Assembly: GCA_038087875.1 (NCBI GenBank)
Contig: CM075977.1
Span: forward strand, 240,932,001 to 240,996,000
DNA length: 64,000 nucleotides
Origin: Malacoraja senta
Lineage: Eukaryota
Reading direction: 5' to 3'
Positions 1-64,000 of this stretch are shown here, in pieces. Every line of letters starts with the position of its first letter. Within the stretch, counting starts at the first letter, position 1. The position numbers and the translations under genes were made by a program. The notes below the pieces were generated by a model. It was not told where the DNA came from, did no database searches, and saw only the letters and a list, made by a program, of their open reading frames with translations.

Positions 1-597
1 CTGTGATGGAAGGCGAAATAAAGTTCAAGCCCTTCCTTTTGTTCTTCCTCGGTCGGGGGCCTCGAGCCCTCCATTGACGGGACAGTCTTGACTCCCGTAG
101 CCGGCGGCGTTCAGGCCCTCCGCGTCGAGGCATTCAGCTCCTGCATCGGGGGGTTGTCAGCTCCCCTGCGCCGGACGATCGAACCTCGCGTCGGGGCTGG
201 TCGAACCTTCTGCGGCGTTGGAGATCCCGACAAGCTTCTCCCAAGACTGCGAGCCCTTGATGGTAAGTCCACGGTGGTCGCAGTGGGAGCGATCCCAGGC
301 AAGGGATCCGCTCCGATGTTAAGTCCGCGCCCCACGGTGGGGCTCACGACAGTCCAAAGAGGCTTCCAGCTCCAGCGATGGTAGGCCGCAGAGCCCGGAG
401 AATGTGTTCCGAAAATTGATCACATCTCCAGGAAGGTAGGAACTTGAAAATAAGTTTCCCCCGATCCCCTCCCCACTCCCCTCACATAAAACATACCGAA
501 GAACGTTAAAACAAACTTTTAACGCACTAAAAAATAACAAAATGAAAGAAAAAAATGACCAGACTGCCGGCAGGGCTGCCATCTCCCCGGCGCCCCT
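1..597 (-). mobile_element. GC/CpG-rich interspersed repeat, probably the 5' region of a non-LTR (Rex1/L2-like or non-autonomous) element; continues left of the window
   Basis: About 60% GC block with a sharp edge against AT-rich DNA near 600. The minus strand begins GGGGCGCCGGGGAGATGGCAGCC. The overlapping ORFs have no recognisable domain. Family assignment is tentative. Confidence 0.35.
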
Positions 598-1764
598 GGT
601 GATCAGAAATCTTTCTATTATTGTGAGGCATTCTATTATTGATTAATTGTTATGTTTAAACCAGAGATGAGGTACAGCAGCAAGAATGTGGATATGCAAG
701 ATTCATGCATAGTTAAATGCTAAATTCATGGCTGATTTGTTTAAATTATCAGATAATCCAATTTTAAGATTAAACCAACATATCTGTAATTATATATATT
801 GGTTCATTTAAGTTATTGAACTTTTAAATGAAAATAAATCGAATTTATCAAGAGAAGACATTATTACATTCACAATGCTAGATAGCAACAATGAATACAA
901 ACAAGTACCATATTGGCACTACGGGAATCTTGATGCACTATTGTTTTATGCTCCATATAGATTATAGTATTATTCTTCGTATTGGAAACGGCTTTAAAAG
1001 TTTTTACAGAACATAAAAGACCAAGTTTTATCTACAATAACGAAAAACAAACTTGCAATTATATAGTACATTCCACTTAGGTTACAGTTATATATCATTG
1101 AAACATACTTTACTGGCCCACTGCAGGTGTACAAATGGATCCAGTTAATTGTCATCACAGGTATTCATTGGTGGTAAAATAATCAGATGGATTTTTTGAG
1201 TATTTTTGGATCCTAGTGCTTAAAGCAGAAATATACGCGCCCTAAAATTGGGTTATAAGTCAAAATGAGTCCCAAAGCTTACCTAGAAAATATTCAGGGT
1301 GTTCCTTGGATTCCTTAGACAGATGTGGAAATTACCAAGATTATTTAAAATGTACTGAGTATATTGACATTCTCATTCATTGTCACCTGTATTCTTTATA
1401 AACAGTTAGGTCTGGGTGACCAGAAGCAAGGCTCTCTGAATGTACATAAGGTAAAGTGGTACATAGGAAGTAAAAATAATTTGAAGACTGGTTTTCAAGA
1501 TATTTAAAGATTGTTAGCATTGATTGTTGAACCAGTAATATGGGAATTTACTCAGGATTATCACCAACAGGGTGATTTGGTTCAATGTACTACAGCATGG
1601 TATTTCCCACCCAACATTTACCAGCTGATGCAGAAACTCTTAAGGATAAGTGTTACGGGTTACTTATTAGATAAATGTTAGTATGTAAATAATAGGAAAG
1701 AATGCTGAAAAATGGCAAGAAATCAAATTGGTGCTGCTGACTTGGAACAAGCAGTGGTACTGGT

Positions 1765-2043
1765 GTTTAGTTTAGTGATATAGCGCAGCAACAGACCCTG
1801 AAGCCCGCGCTGACCAGTGATCCCTGTACACTAGCACTATTCCCACACTAGGGACAATTTACAATTTTTACCGAAGCCAATTAACCTGTACGTCTTTGGA
1901 GTGTGGGAGAAACCCATGTGGAAAACCCATGCGGTCAAGGGGAGAACATAAAATTCTGTACAGACAACACCCGTAGTCAGGTTCAAACCCAAGTCTCTGG
2001 CGTGTAAGGCAGCAACTCTACCACTGCACCACCCTGCCACCCC
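1765..2043 (-). mobile_element. tRNA-derived V-SINE (HE1-like)
   Basis: The minus strand starts GGGTGGCAGGGTGGTGCAGTGGTAGAG (A box) and continues GGTTTGAACC (B box), a V-domain-like TTCTCCCC..GGGTTT..TCCCACA segment and a (CTAAA)n tail. Confidence 0.85.
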
Positions 2044-2814
2044 GAATGGTGTGCTGGACAAAATAATTGAACAACTGTAATGTTTTTGTTTTTTGCACAG
2101 ATGGGTTGATTCTAAAAGGAACCAGTTCATAAAAACAAAATGATGAATGCAAACATTCATCAGGGCAAGCAGCATCCATGTCGAACAAACCAGAGAAATA
2201 ATTTCAGGCCAAAACCTAGTTGAAAACTGTACTGTAGCCATTGCAACAGATGATATGTATTTGCAAAAACAACACATTTTATAACTACAGGTTAATTCAA
2301 AGGGTTTCATAATAAACTCATTAAATTTGATGGTAATGTGCAAAAGTCTACGAAGACATGAGATAATGACAAAATTTGCTTTTTAAGGGAGTTGTCTGGT
2401 GGATACATGTTTTACTTTTATTTAGATAGTTTAGCAAGCTTTTACAACTACTTACAAAGTTAGAATTGGCCTCAGTTTCTACAGCAAGTAAAGAACGACA
2501 TCTCTACTTGTGCATCATTATTGTGCAATATTAACATTAGGTTCACAGTTGCTGCATTGCATCTGGAGTCCACAATATTTCAACACTCAAAGTTACAATC
2601 CCATATGTTAAGGAATGACAATATATTCACTTCAGCGATTGGATCTTATGTGACCACACAAGATATTATAGTATTACATATCTTCTTTTATCTCAACTAA
2701 ATATGCATAACTTGCTTTGTGCTTTTAACTGAGCATTTACCATGGGTCCATCCCAAGTACTCATCTGTTTCAGCCTGTTTTGGAAACTCAAGTCCTATGA
2801 TGGAGATTATAGAG

Positions 2815-3372
2815 ATTGGTAGACACTGCCCAGTCTATCACAGGTACTGACCTCCCCACCATTGAAGGGATCTATAGGCGGCAATATCTCTGAAAAGGCA
2901 ATCAATATCATCAAAGACCCACACCATCCTGGCCACACTCTCGTCTCACTCTTATCACTGGGAAGAAGGCTGAAAGTCTGAAAACTGTGACCAGCAGGTT
3001 CAAGAATGGCTTCTTCTCAACAACCACCAGGCTCTTGAACACTACAGGACACGAAAATCAGCAACTATGAACTTCAATGGACTGTGTCTTTGGTTGCACG
3101 AAGGTAGACACAAAGTGCTGGAGTAACTCAGCGGGTCAGGCAGCATCTCTGGAGAAAAGGGAGTTGGTAACGTTTCAGGTCGGGAGACTTGGTTGCATTA
3201 CCAACAGATGTGGTTGCAGTACCAACTTCAGTTTATAACATTACGGTTATTAATCTACTGATTTTTTATTATATAGAATTTGCGTGTATTGAGTTTCCAG
3301 ACCTGTTAATGCTGCAAGTAAGAATGTAATTGTTCCGTTGCCAGTACAAATAACAATTAAACACTCTTGACA
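2815..3372 (+). mobile_element. Rex1/Babar LINE 3' fragment, interrupted by a Penelope-like fragment
   Basis: Encodes AQSITGTDLPTIEGIY...KDPHHPGHTL...RFKNGFF, homologous to the copy at 13912-14235. The 3' UTR ends ACAATTAAACACTCTTGAC. Confidence 0.8.
3099..3188 (-). mobile_element. Penelope-like element terminal fragment (partial hammerhead)
   Basis: Matches the repeat family AGACACAAAGTGCTGGAGTAACTCAGCGGGTCAGGCAGCATC. Flanked by the direct repeat TTGGTTGCA (3090-3098 and 3189-3197). Confidence 0.75.
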
Positions 3373-4443
3373 CTCGAGGTATCAAGCACATTGTGAAAAG
3401 AAGAAAGTTATTTTTATTTTCCTGCTACTATTCTGAACAATCCTTAAAAATCAAATCAAATAAATCAATTCTAAATCTCAATAAATAATGCTTTTGTCCA
3501 AACATGAAAGTCCTGCCTTTAAAAAAAACTCTAAATGTCTTGACTTCAAGCTTAATTAAGTGGGAAAGAGAATAATTGAAGGATAGCAACATGAGAGTAA
3601 TCTTACCAATCAACCTGTTTCATTGCAATCAAATTTAGCTTTAGCTGTATCACTCAACACATTTCCCCATATTCTGTTTATCGAGACAGTTGATTTCTCG
3701 CCCTCTGCATTGTTCCATATGGACCCCACCCTCCATTGCATCGTTTCCCCTTTATTATTTCAATCCACCAGTTGCTATGAGTATTGAGGCTTTCCAGGGC
3801 GGCCGTGGAAATCTTGAAGATGTGATCTGATTTACAACCTTTGCACCGTTCTTCATTAAGAGTGCACAGGAGAGATTGACAGGCTGTTTGCTCATAAAGG
3901 TGTCAAAACACAGATTATGTCTTCAGCAACAGTGGTGGTGATTGTGGCATTTGGGGGGGGGTGGGGGGGGGGGGGACCGGACATACTCCAGATCAGACGC
4001 ATGGAGTAACTTTAAACCCGTCCGCGCTGTAGTCGCTAGTTTTTTTCCTTTAAATTGCCGTGCTGTGCAGTTTTCACTTAACCAATGCCTTCCCTTATGA
4101 AACATTTGCTTTATAACCGTGACACAGTCAATATAAATCAAATGCAATTAATAGATTTTGTTTCTCTCTGACGGCTGGCTGGTGATATCTTGAGTAATTG
4201 GATATGGCCTCGTAAATTCTATCACAAGCACGTCTAGTGTGGTCTTGCCGACCTTATCTATGGCTAAATTTCTATCGCAATTTAAAACAAGCGCGATAAA
4301 ACATGCAATTGTAAACCAACATCTGCAGTTCCTTCCTGCACAAATTCCTAAGTAGTGACAGATTCCGTCGTTATCTGGTCTCTAAGTGGTGTCTGGGCAT
4401 TCACGTTATATTGCCTTTATAGCCCCCCTCCCTCCCCTCTCCC

Positions 4444-4460
4444 TCTCTCTCTCTGTCTCT

Positions 4461-4523
<63 letters not shown>
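4444..4523. repeat. (CT)n microsatellite
   Basis: Long CT dinucleotide run, seen directly. Confidence 0.98.
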
Positions 4524-4526
<3 letters not shown>

Positions 4527-5563
4527 TTTCCGTGTACAGTATTTAAATTGGAGGTCGAAAACTGACCACAATAGTAGAGCCGGATTATGCACTTCCTACT
4601 GGCAATGCGTTCTGTTCGATGGTTTCTTCCCCCGCCTTCGCGTTTTACTGCTGAATTTATTCACTGATTTAAAAGATATCTATGAACTGTCTATCGTAAA
4701 CGTACACAGACGCAGTAATTTCCTGCCTTTGAAAATGGAATAGAAATCATGTCTCTGTCGGCGCACGGAACTGACCGGGATCTTTGGACCGGAATCAGTG
4801 CAGGCAGGATCTAACTGTTCAGTTGTTTGTAACATTTACCATTATTCACGGAGATCTATGTTCCAAGCTCCTTGCAGTAATTTATTTTGAAAATGTCCTA
4901 ATTTTAAATCATCTTGAGAGTATGCACCCGGCGCGGTGTAGAACCAATCTCCAATACACTAAACTGCACAAATGTAACGTCTTTGCAATTCACATCACGT
5001 TCCCTCGTGTCAATTTTTGGGGGATTTGGCTGCTCCAACAATTAGTTTTTTGACTTTCCCTTTAAATACAACTTAGAAGGGGGAGGAATGAATAAATAAA
5101 CGTGGCAGTAAAAAGCTTCCTATTAGACTGTCTCCCTTCCCAGTTGCCAAACACATGCCAAAATGGACCTCCGCAGTGTAAGATTTCACTTGGATGTGGC
5201 ATTATGGAAAAGTCAGATTGCAAATTTAACCTGCAAATTCAGCCATTGGATAAAGACTCACTTGGGCCTTTAAAGCGAGTATCTGAATCCAGGCCTTTAA
5301 ACCCAATTTAAGTTATTTTTGTTCAATAAGAGCTATCATTAATAAGGCAACATGGAGCAAAATCCACTGTGAGTGAGTTTAAAAAAAAGAGAATTTCTGC
5401 TTCAATGCACTCCCAAAACGTAAACACTGAAGAGCTGTTTAGTTCAGTCAATTCTAAATATCCTAGACAATTGGGATGAGAGAAAAAACCCACCACAAGA
5501 TAGAAACAAAAAGCTGGAGTAATTCAGCAGGTCAGACAGCATCTCTGGAGAAAAGGAATAGGT

Positions 5564-5591
5564 GACGTTTCAGGTCGAGACCCTTCTTCAG
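5564..5591 (-). ncRNA. Minimal type-I hammerhead ribozyme motif (Penelope-associated)
   Basis: Minus strand reads CUGAAGA-A-GGGUCUCGACCU-GAAACGUC. Core boxes are intact, stem II is present, and stem III is the palindromic ACGU. Confidence 0.7.
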
Positions 5592-5737
5592 ATTGAGAGT
5601 TAGGGGAAAGGGAAACAAAAGATATAGACAGTGATGCGGGTCTGGCAGCATCTCTGGAAAACGTGGGTAGGCAACGTTTCAGGTTATGACCTTTTTTCAG
5701 TCATTGTGTGTGTGGGGGGGGGGGGGGGGGGGAGAGA

Positions 5738-7384
5738 AAATACTAGGGAACCGGGGATCTAGTAGGAGGGATGAACTGAAGGGAATCCACATCAGTCAGG
5801 AAATAGTGTTAGGTAAACTGTTGGGACTGAAGGCAGATAGATCCCCAGGGCCTGATGGTCTGCATCCCACGGTACTCAAGGAGGTGGCCCTAGAAATCGT
5901 GGATGCAATGGTGATCCTTTTCCAATGTCCTCTCGACTCTGGATCAGTTCCTGTGGACTGGAGGGTAGCCAATGTAACCCCACTTTTTAAGAAAGGAGGG
6001 AGAGAGAAAACGGGGAATTATAGACCAGTTAGTCTTACATCTGTAGTGGGGAAGATGCTTGAGTCGATTGTTAAAGATGTTAAAGCAGTACATTTGGAAA
6101 GCAGTGACAGGATCGGTCAAAGTCAGCATAGATTTATGAATGGGAAATGATGCTTGACCAATCTTCTGGAATTTTCTGAGTATGTAACAAGTAGAATGGA
6201 TAAGGGAGAGCCAATGGATGTGGTGTATCTGGACTTGCATAAAGCCTTTGACAAGGTCAAACAAGAGATTAGTTTGCAAAATTAGAGCACATGGTATTGG
6301 GGGTAGGGTATTTACATGATTAGAGAACTGGTTGGCAGACAGGAAGCAAAGAGTATGGCAGTATTTCAGAATGGCAGGCAGTGACTAGTGGGGTGCCGCA
6401 AGTCTCGGTGCTGGGACCCCAGTTATTTACAATATATATTAACGATATAGACGAGGAAATAAATGTGACATCTCCAAGTTTGCGGGTGACACAAAGCTGG
6501 GTGGCAGTGTGAGCTGCGATGAGGATGCTATGATGCTTCAGGTTGACTTGGATAGGTTGGATGAGTGGGCAGATGCATGGCAAATGCATTATAATGTGGA
6601 TAAAAATGTGAGGTTATCCACTTTGGTGGCAAGAACAGGAAGGCAGATTATTATCTGAATGGTGTCACATTAGGAAAAGGGGAGGTGCAACGAGACCTGG
6701 GTGTAGCTGTACATCAGTCACTGAAAGGAAGCATGCAGGTACAGCAGGCAGTGAAGAAAGCTAATGGCATGTTGGCCTTCATTGCGAGAGGATTTGAGTT
6801 TAAAAGCAAGGAGGTCCTAATGCAGTTGCCCAGGGCCCTGGTGAGACTGCACCTGGAGTATTGTGAGCAATTTTGGTCTCCTAATTTGAGGAAGGACATT
6901 ATTGGTATTGAGAGAGTAGTTCAACAGGTTAATTCCCGGGATGGCAGGACTGATATATGGTGAAAGAATGGGTCGACTGGGTTTGTATTCACTGGAATTT
7001 AGAGATGAGAGGGGATCTTATGGAAACATATAAAATTCTTAAAGGCTTGGACAGGCTAGATGCAGGAAAAATGTTCCCGATGTTAGGGGAGTCCAGAACC
7101 AAGTGTCACAGTTTAAGAATAAGGGGAAGCCATTTAGGACTGAGATGAGGAAAAACATCTTCACCCAGAGAGTTGTGAATCTGTGGAATTTTCTGCCACA
7201 GCAGTGGAGGCCAATTCACTGGATGTTTTCAGGAGAGAGTTAGATTTACCACTTAGGGCTAAAGGAATCAAGGGATATGGGGGAAAAGCAGGAACGGGGT
7301 ACTGGTTTTATATGATCAGCCATAATCATTGAATGGTGGTACTGGCTTCTGCAAATATTTTTCAATATTTCTATGTTTCTATGT
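5738..7384 (+). mobile_element. CR1 LINE, 5'-truncated, disrupted ORF2 (reverse transcriptase)
   Basis: Motifs KADRSPGPDGLHP, NYRPVSLTSVVGK, YLDLxKAFDKV and LEYCEQFWSP. Stops and frameshifts are present. Ends in a (TTTCTATG)n tail. Confidence 0.92.
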
Positions 7385-7527
7385 AGGGGAGGGAAAAGCC
7401 TGGCAAGTGATAGGTGGATACAGATGAGGGTTTTTATTCTTGATTGGCAGATGGTTGGACAAAGGCCAGAGATGAAAATAAACAAAAAATAAACAAAAAA
7501 GAGATGAGAAACGTGAAGCCAGAAGAG

Positions 7528-7633
7528 TACTGATTGGGGTACTGATTGGGGATGATCAGCCATGATCACATTGCTGGCTCGAAGGGCCAAATGGCCTACT
7601 CCTGCACCTGTTGTCTATTGTCTATTGTCTATA
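7528..7633 (+). mobile_element. CR1 extreme 3' end with (TTGTCTA)n tail
   Basis: GATCAGCCATGATC...GAAGGGCCAAATGGCCTACTCCTGCACC followed by a tandem tail, matching the 3' end of the copy ending at 20389. Confidence 0.8.
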
Positions 7634-7989
7634 TGAGGGAATATAGTTGGGGGTTGGGGAAGGCGTAAACTTAAGAAGAAATGGGTGCACATCCTGGTGG
7701 GCACAAGGAATAGATGGGGGGGGGGGAGGGAGAAAATGAGCGGGGGCGTATGTAGGTTAGTTACCTGACATTGTAGAATTGTACCAATGGGTTGTAAACT
7801 ACCCAAGTAAAACAAGAAGTGCTATTCTTCCAGTTTGGCTGTGTCTCATTCTGACAGTGGAAAAGGCCCAGGACAGAAAGTTCAATATGGGAATGGGAAG
7901 GGAATGGTTAGCAACTGGAAGATCCAGCAAGTCTTGCACAAATGTTCGGCATTGTTTATTCTGAGATTAACCCCCTTCCCCCTCCCCAG

Positions 7990-9720
7990 ATTCCCAGTCT
8001 TACATTTCTGACTCTGGGAAGCATCCTCACAATATTTAGCCTGTCAAACCCCCTCAGAATTTGCACATTTAAATAAAGTCACTTCTTATTCTTCAAAACC
8101 CCCGAGAATGTAAGTTGAATAAACATTACTTTTCCTCATAAGGCAACCCACTATTTAAGCCAATGAATCTTTTCTGTATTCTATCAAATGTATCTTTCCT
8201 TAAATAAAGGGACCAAAAATGTGCACAATTCATGGTGAGATATCACTGAAGCCTAATATAGGTCTAGCAAGAGTTGCCTACTATAGATTAAAGTACACTT
8301 TTTATTTTCCTGATTCATTACTTGTACCTACAGGATAACTTTCTGCATTGAATATACAAGTCAGGAAGCCACAGTGCAGCTTTGTAGGACTTTGGTTAGG
8401 CCTTATTTGGATTATTGTACACATTTCTTACCATCCCATCACAAGAAGGATGTGGAGACTTTGCAGAGGGTGCAGTGAAGTTTTAACAAAGTGCTACCTG
8501 GATGTGAGGGTATTAGCTATAAGGAGAGGCTGAACAAACTTGGAACGTTTTTTCTGGAGCTTCGGAGACCGAGGAGAGACCTGATAAAATATATAAAATT
8601 ATGAAAGGCAAATGAATAGCTTTTTTTTTTAGCCCACGATGGAAGCTTCAAAGCTTAGAGGACAAAGCTATAAAATGAAAGGGGTAATGTTTGGAGAAGA
8701 TAGGCACTGTAAGTTTTTTACACAAATGGTGATGGCTGTCAGCAATACACTTCATACGTGGTGGTGGTATCACATACGATAGTGGCACTTAAGAGGCTTT
8801 TAGATGGCCACATGGATGTGTAAGGAATGGAGTGGAATGGATCATGTGCAGGCAGATGAGATTTGTTTATTTTGGCATCATGTTCGACACAGACACTGTG
8901 GGATGAAGGGCTTGTCCCTGTGCTGTACATTTCTGTTCAGTATTCTATTTCCCCTACAAGAGTGCCCAAATATCGCAGTGTATCGAGATTCAATAGCTGC
9001 ACTGCATTTAAGAATTCTGTTTTTATATTCTTCCTACCAAAATGGATAACCTCACATGACTCCATATTGTTCTCAATTTCCCATTGTTTCATCCACTCAC
9101 TTACCTGCTTTTATTCCCAAAAGACTCATTGAGTTCTAATAACAATCCATATTTATACATTATATTCATTATTATATTATTCATTATTATATTTATTCAT
9201 AATGACATAAATACAAGTCCCCTCATCTGAGTCAATATAAAATATAAATTGTTGATCCCCTGGCATTGATCCCTTGGCACCCCATTGCTTGCATTTTGTC
9301 AATCTTAAAATATACCCTTTATTCCTATTCTATGGGTTTTGCTGAATAACCAATACTTTACCCATAATGGATGGAGAATTAGCTAACAAGCAGAAGCAAG
9401 AATTATATTATCATCAAGACTATGGTATTTATGTTGTGGAGCAATTTTTTCAAATTACACATTTTTAAATGTCATTTGGCAATCCAAATACATTACATCC
9501 ATTAGTTTTCTTTTATCAACCTTAGTAATAACCTACAATTAAATACTGTCTAATACATTTTTCAAATATTATTTCCCTTTCATAGATCCATGTTGACTGT
9601 TCAATCATGTTAGGGTTTTCTAAGCATCTTGTTATTACTTCCTTAAGATGGATTTCATATTTTTCCCATCAACAAGTGTTAGGCTGACAACCTATGGTTC
9701 CCTTCTTTCCCTCTTTAACC
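7990..9720. mobile_element. Old minus-strand CR1 relic interrupted by a plus-strand CR1 3' fragment (about 8345-8945)
   Basis: Degenerate similarity to the CR1 RT and 3' regions elsewhere in the window, e.g. GGTTAGGCCTTATTTGGATTATTGTACACA and ATGAAGGGCTTGTCCCTGTGCTGTA. Confidence 0.6.
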
Positions 9721-9744
9721 CACTACTTTAGACATTTTGATTCA

Positions 9745-9960
9745 TCAATGAATATTGACTGGAAAAACACTTTCCCATCTTGGCTAAAATACCAATGAAT
9801 CTGAGGGTCTAACCTAAGAATTAATGTTTCAAACACCAGATCGCACCTCTAACACTGCCAAATTCCCTTAGTACTGGGGCATCAGATGGATTCATATTTT
9901 AGATATCAGGCATAGAATTTAAACCCATCTCCTTCTGAGGATATGTGGAAAATGTTACCT
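9745..9960 (-). mobile_element. DeuSINE (SacSINE1/AmnSINE-like) relic
   Basis: Minus strand TCAGAAGGAGATGGGTTTAAAT ... CAGTACTAAGGGAATTTGGCAGTGTTAGAGGTGC ... AGTCAATATTCAT resembles the remembered Deu-domain SINE consensus. Confidence 0.5.
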
Positions 9961-10083
9961 TTGGGGCATAACTGCTTCTCTAAATCATTTAGATGCAGAG
10001 CCTTTGGAAAAAATAGAGCAAAACATAGTGAACTATAATTTGAATAAAAACAATGCTCATTCCATGTGTGTGCAAAGAATGAT

Positions 10084-10891
10084 TTTCTTCACTTCTTAAA
10101 CACTTTGCTCCTCTATAGAGCATAGGCCATTGACAAATGTCCTCCACCTCACTCGGATGTTGGCAGTTCTTTTGAGATCTCCCCAGTTGAGCCCACTCTC
10201 AGACATTTCTGTCTGGACACCTCTTCTCCAGCTGTTCCTGGGGCAAACTCTTTTCCTTTTTCCTTGGGGGTTCCATTTCAGGGCTTGCCAGGTGATGTTT
10301 GTAGCAGGTTTCCTGGGGGGGTGTCCTTCGTCATCATGATGGCCACTCCCTCTGTATGCTTCGTTCCCTCCTCTTCCTGTCCGGAGTAGATAATGGACTA
10401 CCCGCTGACCAATTTGATCTCCCCTGACTGTGTCCATCTTGTTTCAGCCAAGCCTAGGACTAAGAGATTGTAGCGCACCATTTCGTTGGCAATTGTGGCG
10501 ACCTTGCCAGCCTGGAACATGGTTTGGATGTTCCATGCCCCCACAAGGATGGATTTCTTTGGCGTCCGAAGGAGTGTCAGCTTTCCAGCGCCCTTGCTGG
10601 TTTGGCTGGGAAGCGTCATGTTCCCCATTGCTGGGGCACTTTCTTCAACCAAGTGTGTAATTTGGTTTTCATTCATCAATGTTTCTGTAACTCACACTTT
10701 TTTCCAGGGTGGGGTAGTTAACCCCACACCCAACCCCCAACCTGGAGAACCAGGGACTGCTTTGTCAGCCTCCTCACCCCTGTTCGGTTTGGTTGAACCT
10801 GACAGGGATATGAAACCCCATCCGACATAGCTCTCAGGATCACTGGAGTACACAAGCCTCTTCTCCACGTCAAGGTTGCAGTCCAGGAGAG
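10084..10891 (-). mobile_element. Internally deleted (bipartite) RTE-clade LINE with both ends intact and a 14-bp TSD
   Basis: RTE-type 5' UTR (CCTTGACGTGGAGAAGAGGCTTGTGTACTCCAGTGATCCTGAGAGCTATG), then the APE N-terminus (VGAWNIQT...LGLAETRW...IYSG...EGVAIMM) fused directly to the RTE C-terminus (RKP..IT.QALKWNPQGKRKR..PRNSWRR). TSD GTGCAAAGAATGAT at 10070-10083 and 10892-10905. Confidence 0.9.
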
Positions 10892-11134
10892 GTGCAAAGA
10901 ATGATATCGCCTGGTAAAGTAGCAATGTTTTACTTTATCAAATCTAATATTATCAGATGTTCAGCATCATGGTAGGACAACGGAATATCAGAAATCTGTG
11001 GCTATAGCCATTAAGAAAGATTGAATTGGAAGTGTCACTTTTGCCATGAAAAAGGAAATCAGACTGTAGTCTTTAAGATTCTGACAGCTTTTCACATAGT
11101 GGACTTGAGGGAAAGCGCAAAACTAGATGCCAAC

Positions 11135-11212
11135 TTCAGTCTGAAGAAGTCCCAATCTGAAAGCTCATCCATCCATTTCCCTCCACAGAGACTGCCTGGC
11201 CTGCTGAGTTAA
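11135..11212 (+). mobile_element. Penelope-like terminal fragment with degenerate hammerhead
   Basis: GTCTGAAGAAGTCCCAATCTGAAAGCTC...CCATTTCCCTCCACAGAGACTGCCTGGCCTGCTGAGTT. Confidence 0.6.
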
Positions 11213-12937
11213 TAGTGGTATTTTTTTCCAACATTATATCGTAGATAGCAAGAAATCATATGGGTGATTTATTTATCCAGACACTGAGAGAAATTTTAAC
11301 ATGATAAGAGTAGTTAAAGGGAAACATTGTAATGGAAAATTAAATAGTAAACAAATGTGGGAGATGAGAGTTGATGGATTCACAAATAAAATGATTTGAT
11401 GAAGGGTGGGAAGATTTGCAGGGACATTAATCTAGGCAAGAACTAGATGGCCTAACTGATACCGTGTCAAATATTCTGTTTTACTGTTTATTGGTAAGGT
11501 TTGAACATGGCTAGCAAGAGCAAACTTTATTGATTGTCCCCAATTGTCCTTGAGAAGAGGGTGGTGGGCTAAATTCTTGAATCACTGTCATTTCCATAGT
11601 GAATGTGTTTCCCTGGCACTGTTGGCGAGGCAGTTCAAGTATCTAGACCCAAGGACAGTGAAATATATCCAGGTTAAAATAGTCTATGACTTATTGGGGG
11701 AATTTATAGGTGTTGGCCTGTTTTATGCCAATTCGATTGCAGTTCCAAGTGAAAGCAGAGGCTTGGTGGAATTATTTTTGCTTTCCTTCAACAGCATCGA
11801 TACTTACATGATCCATCTTAAAACCTGCATCAAAATAAATTATCCTTGTCAAGCTGGACAGAGATCAATTTGACATGGGGGCATCCGATTAGTCACCCTT
11901 CATATGAACTCAAGCAAACTTTGCTTTCATGGTTTTTGATCTGGCGTCTTGTTATGCTACTGAAAAAGTGTTGACCATATTACCAATTTCATCAGCTACC
12001 TGGGATTGTCAATTCCCTGGTAGATTGAAATGAGGTAAGGAATACCACGTTTGATTGTAACTTTGTGCTGGAATGGTACTCGGATGGAACGCAGTGGCGG
12101 GTGCCTTGGAAATAATGGTGCTATATATATATACACACACAGAATAACAAATGAGCTGTAACCGGTTGCCGTTGAATGCCGTTGCCATGTGGTCGTCGCA
12201 AGTATTGTTCAAACGTCTCGCCAAATCCACTAATGGTAAAATGTAAATTGAACAGGTCGCGATCAATTCTACCCAGCTGAGGAGCTGGGATTATTTTAGT
12301 CAAGCTGCAGTTTAGCTTCGAGGTACATCATTAAAAAGGTGGTGAAAGTGAATCAATTAAGGGGACAAGATTTACAAAATGAAAACTCCCACAGAATGCA
12401 TGGAAGCTCCAACTGATTTGATGGCCTGGTTGTGCCCCCGGGGATGGAGGGGAGAGGAGGGGGGGGGGGGGGGTTGTCACTTTACAAGCGCTATATAAAC
12501 ACAACGCCTATTATTATGTGCAATGAATGTACAGAGTTCAGGAATTAAATATGTGTGTTTGTGTGTAAGGAGGGAGAGGTGAAATGCTTAATGCATTGGC
12601 AATTCTCCATGATAATGGCTGTGCTCTCTCCTGGCAGCGCGAATAAACGGTTAGAAAATTTGCTGGGTATATTCTGACCTTGCGTTCCTTTGGTAATTAA
12701 CTTAAACGGCGCATTACACTTGTGAGTGATGAATGGTGCACTTGTTTGCTGTTATTCCTGTTGCAACCATTCTGCCACATCCCAAGTGCATTACCAGTGG
12801 CTGTTCTGCGGAGTGCGTGCGAGAGTAGAACATTGCGCAGCTGGTTCGCGTCCCAATTGCTCTTAAAGGACCTGGGGTGAGTTCAGATCGCCCGTTTCCT
12901 GAGACTAGTGTTTGACTGGAAGATTAGAGGCAGGCAA

Positions 12938-13068
12938 AAGAAGGGTCCAGACCCGAAACATCACCTTTTCTCGTTGTCCAGAGATGTTGCATGACCCCCA
13001 GTGTATTTATTTCCGCACTTGTCTTTTTATTTTTGCAAACTAGCATCTGCAGTTCTTTGTTTCTACGT
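12938..13068 (+). mobile_element. Penelope-like terminal fragment
   Basis: AGAAGGGTCCAGACCCGAAACATCACC...AGCATCTGCAGTTCTTTGTTTCTAC. Confidence 0.7.
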
Positions 13069-13127
13069 TAGACTGGAGGTGTCGGGACAAGCGCTGGTGG
13101 GAACTGAATCACCATGTGAAATGCTAG

Positions 13128-13520
13128 TTTAGATTAGTTTATTGTCACGTGGACTGAGGAACAGTGAAAAGCTTTCGTTGCGTGCTAAAGAGACAGTGGA
13201 AAGACTATACATAATTACAATCGAGCCATCCACAGTGTACAGATACATAATAAAGGGAATAACGATTAGTGCAAGATAATGTCCAGTAAAGTCCGATTAA
13301 AGAGAGTTGGGGGGTATCTGGTGCGGTAGATGGTAGCTCAGCATTGCTCTCTAGTTGTTGGTACGATGGTTCAGTTGCCTGATAACAGCAGGGAAGAAAC
13401 TGTACCTGGATCTGGAGGTGTGCCTTTCCTGGAGATGAGAGAAGGGAGAAGAAGGGGTGAAACTTACATTTGATTATGTTGACAGCCTTGTGGAGGCAGT
13501 GTGAAGTGTAAATGAAGTCA
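13128..13520 (-). mobile_element. Rex1/Babar 3' fragment
   Basis: Reverse-complement C-terminus (TTCTTCCCTGCTGTTATCAGGCAACTGAAC) and a GTGACAATAAACTAA 3' end. Confidence 0.7.
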
Positions 13521-13599
13521 TCTTCTTTCCATTGCACCAATGACAGATGTTCATTCAAGGACAGGTGTTCTAGAATAACAGCTTTAATACTGGTACAGA

Positions 13600-14428
13600 G
13601 TACAGAAGAGAGATCGAGCAACTGTCCATATGGTGCCAGCACAATAACCTGGCCCTCAACACCAGCAAAACCAAGGAACTGATTGTGGACTTTGGAAGGA
13701 GTAGGATGGGGACCCACAGTCCCGTTTATATCAATGGGTCGATGGTTGAAAGGGTCAAGAGCTTTAAATTCCTGGGCGTGCACATCTCTGAAGATCTTTC
13801 CTGGTCCGAGAACACTGATGCTACTATTAAGAAAGCACATCAGTGCCTCTACTTCCTGATAAGATTACGGAGAGTCGGTTTGTCAAGGAGGACTCTCTCT
13901 AACTTCTACAGGTGCACAGTAGAGAGCATGCTGGCATCGTGGCTTGGTTCAGCAACTTGAGCGCCCTGGAGAGGAAAAGACTTCAAAGAGTAGTAAACAC
14001 TGCCCAGTCCATCATAGGCTCTGACCTCCCTTCCATCGAGGGGATCTATCGCAGTCGCTGCCTCAAAAAGGCTGGCAGTATCATCATGGATCCACACCAT
14101 CCTGGCCACACACTCATCTCCCTGCTACCTTCAGGTAGAAGGTACAGGAGCCTGAAGACTGCAACGACCAGGTTCAGGAATAGCTATTTCCCCACAGCCA
14201 TCAGGCTATTAAACTTGGCTCGGACAAAACTCTGAACATTAATAGCCCATTATCTGTTATTTGCACTTTATTCATGTGTGTACATATTTATATAATGATA
14301 TATGGACACACTGATCTGTTTTGTAGTCAATGCCTTCTATATTCTGTTGTGCTGAAGCAAAGCAAGAATGTCATTGTCCTATCAGGGACACATGACAATA
14401 AACTCACTTGAACTTGAACTTGAACTTG
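13600..14428 (+). mobile_element. Rex1/Babar LINE 3' fragment (RT C-terminus)
   Basis: NNLALNTSKTKELIVDF, SFKFLGVHISEDLSW, FYRCTVES, LLPSGRRYRS and RFRNSYFPTAIRLLN. Ends in AATAAA plus a (CTTGAA)n tail. Confidence 0.92.
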
Positions 14429-14930
14429 GTAAGTAAGTAAGCAAGTTTATTGGCCAAGTATTCACATACAAGGAATTTGCCTTGGTGCTCCGCCCACAAG
14501 TAACAACATGACATACAGTGACAGTTACGAATGACGCAGAAAACACTAAACATTAATAATAATAAAACATTAATGATAAAACACCATTGATCAAGCACGT
14601 GCACCAACAAAATACCAGATCAAAGGGAGGCTACAGATTTTTGGCTGTTGAGTAGAGCAACTACTTGTGGATAAAAACTGTTTTTATGTCTGGCTGTGCC
14701 AGCTTTGACAGTCCGGAGTCGCCTTCCAGAGGGAAGTGATTCAAAGAGTTTGTGGCCAGGGTGAGAGGGGTCAGAGATGATCTTGCCTACTCGCTTCCTG
14801 GCCCTTGCAGTGTACAGTTCATCAATGGAGGGAAGGTTGAAGCCAATAACCTTCTCAGCTGATCAGACGATTCGCTGCAGCCTCCAGGTGTCGTACTTGA
14901 TGGCCGAGCCAAACCAGACCATGATGGAGA
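14429..14930 (-). mobile_element. Rex1/Babar 3' fragment (different subfamily) with (CTTA)n tail
   Basis: Minus strand encodes IMVWFGSA..LQRIV.SAEKVIGFNLPSIDELY...HPGHKLFESLPSGRRLR. Confidence 0.85.
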
Positions 14931-15249
14931 ACTGGGATTCTTAAAAATTATAGGCGTTTAAACTAATTCCAACCCAATTCCAGGGTGTACCTTGAGAGTC
15001 CCTGCTTCAAAGCGAAAGAAACAACCCCGGTTGACTTGGACTTTTCTCATCTTCCCTGTAACTTCCTGGTTTTCCTCCTGTTGCTCCAGTTTCCTCCAAC
15101 ATCATAAAGTCGTGTGGACCGGAAGGGAATTCTCGGTGATTGGACGGCAATATTTGAAGCACGCTGCAGTATTTAGTAATGTAAATATAAATTATCATCA
15201 TCACTGGCAGTATATGTACAGGCAGAGATTGGTCTCCACACAGCTAATA

Positions 15250-15690
15250 CATAGAAAGTAGAAAGATACAGCAAAAGAACAGGCCCTTCAGCCACAATAT
15301 CTATGCCGAACATGATGCTAAATTAAACTTATCTCCTCTGCCTGCATGTGCTCCTTATCCCTCCACTCCCTGCATATCCATGTGCCTATCTAAATCCTCT
15401 TAAATGCCATTATTGTATCTGCCTGCAATAGCATCACTGCTGGCACTTTCCAGGCACCTACCACCCTCTGCGTAAAAACATGCCCTGCACACCTCCTTCA
15501 AACATTGCCCAATTCAAATTTCACTGTACCTTAATTGGTACATGTGACAATAAACTGACCTTGAAACCATGAAACTTCTCACCTTAATGCTATGCCCTCT
15601 ACTCTTTGATATTTTAACCCTCGGAAAAAGGTTCTGACTGCCTACCTTTTCTCAGCTTCTCATAATTTTATTTGTCTCTATCAGGACATT
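15250..15690 (-). mobile_element. CR1 3' fragment
   Basis: Homologous in reverse to the CR1 3' ends at 8700-8940 and 61353-63975. Confidence 0.7.
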
Positions 15691-15995
15691 TCATGTCAGT
15701 CACCAGACAATTTTGCGGACTGGCTGGGTAAAAATCTACCCCTAATCTCCCTGCTGGATAATAGCTGACTTCTTCATTACCGTGTCCTTTTGATACTTCA
15801 GCAACTAGGTAAGCTATCTGATCAGAAATGATCAATTTCAGTATTCAGATAAAGGATAATATCAGTGGAAAACTGTATCTGTATCACTAAATGTTATTAG
15901 GGTTTTTTTTAAGTTAGTATCAAATATGAAATAAAATAAAATTCTGAAATGAGCAAACAAACTTAATAAATTAAGACTAGAGCAAACAAGAACAA

Positions 15996-16260
15996 GGGTG
16001 GCACAGTGGCTTGGCGGTATAGCTGCTGCTGCTTCCAGCGTCAGAGACCCGGGTTCGATGCTCACTAGGGTTGCTATCTATATGGAATTTGTACATTCTC
16101 CGGTTACTCCCACACTCCAAAGACGTACAGGTTTGTAGGTTAATTGGCCGGTAAAATTGTAAATGGTCCCTAGGATAATGCCAGTCTATAGGGATTGCTG
16201 GTTGGCACGGACTCAGTGGGTCAAAGGGCGATGTATCTCTAAAGTCTAAAGTAAAGTCTA
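15996..16260 (+). mobile_element. V-SINE (HE1-like)
   Basis: GGGTGGCACAGTGGC A box, GGTTCGATGC B box, partial V domain and (CTAAAGT)n tail. Confidence 0.85.
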
Positions 16261-17439
16261 CCAATATGTTACAAAACAGACAATTTTGGAAACAACAGGT
16301 TAGGCAGCATCTGTGCAAAGCAAATGTATTAATCCTTCAGCAGAATTGGGAAAGGAGAAAATATATGTTCTATTCTGATGAAGGATCTCAGAATGTGATT
16401 GTGAGTTTCCTCTAAATACATTTTTAATACCCTGTTTAATTTTAGACCATAAGATATAGGGACAGAATTCGGCCAATCAGCCCATCGAGTCTGCTCCACC
16501 ATTATGTTCAAGATGTCCAGCGGATTTGATGCTGAATTGGACTGTACTTCACACTGAGAAAAACTAAAGGTTCAAACCCCCAAGGCTTGACAGCCATCAG
16601 ATCTTAAAGATAATAGTTTTGCTCTGCAAAACTGGCATTGAAAGAGCAATAGCAGTTTACTTAAATTGTCTTCATGCATTGCATTGATTAACACTGTCAA
16701 GTTATTTTAAACCTTTCAGCTATAGTTATTCTAGGTTTTCTCAATATTGAGTGAAATTATTGCACTGTTGAAGCAATTTCTAACTGACCTGTTTGGCCAT
16801 AAAGTGCCTCCATTAGCAGAGGAGTTCCCACTGACTTAATTGGGTGACATGTATTATCTTGTGGGCAATTCTGCTTAATGAGAATTGATTGATTTCTTGT
16901 GACAGAAAAAAATGCCACTTATGAAAAGTTATACTAACCATGTCTTATCACATACAGGACTTCAATTAAAAACAAAGCAATAAATCACCAGAGTTTTCCT
17001 ACATTCATGCATTTGCGCATTAGAGATATCCAGAAATCCAGTGAGTGACATTTAATTGCACATCATTCTTTGCAGATTCATGTTTCCTTGGTAAAGTAAT
17101 CACTGCAACATCATCTTTGAGGTTAGAATAATGTGAAAAGGAGTTTGATATCATTCACTTTAGCATATTTAAAACTATTGAATCTGGACTGCATGCTACA
17201 CATTTGTTCATGATTTGGGGATTAAGATTACCGTAGCATTTTGAAGAAATGCATTTATGTTTGTGAATGATCTTCCCCAAACTACTGACCACTCTGTTTT
17301 AAACAGTGCCAGCCCAGCAATGGCTCAGTTTAAAATTCTCAACCACATTTCCTATTCTCTCCAAGATATTACCTCTTCCCTCTGATCAGCATTCTCATCC
17401 TTTCCAAATCTTCAGATATCCAATTTTGACCTCTTGTGC

Positions 17440-17662
17440 ATTGCTGTAAGCTCCAACCTTTCAGCCGCCTGGGCAACAGGCTTTGGTGTTTCCTCTCTAA
17501 CATTTTCATTCCTCTTTCAGAAAGCTCCTTAGTCGGGCTTTTAGTCACCTGTCACAATATCTCTTTAGACTGAATGCCAAATATTGTTTGATAAGCTCCT
17601 GTGAAGGCCATCAAACATATAATTATGTTAAAAGTGTTATATAAAGGAAACTTATTTTTATT
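17440..17662 (+). mobile_element. L2-type LINE/SINE 3' tail relic
   Basis: GCTCCTGTGAAGGCC...ATGTTAAAAGTGTTATATAAA resembles the L2 3' stem-loop/tail consensus. Confidence 0.5.
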
Positions 17663-17902
17663 GCTAATGGTAATACCATTTTCACTTTCTATACTCCGTG
17701 TTTGTGTCAAACGAACTTCAAAATGCCATCTATGCATGAATACTAAAATACGAACTATATGTATGTTTGCATGTGTGTGTAAAAGAGAGAGTGTGAGATA
17801 GATATTTGCATGAGATCATTGTTGCTCATATTTTATAAAGGTTAATAAAAACAGAGGATGGGAATGCTGATTTATAGGGTACTAACTATTGTATATAGTA
17901 CC

Positions 17903-20389
17903 CAATCTATACATATAGATTGGGTGAATCAAATTGGAAGGGGTGCTGAGGAAGAGGATTTCTTGGAATGTATGCGGGATAGTTATCTAAATCAACATGT
18001 AGAGGAACCAACGAGAGAGCAGGCTATTTTAGACTGGGTATTGAGTAATGAGGAAGGGTTAGTTAGCAGTCTTGTTGTACGTGCCCCCTTGGGCAAGAGT
18101 GACCATAATATGTTTGAGTTCTTCATTAGGATGGAGAGTGACATTGTTAATTCAGAAACAATGCTTCTGAACTTAAAGAAAGGTAACTTTGAGGGTATGA
18201 GACGTGAATTGGCCAAGATTGACTGGCAATTAATTCTAAAAGGGTTGACGGTGGATATGCAATGGAAGACATCTAAAGACTGCATGGATGAACTACAAAA
18301 ATTGTTCATCCCAGTTTGGCAAAAGAATAAATCAGGGAAGGTAGTGCATCCGTGGATAACAAGGGAAATCAGGGATGGTATCAAAGCGAAGGATGATGCG
18401 TACAAATTAGCCAGAAAAAGCAGCATATCGGAGGACTGGGAGAAATTCAGAGACCAGCAGAGGAGGACAAAGGGCTTAATTAGGAAAGGAAAAATAGATT
18501 ATGAAAGAAAACTGGCAGGGAACATAAAAACTGACTGCAAAAGTTTTTATAGATATGTGAAAAGAAAGAGATTAGTTAAAACAAATGTAGGTCCCTTGCA
18601 GTCAGAAACAGGTGAGTTGATCACGAGGAACAAGGATATGGCGGACCAATTGAATAACTACTTTGGTTCCATCTTCACTAAGGAAGACATAAATAATCTG
18701 CCGGAAATAGCAGGGGACCGCGGGTCAAAGGAGTTGGAGGAATTGGGTGAAATCCAGGTTAGTCGGGAAGTGGTGTTGGGTAAATTGAATGGATTAAAGG
18801 CCGATAAATCCCCAGGGCCAGATAGGCTGCATCCCAGAGTACTTAAGGAAGTAGCTCCAGAAATAGTGGATGCATTAGTAATAATCTTTCAAAACTCTTT
18901 AGATTCTGGAGTAGTTCCTGAGGATTGGCGGGTAGCAAATGTAACCCCACTTTTTAAGAAGGGAGGGAGAGAGAAAATGGGAAATTACAGACCAGTTAGT
19001 CTAACGTCGGTAGTGGGGAAACTGCTAGTCAGTTATTAAAGATGGGATAGCAGCACATTTGGAAAGTGGTGAAATCATTGGACAAAGTCAGCATGGATTT
19101 ACGAAAGGTAAATCATGTCTGACGAATCTTATAGAATTTTTCGAGGATGTAACTAGTAGCGTGGATAGGGGAGAACCAGTGGATGTGGTGTATCTGGACT
19201 TCCAGAAGGCTTTTGACAAGGTCCCACATAAGAGATTAGTATACAAACTTAAAGCACATGGCATTGGGGGTTCAGTATTGATGTGGATAGAGAACTGGCT
19301 GGCAAACAGGAAGCAAAGAGTAGGAGTAAACGGGTCCTTTTCACAATGGCAGGCAGTGACTAGTGGAGTACCGCAAGGCTCGGTGCTGGGACCCCAGCTA
19401 TTTACAATATATATTAATGATCTGGATGAGGGAATTGAAGGCAATATCTCCAAGTTTGCGGATGACACTAAGCTGGGGGCAGTGTTAGCTGTGAGGAGGA
19501 TGCTAGGAGACTGCAAGGTGACTTGGATAGGCTGGGTGAGTGGGCAAATGTTTGGCAGATGCAGTATAATGTGGATAAATGTGAGGTTATCCATTTTGGT
19601 GGCAAAAACAGGAAAGCAGACTATTATCTTAATGGTGGCCGACTAGGAAAAGGGGAGATGCAGCGAGACCTGGGTGTCATGGTACACCAGTCATTGAAAG
19701 TAGGCATGCAGGTGCAGCAGGCAGTGAAGAAAGCGAATGGTATGTTAGCTTTCATAGCAAAAGGATTTGAGTATAGGAGCAGGGAGGTTCTACTGCAGTT
19801 GTACAGGGTCTTGGTGGGACCACACCTGGAGTATTGCATACAGTTTTGGTCTCCAAATCTGAGGAAGGACATTATTGCCATAGAGTGCAGAGAAGGTTCA
19901 CCAGACTGATTCCTGGGATGTCAGGACTGTCTTATGAAGAAAGACTGGATAGACTTGATTTATACTCTCTAGAATTTAGGAGATTGAGAGGGGATCTTAT
20001 AGAAACTTACAAAATTCTTAAGGGGTTGGACAGGCTAGATGCAGGAAGATTGCTCCCGATGTTGGGGAAGTCCAGGGCAAGGGGTCACAGCTTAAGAATA
20101 AGGGGGAAATCCTTTAAAACCGAGATGAGAAGAACTTTTTTCACACAGAGAGTGGTGAATCTCTGGAACTCTCTGCCACAGAGGGTAGTCGAGGCCAGTT
20201 CATTGGCTATATTTAAGAGGGAGTTAGATGTGGCCCTTGTGGCTAAAGGGATCAGAGGGTATAGAGAGAAGGCAGGTACGGGATACTGAGTTGGATGATC
20301 AGCCATGATCATATTGAATGGCGGTGCAGGTTCGAAGGGCCGAATGGCCTACTCCTGCACCTAATTTCTATGTTTCTATGTTTCTATGT
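17903..20389 (+). mobile_element. CR1 LINE, 5'-truncated, young (end of endonuclease domain plus complete RT; three frameshifts)
   Basis: ORFs 17858-19039, 19059-19646, 19523-19909 and 19834-20289 join into CR1 ORF2 ([47 protein letters not shown]). Ends in a (TTTCTATG)3 tail. Confidence 0.96.
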
Positions 20390-20944
20390 ATAACACTTTG
20401 TCTGTGAATGTGGATTATGCAGTATAAGCATTAACAAGAATGTGTTTTGTTTGATTAGTTCATACAATTTAATAGAGGGGTTGAAAAATAAACCATTTAC
20501 AGGTTGCTTTCTCTGGGCTATTCTCCCTACTCTTCAGCCCTGCAAAAGGCCCAGTGAAATTTATACTGCATTGGATCATCCATTGAAGACATATAATTCA
20601 GAAATAATCCTCTACTGTTTTGAAATTATATTAAGATAGACTTACCTCAAGCAAAGACTTTCCTAACGTGTACATAAAGTGAGTTTGTGCAGCTGAATCA
20701 GGTACCAGATCATGTTAAGCATCCAGCTTAGTTATACTCTTAGTTTGTTTCAAACTCAGCATTGATGCTCTTTCATCTTATTTTGCTGGCATGTTTAAAT
20801 GCATTCATAAATTAATTTCAATTTTATTTAAATAATTTTCTGCAATTTGCCTTAAATGTATCCAAAAATAAAACAATTTTTAATTACATTGGCGATAAAT
20901 ACATTTAAAACATTTTTTTTAAATGGTTCCGTAATTAAAGTTGC

Positions 20945-21705
20945 AACAGAGTGGTGCAGCTGATAGTGCGGCTGCCTCACAGCGACAGAGGCCTGGGTTC
21001 AATCCTGATGTCAGGCAGTGTGGGTCAGTAGAGTTTGCACATTTTCCCTGTGACCATGTAGGTTTCCTTCGGGTGCTCCAGTTTCCTCTCACATCCCCAA
21101 AACTTGCAGGTTAGTAGGCCAGTGGGTCTCTGTAATATTCCCCCTAATATGAATTAAAAGCTGGATAACATAAAACTACTCGGAAGGAGTGATCAAGTTC
21201 AAGTTCAAGTTCAAGAGTTCAAGTTCAAGAGAGTTTATTATCATGTGTCCCATATAGGACAATGAAATTCTTTCTTTGCTTCAGCACAACAGAATATTGT
21301 AGCATAAATAAATACAGAACCAGTCAGTGTGTCCATATACCATTGAATATATATATACACACACATAAATAAGCATATAAAGTGCAATAGGCTATTAAAG
21401 TTCAGATTTTTGTTTGAGTTGAGTTCAGTAGTCTGATGGCTGAGGGGAAGAAGCTGTCCCTGAACCTGGATGTTGCAGATTTCAGGCTCCTGTACCTTCT
21501 ACCTGAAGGCAACGGAGAGATGAGTGTGTGGCCAGGATGGTGTGGGTCCTTGATGATGCTGCCAGCCTTTTTGAGGCAGCGACTGTGGTAGATCCCCTCG
21601 ATGGTAGGGAGGTCAGAGCCGATGATGGACTGGGCAGTGTTGATCGATGGTCAGTGTGTTCTTGGTGGGGAGAAGGGCCTGTTTCCATCCTTATAACCAA
21701 TAAAC
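20945..21705 (+). mobile_element. V-SINE (HE1-like) split by a Rex1 insertion
   Basis: A box GTGGTGCAGCTG, B box GGTTCAATCC, and V domain GAGTTTGCACATTTTCCCTGTGACC...GGTGCTCCAGTTTCCTC. The 3' part resumes at 21646. Confidence 0.85.
21195..21640 (-). mobile_element. Rex1/Babar 3' fragment, TSD TGATC
   Basis: Close reverse-complement match to 13998-14428, with a (CTTGAA)n tail. TGATC at 21190-21194 and 21641-21645. Confidence 0.9.
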
Positions 21706-22077
21706 TTTTTTGGTTACATGACACTATAACTGCTGAGTAAAGAGCCTGTCCCACGGGCAGGCGATTCCATGCGGCAAGCGCGAACTCCCCAGAAGCGGGG
21801 GCCGCGCGGGGGGGCGAGTGATCACCGTACGGCCTGTCTCACGGGCATGCGCTTCCATGCTGCGAGCGCGACCTTACCAGAAGCGGGTGCCGCGCGGAGG
21901 CCGAGTGATCACCGTATGGCCTGTCCCATGGGCATGCGCTTCCATGCGGCGAGCGCGACCTTACCGGAAGCGGGGGGTGAGCAGACGTCCAGTTCGAGCA
22001 AAGTCTGTTGGAAGCTCGAGCGTTTTTTATGTAGGTGAACACGGGTAGGTGATGTTTCGGTTTTTATGTAGGTGAAC

Positions 22078-22270
22078 ACGGGTAGGTGATGTTTCAGGTC
22101 GAGACCCTTCCTCAGACCATAGAAGACTGCAGAAGACTTCAGTCCGAAGAAGGTGTCTCGACCCGAAACACCACCTGTCCACAGAAGCTGCCTGATCTAC
22201 TGAGTTAATTAATCCAGCATTTTTGGTGTGTCCATCTTTGGTGTAAATGGGCATTTGCAGTTCCTTGTAA
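22078..22270. mobile_element. Head-to-head inverted Penelope termini with two hammerhead motifs
   Basis: Minus-strand CUGAGGA-A-GGGUCUCGACCU-GAAACAUC (22088-22115) and a plus-strand degenerate CCGAAGA...GAAACACC (22144-22172). Confidence 0.7.
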
Positions 22271-22509
22271 CTCAATTTCAATGTAACATCCAGCAAGGAC
22301 CTTCTCAATTGCGGCATTATTCCTGAAATCTGGTTCAAAAGATCTGGTGAAACAGATATGTGATTCATTCTTTAATTGGGGGGGGTCAGAGGATGATCTT
22401 TGGTTCAGAGCTGGTTAAAACGTTTTGAGCAGTCTTGGCGGGGTGAATCCAGTCGACCCGTGTTTTAAAGGGACAGGCCACCCTGAATGAACATGTCTTT
22501 GTGCGAAGA

Positions 22510-22710
22510 GCAAAAACTGGTGGAGGATCTCAGCGGGTCAGGCAGCATCTGTGGAGGGAAATGCACAGACGACGTTTCACACTGATGAAAGGTCTCGATT
22601 CAAAACATCACCTGTCCATTTCCTTCCATAGATGCTGCCTGACCCGCTGAGTTCCTCCAGCAATTTGCTTTTTTTACTGGAGATTTCAATATCTGCGTTT
22701 ACTTGTGTCT
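22510..22710. mobile_element. Palindromic (fold-back) Penelope-derived element
   Basis: Arms CTCAGCGGGTCAGGCAGCATCTGTGGAGGGAAATG and CATTTCCTTCCATAGATGCTGCCTGACCCGCTGAG surround CTGATGAAAGGTCTCGATTCAAAACATC. Confidence 0.75.
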
Positions 22711-23857
22711 CCACTCAATGAGTAATGCCTTTACAGTAAAGTTTACTGGCTCGCAGCAAAGGGAGGCGATCTTTATTGCTGGTCAATTCAAAGATATTAT
22801 TATTAAACGCAGTTCCTTCCTTCACAACAATTCCAGAGTTGACGGAGACGGTGCACGTGATGTCGAGGCGGTGCGCGCAGCCTCGATGCGGCAACGGGGC
22901 GGCAGGCCGTTGCCACGCGGAATTTTTGAACAGTGTCGGTTTTTCGGAGCCCCGCGCGGTGTCGGGACCAACTACATACGGCTCCGGCGATCTACGTGGG
23001 ACCGACCCCGCGACCTCCGCGCAGTCCCCGCTTCCTGTTAGGTCGCGCTTGACGCATGGAATCGACTGCCCGTGGGACAGGCCCTTTAGATAATTACTTG
23101 ACTCCGTTATGTATGGTAATGTGAATGGTTAAATAAATAGTGTGCTGGATAATTTTGGAAGTGAATTTAAGGGCATCTGCATTCAGACGACATTATCAAT
23201 TATAAGATTGATTTAAACAGATTACATCAAACCTATAAAATACATGAGGTGTTATAATTCTTTTTAATTTCCTTTATCATATTTGCATTTGATGAAACAG
23301 ATAAATGGGCCTTAATTATTTTACTTTCTTATTATTTCAACAGCATTTTAAAATGATTTTCAACTTTCTTGAGAAGTTTGTGAAGAAACATGAAATTCTT
23401 CAGTGATGTGACTGCAAACTTAAATTAAACCATGTACCATTCACAAAAGACTAAAGGCTCAAGATATCCAAAATGATGATGGGAAAAGGTGATACATATC
23501 TGTAATATATCTGGCTTGAAAGCTTACAATACTGTGACTTTAATTGAATGGGTGAATGGCATCATGGATTACAGTATGAAATGCAAACATTAATAAGAGA
23601 AGAGAAAAATGTATTGACATTGCCTATTTCCTATTCCTATCAAGATGACTGAAGTCTCTTTGCAGCTCATGTAACATAGGAAGCACAGCTATTAATTTGC
23701 ACACAGCAAACTTTCACAAACAGAAATGTGATAATGGACAGATATATATTTTATACTGATGATGTTGGTGAGGAATAATGATAGTCCACAATACCTTCTC
23801 ACAAGTTTAGCCAAAGCCCTGGGACAAAAGCATATGTTGAAAAATGGAGTCATACTG

Positions 23858-24203
23858 CTATAAAGATACAGCAGGGAAACAGGCCCTAGGGCCCATTGAG
23901 TTTGCACCAACCATTGCCTGCCCATTCACAGTCGTTTTGCATTAACCCCATTTTTAATTCTCCTGACATTCTCATCAACTCCCCCCAGAATCTAAACTCA
24001 TCAATATATGGGAGGCAGTTTTATGGTGGCCAATTAACCCATCAATTGAATATCTTTGGTTTTGTCTGGGTTGAAACCAAGTACCCCAGAGGAAGCATCA
24101 GAGTCGTAGGGGAAAATGCAAACTCCACACAGGTAGCATCTAAGGTCAGGATTGAACATAAATCTCCAGTATTGTCAAGCAGCAGCTCTGCTAGCTGTCA
24201 CCA
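23858..24203 (-). mobile_element. V-SINE (HE1-like), degenerate
   Basis: Minus strand ATGTTCAATCCTGACCTTAGATGCTACCTGTGTGGAGTTTGCATTTTCCCC, with 3' GGGCCTGTTTCCCTGCTGTATC. Confidence 0.75.
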
Positions 24204-26399
24204 AGAATAGTTTTTCTAAGATGGGTTTTAAATGGCCTCAAATTGAAAGAAGTGTGACTGAGGAGGTAATGTGGTTTGTAAGTTTGGAGTAATAGATGAA
24301 TTTCAAAAGTAAGGAGCAAAGACTCTCAAGGAGTAAAAAAAATAAGATCACCCATGATTGTATTGGTCCCTGGATTAGCATATTGGATTTAAATTGTCTC
24401 CAAGAATTTGTTATTCTGTATTTGAAATTAAAATGATTACTTTTCAGAGTTGACGTTACTGTAGTCATCATAAATCTGAAATGTCAAAGTACTTAAGTCA
24501 TAGTAGTTTTAAAAAGATTCTCTTTAACTTTGAGATATTTTCCCAGCTGGTGGTCTGCTGATTCATTATGGTTTTCAGTAAAGTTAGTTACTTGTGCTGA
24601 TTCTGAATCCATTTATGCTGCTTTTTATGTTGATACAGAATAGTTTCATGTGTGCATCAGTGTGGTAATGGTCATGCACAATAGTTGTATTGATGCAGCA
24701 TCAGATCTCCAATTGTTTTGATATTTCTCCTTGTTGCAAAATGATGTAGAATCTACGGAATGAGTGGAGATAGTGACACCTGACATTGTAGCCTGCCCTA
24801 TGGCATGAGCTCACAAATCTCTACACCACGTGGAAATATGGTAAATAATGGATAGGGGGGAATAACCATAGCGCCATAAATTAATCATGGAGTTTTTGTC
24901 AACTTGACTAGTTTACAGTGTTGAAATTTCTGCTGCGCTTAGTTACTTAAAATGTACATGCTGTTCATTTTGTGGGGTGCTATTATCCTGTCTCAGTTTT
25001 GCTTTTCAGACTGTTATTGTCGATCCTGTCAGCAACTACTCTCCTGTTCCATGGAAATGTTGCACAATAATATTCACACCAAATAACTCCAGATTGCTGC
25101 ATAGAACTCGAAATGTTTGCTTTTATTGAAAACTCAGTGTGGTTATACATACGCAAGCTTATCACTGGCCGGGTCATTTTTCATGAGTTTCCTTTCTGTC
25201 TGTTTGGTGATAATTTATTTCTCATACCACTAGACTGTCAGAGATTAACACACCATTTTCACAGTTAAATTTATTCCATCTCATCTTCTTGGCACTGTCA
25301 TTTAAACTATTTATTGTTGTTCCTTATTGCCTATTATTGTTCCTTTTGCTATCTCTTGTAGCTGGTAGGAGAGGGACCTCCAGTGCCTTCAAGTGTTGGC
25401 TGCAGGAGGTGTCCCCCCAGGACACACAGGTGGTCAGGCAAGGAGTGGGACGTTGGGTCATGGGCCTGCAGCGGCCTGGTCTTACCTGTATCGGAGACGC
25501 TCCGATACTGCCAACATGTGGACCGGATTTGAACTTTTTACTTTTTCTTTGTAAATGGTGCAAACATATAGCGACTGTGCATTTGTTTCCTAACCCTTTA
25601 AATCTTGCCATGCTCTTTGCTACTTACTATATTCTACAACTTTTCAGAATTATAGAGAATATTATTGCATACTCATCAGTTCCCTTCACATTTAACTAAT
25701 TGTCCTACAACCAGAAACCCAATTGGTTTACTCATTAAAGATGGATAGTGTGATAAAACAGTGGAGTGCGTGGTTCTGTTTTTCACAGCAGTCTTTCTTG
25801 CGAGCTTATCTTAATTTAAAAATGCAAAGTTAGGGCTAGGGTTAATTTTGTGTGATAGACAATGCCTATTCAGAAACACTTTAAGCTGTTCAAATGTTAA
25901 TTGTTTCAAGCCGGTGATCTTTCATCAATAGCAGATCATCTGATCAAATGTTTACCTCCCTTTAGATGCTGTCTGACCTGCTAAATATTTCCATTGTTTT
26001 CTTTCTAGTTCATCTTTCCAGAATTATGCTTTTGAATCAAAATTTTAATTATTCAGATTACGTTATAAACTGAGAAAAAGAAGAAAGCTTTCATTCAACT
26101 TATTTGTAATAGACTTGAAGATGTTTTTGAAGTCTAAAACAGAATCTAATCTTGTTGATGGTGATAGATTCCTTCACATTGTGTAGTAAGAAATCATATG
26201 GATCTGCACCAGAAAACTGCACATAAATCAATTTCAACATATGTACGTGTGTTCACTACATTTTTATGAAATATTAGCAAAGGAACTCTAAATTTGAAGT
26301 ATTCTTTTTTTTACAGAACCCAAGGAAATGTGCCAGCATGTGTACACTACATTTCCATGTGAAAATCAATTCCAGTCCAATATTTTTCACCTCTCAGAG

Positions 26400-27850
26400 C
26401 AGTTGCCAGTTCCTACCTGATAAATGTGATGGCCATAACTTCCTGATATCAGACTAATGTTGCAAGATAAGGAATTCCCACCTGCAAAATAATAGAATTT
26501 GATCAAAACCTGTACCACCATGTGAGTGTAAGAGAAAAGTCTGATGTATTCACAATGATGTTCAGCAAGTAGAGCCAAGTAAATGATGTACCTTGGCTTC
26601 CTCATGAGATCTCCATCATAAGTGTAGTCAGTCTCCAGCCAATTTGAACCATTCCACGTGATATCAAGAAATGGGTAGGAACGCTGAATACAGCAAAGTT
26701 TATGGGATTGGACAAGATTCCCACTGCATCCCAAAACTAGCTGCACATCCGGCCGAGGTGTTGCAGTAAAGTTGCGATGCTGGCATCTTCTGAACAACAA
26801 GAAAATTGCCTATGGATATCCTATTCACAAAAAGCAGAACAAATTCCATTTGACTAATTACCACCTGATCTACATTCAATCCGTAGTAAAGTGATGGAAA
26901 CTGTCGTAAAATCTGCTATTGAGCAGTAGTTACTCATTTAAAACTGCTTTTTGCGTCAGCAAAATAATTTCACTGTGCTGTGCATGCGTGACAATAAAGA
27001 ACCATTCAACCATTTTGTTTATGTGAGGACCACTTGGCTCAAGCCCTCACCACATCATTAGTCTCAATAGGGACCAAGAGCTGGATTTAGGAGGTGAGAT
27101 GAAATTGATTGCCCTTAACTTCAAGGCAGTATATTACTGAATGCGGCATCAAGATGTACTAGTAAAACTGATGTCAATGGGAATGAAAAGGAAAAAAATC
27201 TGTAGGTCAAATCATATCTTGCACAAAGGAAGATGATGTGATTGCTGGAGGTCGAACATAGTTGGCCCACAACTCCACTGAGGGAGTTCCTCCGAGCAGC
27301 ACCCAACCATATTCAGCTGCTTCATCAGGTCAGAATTTGAGTTGTTCATTGTTGATTGTGCACTATTCAATTCCATCAAACTTCTCACCAAATTAAACAT
27401 TGTGCAACAAAATATAGATAATATGATGATAGCCAGAGTGTCTGAAGAAGAGTCCCAACTCAAAACATCACATATCCATGTTCTCCAGGTATGCTGTCTG
27501 ACCTGCTGAGTTACTCCTACATTTTTGCATCTTAACTTGCCAGTAACATCTGTGTCACAAATGAACCAGCAGATGACAATCTCCAACAAAAGAGACCCTA
27601 AACTCCGACCTCTGTCATTCAATGTCCTCAACCATCAATGTACACGGGTGACCCGATATTCAACTGGAGGAGCCGCATAAAGATCATGGCAAAAAAAACA
27701 ACAGGTTGGAAGCTGGGTATCCAAAGACGAGTGTCTCACCTTCTTTACAACATCTATATAGGACTAATCAGGAGCGTGACCAAAAACTCCCTGGATGAGT
27801 ACAGCACCAACAACTTCCCCGTTTTAACCATTTATGGGGAAATGGACAAT
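26400..27850 (+). mobile_element. Old CR1-clade RT relic with a Penelope fragment inserted at about 27438-27535
   Basis: Decayed HKKQNK...NY.LI...SKVME and a VP.G-like segment. The insert reads TCTGAAGAAGAGTCCCAACTCAAAACATCAC...CTGCTGAGTTACTCC. Confidence 0.55.
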
Positions 27851-28159
27851 TAGATTGAGGAACATGGAGAAATAATACATATCCACAGTTCACACGATCA
27901 TGCATTATGTGACGAGGGTGAACCATTGCATTCATTACTACAATTGTCCTTCTGGTCACATTCATTTCCAATCTTATTCACATCAGCTGGATGTTTCTGA
28001 GAACAGCCATTCTAAAGAACACTACCCCCTCTATTTCGCCTTTATGTTATCATTTACATGATTCAGAAAATATCCCCTGCAGAATATACTTGTGCACAAT
28101 AAAGAAACCCTCCATTCCCAGCACCACCAGGATCTGTGCTGGGAAATATATGCTATCTG

Positions 28160-28735
28160 AGCAGAATTAGGCCATTTGGCCCATGGAGTCTACTCCGCCA
28201 TTCAATCATGGCTGATCTATCTTTCTCTCTCAAACCCAATCACCTGCTATAACCCCATAAGCCCTTAAATGAAGAAATATCCAATTCTCTGCCTTAAAGA
28301 TATTCACTTACTCATCCATATGTGGCAATGAATTCGACAGATTCACCACCCTCTGACTAAAGAAATTCTTCCACAAATTCCTTCTCAATGTACGTCCTTT
28401 ATTCGGAGGCTATGGCCTCTGGTCCTAGACTCTCCCACAAGTGGAAACATCCTCTCCACATCCACTCTATCCAGGCCTTTCACTATTCGGTAAGTTTCAA
28501 TGACGTCCCCCTCGTCCTTTTTAAGCTCCGGGGAGTACAGGCCCGGTGCCTTCAAACGCTCATCATACGATAACCCAATCAATCCTGGGATCATTCTCAT
28601 AAACCTTCCCGGAACCTCTCCAACACCAACGCATCCTTCCTCAGATATGGGGCCCAAACTGCACACAATGCTTCAAATGCCGCCTGACCAGTGTCATACA
28701 AAGCCTCAGCATGACATCCTTGTTCCTCTCAAAAT
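28160..28735 (-). mobile_element. CR1 3' fragment
   Basis: ORF 28385-28666 (RFMRMIPGLIGLSYDERL...ETYRIVKGLDRVDVERMFP...ESRTRGHSLRI). Confidence 0.88.
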
Positions 28736-28767
28736 AAAAAATAATTGCATCGACTTCGCCAACAAGA

Positions 28768-29080
28768 GGGCAGCACAGTGGCGCAGCTGGTAGAACTGCT
28801 CCATCATGGCGCCAGAGACCCGGGTTCGATCCTGACCTCGGGTGCTCTCTGCGTGGAGTTTGCATGTTCTCCCTGCGACCGATTGGGTTTTCTCCGATTT
28901 CGTCCCACATCCTAAAAACTTGCGGGTTGTTGGGTTAATTAGCCTCTGTAAAACTATCCCTATCGTGTATGGAGTGGAAGGGAACGTGGGATTAATACAG
29001 AACAAATGCCAACGTGCGATCTCTGGTCTCGGTGGACCAAAGGGCTGGTTTCCCCGTTGAATCTTTAAACTATAACTAAA
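28768..29080 (+). mobile_element. V-SINE (HE1-like)
   Basis: A box TGGCGCAGCTGG, B box GGTTCGATCC, V domain GTGGAGTTTGCATGTTCTCCCTGCG and an (ACTAA) tail. Confidence 0.9.
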
Positions 29081-29899
29081 TCGGTAATACCTTCTGAACT
29101 TGTAGTCGGCAGTATCGCATATCGCCAACTTGATAGCGGCATCGAATGTAATATTTCGGCACCGGCAGTACTTTAAATGACTATGCCCATTTACCGACTA
29201 TTAGGAAAGGTTAGTCCATTGTATCTGTGCTGCGTGTTCCTCCGCGGTCTCCTATTACATGCTTGCACGATTGAGAAAATGCTATTATGGAAACGGCAGA
29301 TAGGAGGCATGTATACCCAGCAGATCGCGCCACATGCAGAGATTTAGCCGACACTGAGGAAATACTGATTCCTGCACTATCTTTACCAATGTACGGTTTC
29401 AGCTCATTCTACAAAAGGCAGTTGATACGACCTCATTAAAGGAAGGGCTTTGATGTGACTCCGAGAATAAAGGTCAATTAGTGCATATTCATTCAGAAAG
29501 AATGTCAGCTAAAGAGCTGTTCTAGCCGCCTTTATACACACACGAATAAAGGAAGATTCATTCCTGGATCAAGATGTCCAGACTCTATTTCCGACTGTGA
29601 ATGTAAAAGGAACCATGAAGCACGTATTGATTAGACGGGCCCATTAATATTCCGATAGACCATAATCTACTTTTTATTGATCACCCCATTCTTTTATAAA
29701 CTGTCCCGGCACCCTGCATCTCTCGTACGTGCAACTGAAATGAAATTATCTTTTCGAGTCCATCCCTCCTTCCCCTCGCAATCACCACCGTTGCCCGTGA
29801 AATTGAACAACCCCCCCCCCCACCCCCCGCAAAAATAGGTTTTTATCTTCTACAGAAATAACGCAAATGCATCGTCTGTGAAAAACCCGGAGGATATTT

Positions 29900-31865
29900 T
29901 TCTACCTAATTTTCTTTCAATCTGTCCATATCTATCATCTTCCCGTCGACAGCATTATTTATTGCGTGCAGGGCGCTACCCGGGTCCTCTCAGGGAGGAG
30001 CCCACGCTCTCCCTTGCTGGTATTTACCCCTCGGGTCACCTCCCAGAGATGGGTAATGTTTATTCTGCTGACATCGGGATCGACTTGAAGCATTTTTTTC
30101 TGACTGCGGCGATACGCGTCCCAACACCGCGTGCAATTTTGTAATGCTTATTATAAACCGTATTGCCTTTAGAGGAATTTATATTTGTTCACACTAAAAC
30201 AAACACGCGCATATGTGTCCTGTCAGACGTACAAATCTGATGCAAACGGCAGTTCTGGTTACACGATGAAACATATCTCAGGACTATCCCACCTTTGATT
30301 TTTACTTAATGGATTTTCGATGTCACTGTTAAAGCATCTTCTTCGTCTAACATGCAGCGCGTGGTTACAGAGGCGACGAGCTACATAAAGATTGGGGAAA
30401 TTGAATAGGATCCCCCACAGCCCGCCAGCAAACCCCCTTCCTCCACCACAATCGTCTCCACGCTCACATACACCCCCCAATAAGTAAACCGCCAGCAACG
30501 CCCAAAGCCCTAACTCGGTTTATACAATCCCTGCGGTAACATCACGAACACCCTGCTCGCACCAAGACAATCAGTCAGTTTCCACAGCGGCCGCCCGTCA
30601 GCGACGCCCCCACAACATGCGGCACGTGTCACGGGACCCTGACATACAACTAGATACTCCACAACATGCCGCTTCGGTTAGCGGTGTGCCGCATATTCAA
30701 GCTAGAAAGTGCATCGTTTTGCGGAAATGATCGGCACGGCGTTGTAATGAACAGCGTCTAGTAGCTTGCACTGACTAACTGTCGGCACTGGCGCTGTTGG
30801 ATTTGTCTTTCACATTTCCTTCACGATGAAGCAAATCGGTAACTAAATACACTGCTGCTATGATTTGTTATGATTACATATATGGTAATGGCTTGCGTGT
30901 CTGCGGAAACTCTGCTGAAAGATGAAATTAGAATAAAACAATATTGTTATGGAAGGGAGAGGAGGGAGAATGTGAGATGAGTTCAGAAAGCCTTAAATTC
31001 ACAGTGGCTGGACTATCCCTTTGTGGGTTTGTTGTGATCTGATTATAACAAGCACCTGTGCGAGTACATTGCACTAACTCAGAGCAAGTCCGGGGATTGT
31101 AACGTTATTTGCGCGGCTCGGAGAGTGAAACCGAACCGAACCGACCCGCCCGCTCTGCCGCTTACTGGCTCCGCGCTGCCTGACGCACGACAGCTAGGTG
31201 CCCCGCTGCCAGCCAGTTACAGCGCAGCTCCGGCTGGCCACTGTGACCATTGGTTGGCCCGATGTAGGCGCTACGCAAAAGCAGAGCGCTGAGCCCAGAG
31301 AGCTGCAATCTGTCAGTAGAGGCAAGAGCACAGGAACCAGGGACTGCAGCCGCGGGGATCAGGGAAAGCTAACGGCAGCAGGCAGGAACACACGCACATA
31401 CAAAAGGACGAAAAGGAATATATATATATATATGTCTATCTATATATGTATATATATAAATACTCGTGAAGTTCGGATTAGCGAGCAGAACTCTAGAAAG
31501 TATTAGACGATAAACTCCAGACCCAGTTGTTCGCGTTTTGCACCGAGGATATGACCGGCCGCTGTGTCAAAGGGTTCGCTGTTAAACCAATGCCCGCGGG
31601 ATTCGCTTCTTCCAGGCCACTACTGAGCAGTGGGAGATCAAACGACTATTTCACTCATTAAAAAGGCAAAAGAAGTTCACGCTTCGGATGCGACGAGTCG
31701 GCTTCACGTAGCTGGCGTTTGCGGAGAGATGTGATGGAGAAGAAAATCAAGACGGAGCGCGAAGTCGAGAGTAATTAGTAATATTTGTTTTTTTTCTTCT
31801 CCCAAACAAAAGGAAACATCGCCATTCAACTTAATAAGGGACGCCGATCGGTTTGGGCTTTGGAC
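29900..31865 (+). promoter_or_regulatory. CpG-island promoter and 5' leader of PCDH10
   Basis: CpG-rich and TE-free. GC box CCCGCCC near 31145 and inverted CCAAT (ATTGG) near 31249, directly upstream of the ATG. The TSS cannot be determined. Confidence 0.7.
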
Positions 31866-34346
31866 ATGACCTTCCTATTCTTTTTGCTTTGCATCCTGAT
31901 CGATCGCGTTGCCTGTCAGATCCGCTATTCCGTTCCCGAGGAGCAGGAACATGGCACGTTCGTGGGGAATATCGCCGAGGATTTGGGCTTGGACGTGACC
32001 AAGCTGGCGGCCCGCAGGTTCCAGACGGTACCGAGCTCCCGGACCCCGCACTTGGAGGTGAACCTGGAGAACGGGGTGCTCTTCGTCAACGAGAAGATCG
32101 ACCGCGAGCAGATCTGTAAGCAGAGCCCCAGCTGCCTGCTGCACATCGAGGTCTTCCTGGAGAACCCGCTGGAACTTTTCCGTGTGGAGATTGAGATCGT
32201 GGATATTAACGACAACCCGCCGAATTTCCCGGAGGCGGACATCACGGTGGAGATATCGGAGAGCGCCAGTGCTGGCACTCGGCTGCCGCTGGAGAGCGCG
32301 TTCGACCCGGACGTGGGCACCAACTCGCTCCGCACCTACGAGATCACCCCCAATAGCTACTTTTACCTCGACGTGCAGACCCAAGGAGACGGCAACAAGT
32401 TCGCCGAGCTGGTGTTGGAGAAGAACCTGGACCGGGAGCAGCAGGCTCTCCACCGCTATGTGCTGACGGCAGTGGACGGGGGGATGCCCCAGCGCACCGG
32501 CACCGCACTGCTCAGCATCAAGGTACTGGACTCCAACGACAACGTGCCCGTCTTCGAGCAGTCCGTCTACACGGTGAGCCTGCCCGAAAACGCGCCCGTC
32601 GGCACCCTAGTCATTCAGCTCAACGCTACCGACCGCGACGAAGGCCAAAACGGCGAGGTGGTGTACTCGTTCAGCAACCACGTCTCGCTCAGGGTGAAGG
32701 AACTGTTCAGCATCGAGCCCAGGACTGGCTGGATCGAGGTGAAGGGGGCCATCGATTACGAGGAGAGCAGCCTGTACCAGCTGTTCGTCCAAGCGAAGGA
32801 CCTGGGACCCAACGCGGTGCCGGCTCACTGCAAAGTGCTGGTGAAAGTTACCGACGTGAACGACAACGCGCCGGAGATCAGTTTCAGCACCGTTTCCGAC
32901 TCTGTGAACGAGAGCGCAACCTTGGGCACGGTGGTCGCCTTGCTGAGTGTCACCGACCGCGACTCGGGTGACAACGGGCAGCTCCAGTGCGAGATCTTAG
33001 GGCAGGTGCCTTTCAAATTGAAGCCCTCCTTCAAGAATTACTACACCATCGTGACCGACGGGCCGCTGGACCGAGAGATCACCGACTCGTACACTGTGAC
33101 CATCATGGCGAAGGACCGGGGGTCGCCCCCTCTGGCGTCCAGCAAGTCCATCAAGGTGCAAGTGGCGGACGAGAACGATAATGCACCCCGCTTCTCCCGA
33201 TCTTCCTACGACGTGCACGTTTCAGAGAACAATGTTCCAGGGGCTTATATTTACGCAGTGACTGCCGTAGACCCCGACTTGGGGCAGAACGCGTACATCT
33301 CTTACTCCATATTAGAGTGCGATATACAGGGTATGTCGGTCTTTACCTACGTTTCCATAAACTCCGAGAATGGCTATCTGTACGCCTTGCGCTCTTTCGA
33401 CTACGAGCAGCTGAAGGAGTTCAGTTTCACGGTGCAGGCCAGGGACGCAGGAAACCCTCCTCTAATCAGTAACACCACCATCAACATCATCATAGTGGAC
33501 CAGAACGACAACGCGCCGTCTATCGTATCGCCCGTGTCGAGGAACGGCAGCGCCAAAGAGATGGTGCCCCGCTCGGCTGAGCCGGGCTACCTGGTAGCCA
33601 GACTGGTGGCAGTGGACGCGGACGATGGTGACAACGCTCGGCTTACCTATTACATCGCCAAGGGCAACGAGCTGGGTCTCTTCAGGATGGACTGGAGGAG
33701 TGGAGAGCTCAAGACCGTCAGGAGGTTACCCGCCAACAAGAAGGCCCCCAGCGCCCCGTACGAGCTCCTGATCGAGGTCAGGGACCATGGACAACCGCCC
33801 CTGTCAGCCACGGCCACCATCCTCGTGGTTGTAGTGGACAGTCCCGTGGACCGACAGGGTGAACGGGGCAACCGAGCTGGTAGCCCGAAGGAAAACTCGC
33901 TGGATTTGACACTGATCTTGATTATCGCCCTGGGCTCGGTGTCTTTCGTCTTCCTACTGGCCATGATCGTGCTGGCCATCCGCTGCCAGAAGGACAAAAA
34001 GGTGAACATCTACAGCTGCTTGGCCAGCGAGTGTTGCGCCTGCTGCCGCCAGGCGAGGAACAGGAAGAAGAAGCTCAGCAAGTCGGACATCATGCTGGTG
34101 CAGACCACCAACACCAACGCGGCTCAGGTGTCGGTGGAGGAAGGGGGCTTTGGACATCATAGTCAGAATTACTGTTACCAAGTTTGCCTGACTCCAGAAT
34201 CGGCCAAAACAGATCTCATGTTCTTGAAACCGTGTAGCCCGGTCAGGAGTACAGACGGTGAACACAACCCCTGCGGGGCAATTATTACAGGGTACACCGA
34301 CCAGCAGCCTGACATCATTTCCAATGGGAGTATATTATCAAACGAG
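31866..34346 (+). CDS. PCDH10: Protocadherin-10 exon 1 (signal peptide, 6 cadherin repeats, TM, proximal cytoplasmic tail; 827 codons)
   Basis: Close match to remembered vertebrate PCDH10 (EEQEHGTFVGNIAEDLGLD, LDLTLILIIALGSVSF, QNYCYQVCLTPESAKTDLMFLKPC, PDIISNGSILSNE). ATG at 31866 precedes a signal peptide. Donor GAG|GTAAGG, phase 0. Confidence 0.98.
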
Positions 34347-35171
34347 GTAAGGCGTCTACCGCATCTACTCTACATCGCAAGATAACCCCCCACCACTCCC
34401 ACTAATTGTGGCCACCTCACCCCTTCCCATCCTACTTTTCATGCACTCCTAAACTGTATTTCCTCCCCCAAGCTCATAAATCTAGATCTGCTAACTTAGC
34501 TTTTCTCAGCTGAAAGCCGTGTGAGGTTATTTTCGGATGCCGCGCTGTCTTTAGAGCAAGGACGGGCGTCATAATGTGAAATGTTGTAAATGCAGCCAAA
34601 CGGCACCAATTGTCTTCTGTGATTTGATTAAATAATCCGTGACTTCCGGCACCAGATTAGAGAGTAAAAAAGGAATGACTTTTTAATGTAATTTGTCGAC
34701 CAGTAAACTAAAGACATTATCTAGTTATTAACTATCGGAGAACTGAAACGTTTTTTTTTACATTATTGTCCAATCTTAACACCTCTCTGGATATCAAGTC
34801 CTTAAGACTTTCAGACATATTGTACCAGATGAAACGACAGAGGTACAAGAAATCACTAAGCAATCACAGGGGCCACAGGTCTAAAATATTGTTTTAATGT
34901 TCAGTTTATTTAAATTACCATGTGGTTTGAACTTGATTCAGCCTCGTTCCTTCGCCACTTGGGGCTGAGAACTATTTTCAGCTCTGAAATTGTATGGTCA
35001 TTATGAGCTCCAATGTTTTTATATGAGCAATGGTAATTAAGTTTTTGAATCTCTGTGACTTCTGCAACTAAAACTCTGGTCCGATTCCTTCCTAATATTT
35101 GCCCACAGAATGATACATTTATCTGCATGTTCTGTCACGATTGTTGACGCGATGTTTTATCCCTCCTTCAG

Positions 35172-35230
35172 ACAAAACACCAGCGGACCGAACTCAATTT
35201 TCTTGTGGACAGACCCCGCCGAGTTAACAG
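35172..35230 (+). CDS. PCDH10: Protocadherin-10 exon 2 (59 nt)
   Basis: ccttcag|ACAAAACAC...AACAG|gtaaga encodes TKHQRTELNFLVDRPRRVN(S), matching PCDH10 TKHQRAELSYLVDRPRRVN. Confidence 0.96.
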
Positions 35231-35346
35231 GTAAGAAACTCACTAATCCAAAACACTCGCCAGCTCTCATTATTGCCAAGACAGCACAGTTCTATTGATG
35301 TTCGGCGTCAGGTGATAATGCTGGCATGCTTTTTGTTTTTTTTCAG

Positions 35347-35453
35347 TTCTGCTTTCCAGGAAGCGGATATCGTGAGTTCAAAGGACAGTGGTCACGGTGA
35401 CAGCGAACAAGGCGACAGTGACCACGATGCTACCAACCGAGCTCACAACTCTG
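35347..35453 (+). CDS. PCDH10: Protocadherin-10 exon 3 (107 nt, CM1 motif)
   Basis: tttcag|TTCT...CTG|gtaagt encodes SAFQEADIVSSKDSGHGDSEQGDSDHDATNRAHNS. Confidence 0.97.
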
Positions 35454-37789
35454 GTAAGTCTGCTAAAATAATGTTCCAATTTGTTTTTTCCCTAACCGTG
35501 TTTGAGAGAGTGGGGGAAAGCGAAAGAAATCCATACCTTTTGAACACTGAATAGAAAATGTAATACGATACGGACGCCTTCGGTTTACTGTTTTGTTTTA
35601 GTAGCGAGCTATAGTGTTTAATTCACGCTTCCTTTTGTCTATGTTGGATGTCTCAGTAATTCGCCAAACTGTTCAAATACGTGAACAAATGGGCTTGTCA
35701 GCGCAGAATGCACATGTGGTAGGATTCAATTAAGAATACTGTGCAGTAAACTCGGGGGTTCGAATTTCACCTCACGGTGTGGTGTTTCATGCAAATTATT
35801 GTTGAGTCATGGGCTTTGAACGAATTGTGTGATGTGCTGTTGAGTTAGATGGTACAAGGGGCGTGACATTATTTAGCGCTCAACGTGTTACGGTGAATCC
35901 TGTTTCTTTGTAATGTATCCCGTGTACAAGCTGCCCTTGAACAAAGTTTAATTCCCCCTCTTCTTTCTGGTCATGGATTGGTTTCATCCGACCCATGCGC
36001 TACTGTTCATTATGGAAAACACGTTTGACACTAGCAGTCGCTCAATGGCTCCTTTATTTATCCTGTTGTTGATGAATATGCCTTCTTAAACGAAACCTAG
36101 CACTGGCATTTATGTCCATCATTGTTGGATGTGTTGGAATTTGGAAAGAAATGATAGAAGTGTCAGGGAATTTATAAGTGAACAAAGCAGAAGGCTTTGT
36201 CAGATGTTTGAACATCTGTTATTGCCGAAGGGATTAAACAACCCTTGTTCCACTTCATATAGTTCACAACCTCCTGATTGAAAGATTGACAAACTTTGTG
36301 GTCTGAATAGTTGTGATCGTGTTGTTGCTGAAAGTGTTTTTCTTTTGTACATCGTCCTTTTTCTCTTTCAAAATGGAGGGTTATTAAATACACCGACACC
36401 ACAGAAGATGGCAGTAATGCAAAGCTTTACAGCATTCATGCTCTTTGTAGTAAGGAAATTACAATTCTAAGGTTAACATAACTCTCAACTATACCGAGTA
36501 TCATTTAGAATTAGGAATAAAAACGGTTGCAGAAGAAAATGAGGTACAAATAATGTAACCCGGGGAGTGAGTCAGATGCCAATGTCCATCAGCGACCAAA
36601 ATTTAATCCCAGCAGTAATAAAAATGACAAAACTTTGAAATACTTAAGTGACCTTCATTAGATTGGCAAGTGTTTCTGGAAATCAGATCAACGTTGACTG
36701 TAACCGGATTAAGGGAGTAGAAAACTGTTTTATTTAGCAGGAGACAGTTTGGATCATATACGTTTATTTCGCAACAATTTCAAATCTGCGTGTTTCAATG
36801 TCTTAACTGTGTAAATGTCGAAACGTTGAATATCTGGAACCGATTTACAGCATCGCCCCTTTAGATTGATAGACGACCTAAATGGCACTGGGATGTTGGA
36901 CTCGTGTCTATAGCTAGCTTGCTTGAAAACATGGGATCTTCTGCTGTACACGTCCCAATCTATGTCCCTTTATCTTCCAATGACGAAGTGCTCAGGGACA
37001 AAAATTTCCATCCAATGTAATGCAAATATTTTGGAAAAGTGTATATATTCTTGGTGTTATTGCGATTATCTGATGCGATTTATGGTATTTCTTGCTTAAG
37101 TTTCTTTCATAGTCCTCATTTCTGCATTATATTGATCCTTAGTACTGTTATAAGAATTTACAGAAACACATTCTATCAAGTGACCTTGGATATTTAAATG
37201 TTGGTGCCAAACCATCCACTGAAATGCAACGTTGTGCATTTGCATTTGAGAAAAACCTATGCAAGCCACCATCAGGCAAAATGGGAAGATTAGACTAGAT
37301 CAATAGATTTGTTAAATATATGAGCTTTACTTTGATACAAAGTGAAAAAAAATTGGAAAGGTCCATTGCAGAATTATTTTGTGTTTTTATTTTTAAATTT
37401 CCAGCGTCAGCACGTTTTTGACAGTTTTATTGTGTGTCGGTAAAGTATTTGAGGTGAGAAATCTAGTGTGTTGGATCTTCGAAGAACCCATCGCCAAAGG
37501 TGAGGCAAAGGAAAGGGTAGGGATGGGTGGATGCAGGAGCCAAGAGACGCAATGGGTATTGGTTACGACAGTACGTGCAACAGAAGTGGGTCAACTACAG
37601 CACACCAAGTTATAGAACATACCCAACGTAGTTAATACGAATTAAAAAATACAACGTTTGCAGTGGAATGAAAATAGTTTTATTTGCCAAGTTCACAGAA
37701 GCCAAATTCCCCAATTACCGTTTGAACTAATTCTCATGCATTTGATTACTTACTCATAGTAACTTTTCAATTTTTGTTGCCAAACAAAG

Positions 37790-38120
37790 GAAATGTATAA
37801 TTGCTGATAGAAGTGATTATGGAAGGCGTAGACAGTGAGAACCTCGTCTCGGGGTGGAAATGTCAATTACACCAAGGTGAGAGTGACAACGTTTAAAGAA
37901 GATGTGCGGTGTGAGTTTGTTCAGAGGGTGGCGATGGAGATAGCGAAGGCAAATAAGGCAGTGGTGTTTAAAATAGTTTTAGATGGGTACATGGATATAC
38001 AGGGAACGGGGTGGGTATGAGTCATGTGCCGACAGAGGAGATTAATTTAACCTGCATCATATTCAGCACTGACCTCATGGGCCGAAGGACTTATTCCCGT
38101 GCTATATTTTTTCTGTTCTA
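37790..38120 (+). mobile_element. CR1 3' fragment, degenerate
   Basis: 3' end ATGGGCCGAAGGACTTATTCCCGTGCTATA...GTTCTA. Confidence 0.65.
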
Positions 38121-38607
38121 GAAGTGCTGGGGATCATTGCCACCCGAGGCAGAGGTAAGGAAGCTGGGTGACAAATTGAAAATGCCCACCCTCCGTTCAT
38201 AATATTCCGTAAATGATGCACAGCAACGTTACAAGCCCTCGTCTCGTCATTATTTAATTCATTTTTTGTTAATGTCATGGGGGATAAAAGCTCGGAATCT
38301 CCTGGTTTAGCACACTACAGTCGCGATTAATGCCTTTAAAGCGATAACGCATAGATCTAGAACAGTGCGATTAAATAGGGATACACGTAGATAGGGATAA
38401 ATGGGAAAACTCCAAGCAAAGAATCAGTTCATTCTCAAGACCGGACGTGTGCTTGATCTAGGTGGAGATGGCAGCTGGAGATACAATAAATAACTCGTAC
38501 TCATCAACTATAATAGCTTTTATGTTCTCACAAACAAGTAATACAAGGGGAAAAAATAGGTCTTTGCTACATGTGTCCATAAAGAACACTTACAAATAGT
38601 CTAGGAA

Positions 38608-38703
38608 AGACGACACAAAATGCTGGAGTAACTCGGCGGGACAGGAAGCATCTCTGGAGAGAATGAATGGGTGACGTTTCGGGTCGAGACCCTTCTTCAG
38701 ACT
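38608..38703 (-). mobile_element. Penelope-like terminal fragment
   Basis: GACACAAAATGCTGGAGTAACTCGGCGGGACAGGAAGCATCTCTGGAG...GAGACCCTTCTTCAGAC. Confidence 0.85.
38673..38700 (-). ncRNA. Minimal type-I hammerhead ribozyme, best-preserved copy
   Basis: Minus strand CUGAAGA-A-GGGU-CUCG-ACCC-GAAAC-GUC. Predicted cleavage is after the C at 38673. Confidence 0.75.
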
Positions 38704-40829
38704 ATGGTGCCTGAACAGAAGGGAAGGGTAGGGTGGGGGGTGGGGGGGGGGGGGGGTGGCGACGACTAAAGTATGTGGCATTTGGGTAAAATGGATGAGA
38801 AAGCTTACTGAATTCCAGATCCCTGAAAGAAAGGTGCGTTAAATCTTTACGCGCGTCTTTGCTTTGATGTCTGTCACAAGCTATCGTTGCTGGATTATTG
38901 ACCTGTGAAGGGCAAATCTTAATATATCGAGATCATTAAATGTATTATTAATTTAAATATATAAAGATATCAGGATATATATCGCATGTCAACTTTGAAA
39001 TAAAGATGAAATAAACGAGCCCTAAATGTAATTGGGTCCGAAAGCAAGAACCGATATCAAATGGGGCATAACATTATGGTTAACCAACCCGGAAGTGACA
39101 AGACTTGATCTACTGGTTAATTTATGTGAATGTTCTGAGCTGGTTAATCAAAAATCTGGAAGGCAAAACACGAAAAAATACAAAGCCCACTGGACAACTG
39201 TGAACCAAAAAAAAAAGGTTTGAGGAACCAGGCAACAGAACAGAATGCACTCCTTTCAAAGCTATTCAGAGGCACACTCACATATAGTACAGACAGTGCT
39301 GAGCAGACTAGAGAGTGCACCCAACCCCCAACGCCACCCCCGCCGACTGCAATTGCCTATCAGAGCAGAAAATTGTGTTTATTTATTTTAGAAGTCAGTA
39401 GGCATTTGTCAACTTTACAAATTGCAGCGAAAAGAGGCCAGGATTGCGAAAAGACTGCGTTGCAGCGATTGACTAGCAGTCGGCTTTTGCAGGGTAAACA
39501 TAAGCCAACTTGGAACAGTTTTAGTAAATGTCACCGTGCCTGAGCGTTCCATTTTAAATACCAGCCCGACGTCGACTTGCTTTACATTGTTTGACTAGCT
39601 CTGAAATAAAATTCAAAATCAAATGACTGGAGATTCCCCAGTCCCCGCCAAAACCGTGCACGTCGACAGTCTTTTCGTTTCCCATTAAAGGATTCGCGCC
39701 TGGCGATCCGGTTTCCAGTTCACGTCCGCAGTCTGCAACAGTCCACTGATCAGTAATTTGCTTTCAGACCTCTGCATAGCAATTACTGATGTGGGGCTGT
39801 GATCGAAGCGTTGCATTTGCATCGCACGAGCTTCTTTAATTTAACATATATAAAAAGTCATTTTGAAGCAAGATTAATCTACGATAAGAGCCCCAACGTT
39901 TCCTTTCCTCGGCGCGTTACGACCTCACACTAGTTAGGCAAACACGCCGGCAAAGATGAAAAGAATCGGGCCTCGTGATGTTCCCGGCTGGTTTAACACT
40001 GCGGGTGCATTGCAAATAGTGTGTGAATTCTCCTATATTCTTCTATACTCGGTTTCTTCCTTCAGAACTTCTGAGTCCCAGTATTGCCACTGATCTGGTT
40101 CCCACTCCACTAAACAACTGCATCAGTGCAAAGGCATTTGGCCACGCAGACATTTGAAGGCTTTATATGTCAATTTGGTATAAATTAGATGCTTTCTGAC
40201 CTTTGCTGTCTTGTTGTTTTCTGCTACACCATGAAATTGATTGGCATCTTGTACAGATCCCCATTTCAAGTTAAAATGTGCCATGTGTACCAGTGTGGGT
40301 TTAATCCGCATATGCATGTACATGTGTGACATACTAAAGTGAAAAGGCTGAATGCTCTTTCAGCTTTCACTTTATCCAAATGGATTAGGCTCTGCAAATA
40401 TTGGCAAGCCGTTGTCTCTGGGTTGGCCACCAAAACCAGACGCACAAAGACGGCCTTCAAGAGCAAGTCATAACCTGGATGATTTGGTTACTCGCCCTTT
40501 TGGCACCCAAAACACAGGGATAGAAGGAGCTTGACAGAATGCCCTTCATTTACTCCAAGAAAACATGCACTTTGGAGAAAAAAGTAGCTTAGTAACATTC
40601 AAGCAGATGATTGCGACTCCATCTACCGCAATACGCATTAATTCCCTCTGCCGCTATTCATCAAGACTATCATGTGTACTATGTACAAAATGGGGCCAGT
40701 GTAGGTTGCTTTGAAAACAACTCCAAAACTAGGACTTCTACCACCAATAAAGGAAGCAGCTGCACAGGAAAATCACCAACTCTGGGTTCACCTCTAAGTC
40801 ACACTCTTTCCTGACTTGGTAATATATGT

Positions 40830-41354
40830 GTGAAAAGGAACTGCAGATGCTGGTTTAAACCGAAGATAGACACAAAAAGCTGGAGTAACTCAGCTGGACA
40901 GACAGCATCTCTTGAGAGAAGGAATGGGTGACTTTTCGGGTTGAGACCCTTCTTCAGATTGGTTAGGGATAAGGGAAACAAGAGATATAGAAGATGATGT
41001 GGAGAGATAAAGAACAATGAATGAAAGATATTCAAATAAGTAACGATGATAAAGGAAACAGGCCATTGAAAAGGAGATGCTAGTGCGACTTGGGTGGGGA
41101 GGGATATAGAGAGAGGGAATGCTAGGGCATCCTGAAGTGAGATAAATCAATATTCAGACCCACTGGGCTACTACATAAGCTGTGAACCAACCTGATCTCC
41201 CAGTTGCTTGGCATTTTAATTCTTCTTCCCATTCCTGCACAGACCATTCCGTCCTTGGTCTCCTCCATTGTCAGAGTGAGGTTAAATGCAAATTGGAGGA
41301 ACAGCATCTTATATTTCGCTTGGGCAGCTTACAGCCCAGTGGTATGAATATTCA
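40830..41354 (-). mobile_element. Penelope-like insertion with an inverted 5' segment, TSD TAATATATGT
   Basis: 40830-41169 is the minus-strand ORF end, pLTR and hammerhead (40930-40957). 41175-41352 is the plus-strand GIY-YIG C-terminus (DLPVAWHFNSSSHS...KLEEQHLIFRLGSLQPSGMNI). TSD at 40820-40829 and 41355-41364. Confidence 0.85.
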
Positions 41355-41639
41355 TAATATATGTTACTGCTACTTTGTTGTTGGGTCTATGTCCTGGAAC
41401 TCCCAGCAGAATGTTTGCAGCAGTTTGGAGGGAGATCTCCACAAGGTCAATGGAGGGAAGGGGCAGGGCATTAAATGCTCATCTTATCATTGACACATAC
41501 ATCATGAAAAATGAATGAAACAAAATATCACTGCCAATTGCTCTCTTTATGGAAGACTTCTTGGATTACAACTCGCTGTAAGAAACCATATGTATATTCA
41601 TAGACGACCAAATAGAGCATGCAGTAGCAAGTGCACATC

Positions 41640-42060
41640 GGTCCCACTATCCCCCTTCCCCTTCCCCCCTCCTTCCTCCTCCTTTCCTCCCCCCCTCCCA
41701 TTTCCCCTCTCCCCATTTCCTCTCTCCCCTTCCCCCATCCACCTATATCCCCCTCTGCTTTTAGATTGCACTCTTCTCTTTTTATCTGACACCCTTTTGT
41801 TTCCTCTACCCTTTGTCATGAACTGTCCATATGTCAATCAAACCCTCCTCACCTGTATCAATCTCTCACTTGCCAGGCTTTGTCCTGCCCCCAACTCTCT
41901 CTTCCAGCTTTGTTCATATTACCACAATCAGTCTGACGAAGGGTCCTAATCTGAAACATTGCCCACCCATTCCCTACACAGACCGCTCCCTGACCCATGT
42001 AGTTACTCCAGCATTATGTATTTTGCTGATGATTCTAGCATCTGCATTTCCTTGTGTCTC
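41640..42060 (+). mobile_element. Penelope-like pLTR fragment with degenerate hammerhead
   Basis: Pyrimidine-rich pLTR homologous in reverse to 7385-7525, then GTCTGACGAAGGGTCCTAATCTGAAACATT. Confidence 0.7.
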
Positions 42061-42410
42061 AATGGCATCTGTCTCTGTATCAAACAGAAATGTAGAGAAT
42101 TTATACTTAAATATGTTTTGCTGAAAATAATTGTAATTATAAATGATGATAACAGCTTGTGGTTTTGAGTCGGTCAGTCAGATTTAAGTTTCTCATTAAA
42201 AATGCTATACAGTATGTAGTGATGTTTATAAATACACAGTGGTACAATAGACAACCTTAAAAGAAAACAACGATGTCAGATATGTGCATAAACCCAAAGG
42301 AATGGTGAATACTCCAATCAATTATGATTTATTTTTCCATAAATTCTCCAGTCTCTATCTTTAAGTCTTTTTTAAATACACAAAATACTTTATTCTGTGG
42401 AGATCACCTA

Positions 42411-42537
42411 GAAGAAGGGTCTCGAGCCAAAACGTCACCCATTCCTACTCTCCGGAGATGCTGCCTGATCCGCTGAGCTACTCCAGCTTTTTGTGTCTAT
42501 CTTTGGTTTAAACCAGCATCTGCAGTTCCTTCTTACA
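42411..42537 (+). mobile_element. 127-bp Penelope-like terminal insertion, TSD CACCTA
   Basis: Begins inside the hammerhead (GAAGAAGGGTCTCGAGCCAAAACGTC) and ends GCAGTTCCTTCTTACA. CACCTA at 42405-42410 and 42538-42543. Confidence 0.8.
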
Positions 42538-42667
42538 CACCTACAGAGAGCAGTTCCCTGTCCTAGAAGACAATGGTAATGAGTTGCATTCAAACATTGA
42601 CTTTAATATGGCAGCAGTTAAAAATAGATTGCAGTATGAAGACGTAATGATAATTTGAAAGAAATGG

Positions 42668-42759
42668 ATCTGTTGAAAATATTCAACAGTATCTGTTGAA
42701 AATATTCAACAGTATCTGTTGAAAATATTCAACAGTATCTGTTGAAAATATTCAACAGT
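42668..42759. repeat. Perfect 4 x 23-bp minisatellite of a palindromic unit
   Basis: (ATCTGTTGAAAATATTCAACAGT)4. Each unit contains CTGTTGAA/TTCAACAG. Confidence 0.95.
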
Positions 42760-45700
42760 AAATCAATTTAAGGACATTACTACATAAAATCATAGTTTGT
42801 GCCTTTTTTGACGCACCATACATTCTGGACTTCTGGATTGAATTCTGCAAAATAATTATCACTAATTAACATGCAATATAAAGTAATACAGTCTGAAAGA
42901 GTTAGCTAATAATATTTATTTTTAAGAATTATAAGGATTTTAAGAATTTCTTTCTATACTGTTCTTAAATGTGGTATTTTATAATTGGAAAAGTATGCTT
43001 AATTTTACTTTAACGATTTTATATATTAATTTTAAAACCTCAACGCTTTGTTACTGGGCTGCAGATTTATATGCTTTTTTCATTAAAGCAAATGTCCCTT
43101 ATTACATCCTTAAATACAACAGGGCTTCACTGATATTAATAGCCAGGGGGAGCTTAGCAACAATGAAAACAAATAGCAGAGCTGGTTTTGCTTTTTTATC
43201 CCACAAGGGTGCTTTGATTCTCCTTCTTCTTCTTTATTATTATTTTCCTTTTTCTCCTGATTTATTTATTTTTCTTCTGCAGAGGAGGTACTAAGTCATA
43301 TACGGTAGATGTTGTGAACAACTACACTTTGAATATAAACATGCCATCCATATTTGAAGTGTGGAAATTGTGCTGGTACAAATTGTGGGACAATCTCATC
43401 CAGTATTGCTAATGTGATAAAAATCACACCAGTCCATTCCATGTAGCCAAATAAATGTTCTAATTGGCCAGTCCATTTTGTTGAGCTAATGATGCTATTC
43501 TGGATTTTCTTTGTATTTTCTTTAATTGCTGTGCTGACTGAATCCAAACAGCCTCTTTGTCAATGGTATAAATGTACTTTCCTTGAATGAGAAAGGAAGG
43601 AGTGATAAAGAAATAGTGATAATTTTTGTTGAATTTGGAGCATAATGTTGTCAGTCTGTAAATGAAAAATTATGTTAACCGAGAAGTGTAGATGGAAGAA
43701 TTGTGTACAGCATTATATACTGATCAATACATTACAGACAGAATGTCACACAAGATAAAATAATCACTATATTTCTATTGGGAATGCATGTTCTTAAAAG
43801 TTCATGTTGATTTGGGTCTTGAATGTTTCTGGTTCAGATGGTATTGTGGAATGATGCAGACCCAGTGTTCATTGTTATTTTGAGCTGCATTCATTGGATA
43901 AAACAGAACTGTCTATACTAACCAGTATCAGAAGCTAAATAGCAGAGCTCTCTCCAAGACAAAGTCTACTGCTCGCTCATTAATTTCCCAGACTTTAGGC
44001 CACATTCATACATCTACCATTAGATTACTTTACATATATTTTTGCCATGGGCAAACAGCAGTCATAGACTTGCTATCCACTTCTGTTGAAGTATGCAAAT
44101 AGTTTGAGATGAAAAATGATTAAAGAGAATAATTCCCCCCCCCCCCAGCCCCCCCTCCACCCCCCTCCCCCCACACCCCCCCCCCACCCCCACATATGTG
44201 CAGACGGCCAGTTTGTGACAGGACTGTTGAGACATTGGCAATGGTATATTTCCAAAAATGACACTCAAATTTCATTCATTTTTGTATTTGGTTTGTATTT
44301 GGCCCTCCATATTTGTTTTCCCACAGGAATTTCAGGTATACTATTCTTTAATCAGTGACTTTTAGCATTATTCTTGGTGATTTTTTTGTTTTTTAATTTG
44401 ATTCGTGTGGGTTAGTTTCACATGCAGATTTCTCAAATTAAAAAAAAATCTGCTCCAGGTAATGAATTTTGTGTGCAATATTTAACTCCACAATTATATT
44501 CTATGAAATTTGGTAACTTACAAGCTATGTGGTATTACTTTTACTACTTGCCTTTCAGATTATACTTTAGCTATTTTCCCAGACAACTTCCCTTTGTATA
44601 ATACAGATATTTGACCTCTTTGCCTCCATATGATGAACAACTTATTAGTCACACAGAAAGTGTACAATTTATAATTGAAAGGATGCATTCCAGTAACAAA
44701 ACTCTTCGATCTCCAGAGTTGCCTGCTGTCATCTATTTTCCTTGCACCCGTAAGCCATATGGTAGCGTGGCTCAGTTTTCATGGCTTCATTTCTTCATCA
44801 AGCCTTTTTCCTGGTGCCACTGTCCTTGTTTTTGGTGACACGTCTGTGATATCTGAAATAAGGTTGTAAGCGGAGTAAGTGCTTCACCTGCTTCTGTAGG
44901 CATGGAGTTTATTTTTTATTGTGCTTGATAAATCTCTTCAGCAGATGTCCCCAAGGAGAGACGAGGCAGGTTGTAAATAGAGAGCTCGGCTTAATTACAT
45001 GGCTCTAGGCGCTTCAGTTGCATGAGCACTGGTGGTTTGGTGACAGAACCACTTTAGTTGGTGTGAAATTATATTACATACATCTGTTCATTTCCTATAC
45101 TTGTATTAAACTCATAATTTGGCAGGAAAAATGGATCAATGTTATGATCACCCAAGGTGTGATCATTTTTGTTTGACGGCAAACCTTTCTGTAGGTATTG
45201 AATCTTAATCGTAATTTTCATTTCTCATTGTCAGGAGATACCTGATACAGTGTCAAATTGTGTTTTGTTATTATTTTAAAATATTTCTGAATGGCAATTG
45301 CCTGATCATGTAGGTAATCAGAAGTGCTTTTTGACAAGATTTTTCATATTTTAAAATATAGTTTTTGTTATGACATACATTTTTTACTCATTTGGCAAAT
45401 GAGTTAAATTTAATGTGGAAGTGAGGGATTTCACTCTTTGGGAGGGTAAGTGGAGGGCAGTGAAAGAGGGAGAGGTGTCATTGTGGTTAACGTGGTTTAA
45501 TGGTTAATGGTTAAACTTTAATGGTTAAAGTCATTAAATGGTTAAATTGCTTCATAGTAGTTCTTATGCAGACGTGACTTGATAATTTTATCAAGTTCTG
45601 TTTCTTGTAGCTCCAAACTGCTGGAGATCTATTTGACAAAGATCTGCCATGACAATGGAAATATACAGCGGGATACACAAAATGGCGGAATACCTGTATG

Positions 45701-46300
45701 GATGTATATTTTATATCAATATATTCATTTGCTGTCACTTTGTAAATAGATTGTCTATTATTAAAAATGAACTAAGCATGATTCTAGCACTTGGAAAGTG
45801 CACAAAAAACATCTTTATTAGGTCTTTGTACTCCTCTTGGAGTAAATTTCACAGTGAATTACAGCTGAATAACATCAGCATGTTAGAACATTCTGTCACA
45901 GCAACTGCATGCATATCATTGCAATTTCCTTACGTTGTCAGGAAACATCAGTCCCTCCTGTGAAGTCTGTCAATGATACAGTCACCACCAATTTTTAAAA
46001 TCTAAATAAACAAAAACAAATCGAACTGCACCAATAAAGCCACAGAAACACTTACATTGTCTCAAATTTTCTACTTCCATCGTTTTCTCGAAATGCCTTA
46101 AAAGTGAACAATCGTCAAGTCCGATCTACCAGTGAACATATCCGTCTTCTTTGGTTGTGCCTCTGAAGACTTAACTTTAATGAGCATTGATTAGTGAATT
46201 CCACTGTGATTTAAAAAATTTAAATTGATCCCAATAATAAGGTGCCCCCAGTTATTTAAAATGTTCTTTCCATCTTTTTCCTGTCTTTCTCCCCTTGTAG

Positions 46301-46651
46301 GCCGTTCACCGAGATGCATCCTCCTCCATCTGGGGGAGAGCAGGACGGTCCAGGATGCAGACTTCTCCACGACTGCCGTCAATGCAGCTCTGTGAGCGGC
46401 TGGCAGGAGGTGCGATTTGAGAAGGGTGCGTTGGACAATGACACTTCTCCCTCATTCCCCTCCCTCCACACACCTTCCCAGAGAATGGAAACCCTCACTT
46501 CCACATTGCGCTTCCTCTAGGGGTCTGGTCAAGAACTGAGGAAGCTCAACCAACTGAGGCAACTGATTTCGAGTGACAGGCTGTCCTGGGACTCGGAACA
46601 AGTGAAACTTTGGTTGGGGATGAAGCGTGAAAGCTGCTTGAGCGGTCATTG
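46301..46651 (+). other. Candidate alternative/poison exon(s) of PCDH10
   Basis: Very strong polypyrimidine tract plus TAG at 46300, and a second tract plus CAG at 46481. GC-rich island in an AT-rich intron. No transcript evidence is available. Confidence 0.45.
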
Positions 46652-49600
46652 GTATCTATAAAGGACAGCATCACCCTATTTAAACTGAAAGGTTCCTTAC
46701 GGTTTTACAATGGAGTCCTCTTAAGGTTATTTATATCGTCCAAAGGAACGAATATTTTCAAAGGAGTGATTATCCCAACCAAGAGATGCAGAAGAAGCTC
46801 TCACATGACGATCATATTGCTAGCATATAAAATGAAACATTGGTGACTTACAATTCAGGTTGTACACACAGTATTATTAGTGAAACCGTGATACCATTTG
46901 CCAACTACTGGATTTTCTTTTCATCCTTTTTATATTTTTTGCTTGTCCTCTTCAAAATCTCTAATTCCTGCCTATGAATTGAACTACTCTCAGATGCTGA
47001 AGTGGAATTAACTGCTACTGGTGTCTCACCATGCTGGTTACACTGTGTGTGAGCCTTGACTGCAAATAACAGGAGAGAGACTGTTTGAGCATGGGAGGAT
47101 ATCAGACCTGAGACCGATAATGCCCTTTCCTAAAGTTCCCACAACATACCTTACTACTGTTATGGGATAACAATCAATTGAGGAATGCTATCTGATTTAA
47201 TTAACCTTTGAAGCTCAGTTTGCTAATGCCAGTTGGAATGCTCGCTTTGGTCTTCTGATTGAGATAATCTCATTCAGCATTTACCACTCACCAAGAGTCA
47301 AGGCTGGCATTATCTTTGTAAGACACTGGGCAACAGCGTTACCAACTTAGGAAGGAGGAAGTCAACCCATGTGTGACTTTTGTATTCAAAGCAAGCACAG
47401 CTTATACTTGGGAATGGAACAGTTTGATTTTGGGCACTTTATTGTGTTATCACAGATCAAGTTCACCATAATGAAAGGCAAGTGATCACCTTCCAATGTC
47501 ATCAACGGCATGCATTAACTTCAACTTTGAAAAGCAATCACTCATCATCAAATCAAAGCTTTTTTATCTTTTGCATTTCTCTGAATATGATTGCCAAATT
47601 AGTACAGTTTTCTTCTGTGGGTTGTTGCTCACTGTGGATTGTTAGAAGTTGCATACAATAATTGTGTGGATTCTTGCAGCCAGAGTAGTTTTTCTCTCAA
47701 TCTGGGTTGGATTGAACCCAGGTGTCTGGGATGAAGTGCCTATATTTTATGGTCCACACAAACATTGCCTCACCCAGTTCTATGTTGCAACAACAAACCA
47801 AGGGGAAAAAATGTAGTATTAATGGTATCAGATCATTTCATCTCATGAAGAGATACTATTGTGGTCGGATTTTTTGAGTGAGTTGTTCCAAAATATGAAT
47901 ATGATCTATTAAGTGAAACTCCCAATGATTTTTTTTAAATGTTGATTTGTCAATATTATAATAAAAAGATGAGAAAATTCAAGGGAAATCACAAGCGATA
48001 ATTAGTATTAGTCTTATTTAATTAATAAGATATTTGAACACAAACTAGAAAAGTATTGATAATTTTTAGAATTGTATTATTATAGTATTATTAATAATTA
48101 TGACATTTTGTTGCAGTGTTACAATCTGTCATTAGATGCTGTTAGTTCCTTTAGGAATTACAGTGCTATACAATGGTTTTTAAGGGTGCTACAGATACCG
48201 AGTATCAGTTAAAGTTGTTATCAAACTATGAATGTACTGAAGGTCAAAGTCAGAATTCATCTCCAAACCTCTGAAAGATGTGTAGATTTTAGAAAAAGGC
48301 AACAGTTTTAATCTTCAAGAATCTGGAGCAACTAAAACAAAAGCCACTGCATACATTTCCATATGTATTGAAATAAATCCTTCTCTGGAACAGTTATAAG
48401 TTATTATTCATATTTTTATGAATTATATGGGTAAAGTTTTCCATCTATAGTCATTTTTTTTAAATAGCAAATTTATGCATTTTCCACCTCTATGTATAAA
48501 ATGAGTGTACATTTGTAAAATTTGGGTCAAAATGTTTTTGATAGCGAGCAGTGTAATTTGAGAGGAAGCTCCATGTAGGAGCAAACCAGATTTTTTCCGC
48601 TGCATTTTCTTCACTTCTGTTGGTCTAAATTTTTGACAAAGCATAAAGATTTGTTAAGTTCAGGACTGTCAGTGTAAAGTACTGGAACATTAGGCTGAAT
48701 CAATAATATATTAAAGATTTGATGTCTGTGCAGAATTCTTTTAGATTGCTGAATACCACATTTATATTGGAAATGGCTCTTAGAACATAAAATGTTAAAC
48801 TACAGAGTATTATGAAGTAATTATAACATTGAAACTGGTTATTTAAGCTAAAAGGTCTGTGAATGTGTTCACAGTCCACACAAACCTACTTTTTTATCTC
48901 ACCCATAGATTTCCTTATTTTCCCCTTCAAATGTTTACTTTGTCTTCTCTTGAATGTATGTATCCTACTTGTTTTCCATTATATCCTATGGTAGTGATAA
49001 CTGTGTTCTACTAAATCCCTGAGTCAACAGATTTCTTCAACATTCCCAATTGGATATACTGTAAATTTTCTGGACTTGCTGGCGAGTAGGAACACCCTTT
49101 GCAATTCTCCTTTATAAAAACCCCTTCTTATTCTTAAACCTCCAGTGGATCTTCACTCGGTTTTTGAGAGAAGAGTTTTCCTATAACATTATCAACTTCT
49201 TAGTTTCAAAATAATTCTTGTAGTTGTACCGCTTCCCTTGTGGGTGTAATTAAAGAGTGATGAGTTTTCGGTCAGTATTTACTGAAAATATATATGTGAT
49301 AAGGACCAAATGTGCAATTGGAAAATTGGAGCAGGATGTTGTCTCTCCACCCTGGTCCAATTACCAGACATGTCTAACCCTGCTCCATTGAGAAAATGCA
49401 ACTGTTCTTGATTTTCCGTGTACAAAATGACAGGACTTTCATTGTAAAGTACCAAAAGGGAATAGTAAATAGAGTTAAATGTTATTACTGTAATATAACC
49501 AAAGGATATGGTAAATGTTGAGTTAAATAGCCTGTATAAGTTACTATATAGACCAAGGCAGCAAAGGAGGAAGTAACTGTAGGATTACATGTGAGAATTA

Positions 49601-51684
49601 AGGCAAACGGTAATTATAGGTGTGCATACTTTCATGTAAAAACCTGTAATGTGATCTCAATGGCTTGAGATTTGTATTCTGCCGCTATTTTTTAAATGTC
49701 ATTCCCTTTCTTTCACTGAAATCCTTTGACAAAGAGTCCTCTTTGGAGCTTGGAAGGATGACATTTCAGTAAAAAGGATGAAGGCAGTAATCTCACTATT
49801 GACCATGTCCACAAGCTGCCAATAATTTGAATGTAGCTGGTTTGTTTACAACCAAATCAACACTCTTCATATTATCCTTCACGTTCACACGGTCCTTAGC
49901 AACAAAGCAATACTATGGACTGCATTAAAAATGCTTTCACATATTCAGCAAGATCAATTATATTCTGGTTTGCACTGGATAGTTTACATGCCTTCAAAGA
50001 TCACCACTTGCTGCCTGATGCTGTTCTAAAAGCATACCTTTTTTTTTTTTTCATCGAACTGGAGAACATATAACCTCAAGAGAAATAATTTATGCCATTG
50101 AAAATAGTGACTAAGAAATGAGGTGGGAACCTGGTAAAATCCCAAATGCTCCACAATGACCGGCAAGGAGCTAATATCCGAATCTAAATCACTGGTTACT
50201 ATTGTTTGCCTCCCAGTGACTGGATCAAGCATTCAATTGGGAGCTTTTATGGTCCCTTGTCCTTGAAACATGTTGTATGGTGCAGGTGAACCTAATGAAA
50301 AAAAATGACATTTGAGATAAAAATAGAAATACATAACCTTTCATGTATCCACACATTTACTTCCTCCCTTTACCACGTTGTTCCTTATATTGTGTGTTTA
50401 GTGGAAATCCACACCAATAATTGAGACTAATCTTGCACTGTTTCTATGCTTTTTTGTCAAGTCAAAGCTGTTAAGCTAATAAAGTTACTTTGTACTTTTA
50501 AAGCTTACTGTGCTGTGTTCTGAGAGATGTATTTAAAGAATGGAGGTTACCAAATTTTCAGGACATCGATGTCTTAAATCGAAGACGGAATGCATAATAG
50601 ATGTAACACAGGTTAGAAGTCTTATGTTGAATCACAATGTAGATCCATTATGTGATTCAGAATTAATTTATAAAAACCTAATTCATCCCAAATCTAATGG
50701 TGTGTGTGCTGAGCTGGGTCGAGATCTCAGCCTAAGCAGGAGTTTGGATTCTGCAGCTCACTTTCCTGTTTAAGGCCGCACATGATGATGATCATGCATC
50801 CCATTTGGTACAGAGCTGTGAACCGCCTGAACACACCAACCATCAAAACCCAAATAATAGAGAACATCAAATTTTCGAGCATGGATTAGCTGATCTCAGC
50901 TGGTGCATTTGAAATAGTTCTTCAATTTGTCTCAGTGCTTCTGGGCTAAAGATAAAGCTTTAATTTAAGTATCACTTTTACCTCCTCATTAGAATATTCA
51001 AAAATGATTCATTGCAAAAATGCACTTTTATAATTTTAGAGGTCTTGGACTCACAGCACCCATTCTGTGTACAGTAAATTCCTGCAAAGAGGTGAAAAGT
51101 CAGGCAAAGATTTTCAATTTTGATCACTGACTTTAGCGATGGAGAACTCCATAATCATAAGATGTGGGTTTTTTTTAACGCATGGAGAAGGAATGCTCAA
51201 ATAAATAAGGGGTGACCTTTGATTCCAATTTACATACATTTCAACATGTTTGAGTAAAGAGGGCCAAAAATAGGCTGGACTTGACTCGTTGAGCTAATTT
51301 GTGGAGAACTGTCAGTACCTGGGATAATACTCTTTTGTGAATTGCCAACTTTTTTGCTAGATGGATAAAACTGAAGAGGATGTAGGGGAACACTGAAATG
51401 TGGTTCCAATTCCTATTGGACACTGGAAAAAGTATTGGTTTATTCTAGATTGACGTTGTGATGTATCGGCCAACTAAATGTTTTGGTTCACACTTAAAGA
51501 ACAGAATTATCCAGTTAAGACTTCACTTTTTCTAATGTAAACATACAAACATACTTTCCTGTAATCATAACTGGATAGTAACTAAAAGTGGCATTCTGGC
51601 TGATCTTTACTCTTTGTAGTCCAAGGCCTTGTAGTATCCTGTACCAGGTTGAATTAATGAATTAGCTACAAAGGTAGGAATATA

Positions 51685-51885
51685 TAGAGAAACAAAGAAC
51701 TGCAGTTGCTAGTTTATTTCAAAGATAGACACAAAGTGCTGGAGAAACTCAGCGGGTCAGGCAGCATCTCTTGAGCAAAAGGATGGGTGATGTATCTGTC
51801 CCAAGAAGGGTCTCGACCCGAAACATCAACCATCCTTTTTCTCCAGAGATGCTGCCTGACCCGCTGAATTTCTCCAGGTATTTTG
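51685..51885. mobile_element. Palindromic (fold-back) Penelope-derived element
   Basis: Arms CTGGAGAAACTCAGCGGGTCAGGCAGCATCTC and GAGATGCTGCCTGACCCGCTGAATTTCTCCAG surround AAGAAGGGTCTCGACCCGAAACATC. Confidence 0.8.
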
Positions 51886-54239
51886 CTATTTATCTTTTCT
51901 TCACACATCTGTGAAATATAGTGATGTGTGGTTTTATATGTGTAACATATATAAATGTAAATTGTTAAGGTCAACAAAATGATCATATAACATGTTCATT
52001 ATCCAATTCAGTTCAAACTACCTGAAGATTTAAGTGTAATATTTTATATTTAAACCATTTATGATCTTGTGGTAGATATTGATCATAACTTACTAATGCA
52101 AGTAGTCAGATTTGATGTCACCAACAGTGGTCAAAAAAGGGCTTGAATTTTCATTTCAATTATACTGCACATTTTCTTAGTGCTTGTAGTGTTTTTATAT
52201 TCTGTTGGAGAAAAAGTGTTTAAATATTAGTCACAAAATGGAAAGAAGGGTGCCATTTGTTCTTTAGAAATAATGTTAGTTCAAAATAAGAACAATCTAG
52301 CCAGTCTCACTCCTCTTGTTTATCCTTAGAACCGTGTAAATCCTTGGTACATTTTTGAAGGAGGAGGTTTAGTGGTTATAGAGGGAAGAACTATCACTGC
52401 ACAATTTATCAAAGTTGCAGCAGATTACACTGCGTTATTGTTTTATTTCTCTATTGGAACAGACAACCTAAATTGTGGCATTGCCTTTGAGTCTATTGTC
52501 AACTTGTTCCTCGTGTAAATAATGTTTTCCCCAACGATTGCTAAAATAATTTAGTCTTCTTTGGGAAGTAACATAAAACAATTTCAACCCAGTCATTTTA
52601 AATTGCACTTATACTCATAGTTATCTTGCTACTGTTGTAGTAAAACCTTTCAAGTTCAAAGCGATGCATAAATTCAGCTCAACCAATTACTATAATGAGT
52701 TACTTATTTTGCTTCTTAATTCTTTGGCCATTTTAATTATTAAAAGCTGAAACTAATTTGGATATTCTTAATGCAGTTTATCTCAATGCAATCTGCTCAG
52801 CTATTTTTGGTAAAGTTGTACTTTGAAGTAGGCAATACATAAAAAGAAGTATGGATACAAAATTTAGTAGCAAATTAGTAACATCCTAGATTATGAAGCA
52901 ATCCATGTGCACTGCAGTTCAGCAGAAAATGACAAGTCAACCACAGGTCCATTCAACATTGGTCCCTGAACACCACAGTAGTCTCCATAGCATCTTAAAC
53001 ATTGTTGGAACTTACAAAGCCACATGGAGTAATATTCATATATGACAGAACACAGAAATGGGTGAAAACAAATTGTCTGGTTATTATACACTACAATAGA
53101 AGATGAAATTGAACAGCATGCACCCTATTCAACTGATCTGTTGCAATGTAATCACACTGAATGTTGAATTTCAGCTCCATAAAGCCATAACATGTTTGAC
53201 TATTCGTGTATGGCAACAGTATTTCATAAAAAAATGTTGACATAACGTGCATAAGAACAAATATCAGTCTGGCGCTTTTCAGTAAAAATAGTTCAGAAAC
53301 ATTTTATAGAATTGATGCCGTTCTACACAGTTAAAGTAGAAAATATTTTTGCTATTGACATGTCACCACGGTGAGAATAATAATTATTTTCAAACTTAAA
53401 ATAATTAATTAAAGGTTAAGTGTTATGTACATGTGTGGTTGCATTTGAAGGAGGGCAAATCTGTGTCCAAAGTGACATTGGAATCTGTCTTGCATGGTTT
53501 CTTTCAGCTTGTCTTCAAACAGATAAGCTAACAAGACAGTTTGACTACTGCTTGATGTCATCTCATGAGCGTTATATAACTGAAAGCTGTCCGCAGCCAT
53601 TCCGGTAATTAGAAATGATCCTGCATCTGTGCTTTACAACTTTTGCCTGCAATATCTGTATCACAAAAACTGCAAATCCATAATTGCACACACACGAGAA
53701 ATGTAGTGAAACACTTATTCCAAAAGTATTGCCAATGAACTGGATACAGATGTGACCTTTCTGTCAATTTACCTCAACAAGCATTATAGACGTACCCTTT
53801 AACAATGCATGTTTAAGTTTTGCAAAGATTCACAATAGGAAAGTCTGAGTGGTGTTATTGAGAGGAAGGATTCATTAGAATGTTAAAATGCCCCTGGCCC
53901 ATCACTTCAGAGTGGAGTGTTGCATTTGGGAGACTTTTGTTCATTGTACTATGGGGGGGAAAGATTAAGCTGGAGGAAAAATCACTTTGTGGACCCTTCC
54001 CATTCAGTGTTTCTGTCGCCATACTGAATTCAAGACAAGTTGTGGATGTTTGCCCTGAGGTCTGAATGAGTGAATTGAGGTTTGTGCAGATATGTAGAAA
54101 TTCCAGTGAAATATTGACAGGCATCCTAGGACCTGTCATAAACCCAAACAATACATAAATGATTTCCTACATTCCAAGCTGGAAGGTAATGTTTTTTATA
54201 ACATAATATAATGTATTTTATTCTGATTTATTTCTGTAG

Positions 54240-54539
54240 GAGCTGACCTCTTTTCCAATTGCACAGAAGAGTGTAAAGCACTGGGACACTCGGACCGCTG
54301 CTGGATGCCCAGCTTTGTACCGACAGATAACCGCCAAGGTCCGGATTATCGTAGTAATTTGCATGTCCCAGGCATGGACTCAGTGCCTGACACTGAGGTC
54401 TATGAAGCTCCAGAACAGCCTGGAGAGAAATCCTTCTCTACATTTGGAAAAGATAAAATGCATCCAGCAAATTTGGAAAAGAAAGAATATGATGCTCTTC
54501 TGCCCAACACACGTGCACCTTACAAGCCACCATATTTAA
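54240..54539 (+). CDS. PCDH10: Protocadherin-10 exon 4 (300 nt; CM2 and WIRS motifs)
   Basis: ctgtag|GA...TTAA|gtgagt encodes (G)ADLFSNCTEECKALGHSDRCWMPSF...KSFSTFGK...TRAPYKPPYL. The phase matches exon 3. Confidence 0.97.
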   Translation, partial: ELTSFPIAQKSVKHWDTRTAAGCPALYRQITAKVRIIVVICMSQAWTQCLTLRSMKLQNSLERNPSLHLEKIKCIQQIWKRKNMMLFCPTHVHLTSHHI

Positions 54540-56290
54540 GTGAGTTTCCTATAAATTTATTGCTGCCAAATCCATTATCTTGCTTGTTAGATGAAAGTGA
54601 AAAATCTTTTGGGAATTTGACTTAGGTTTAGTGTATCCTTTATAAATTTGGGAAATAACGTCTTAGAATTTATATATTTCTTCCTACAAATTATTTGTAT
54701 TTCTTTAAATATGATGTAGATTAATAGTTTTAATTGAGCCTAATAGTATGGTTGATCATCGAGGCTAAAATGTACAGAAAGTAAAATCACCTATATTTAA
54801 ATTGGTTCAGATTAAGTCAAATTAGCAAGTGGATCAGAAGTGCAGTTAGCTGTTCAAAATATTTGTGTTAATTCTGACTACATTTAAAATTACTCAATTG
54901 CAGCAAAGGACATTGGAAGTTGCAAATATGATGTGACATGCCAATGAAAATGTGTTATCAGAGTTAAACAGATTGTGATTTCTTCCTTGTAGTGTTCTCT
55001 TGATTCTGTGCCTTAGAGTAATAAAGAGCCTCTCTCTGGAGTTATACTGCAGCTGTAGTGGTTTACTTCAGAATTGGTTTTTGTTTGTGCTGATTAGAAT
55101 GAGCTTTGTATACAGTTCCAAAATAAAACAGGTATTATCAGAATGAGAAGCTCAATTTTGAACTTAACATATGCAAGTACCTGAGATTCATTGTGAATTT
55201 TGCAGGCATAAATCAACAGTCATTGTGTTGTGATTCCCTGTAGAATTTCTGCAGATGTGAAAACTGATCGCCATTTTATTGATCTGAAATCAAGTTGAGC
55301 CCTGAATTAGACGTGTGTTTTTTAATAGCAATTATTGATGTCCAAGTACCATTGCTGATGTTTGTTATGAGCTGACTGTGCTCCTGAGTCTTTATCAGCA
55401 TTGAAACTGGGCTTTGGGAATGAGTCTGCCTGCAAAGACGGAGGTAGCTGAATTTGCGGAGGTAGCGGAAACTGAGGCATGCCGAAGATTGAGTTTCTGG
55501 ATTGTGCAGATATTACTGATCTAAATTGAGAAGCTAGCCTGGTGCTATAATCACTATTATGCCCCTAAGGAGAATGTCTGGATTTTCACCCCCATACTCT
55601 TCCCAGCAATTCCTGAAAGATGTGTGCTTGCAGATATCTGAGTAAAGAATTGTGCATGGCTGCTATGCTTTATGGCCTAAAGCCGGGTGATATTACATAT
55701 CAAGGCTCATTCAGGAATAATGCCTCCCAAGGCAAGATATCACCTGGAGCCTGTGAAGCCAGACTGAGATAGGAATCAATGCCACCAAGAGGAACATGAT
55801 GTATGAAGTTTTAGAAATAGGTTAGAAATTGGTTAGTGGATTAGTGGTGAATTATTTTAATGTAACTATGAAAATCTGGAAAGTTTACTTAATAGCTTCC
55901 AATTATACTGCAACTTGGGTGAAGCTGAAGTGGTGTGAATTTATAGTTTGTAGATGGTTTGATGGTTAAGCCCACAGTAAATGGTGTGGCAAAGTTTTAC
56001 ATCCGAACTACTCTATTAAAAATGCACATCATCACGATAATCCGCCACTAATAGAACATTTTTCATCTTCATTGGTATTGGCTTTGTGTGTAATGAGCAC
56101 ATAGTAAGGAATGAAGAAGAAAAGAAAAAAACAATGAGTGACAACAATTTATCCTTTTGTTGTTATGGCAGGTATGAACAGTCAAAGTTATGCAATTTTC
56201 ACCAGGAAGCATCAAATGCAAGTGAAGCACTGGGATGTTTGGATAAAGATTGCATTACCATTTTGTAGTGTATGGTCAATAAGGTGCAGA

Positions 56291-57085
56291 TGTAAATATG
56301 GTCCTAAAGCTTACCCCCCCCCCCTTAGTCGAGTTCAGTAAAAAACACTGACTCAAGCACTTGACCAACTAAACTTTATTTTTAGAGCGAACAGCAAATT
56401 CCCCTCTACGATACCTAAACCACAGAGGGGTTGATCCTTGTCTCTGCCTGGCCAAGCCCTTCAGCCTCGTGCAAGCAGACACTGCCCAAAAGGTCATACA
56501 GTCCCAAGCGCCCTTCCAGAAGATCGACACCGATCAAGAATGGGGCTACCTTTTATAGGTCCACGAACATTGAGGGGCCGAACTACTTAGGGGTGGTTCC
56601 CTTATAATCCAATCAAACATATCAATTACATCAATACATTATTGACAGTTCCCCAATCCAATTACAGAGAGTCAAAAACAATGTTTTTTACAGAAGCTTC
56701 TGGAAGGAAGCTAGTTCACTGAATAATGCAACATTTACCCTGGAACTCAAAACAATTCTGCCAAGGCATAACTCTTTGGCCAATCAACAAACAGCAGGGT
56801 AACTATCTTGCAACACTATTTACATTATTTACAATCCCTTTGCAGCAATCCAATCAAACTCATGCATTTACAAAATCTTGGAGGTCCTCTGCAAGATTCT
56901 CATACATATCGACAATTGAAGAGATACTTATACCTTTCTTATCTGGAGCACTGATCTGGGACCTAGACTTCCCGGCACCAGCCAGCAGCCTGTGGCTTCT
57001 TATACAGAAATACAGAATCTTGTAATGCATGAATCCTCTGCTTTATTTTGGCTCTATTCTGGCTCTATTTTGGCCAGGATTTACA
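56291..57085 (-). mobile_element. Solo LTR (ERV1/epsilon-like or Gypsy), 795 bp
   Basis: TGTAAAT...ATTTACA termini and a 4-bp TSD CAGA (56287-56290 and 57086-57089). Minus-strand TATAAAA (56551-56557) and AATAAA (56375-56380) fall in U3-R-U5 order. Confidence 0.8.
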
Positions 57086-57619
57086 CAGACATCTAAGAGA
57101 TTTCTATATTCATGCAATTAGGGCCCATTTATATGTTTGTTATTTGGTGTTCAAGGCTACGTGTTTGCACTAGTGGTTGAAAACATCAGCAGACAGTAGT
57201 TTCTTGAAATGTTGCTTATGGTGTTTAGCAGTTTGAAAGTTGATGTGCCGTTCAATTTGTGAAACCTGCAGTTTGCATTTTGCATTATTGAGGATGCTCA
57301 GTACATGGTGACTTCCCTGTGGATTCAGTGCCTTCTTCACTAATGGGCTTTGTATTCCTGTTGAATTGTGGATCCCATAATCTTGCAAATGGTTTCTTTG
57401 AAGTTAATTATATTAAAATTAATATCTTCCTGTTTAATGATATTATAAAATGCTTTGTAATTTACGTTTGTTAAGTTAATTTTAAATTGTGTACTCAAAT
57501 GACAATACTACATATTTCAATCAGATGGATTAATCTTTTGTATTATGTGTTTTTGATTTTGGTGGCCATTTCTTTAATCCATTTAGCAAATAATGCTCCA
57601 TGTTAGTGGTAGTAATATT

Positions 57620-58350
57620 TTGCATGGCCATGGCTCTGTAGCTAACAGAAAGCAGTTATGATAAATCAATCTTTTGGATTTGAAATCATTAATTAGTGGG
57701 TTGCTTGGGATCATTGCTGGGGCTTTAATATTTACAATCAATTTTGATAACTTGGATAGGGGAATCAAGTTTACTGCTGAAACATTTGTCAGTAATATAA
57801 AAATCGAGTGTGAGGAGAACATAGAGACTGAAAAGGTAAAAATAGGTTGAATGAACGTGAGCAAAACTATAAAATCTTGCTTCACAAAGGAATATCGGGA
57901 TCCTAGTGGATGAAACATGTTATTGAGAAGCCGAGTGGAATATTGGCCTTTATTGCAAGGCTAGAGCAGGGAGGTGCTGGTGATGTTGCACCAAGAATTC
58001 TGCATGTATTTTTGTTTCCGTATTTAAGGAAGAATGTGCTTGCGTTGGAGGCATGCAGAGAAGCTTCACCAGATTGATTCCCAGGACGAAGAGGCCAATG
58101 TATGAAGAAAGTTTGAGCCGGATCTCGGTTGAAGAATTATAGGTGATCTTATTGAAAGTTAAATACTGTGGAGAAATGGGAAAATGGATTCTGAGAAGAC
58201 GTTTCCTCTGGAGGGACTATCAAGAAGGAGACATAGTTTCAGGTGGTGATGATGAGGAATTTCATCTGAGACATGAATATTTGGAATTCCTTGTTCTACC
58301 TCCGAAATCTATGGCAGCAGAGTCATTGAATATATTTCATGAGGAAATTG
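57620..58350 (+). mobile_element. Old CR1 RT/3' relic
   Basis: Degenerate ATATTGGCCTTTATTGCAAGG and AGAAGCTTCACCAGATTGATTCCCAGGA, homologous to 19740-19920. Confidence 0.7.
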
Positions 58351-60619
58351 AAGAAGAATACAAATTTGAAACAAAACATTTAAAATGAAACTTTAATATA
58401 TCAGACAAACCTAGTACTGTTGTAAGTACACCAGTTTACATTGATTGTTATTAATATAACATGAAATTGGAGAAAAAATTGTGAAACACTTTTATTTTAT
58501 GGATCCGAAGTAAAATCCAGATTAGATTATCAATTTTCAAATGATCCAATGTATTCTGTCTATAAAGATTCCATATGATTGTGTATTGTATCACCAACAT
58601 GAAACACTGCTTAATTTGGCAAAGAATCATTTCTCAAAATGGTCGTTATGTGAAATTAAAATGGCACAAAGCTAATGCTCTTTTGAGAGTGAACCCGGAA
58701 TTGATGAATAAATGGGGCAGAGTGGATATAGAGATGTTTAATGTCGATTTTAGGTAGCTATTTACCCACAATAAAATATCAGTTTTGATCAGGACAGTTT
58801 AGACATTATCAGATAAAATCCGCTAATGAGTGCAAATAAAACCCTGCTGTGGGGAAGCAGACAATCGAAATGCATTAAAAAACGACAAGGAAATGTGTCA
58901 AAATACACATCTGGAGAAGCAGATATGAGAAAAATTTGAAGACGTTGACAAATGAAAACTTGTAATGAACAGAAAAACACCACGGAGCTTGAAATTGTGT
59001 ACATGCACCCGAAGTGAGTATTGCTGTTTTGGATTGCAATTTTTGGTGGTTATGTGTAAGCACAGAAGAGTAGAATCTGACATATTCGGTGACTGTAAAC
59101 TATTTATGCAAATGTTTTACTTATGATACACTTAAGCACGAAGCTTGGGGAATCATCCAATTCTATTCCTTCTATTCAATTACCTGCTGTATGGCATAAA
59201 AAGTGACAAGCTATTTGTTGATTCACAGGGTCATTAATTTATTGTCTGAAAACAAGAACAGATTGAGCAATTATTGGGAGAAAAACTGACAAAAACAGAC
59301 AAATGGTATCCCTGTTTCAGTGCAGAGAACTTGGAATGAAAGGAACTATTAAAAATGACATCCTCTGGATATTACCATTTGTTCTTCCTTTGATGATAAG
59401 CATCTGCACTGGGAGTAATTTAGTCTAAATTATAAAGGGAGAGTGGAAGTTGTTGAGCTTGTTATCGTCTAAGAATTATCAAGCAATCTGGATATTGGTC
59501 ACCATTGGTTTTCCCAGTGGGATAGAACCAGTGCTTCACTGGTTAAATTGTTATTCTGAGGTAGTAGTGTAATATTAAAGTCCTTCTTGTAATTGTGTAA
59601 AGCATTTGTTCTAATTCTTGTATCGTTTTGAAGGCATTAAATTCCAGTGAATGAGAAATCTGTTACTAAAGAAACCATTGCTTACGAAAGAACCAACTCT
59701 TTAATGTTCTAAAATTATAGACAGGTTGTCAGTCATATTTATGATCACAAATTCACATGTGCTTAACCCCGAGATCCAAATTGATGTCAGGCAGACAGCA
59801 GTTAAATCTTAACATTCACTCCAATACAAGCAATTTTCCCTCACAGTTAGAAGCAATGTTTGACTAAATATTTTTAAACCACCTATGAATAACTGCCCCA
59901 ATGTTTTTGCCTGAAAACATCTTGTATGACAGAAAAATTAAATATCGTTGTCTACATTAAAGTGACTGGATTGTTAAATAGATTACAGGAATTCTTTGGG
60001 TTACTCCACAATCCCAAACTCCAAATTGTCCAAGGCTTTTATGCCTTTCAAAACAGTACAGTTTGATTTTTTACAAGGAATCTGGCCATTTTCAAGCACT
60101 GTACCTATTGTTGCTGAAGCCAATATCCAGAAATATCAGAATATTTTTGAAGTCCTGAGATCAAGGCCAGGGAGCTCAATTTGCCCCTTTACACTGACTA
60201 ATGCCATGGACCATATTGATTATGGTTAGCAGATGAGGAGGCAATACTCTCCAGGACTGTACAGAGCAGGCATGTTGTGACAACAATCAGTGAGTGGAGG
60301 AAAGCACATGACAAATACACTGTATTGAGTTTTGCAGTACTGTTACCTTTATGTTAAAATTCTAGTGATGAAAACTAGTGCTTGATTTTAAGTGTCGCTT
60401 AACGTGAACGTATGCTCATCAACATGATCAGATTCATCAGACCTTTAGCTCACTGCCCCTCATCCCATTAACACAGCACTATTTAAAGGGATCATCAATT
60501 ATCAAATAGTTAACTGCAGATTAAGTTATACAACCTGTTGTATAACTATGCAAGAGCATTTTACAGAGATTTAAAAAACAAGTCTACAGGGTGTGATATC
60601 CAGTTGTTAATGAAATTGA

Positions 60620-60813
60620 AGACACAATAATCTGCAAATGCTGGAATCTTGAGTAAAAACAAAGTGCTGGTGGTCAGGCAGCATTTGTGGAGGGAATGGA
60701 CAGACAATGTTTCAGATCAGTCATTCCAAAGAAGGATCTCAGCCCAAAAAGTCATCTGTCCATTCCCTCCACAGATCTATCTGACCCTCTGATTGCCAGC
60801 ACTTTGTCTTTTG
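60620..60813. mobile_element. Palindromic (fold-back) Penelope-derived element, degenerate
   Basis: Arms ACAAAGTGCTGG...TGTGGAGGGAATGGACAGA and TCTGTCCATTCCCTCCACA...CCAGCACTTTGT surround a hammerhead remnant. Confidence 0.7.
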
Positions 60814-60946
60814 TTAAAGGATTTGGTGTTTTTCTCCAAGCCTTTGCAAAAATACATTGTGTCTAGACATGAGGGCCAATAGTTGCTATTCTCTCAGAGT
60901 GCCATGTGATTCAGGAGAAGAAAGCATAGAACATAGAGCAGTATAG

Positions 60947-61344
60947 TGTGGGAAAGAACTGCAGATACTGGTTTACACCGAAGATAGACGCAAAATGCTG
61001 GAATAATTCAGGGGGTCAGACAGAATCTCTGGAGAAAAAGAATGGGTGACATTTTGGGTTGAGATTCTTCTTCAGACTGAGTCAGGGGAGAAGGAAATTA
61101 GTAGTTTGAAAAAGTACAGAACAAATCAGAGCTGGCATCGATGACCCAGTAAAGGTGGAGCCCACAGTGGTCCATTGTTGGCTGTGGAGGAGGTGATAAT
61201 GAAGGGATATGAATAGTGAAACTAGTAGGAAGACTAGGCTGGGGAAGGCAGGGAGAGAAAGGTAATGCAAGGGTTACTTGAATTTAGAGAAATCAATATT
61301 CATACTGCTGGTTTGTAAGCTGACCAAGCAAAATATGAGGTGTA
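60947..61344 (-). mobile_element. Penelope-like 3' fragment inserted in a CR1 tail, TSD CAGTATAG
   Basis: Minus strand HLIFCLVSLQTSSMNIDFSKFK*, then pLTR and a degenerate hammerhead (about 61049-61075). TSD at 60939-60946 and 61345-61352. Confidence 0.85.
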
Positions 61345-61437
61345 CAGTATAGCACAGGAACAGCCCTTTTCCACCATGCACGTGCCGAAAATGATGCCAA
61401 TTTAATCTTACCCTTTCTGTCTAGACCTGATCCATAT

Positions 61438-63658
61438 CAGGGTTCTCGCTTAACTTTTTTTCCCTGTTGCCAGCTTGGCAACCTTGGCAGCTTTTTAGGT
61501 TGCCAAATGACAGTTTAGGTGGTCATTTAAGATGGCTTGCATGATGCGTGCGATAATGTGCTCGGACGAAGTGCATAGTTACCATTCGGAATTATACTCA
61601 ATGAAGCATTCACATATTATTTCTGCTTCAAATAAAGTCACAAACTAAACATATTCACCAATCAAGACATGATATATCCCACAATGACATGCAGCAAAAT
61701 TATAAAACAGTATCTCAACTCTTTTTACACATTGCAATGAATGCAATTTCTATTAGTTCTTTCCACTTCCAAACAAAAATGTGGTTGGATTATTCAGCGT
61801 ATGATCAACCTGTGTCAATAAATCCTGGACCATGGTAACATATATGCGTACGTATAGTTGTGAATGTTGCTCATTAAATAACTACAGTACTGATACTCCA
61901 TATTAAGAGCATTGATTTGCCGTTAAAATGAATTCTGTACTAACGTGTCAACGGCAGCAGTGACAATCGAACACTGTGGTTTTAATGTTTCACGTGTTCA
62001 CAATTTAATTAATCCATCTTTATGGATTAAAACAAATAATAACATTGGGAATTAAAACACATTTGATTGCATTCCTTTATCAAACATAATCAATGTTCGC
62101 TCTGAAGACATTTCCAGCACAATAGGGTCAGGGAGGTGGGGTGTGTGTGAATCAGTGCGGGGTGGATAGATGGCGGGGGTGGGGGGTTAGAAGGCAGTCG
62201 GTGCAGAATGGATGGATTGAGGCAGGTGAATTAGTACGTGTTGGTTGGAATTGGTAAAATTGTGAGGGGAGAGCACCGGGGATGTCAGTGGTGTTGAATG
62301 GGGGGGTTCAGTACGGGATGGATGGGGGTAGACAAAAGTGCTGGAGAAACTCGGGCAACGTTTTGGGTCGAGACCCTTCTTCAGACTGTTCCCCCCATTC
62401 TTCTTGAATGGGAGGGTCAGTACATGATGAATGGGGGGGAGATCAGCGCAGGATGAATGGGGTGGGGTCAGTACAGTGTGGATCGGAGGGTCTGTGCAGG
62501 ATGAATGGGGGATCACTACAGGATGAATGAGGGGAAGGGGGGAAGGTGCAGGGTAAATGGAGGGTGGGTCAGTACGGGATGAATGCGTGGATTAGTACAG
62601 GATGGATGGGGGATCAGTACAGGATGGATGGAGGAGAAGTGCAGGATGGATGGGAAATGGGTAAGTACAGGTTGAATTGGGGAACCAGTGTAGGATGGAC
62701 GAGGAGGGGGGGGGGTGGCAGGAGAATCAATGCGAGGTGGATAGGGTGATCAGCGCAGGATGAATAGATGGGGGGGGTAGATGTGGAGGGGAGCACAGGG
62801 GATGTCAGTGAGGACTAAATAGAGGCGGGAATGGGGATCAGTGCGGGTCGAGAGGAGGGATCCCAGGATAAGTGGGTGGGGGGGGCGTACAAGAGAGAGA
62901 GAGAGAGAGGGAGAGGGGGGCGAGGTGGGGAGAAAGGAAGGTCAGCACTCCTCGGACAACATCGCCCCGCTGCCTTGGCCGTTGGGAACTCCTCGCCACC
63001 GCCTCCCCTCCTCCGCAAGCCAACAGCAAGGTGCGGGGCCGGGCGGTGCAGCTCAGAGATCCTATAGCTTTCAGATCTTTGGTGCAGATGCTTCAGATGA
63101 GTCGGAGCGAATGACGGGCCCCGCACAGCGGCCGCGACAGCGGCTCCATCTCCTCCTCCTCCCGCACCCCGCCCGCCCTGATAAGGGCCTCTGCTTGTAA
63201 ATCCGGTAATGGCGCAAAACAAACCCTCCCGCACTCCGAGGCCGGGAGGAGGGAGGGAGGGGGAGGCCTCGGAGAGCGGGAGGGTTTGTTTCGAAAGCCC
63301 GTTAGCGGATTTACAAGCAGAAGCCCTTATCAGGGCGGGCGGGGGGCGGGAGGAGGAGGAGATGGAGCCGCTGATCACGGCCGCTGCTGCATCTGTTCCG
63401 GGCCCGTCATTCGCTCCGACCCTTCATCACCCCGTATAGTATCTTTGCCCCGCACAGCCGCCGCCGACACGAAACATCACGTTCCTTTTCTCCAGAGATG
63501 CTGCCTGACCCGCGGAGTTACTCCATTTTTTTTGTGTCTATCTTCGGTACAAACCAGTATCTGGTTGCCAAGCCGGGCAAAATGACTCGGTGTTTAGGTT
63601 GCCCGGCGGCGCTTTGAGTGGTCAGTGGCACCCGGGCAACCGCTAATTTCGAGCCCTG
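61438..63658. mobile_element. Non-autonomous hAT-like DNA transposon (CAGGG termini, 5-bp TSD; hAT5-like), 2221 bp
   Basis: Left CAGGGTTCTCGCTTA and right reverse complement CAGGGCTCGAAATTA. Subterminal GTTGCC/GGCAAC repeats at both ends. CATAT at 61433-61437 and 63659-63663. No transposase ORF. Confidence 0.8.
63101..63420. repeat. Long GC-rich inverted repeat (about 145-155 bp arms, 21-nt loop)
   Basis: GTCGGAGCGAATGACGGGCCC...CTCCGAGGCC pairs with GGCCTCGGAG...GGGCCCGTCATTCGCTCCGAC. Confidence 0.92.
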
Positions 63659-64000
63659 CATATACTCCGTCCCTGCCTATTCATGTGCCTATCTAAAGCC
63701 TCTTAAATGCCACTAAGTATCTGCTTCAACCACCACCCCTGGCTGGCAGTGTGTTTCAGGTGCCTACCACAGAGTTAAAAAAAAAAAAAACACACATCTC
63801 CTTGAACCGTTTCCCCTCACATTTAAAGCTATGTAGTCTAGTATTTGACATTTCCACTCTGGGGATCCGGTTCTGATTGTCTACTCTATCATTGCCTCTC
63901 ATAATTTTATATAATTTGAGCAGGTCTCCCCTCAGCTTCAACGCAAGAGAAATCAATCCAAGTTTGTCTAACCTCTAAGATAGACACAAAATGCTGGAGT

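What the first reader, a model, noticed from the sequence alone, without database searches (positions are those of the whole stretch)
46263..46655. Unannotated exon-like island in PCDH10 intron 3: two acceptors, each giving a 31-aa truncating tail
Seen: a GC-rich island that matches no repeat I recognise, preceded by TTCTTTCCATCTTTTTCCTGTCTTTCTCCCCTTGTAG (acceptor 46300). Spliced to exon 3 (phase 1) it gives GRSPRCILLHLGESRTVQDADFSTTAVNAAL* (stop 46393-46395). Possible donors are at 46392 (GTGAGC) and 46410 (GTGCGA). A second pyrimidine tract plus CAG at 46481 gives ENGNPHFHIALPLGVWSRTEEAQPTEATDFE* (stop 46574-46576). Both tails are 31 aa and weakly share I.L.LG..SRT...DF. Inference: these are alternative last exons or NMD-triggering poison exons that keep CM1 but drop CM2 and the WAVE-binding WIRS motif, a possible switch for PCDH10 signalling or dosage.
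Basis: partly seen in the sequence, partly recalled or inferred. Interest (0 to 1): 0.7.

Follow-up and report, generated by a model that had tools for sequence, protein, structure and literature searches.

The report
Conserved alternative last exon of PCDH10
The GC-rich island is a real alternative last exon of the skate protocadherin-10 gene that gives a shorter protein without the CM2 and WAVE-binding motifs, but NCBI RefSeq already predicts it in eleven sharks and rays, and the proposed second exon is only its 3' untranslated region.

Summary
The window carries PCDH10 of a skate; the assembled tail-isoform protein is 98.5% identical to the Amblyraja radiata one.

**First acceptor: real.**
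- The AG at 46299-46300 is used in a relative. One 2,710-nt RNA contig joins the last 27 nt of exon 3 directly to 46300/46301. It then runs co-linear with the genome for about 2.4 kb, so this is a terminal exon with a long 3'UTR.
- The resulting 31-aa tail is the C-terminus of RefSeq "protocadherin-10 isoform X3/X2" (910-913 aa) in 11 elasmobranchs. It is identical in Rhinoraja longicauda.
- It is therefore not unannotated among relatives.

**Second acceptor, donors and shared motif: not supported.**
- The AG at 46480-46481 is lost in two other species, and that stretch lies inside the contiguous 3'UTR.
- The donors at 46392 and 46410 are read through in the contig.
- The motif shared by the two tails is at chance level.

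**New observation.**
- Between skate and zebra shark the coding part is 96.8% identical, against 80-93% for the constitutive exons.
- None of its 18 four-fold sites differs, against 52% of four-fold sites in exon 1.
- The intron just upstream and the sequence just after the stop are also conserved, so selection acts on the nucleotides and not only on the peptide.

**Distribution and caveats.** The tail was not found in a paddlefish locus or in 230 other PCDH10 proteins. Expression in the window's own species was not shown.

The parts
35172..35230 (+). PCDH10 exon 2 (59 nt)
   Evidence: Located by exact matching and tblastn.
35347..35453 (+). PCDH10 exon 3. It encodes the CM1 region, ends in phase 1 and has the donor GTAAGT. 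It is the upstream partner of the alternative last exon.
   Evidence: The 27 loose letters of the X5 contig before 46300 match 35426-35452 with two third-codon-position differences.
46180..46300 (+). Conserved intron just upstream of the alternative exon. It includes the pyrimidine tract 46263-46298 and the acceptor AG at 46299-46300.
   Evidence: 86.8% identical to Stegostoma over 121 nt. The acceptor ranks in the top 3 of 1,098 AGs in the intron by pyrimidine content.
46301..46395 (+). Coding part of the alternative last exon. It gives a 31-aa tail (the first codon is split with exon 3) and the stop TGA at 46393-46395.
   Evidence: Spliced to exon 3 in the X5 contig. The tail is identical to RefSeq XP_078260761.1 and is found in 11 elasmobranch isoforms. 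It is 96.8% identical to Stegostoma at the nucleotide level, and 0 of 18 four-fold sites differ.
46396..46632 (+). Proximal 3'UTR of the alternative last exon. It contains both GT 'donors' (46392 and 46410, read through), the second AG (46480-46481) and the second 31-codon frame (46482-46576).
   Evidence: The X5 contig lies on 46300-46632 without a joint. Identity to Stegostoma is 91.8% over 46396-46480 and 78.1% over 46481-46576. The second AG is lost in organism B and in Stegostoma.
46633..48683 (+). Probable distal 3'UTR. The transcript end has not been mapped.
   Evidence: The same X5 contig continues co-linearly, with pieces at 46787-46838, 47405-47431, 48125-48223 and 48610-48683. The gaps between them are filled by unlike sequence of similar length. 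AATAAA or ATTAAA occurs at 47960, 48372, 48710 and 49249.
45412..45484 (-). Inverted 73-bp copy of 46435-46507. It is specific to the skate lineage.
   Evidence: 84% identity. Present in Amblyraja and absent from the Stegostoma locus.
54240..54539 (+). PCDH10 exon 4, which carries CM2 and the WIRS-type FSTFGK. The tail isoform skips it.

Best explanation
The island is a 'skipped terminal exon' type of alternative last exon in intron 3 of PCDH10.

**How it works**
- When the strong acceptor at 46300/46301 is joined to exon 3, translation adds 31 residues and stops at 46393-46395. The transcript then ends in its own long 3'UTR instead of going on to exon 4.
- The product (913 aa here) keeps the six-cadherin ectodomain, the membrane span, the membrane-proximal cytoplasmic part and exon 3 (CM1).
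- It lacks CM2 and the WAVE-complex-binding WIRS motif of exon 4.

**What is shown**
- The junction exists in a relative.
- The same exon is modelled in 11 elasmobranchs.
- The block is conserved between skate and shark.

**What is inferred**
- The isoform is adhesive but uncoupled from the WAVE complex.
- Choosing this exon also lowers output of the long isoforms.
- Because synonymous sites, the upstream intron and the first 85 nt after the stop are all conserved, much of the constraint is on RNA or DNA signals that control exon choice, not on the peptide.

The second 'exon' is part of this 3'UTR.
For: -: one 2,710-nt contig of run X5 (organism B, depth 20.6) lies on 46300-46632. It carries 27 letters of the end of exon 3 immediately before 46300, shows no joint at 46392, 46410 or 46481, and continues co-linearly to 48683.
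- the tail ends 11 RefSeq PCDH10 isoforms (X3 or X2) of skates, an electric ray and sharks, with only four variable positions.
- the window's spliced product is 98.5% identical to Amblyraja isoform X3, and the tail maps to intron 3 in both Amblyraja and Stegostoma.
- coding-part identity to Stegostoma is 96.8%, against 79.8% for exon 1, 93.2% for exon 2 and 86.0% for exon 3 (exon 4 about 89%, from an alignment one base out of register). Four-fold sites differ at 0 of 18, against 174 of 336 in exon 1 (P about 2e-6).
- the island is the top-scoring block of intron 3 between skate and shark.
- (PMC9040349): CM1 is encoded by exon 3 and CM2 by exon 4; WIRS binds the WAVE complex.
Against: - No spliced read comes from the window's own species. 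X23 (polyA RNA, about 6% of the run read, tissue unknown) put no reads on the island. X1 gave only a 224-nt unspliced contig across the acceptor.
- The run with the junction is only guessed to be RNA, although a spliced junction itself argues for cDNA.
- The poly(A) site is not mapped.
- The skate-shark coding differences are 1 synonymous and 2 non-synonymous. There is therefore no sign of selection on the peptide beyond the nucleotide constraint. An open frame kept at 97% nucleotide identity is not independent proof that the tail is translated or functional.
Confidence: 0.82

Rival explanations
1. Poison cassette exon. The exon is sometimes spliced onward from the GT at 46392 (a 91-nt insert, which shifts the frame) or at 46410 (a 109-nt insert that carries the stop) to exon 4. 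That would create an NMD target that tunes PCDH10 dosage. It could coexist with terminal-exon use.
For: Both GTs are conserved in the shark. The nucleotide-level conservation includes synonymous sites and the flanking intron, which is the pattern typical of conserved poison exons.
Against: - The only RNA contig reads through both GTs and continues for 2.4 kb.
- Everything in 46301-46480 is conserved, so conservation of the GTs is not specific.
- The exon side of the 46392 donor (TCT|GTGAGC) and the +4 position of the 46410 donor (GTGCGA) are poor fits to the donor consensus (consensus from my own knowledge).
Confidence: 0.08
2. The block is primarily a DNA-level conserved non-coding element, such as an enhancer, in the PCDH10 intron. 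Exon use is a by-product and the tail has no role.
For: - Conservation is as strong at synonymous sites and in non-coding flanks as at replacement sites.
- The coding differences between skate and shark (1 synonymous, 2 non-synonymous) give no sign of selection on the peptide itself.
- Intron 3 holds other blocks conserved with shark and even with paddlefish.
Against: - The conserved block starts about 120 nt before a top-ranked acceptor and is centred on an exon that is spliced at 20x depth in a relative.
- Gene models in 11 species use it.
- The frame has stayed open with no indel in any of them.
Confidence: 0.07
3. Two separate alternative exons: the second acceptor at 46481 gives a second 31-aa tail.
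For: The AG at 46480-46481 follows a pyrimidine-rich tract that ranks in the top 15 of 1,098. The frame is open in skates, and by hand translation of the alignment also in Stegostoma.
Against: - The AG is lost in organism B (46480 A>C) and in Stegostoma.
- The stretch is contiguous with the first part in RNA.
- Identity drops to 78% there.
- Hand-counted substitutions are about 10 non-synonymous to 6 synonymous.
- No fetched protein has this tail.
- The similarity of the two tails is at chance level.
Confidence: 0.02
4. A fragment of a transposable element that merely looks like an exon.
For: One 73-bp inverted copy of 46435-46507 lies at 45412-45484.
Against: - There is no other copy in the 64-kb window.
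- There is no Rfam match.
- The run that holds every sampled word of the island (kind not on record) carries an unbroken 3.6-kb contig across it.
- The island is orthologous and syntenic in the shark, whereas the upstream copy is absent there. The island is therefore the original and the upstream piece is a local duplicate.
Confidence: 0.01

Closest known systems
RefSeq predicted 'protocadherin-10 / -10a / -10-like isoform X3 or X2' of elasmobranchs. Examples: XP_078260761.1 Rhinoraja longicauda, XP_032876652.1 Amblyraja radiata, XP_055499314.1 Leucoraja erinacea, XP_069781496.1 Narcine bancroftii, XP_038648439.1 Scyliorhinus canicula, XP_041057258.1 Carcharodon carcharias, XP_048386402.1 Stegostoma tigrinum.
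   Same: Same exon, same splice partner and the same 31-aa tail (identical to Rhinoraja; one to three substitutions in the others). It lies at the same place in intron 3.
   Different: Nothing structural: the window's exon is the ortholog. These are automatic models. I found no paper that describes the isoform.
Mammalian PCDH10 short isoform (mouse isoform 1, 896 aa), made by extending exon 1 (PMC9040349)
   Same: A cytoplasmically truncated PCDH10 that lacks CM2 and WIRS and is made by ending the transcript early. The window also has the corresponding exon-1 read-through frame (VRRLPHLLYIAR, then a stop).
   Different: The mammalian short form ends inside intron 1 and also lacks CM1. The isoform here includes exons 2-3 (CM1) and ends at a dedicated exon in intron 3. 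No such form is described for human or mouse in that paper.
Other predicted WIRS-less PCDH10 isoforms: exon 3 joined to the last exon (tail ARKRIC, 888-893 aa, in skates, stingrays, coelacanth and the frog Ascaphus); the 949-aa stingray and manta form; the bony-fish 958/959-aa form ending RGKGFASSFRVDIPETA
   Same: All drop the WIRS-bearing part of exon 4 through alternative 3' processing.
   Different: They use different exons and donors. The ARKRIC form re-uses the normal last exon, and the 949- and 958-aa forms keep CM2. None has the tail found here.
Regulated alternative-last-exon choice in neuronal adhesion genes, e.g. SAM68-controlled Pcdh15 (PMC10562862; title and abstract only)
   Same: The choice of a last exon changes the cytoplasmic tail and 3'UTR of a cadherin-superfamily gene.
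   Different: A different gene. No regulator has been identified here, and I did not read the paper's text.

Membership tests
Alternative last exon of PCDH10 (elasmobranch RefSeq isoform X3/X2) | The 3' splice site is joined to exon 3 in RNA. | tested here: met
   In the X5 contig, 27 letters of the end of exon 3 abut 46300/46301. This was seen in a relative (organism B), not in the window's own species.
Alternative last exon of PCDH10 (elasmobranch RefSeq isoform X3/X2) | The in-frame tail is the same as in the annotated isoforms, and it lies at the orthologous place in intron 3. | tested here: met
   The tail is identical to XP_078260761.1. The assembled 913-aa product is 98.5% identical to Amblyraja X3. 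tblastn places the tail in intron 3 of L001 and L002.
Alternative last exon of PCDH10 (elasmobranch RefSeq isoform X3/X2) | The exon has its own poly(A) site, so the transcript ends there. | tested here: inconclusive
   The contig runs at least 2.6 kb past the acceptor with no further joint. PAS hexamers occur at 47960, 48372, 48710 and 49249. No 3' end was mapped.
Poison (NMD) cassette exon | A downstream 5' splice site is used, joining the exon to exon 4. | tested here: inconclusive
   No joint is seen at 46392 or 46410 in the one contig.
Poison (NMD) cassette exon | Nucleotide-level conservation includes synonymous sites and the flanking intron. | tested here: met
   0 of 18 four-fold sites differ, against 52% in exon 1. 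The upstream 121 nt are 86.8% identical and the 85 nt after the stop are 91.8% identical. This pattern is also compatible with a tightly regulated terminal exon.
Interspersed repeat / transposable-element fragment | Many dispersed copies in the genome. | tested here: not met
   The window holds only one 73-bp inverted copy. The run that holds every sampled word of the island has an unbroken 3.6-kb contig across it. There is a syntenic ortholog in the shark.
PCDH10 (delta2-protocadherin) gene | Cadherin ectodomain with membrane span in exon 1, followed by CM1, CM2 and WIRS exons. | tested here: met
   The exon-1 protein is 95% identical to Narcine protocadherin-10-like, with Cadherin, Cadherin_2 and Cadherin_C_2 Pfam hits. 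Exons 2-4 are present with the GHSDRCW and FSTFGK motifs.

The most novel reading that the evidence does not exclude
The island is an elasmobranch-wide, near-ultraconserved RNA switch. Selection acts on the nucleotides (acceptor context, exon body, first 85 nt of the 3'UTR) and not on the 31-aa peptide. Its job would be to end PCDH10 transcripts early in intron 3, setting the ratio of WAVE-coupled to uncoupled protocadherin-10, or simply the dose of the long isoform. In skates, a lineage-specific 73-bp inverted copy 950 nt upstream could pair with the 3'UTR in the pre-mRNA and loop out the acceptor, adding a further layer of control.
Probability: 0.25. Interest if true: 0.5.

Novelty: already known. 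Interest (0 to 1): 0.3.

Why it matters
For annotating this genome, the exon should be called as PCDH10 isoform 'X3'.

Biologically, it shows that cartilaginous fishes keep a CM1-plus, CM2-minus, WIRS-minus form of protocadherin-10. They have done so since the skate-shark split, which I take from memory to be roughly 250-300 million years ago. This form is not among the isoforms described for human and mouse in PMC9040349.

The exon is more conserved at the nucleotide level than the constitutive coding exons. That makes it a clean natural case for asking how last-exon choice in a synaptic adhesion gene is controlled, and whether uncoupling from the WAVE complex is a regulated state.

It does not change what is known about protocadherins in general, and the exon itself is already in public gene models.

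Tried and rejected
1. **Repeat origin.** Self-BLAST of the island against the window found only the 73-bp inverted copy. Rfam found nothing in the whole window. Rejected.
2. **Earlier notes of the scan.** Nothing was found for this island by sequence, and nothing for protocadherin alternative exons by words. The three notes that fit the place look-up concern other features.
3. **Protein search restricted to the tail** (residues 874-913 of P0123). No hit. This says little, because the tail isoforms are hidden inside 90% clusters whose representatives are the long isoforms.
4. **Exact look-up of the 910-913-aa isoforms** to fetch their loci. This failed because only the longest product of a gene is on record. 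The long isoforms gave DNA for Amblyraja, Stegostoma and Polyodon. Narcine, Scyliorhinus, Carcharodon/Cetorhinus, Hypanus/Hemitrygon and Chiloscyllium returned no DNA.
5. **Paddlefish pcdh10a intron 3.** No tail by tblastn and no island by blastn, although two other short intron-3 blocks do align. Only one of the two paddlefish paralogs was tested.
6. **RNA structure of 46180-46480.** The z-score is -1.1, not notable.
7. **Relatedness of the two tails.** At chance level.
8. **Simple motif scan** for Rbfox, Nova, PTB, MBNL and STAR-type words conserved with the shark. Only a few YCAY and TAAA-type words turned up, and nothing usable.
9. **Papers.** The Nap1 paper PMC2483522 does not mention isoforms. 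The review PMC7339444 has nothing specific.
10. **The look-up of sequencing runs.** It was busy twice, worked once, and was closed for the second search. As a result I could not check whether the RNA runs of organism A hold the exon body.
Full report
**Gene context**

The window has no N. A long open frame at 31866-34346 encodes the ectodomain, membrane span and proximal cytoplasmic part of a delta2-protocadherin.

- Its best database matches are protocadherin-10 of elasmobranchs: Narcine bancroftii 95%, Pristiophorus japonicus 93% and Stegostoma tigrinum 86%. They carry the Cadherin_2, Cadherin and Cadherin_C_2 Pfam families.
- Exon 2 is 35172-35230. Exon 3 is 35347-35453 and ends in phase 1 with the donor GTAAGT. 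Exon 4 is 54240-54539 and carries CTEECKALGHSDRCWMP (CM2) and FSTFGK (WIRS type).
- According to PMC9040349, CM1 is encoded by exon 3 and CM2 by exon 4, and WIRS binds the WAVE complex.
- The window's species is a skate. The assembled tail isoform is 98.5% identical to the Amblyraja radiata one. The 5 kb of intron around the island is 96.7% identical to Amblyraja.

**The observation**

All quoted letters, coordinates and translations are correct.

- The island has 54% G+C in a 34-39% surrounding.
- The first acceptor has 16 pyrimidines in the 18 nt before the AG, with no upstream AG. Only 3 of the 1,098 AGs in intron 3 do as well, this one among them. The second acceptor is one of 15.
- Short open frames of 31 codons are common, so the frames alone mean little.
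- The motif said to be shared by the two tails is not above chance at the protein or the DNA level.

**RNA evidence**

*Which runs hold the island.* One search found runs that hold parts of 46200-46700:
- Four probable RNA runs of organism A hold 0.42-0.54 of the sampled words.
- Twelve probable RNA runs from eight other organisms hold 0.10-0.14.
- Six runs of unrecorded kind hold 0.77-1.00.

*The single read-laying run.* It covered 44250-49250 with runs X1, X23, X17 and X5.

- **X5, the decisive row.** One 2,710-nt contig (depth 20.6) lies on 46300-46632.
  - The 27 letters that precede 46300 in the contig are the end of exon 3. They match 35426-35452 with two differences, both at third codon positions.
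  - The G at 46300 is shared by the end of exon 3 and the acceptor AG. The joint is therefore exactly 35453^46301.
  - The contig shows no joint at 46392, 46410 or 46481.
  - It continues co-linearly to 48683, with matching pieces at 46787-46838, 47405-47431, 48125-48223 and 48610-48683. Unlike stretches of similar length lie between them. About 310 more letters lie beyond 48683.
  - That is the picture of a terminal exon with a 3'UTR of at least 2.6 kb.
  - The contig holds only 27-28 nt of exon 3. That is what a k=31 assembly graph gives at a branch shared with the exon 3-exon 4 path. This last point is my inference.
- **X5 differences.** All its listed differences lie at or after 46422 (two more differences are not shown in the table). 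The first ~120 nt of the exon are therefore essentially identical in organism B, which fits the 0.14 share of words.
- **X1 (organism A).** It gave only a 224-nt unspliced contig across the acceptor (46106-46326, depth 2.8). The tool warns that a filter hides some records, so this says little.
- **X23 (polyA RNA, about 6% read).** It put no reads on the island. Its tissue is unknown.
- **X17.** Its kind is not on record, but it holds every sampled word of the island and has one unbroken contig over 44250-47878. The island is therefore not a high-copy repeat.

**Annotation in relatives**

The 90%-identity clusters of the top elasmobranch hits contain 910-913-aa members named protocadherin-10 isoform X3 or X2.

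- After exon 3 they read GRSPRCILL[H/Q]LGESRTVQD[A/S]DFS[T/M]TA[V/I]NAAL and then end.
- The 11 species are Rhinoraja longicauda (identical tail), Amblyraja radiata, Leucoraja erinacea, Narcine bancroftii, Scyliorhinus canicula, Carcharodon carcharias, Stegostoma tigrinum, Hemiscyllium ocellatum, Rhincodon typus, Chiloscyllium punctatum and Chiloscyllium plagiosum.
- I fetched 241 PCDH10 proteins in all, including those of bichir, gar, bowfin, sturgeon, paddlefish, many teleosts, coelacanth, lungfish and a frog. The tail occurs in these 11 only. Other post-exon-3 tails are unrelated, except the recurrent exon 3-to-last-exon form that ends ARKRIC.
- The exon is therefore already modelled in public gene sets for relatives. 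I found no paper on it.
- For human and mouse, PMC9040349 lists one short form made by extending exon 1. It also lists long forms that differ only in exon 5, 5.1 or 5.2.

**Cross-species DNA**

Loci were obtained for Amblyraja (L001), Stegostoma (L002) and Polyodon pcdh10a (L003).

- The tail maps to intron 3 in L001 (15716-15808) and L002 (16176-16267, after a TTGCAG acceptor).
- Window 46171-46725 aligns to Stegostoma at 82% over 564 bp. This is the top-scoring block of the whole intron.

Identity to Stegostoma by sub-block:

| Sub-block | Identity |
|---|---|
| 121 nt before the acceptor | 86.8% |
| Coding part plus stop (46301-46395) | 96.8% |
| 46396-46480 | 91.8% |
| 46481-46576 | 78.1% |
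| Beyond 46576 | 55-57% |

Identity of the constitutive exons to Stegostoma:

| Exon | Identity |
|---|---|
| Exon 1 | 79.8% |
| Exon 2 | 93.2% |
| Exon 3 | 86.0% |
| Exon 4 | about 89% (alignment one base out of register) |

- Four-fold degenerate sites differ at 174 of 336 positions in exon 1 but at 0 of 18 in the tail exon. Under the exon-1 rate, P is about 2e-6.
- The three coding differences are one synonymous and two non-synonymous.
- The constraint therefore lies on the nucleotides. An open frame kept at 97% identity cannot by itself prove that the peptide matters.
- The paddlefish locus has neither the tail nor the island, although two other short intron-3 blocks align.

**The second 'exon'**

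- The AG at 46480-46481 is CG in organism B (46480 A>C) and CG in Stegostoma.
- The stretch is contiguous with the first part in RNA.
- By hand translation of the alignment, the frame happens to stay open in Stegostoma, with about ten replacement and six silent changes. That is near neutral.
- No fetched protein carries this tail.
- I read this stretch as 3'UTR.

**Inverted copy**

46435-46507 has an 84%-identical inverted copy at 45484-45412. The copy is present in Amblyraja and absent from the shark locus. It is a skate-lineage local duplicate of a piece of the conserved 3'UTR, not a repeat family. In the pre-mRNA the two arms could pair and loop out the acceptor and the coding part. This was not tested.

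**Mechanism and verdict**

The best-supported reading is an alternative last exon that ends PCDH10 after CM1. It removes CM2 and the WAVE-binding motif and switches the 3'UTR.

- Shown: the junction in a relative, the gene models, the orthology and the conservation.
- Inferred: the functional uncoupling from the WAVE complex, the effect on long-isoform dosage, and RNA-level control as the cause of the synonymous-site constraint.

Rivals:
- A minor poison-exon mode through the conserved GTs cannot be excluded with contigs.
- A purely DNA-level element is less likely, given how the block is centred on a used exon.
- A repeat origin and a separate second exon are rejected.

The feature is real but is already known from automatic annotation of sister species. 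The added value here is the junction evidence, the rejection of the second exon, and the unusually strong nucleotide constraint.

Noticed in passing
window 45412-45484 (minus) and 46435-46507: A 73-bp inverted duplicate (84% identity) of part of the conserved 3'UTR lies about 950 nt upstream, in the intron. It is shared with Amblyraja and absent in Stegostoma. In the pre-mRNA it could form a long stem that loops out the alternative exon's acceptor and coding part.
   Followed up: partly
window 58029-58105: Another alternative terminal exon of PCDH10. After exon 4 it reads R-RMCLRWRHAEKLHQIDSQDEEANV and then a stop. This matches the end of the 1007-aa isoform X1 of the skates Amblyraja, Leucoraja and Rhinoraja.
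   Followed up: partly
window 34347-34388: Reading through the exon-1 donor gives VRRLPHLLYIAR and then a stop. This is the counterpart of the mammalian short isoform made by an extended exon 1 (PMC9040349). Similar read-through products appear among the Logan and ENA proteins of about 847-851 aa.
   Followed up: no
beyond the window's end (Amblyraja L001 68027-68050; Polyodon L003 14048-14065): The normal last exon encodes only ...RKRIC. In Amblyraja it lies about 44 kb downstream of exon 4, so it is outside this window. Predicted isoforms that join exon 3 directly to it (tail ARKRIC) occur in skates, stingrays, coelacanth and the frog Ascaphus. This is a second, older way to make a form without CM2 and WIRS.
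   Followed up: partly
window 39716-39785 and 36041-36089: Two short intron-3 blocks align to paddlefish pcdh10a intron 3 (80% over 70 nt and 79% over 53 nt). They are candidate deeply conserved non-coding elements, older than the island itself.
   Followed up: no
window 46911-46945: Five to six polyA RNA reads of run X23 match only this ~35-nt stretch. They have four fixed differences and unrelated sequence on both sides. This is probably a short shared repeat piece in some other transcript.
   Followed up: no
window 17858-19646: Two adjacent long open frames (393 and 195 aa) lie upstream of PCDH10, possibly from a retroelement. They were not examined.
   Followed up: no
window 44135-44191: A 57-nt C-rich, poly-C-like tract in intron 3.
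   Followed up: no
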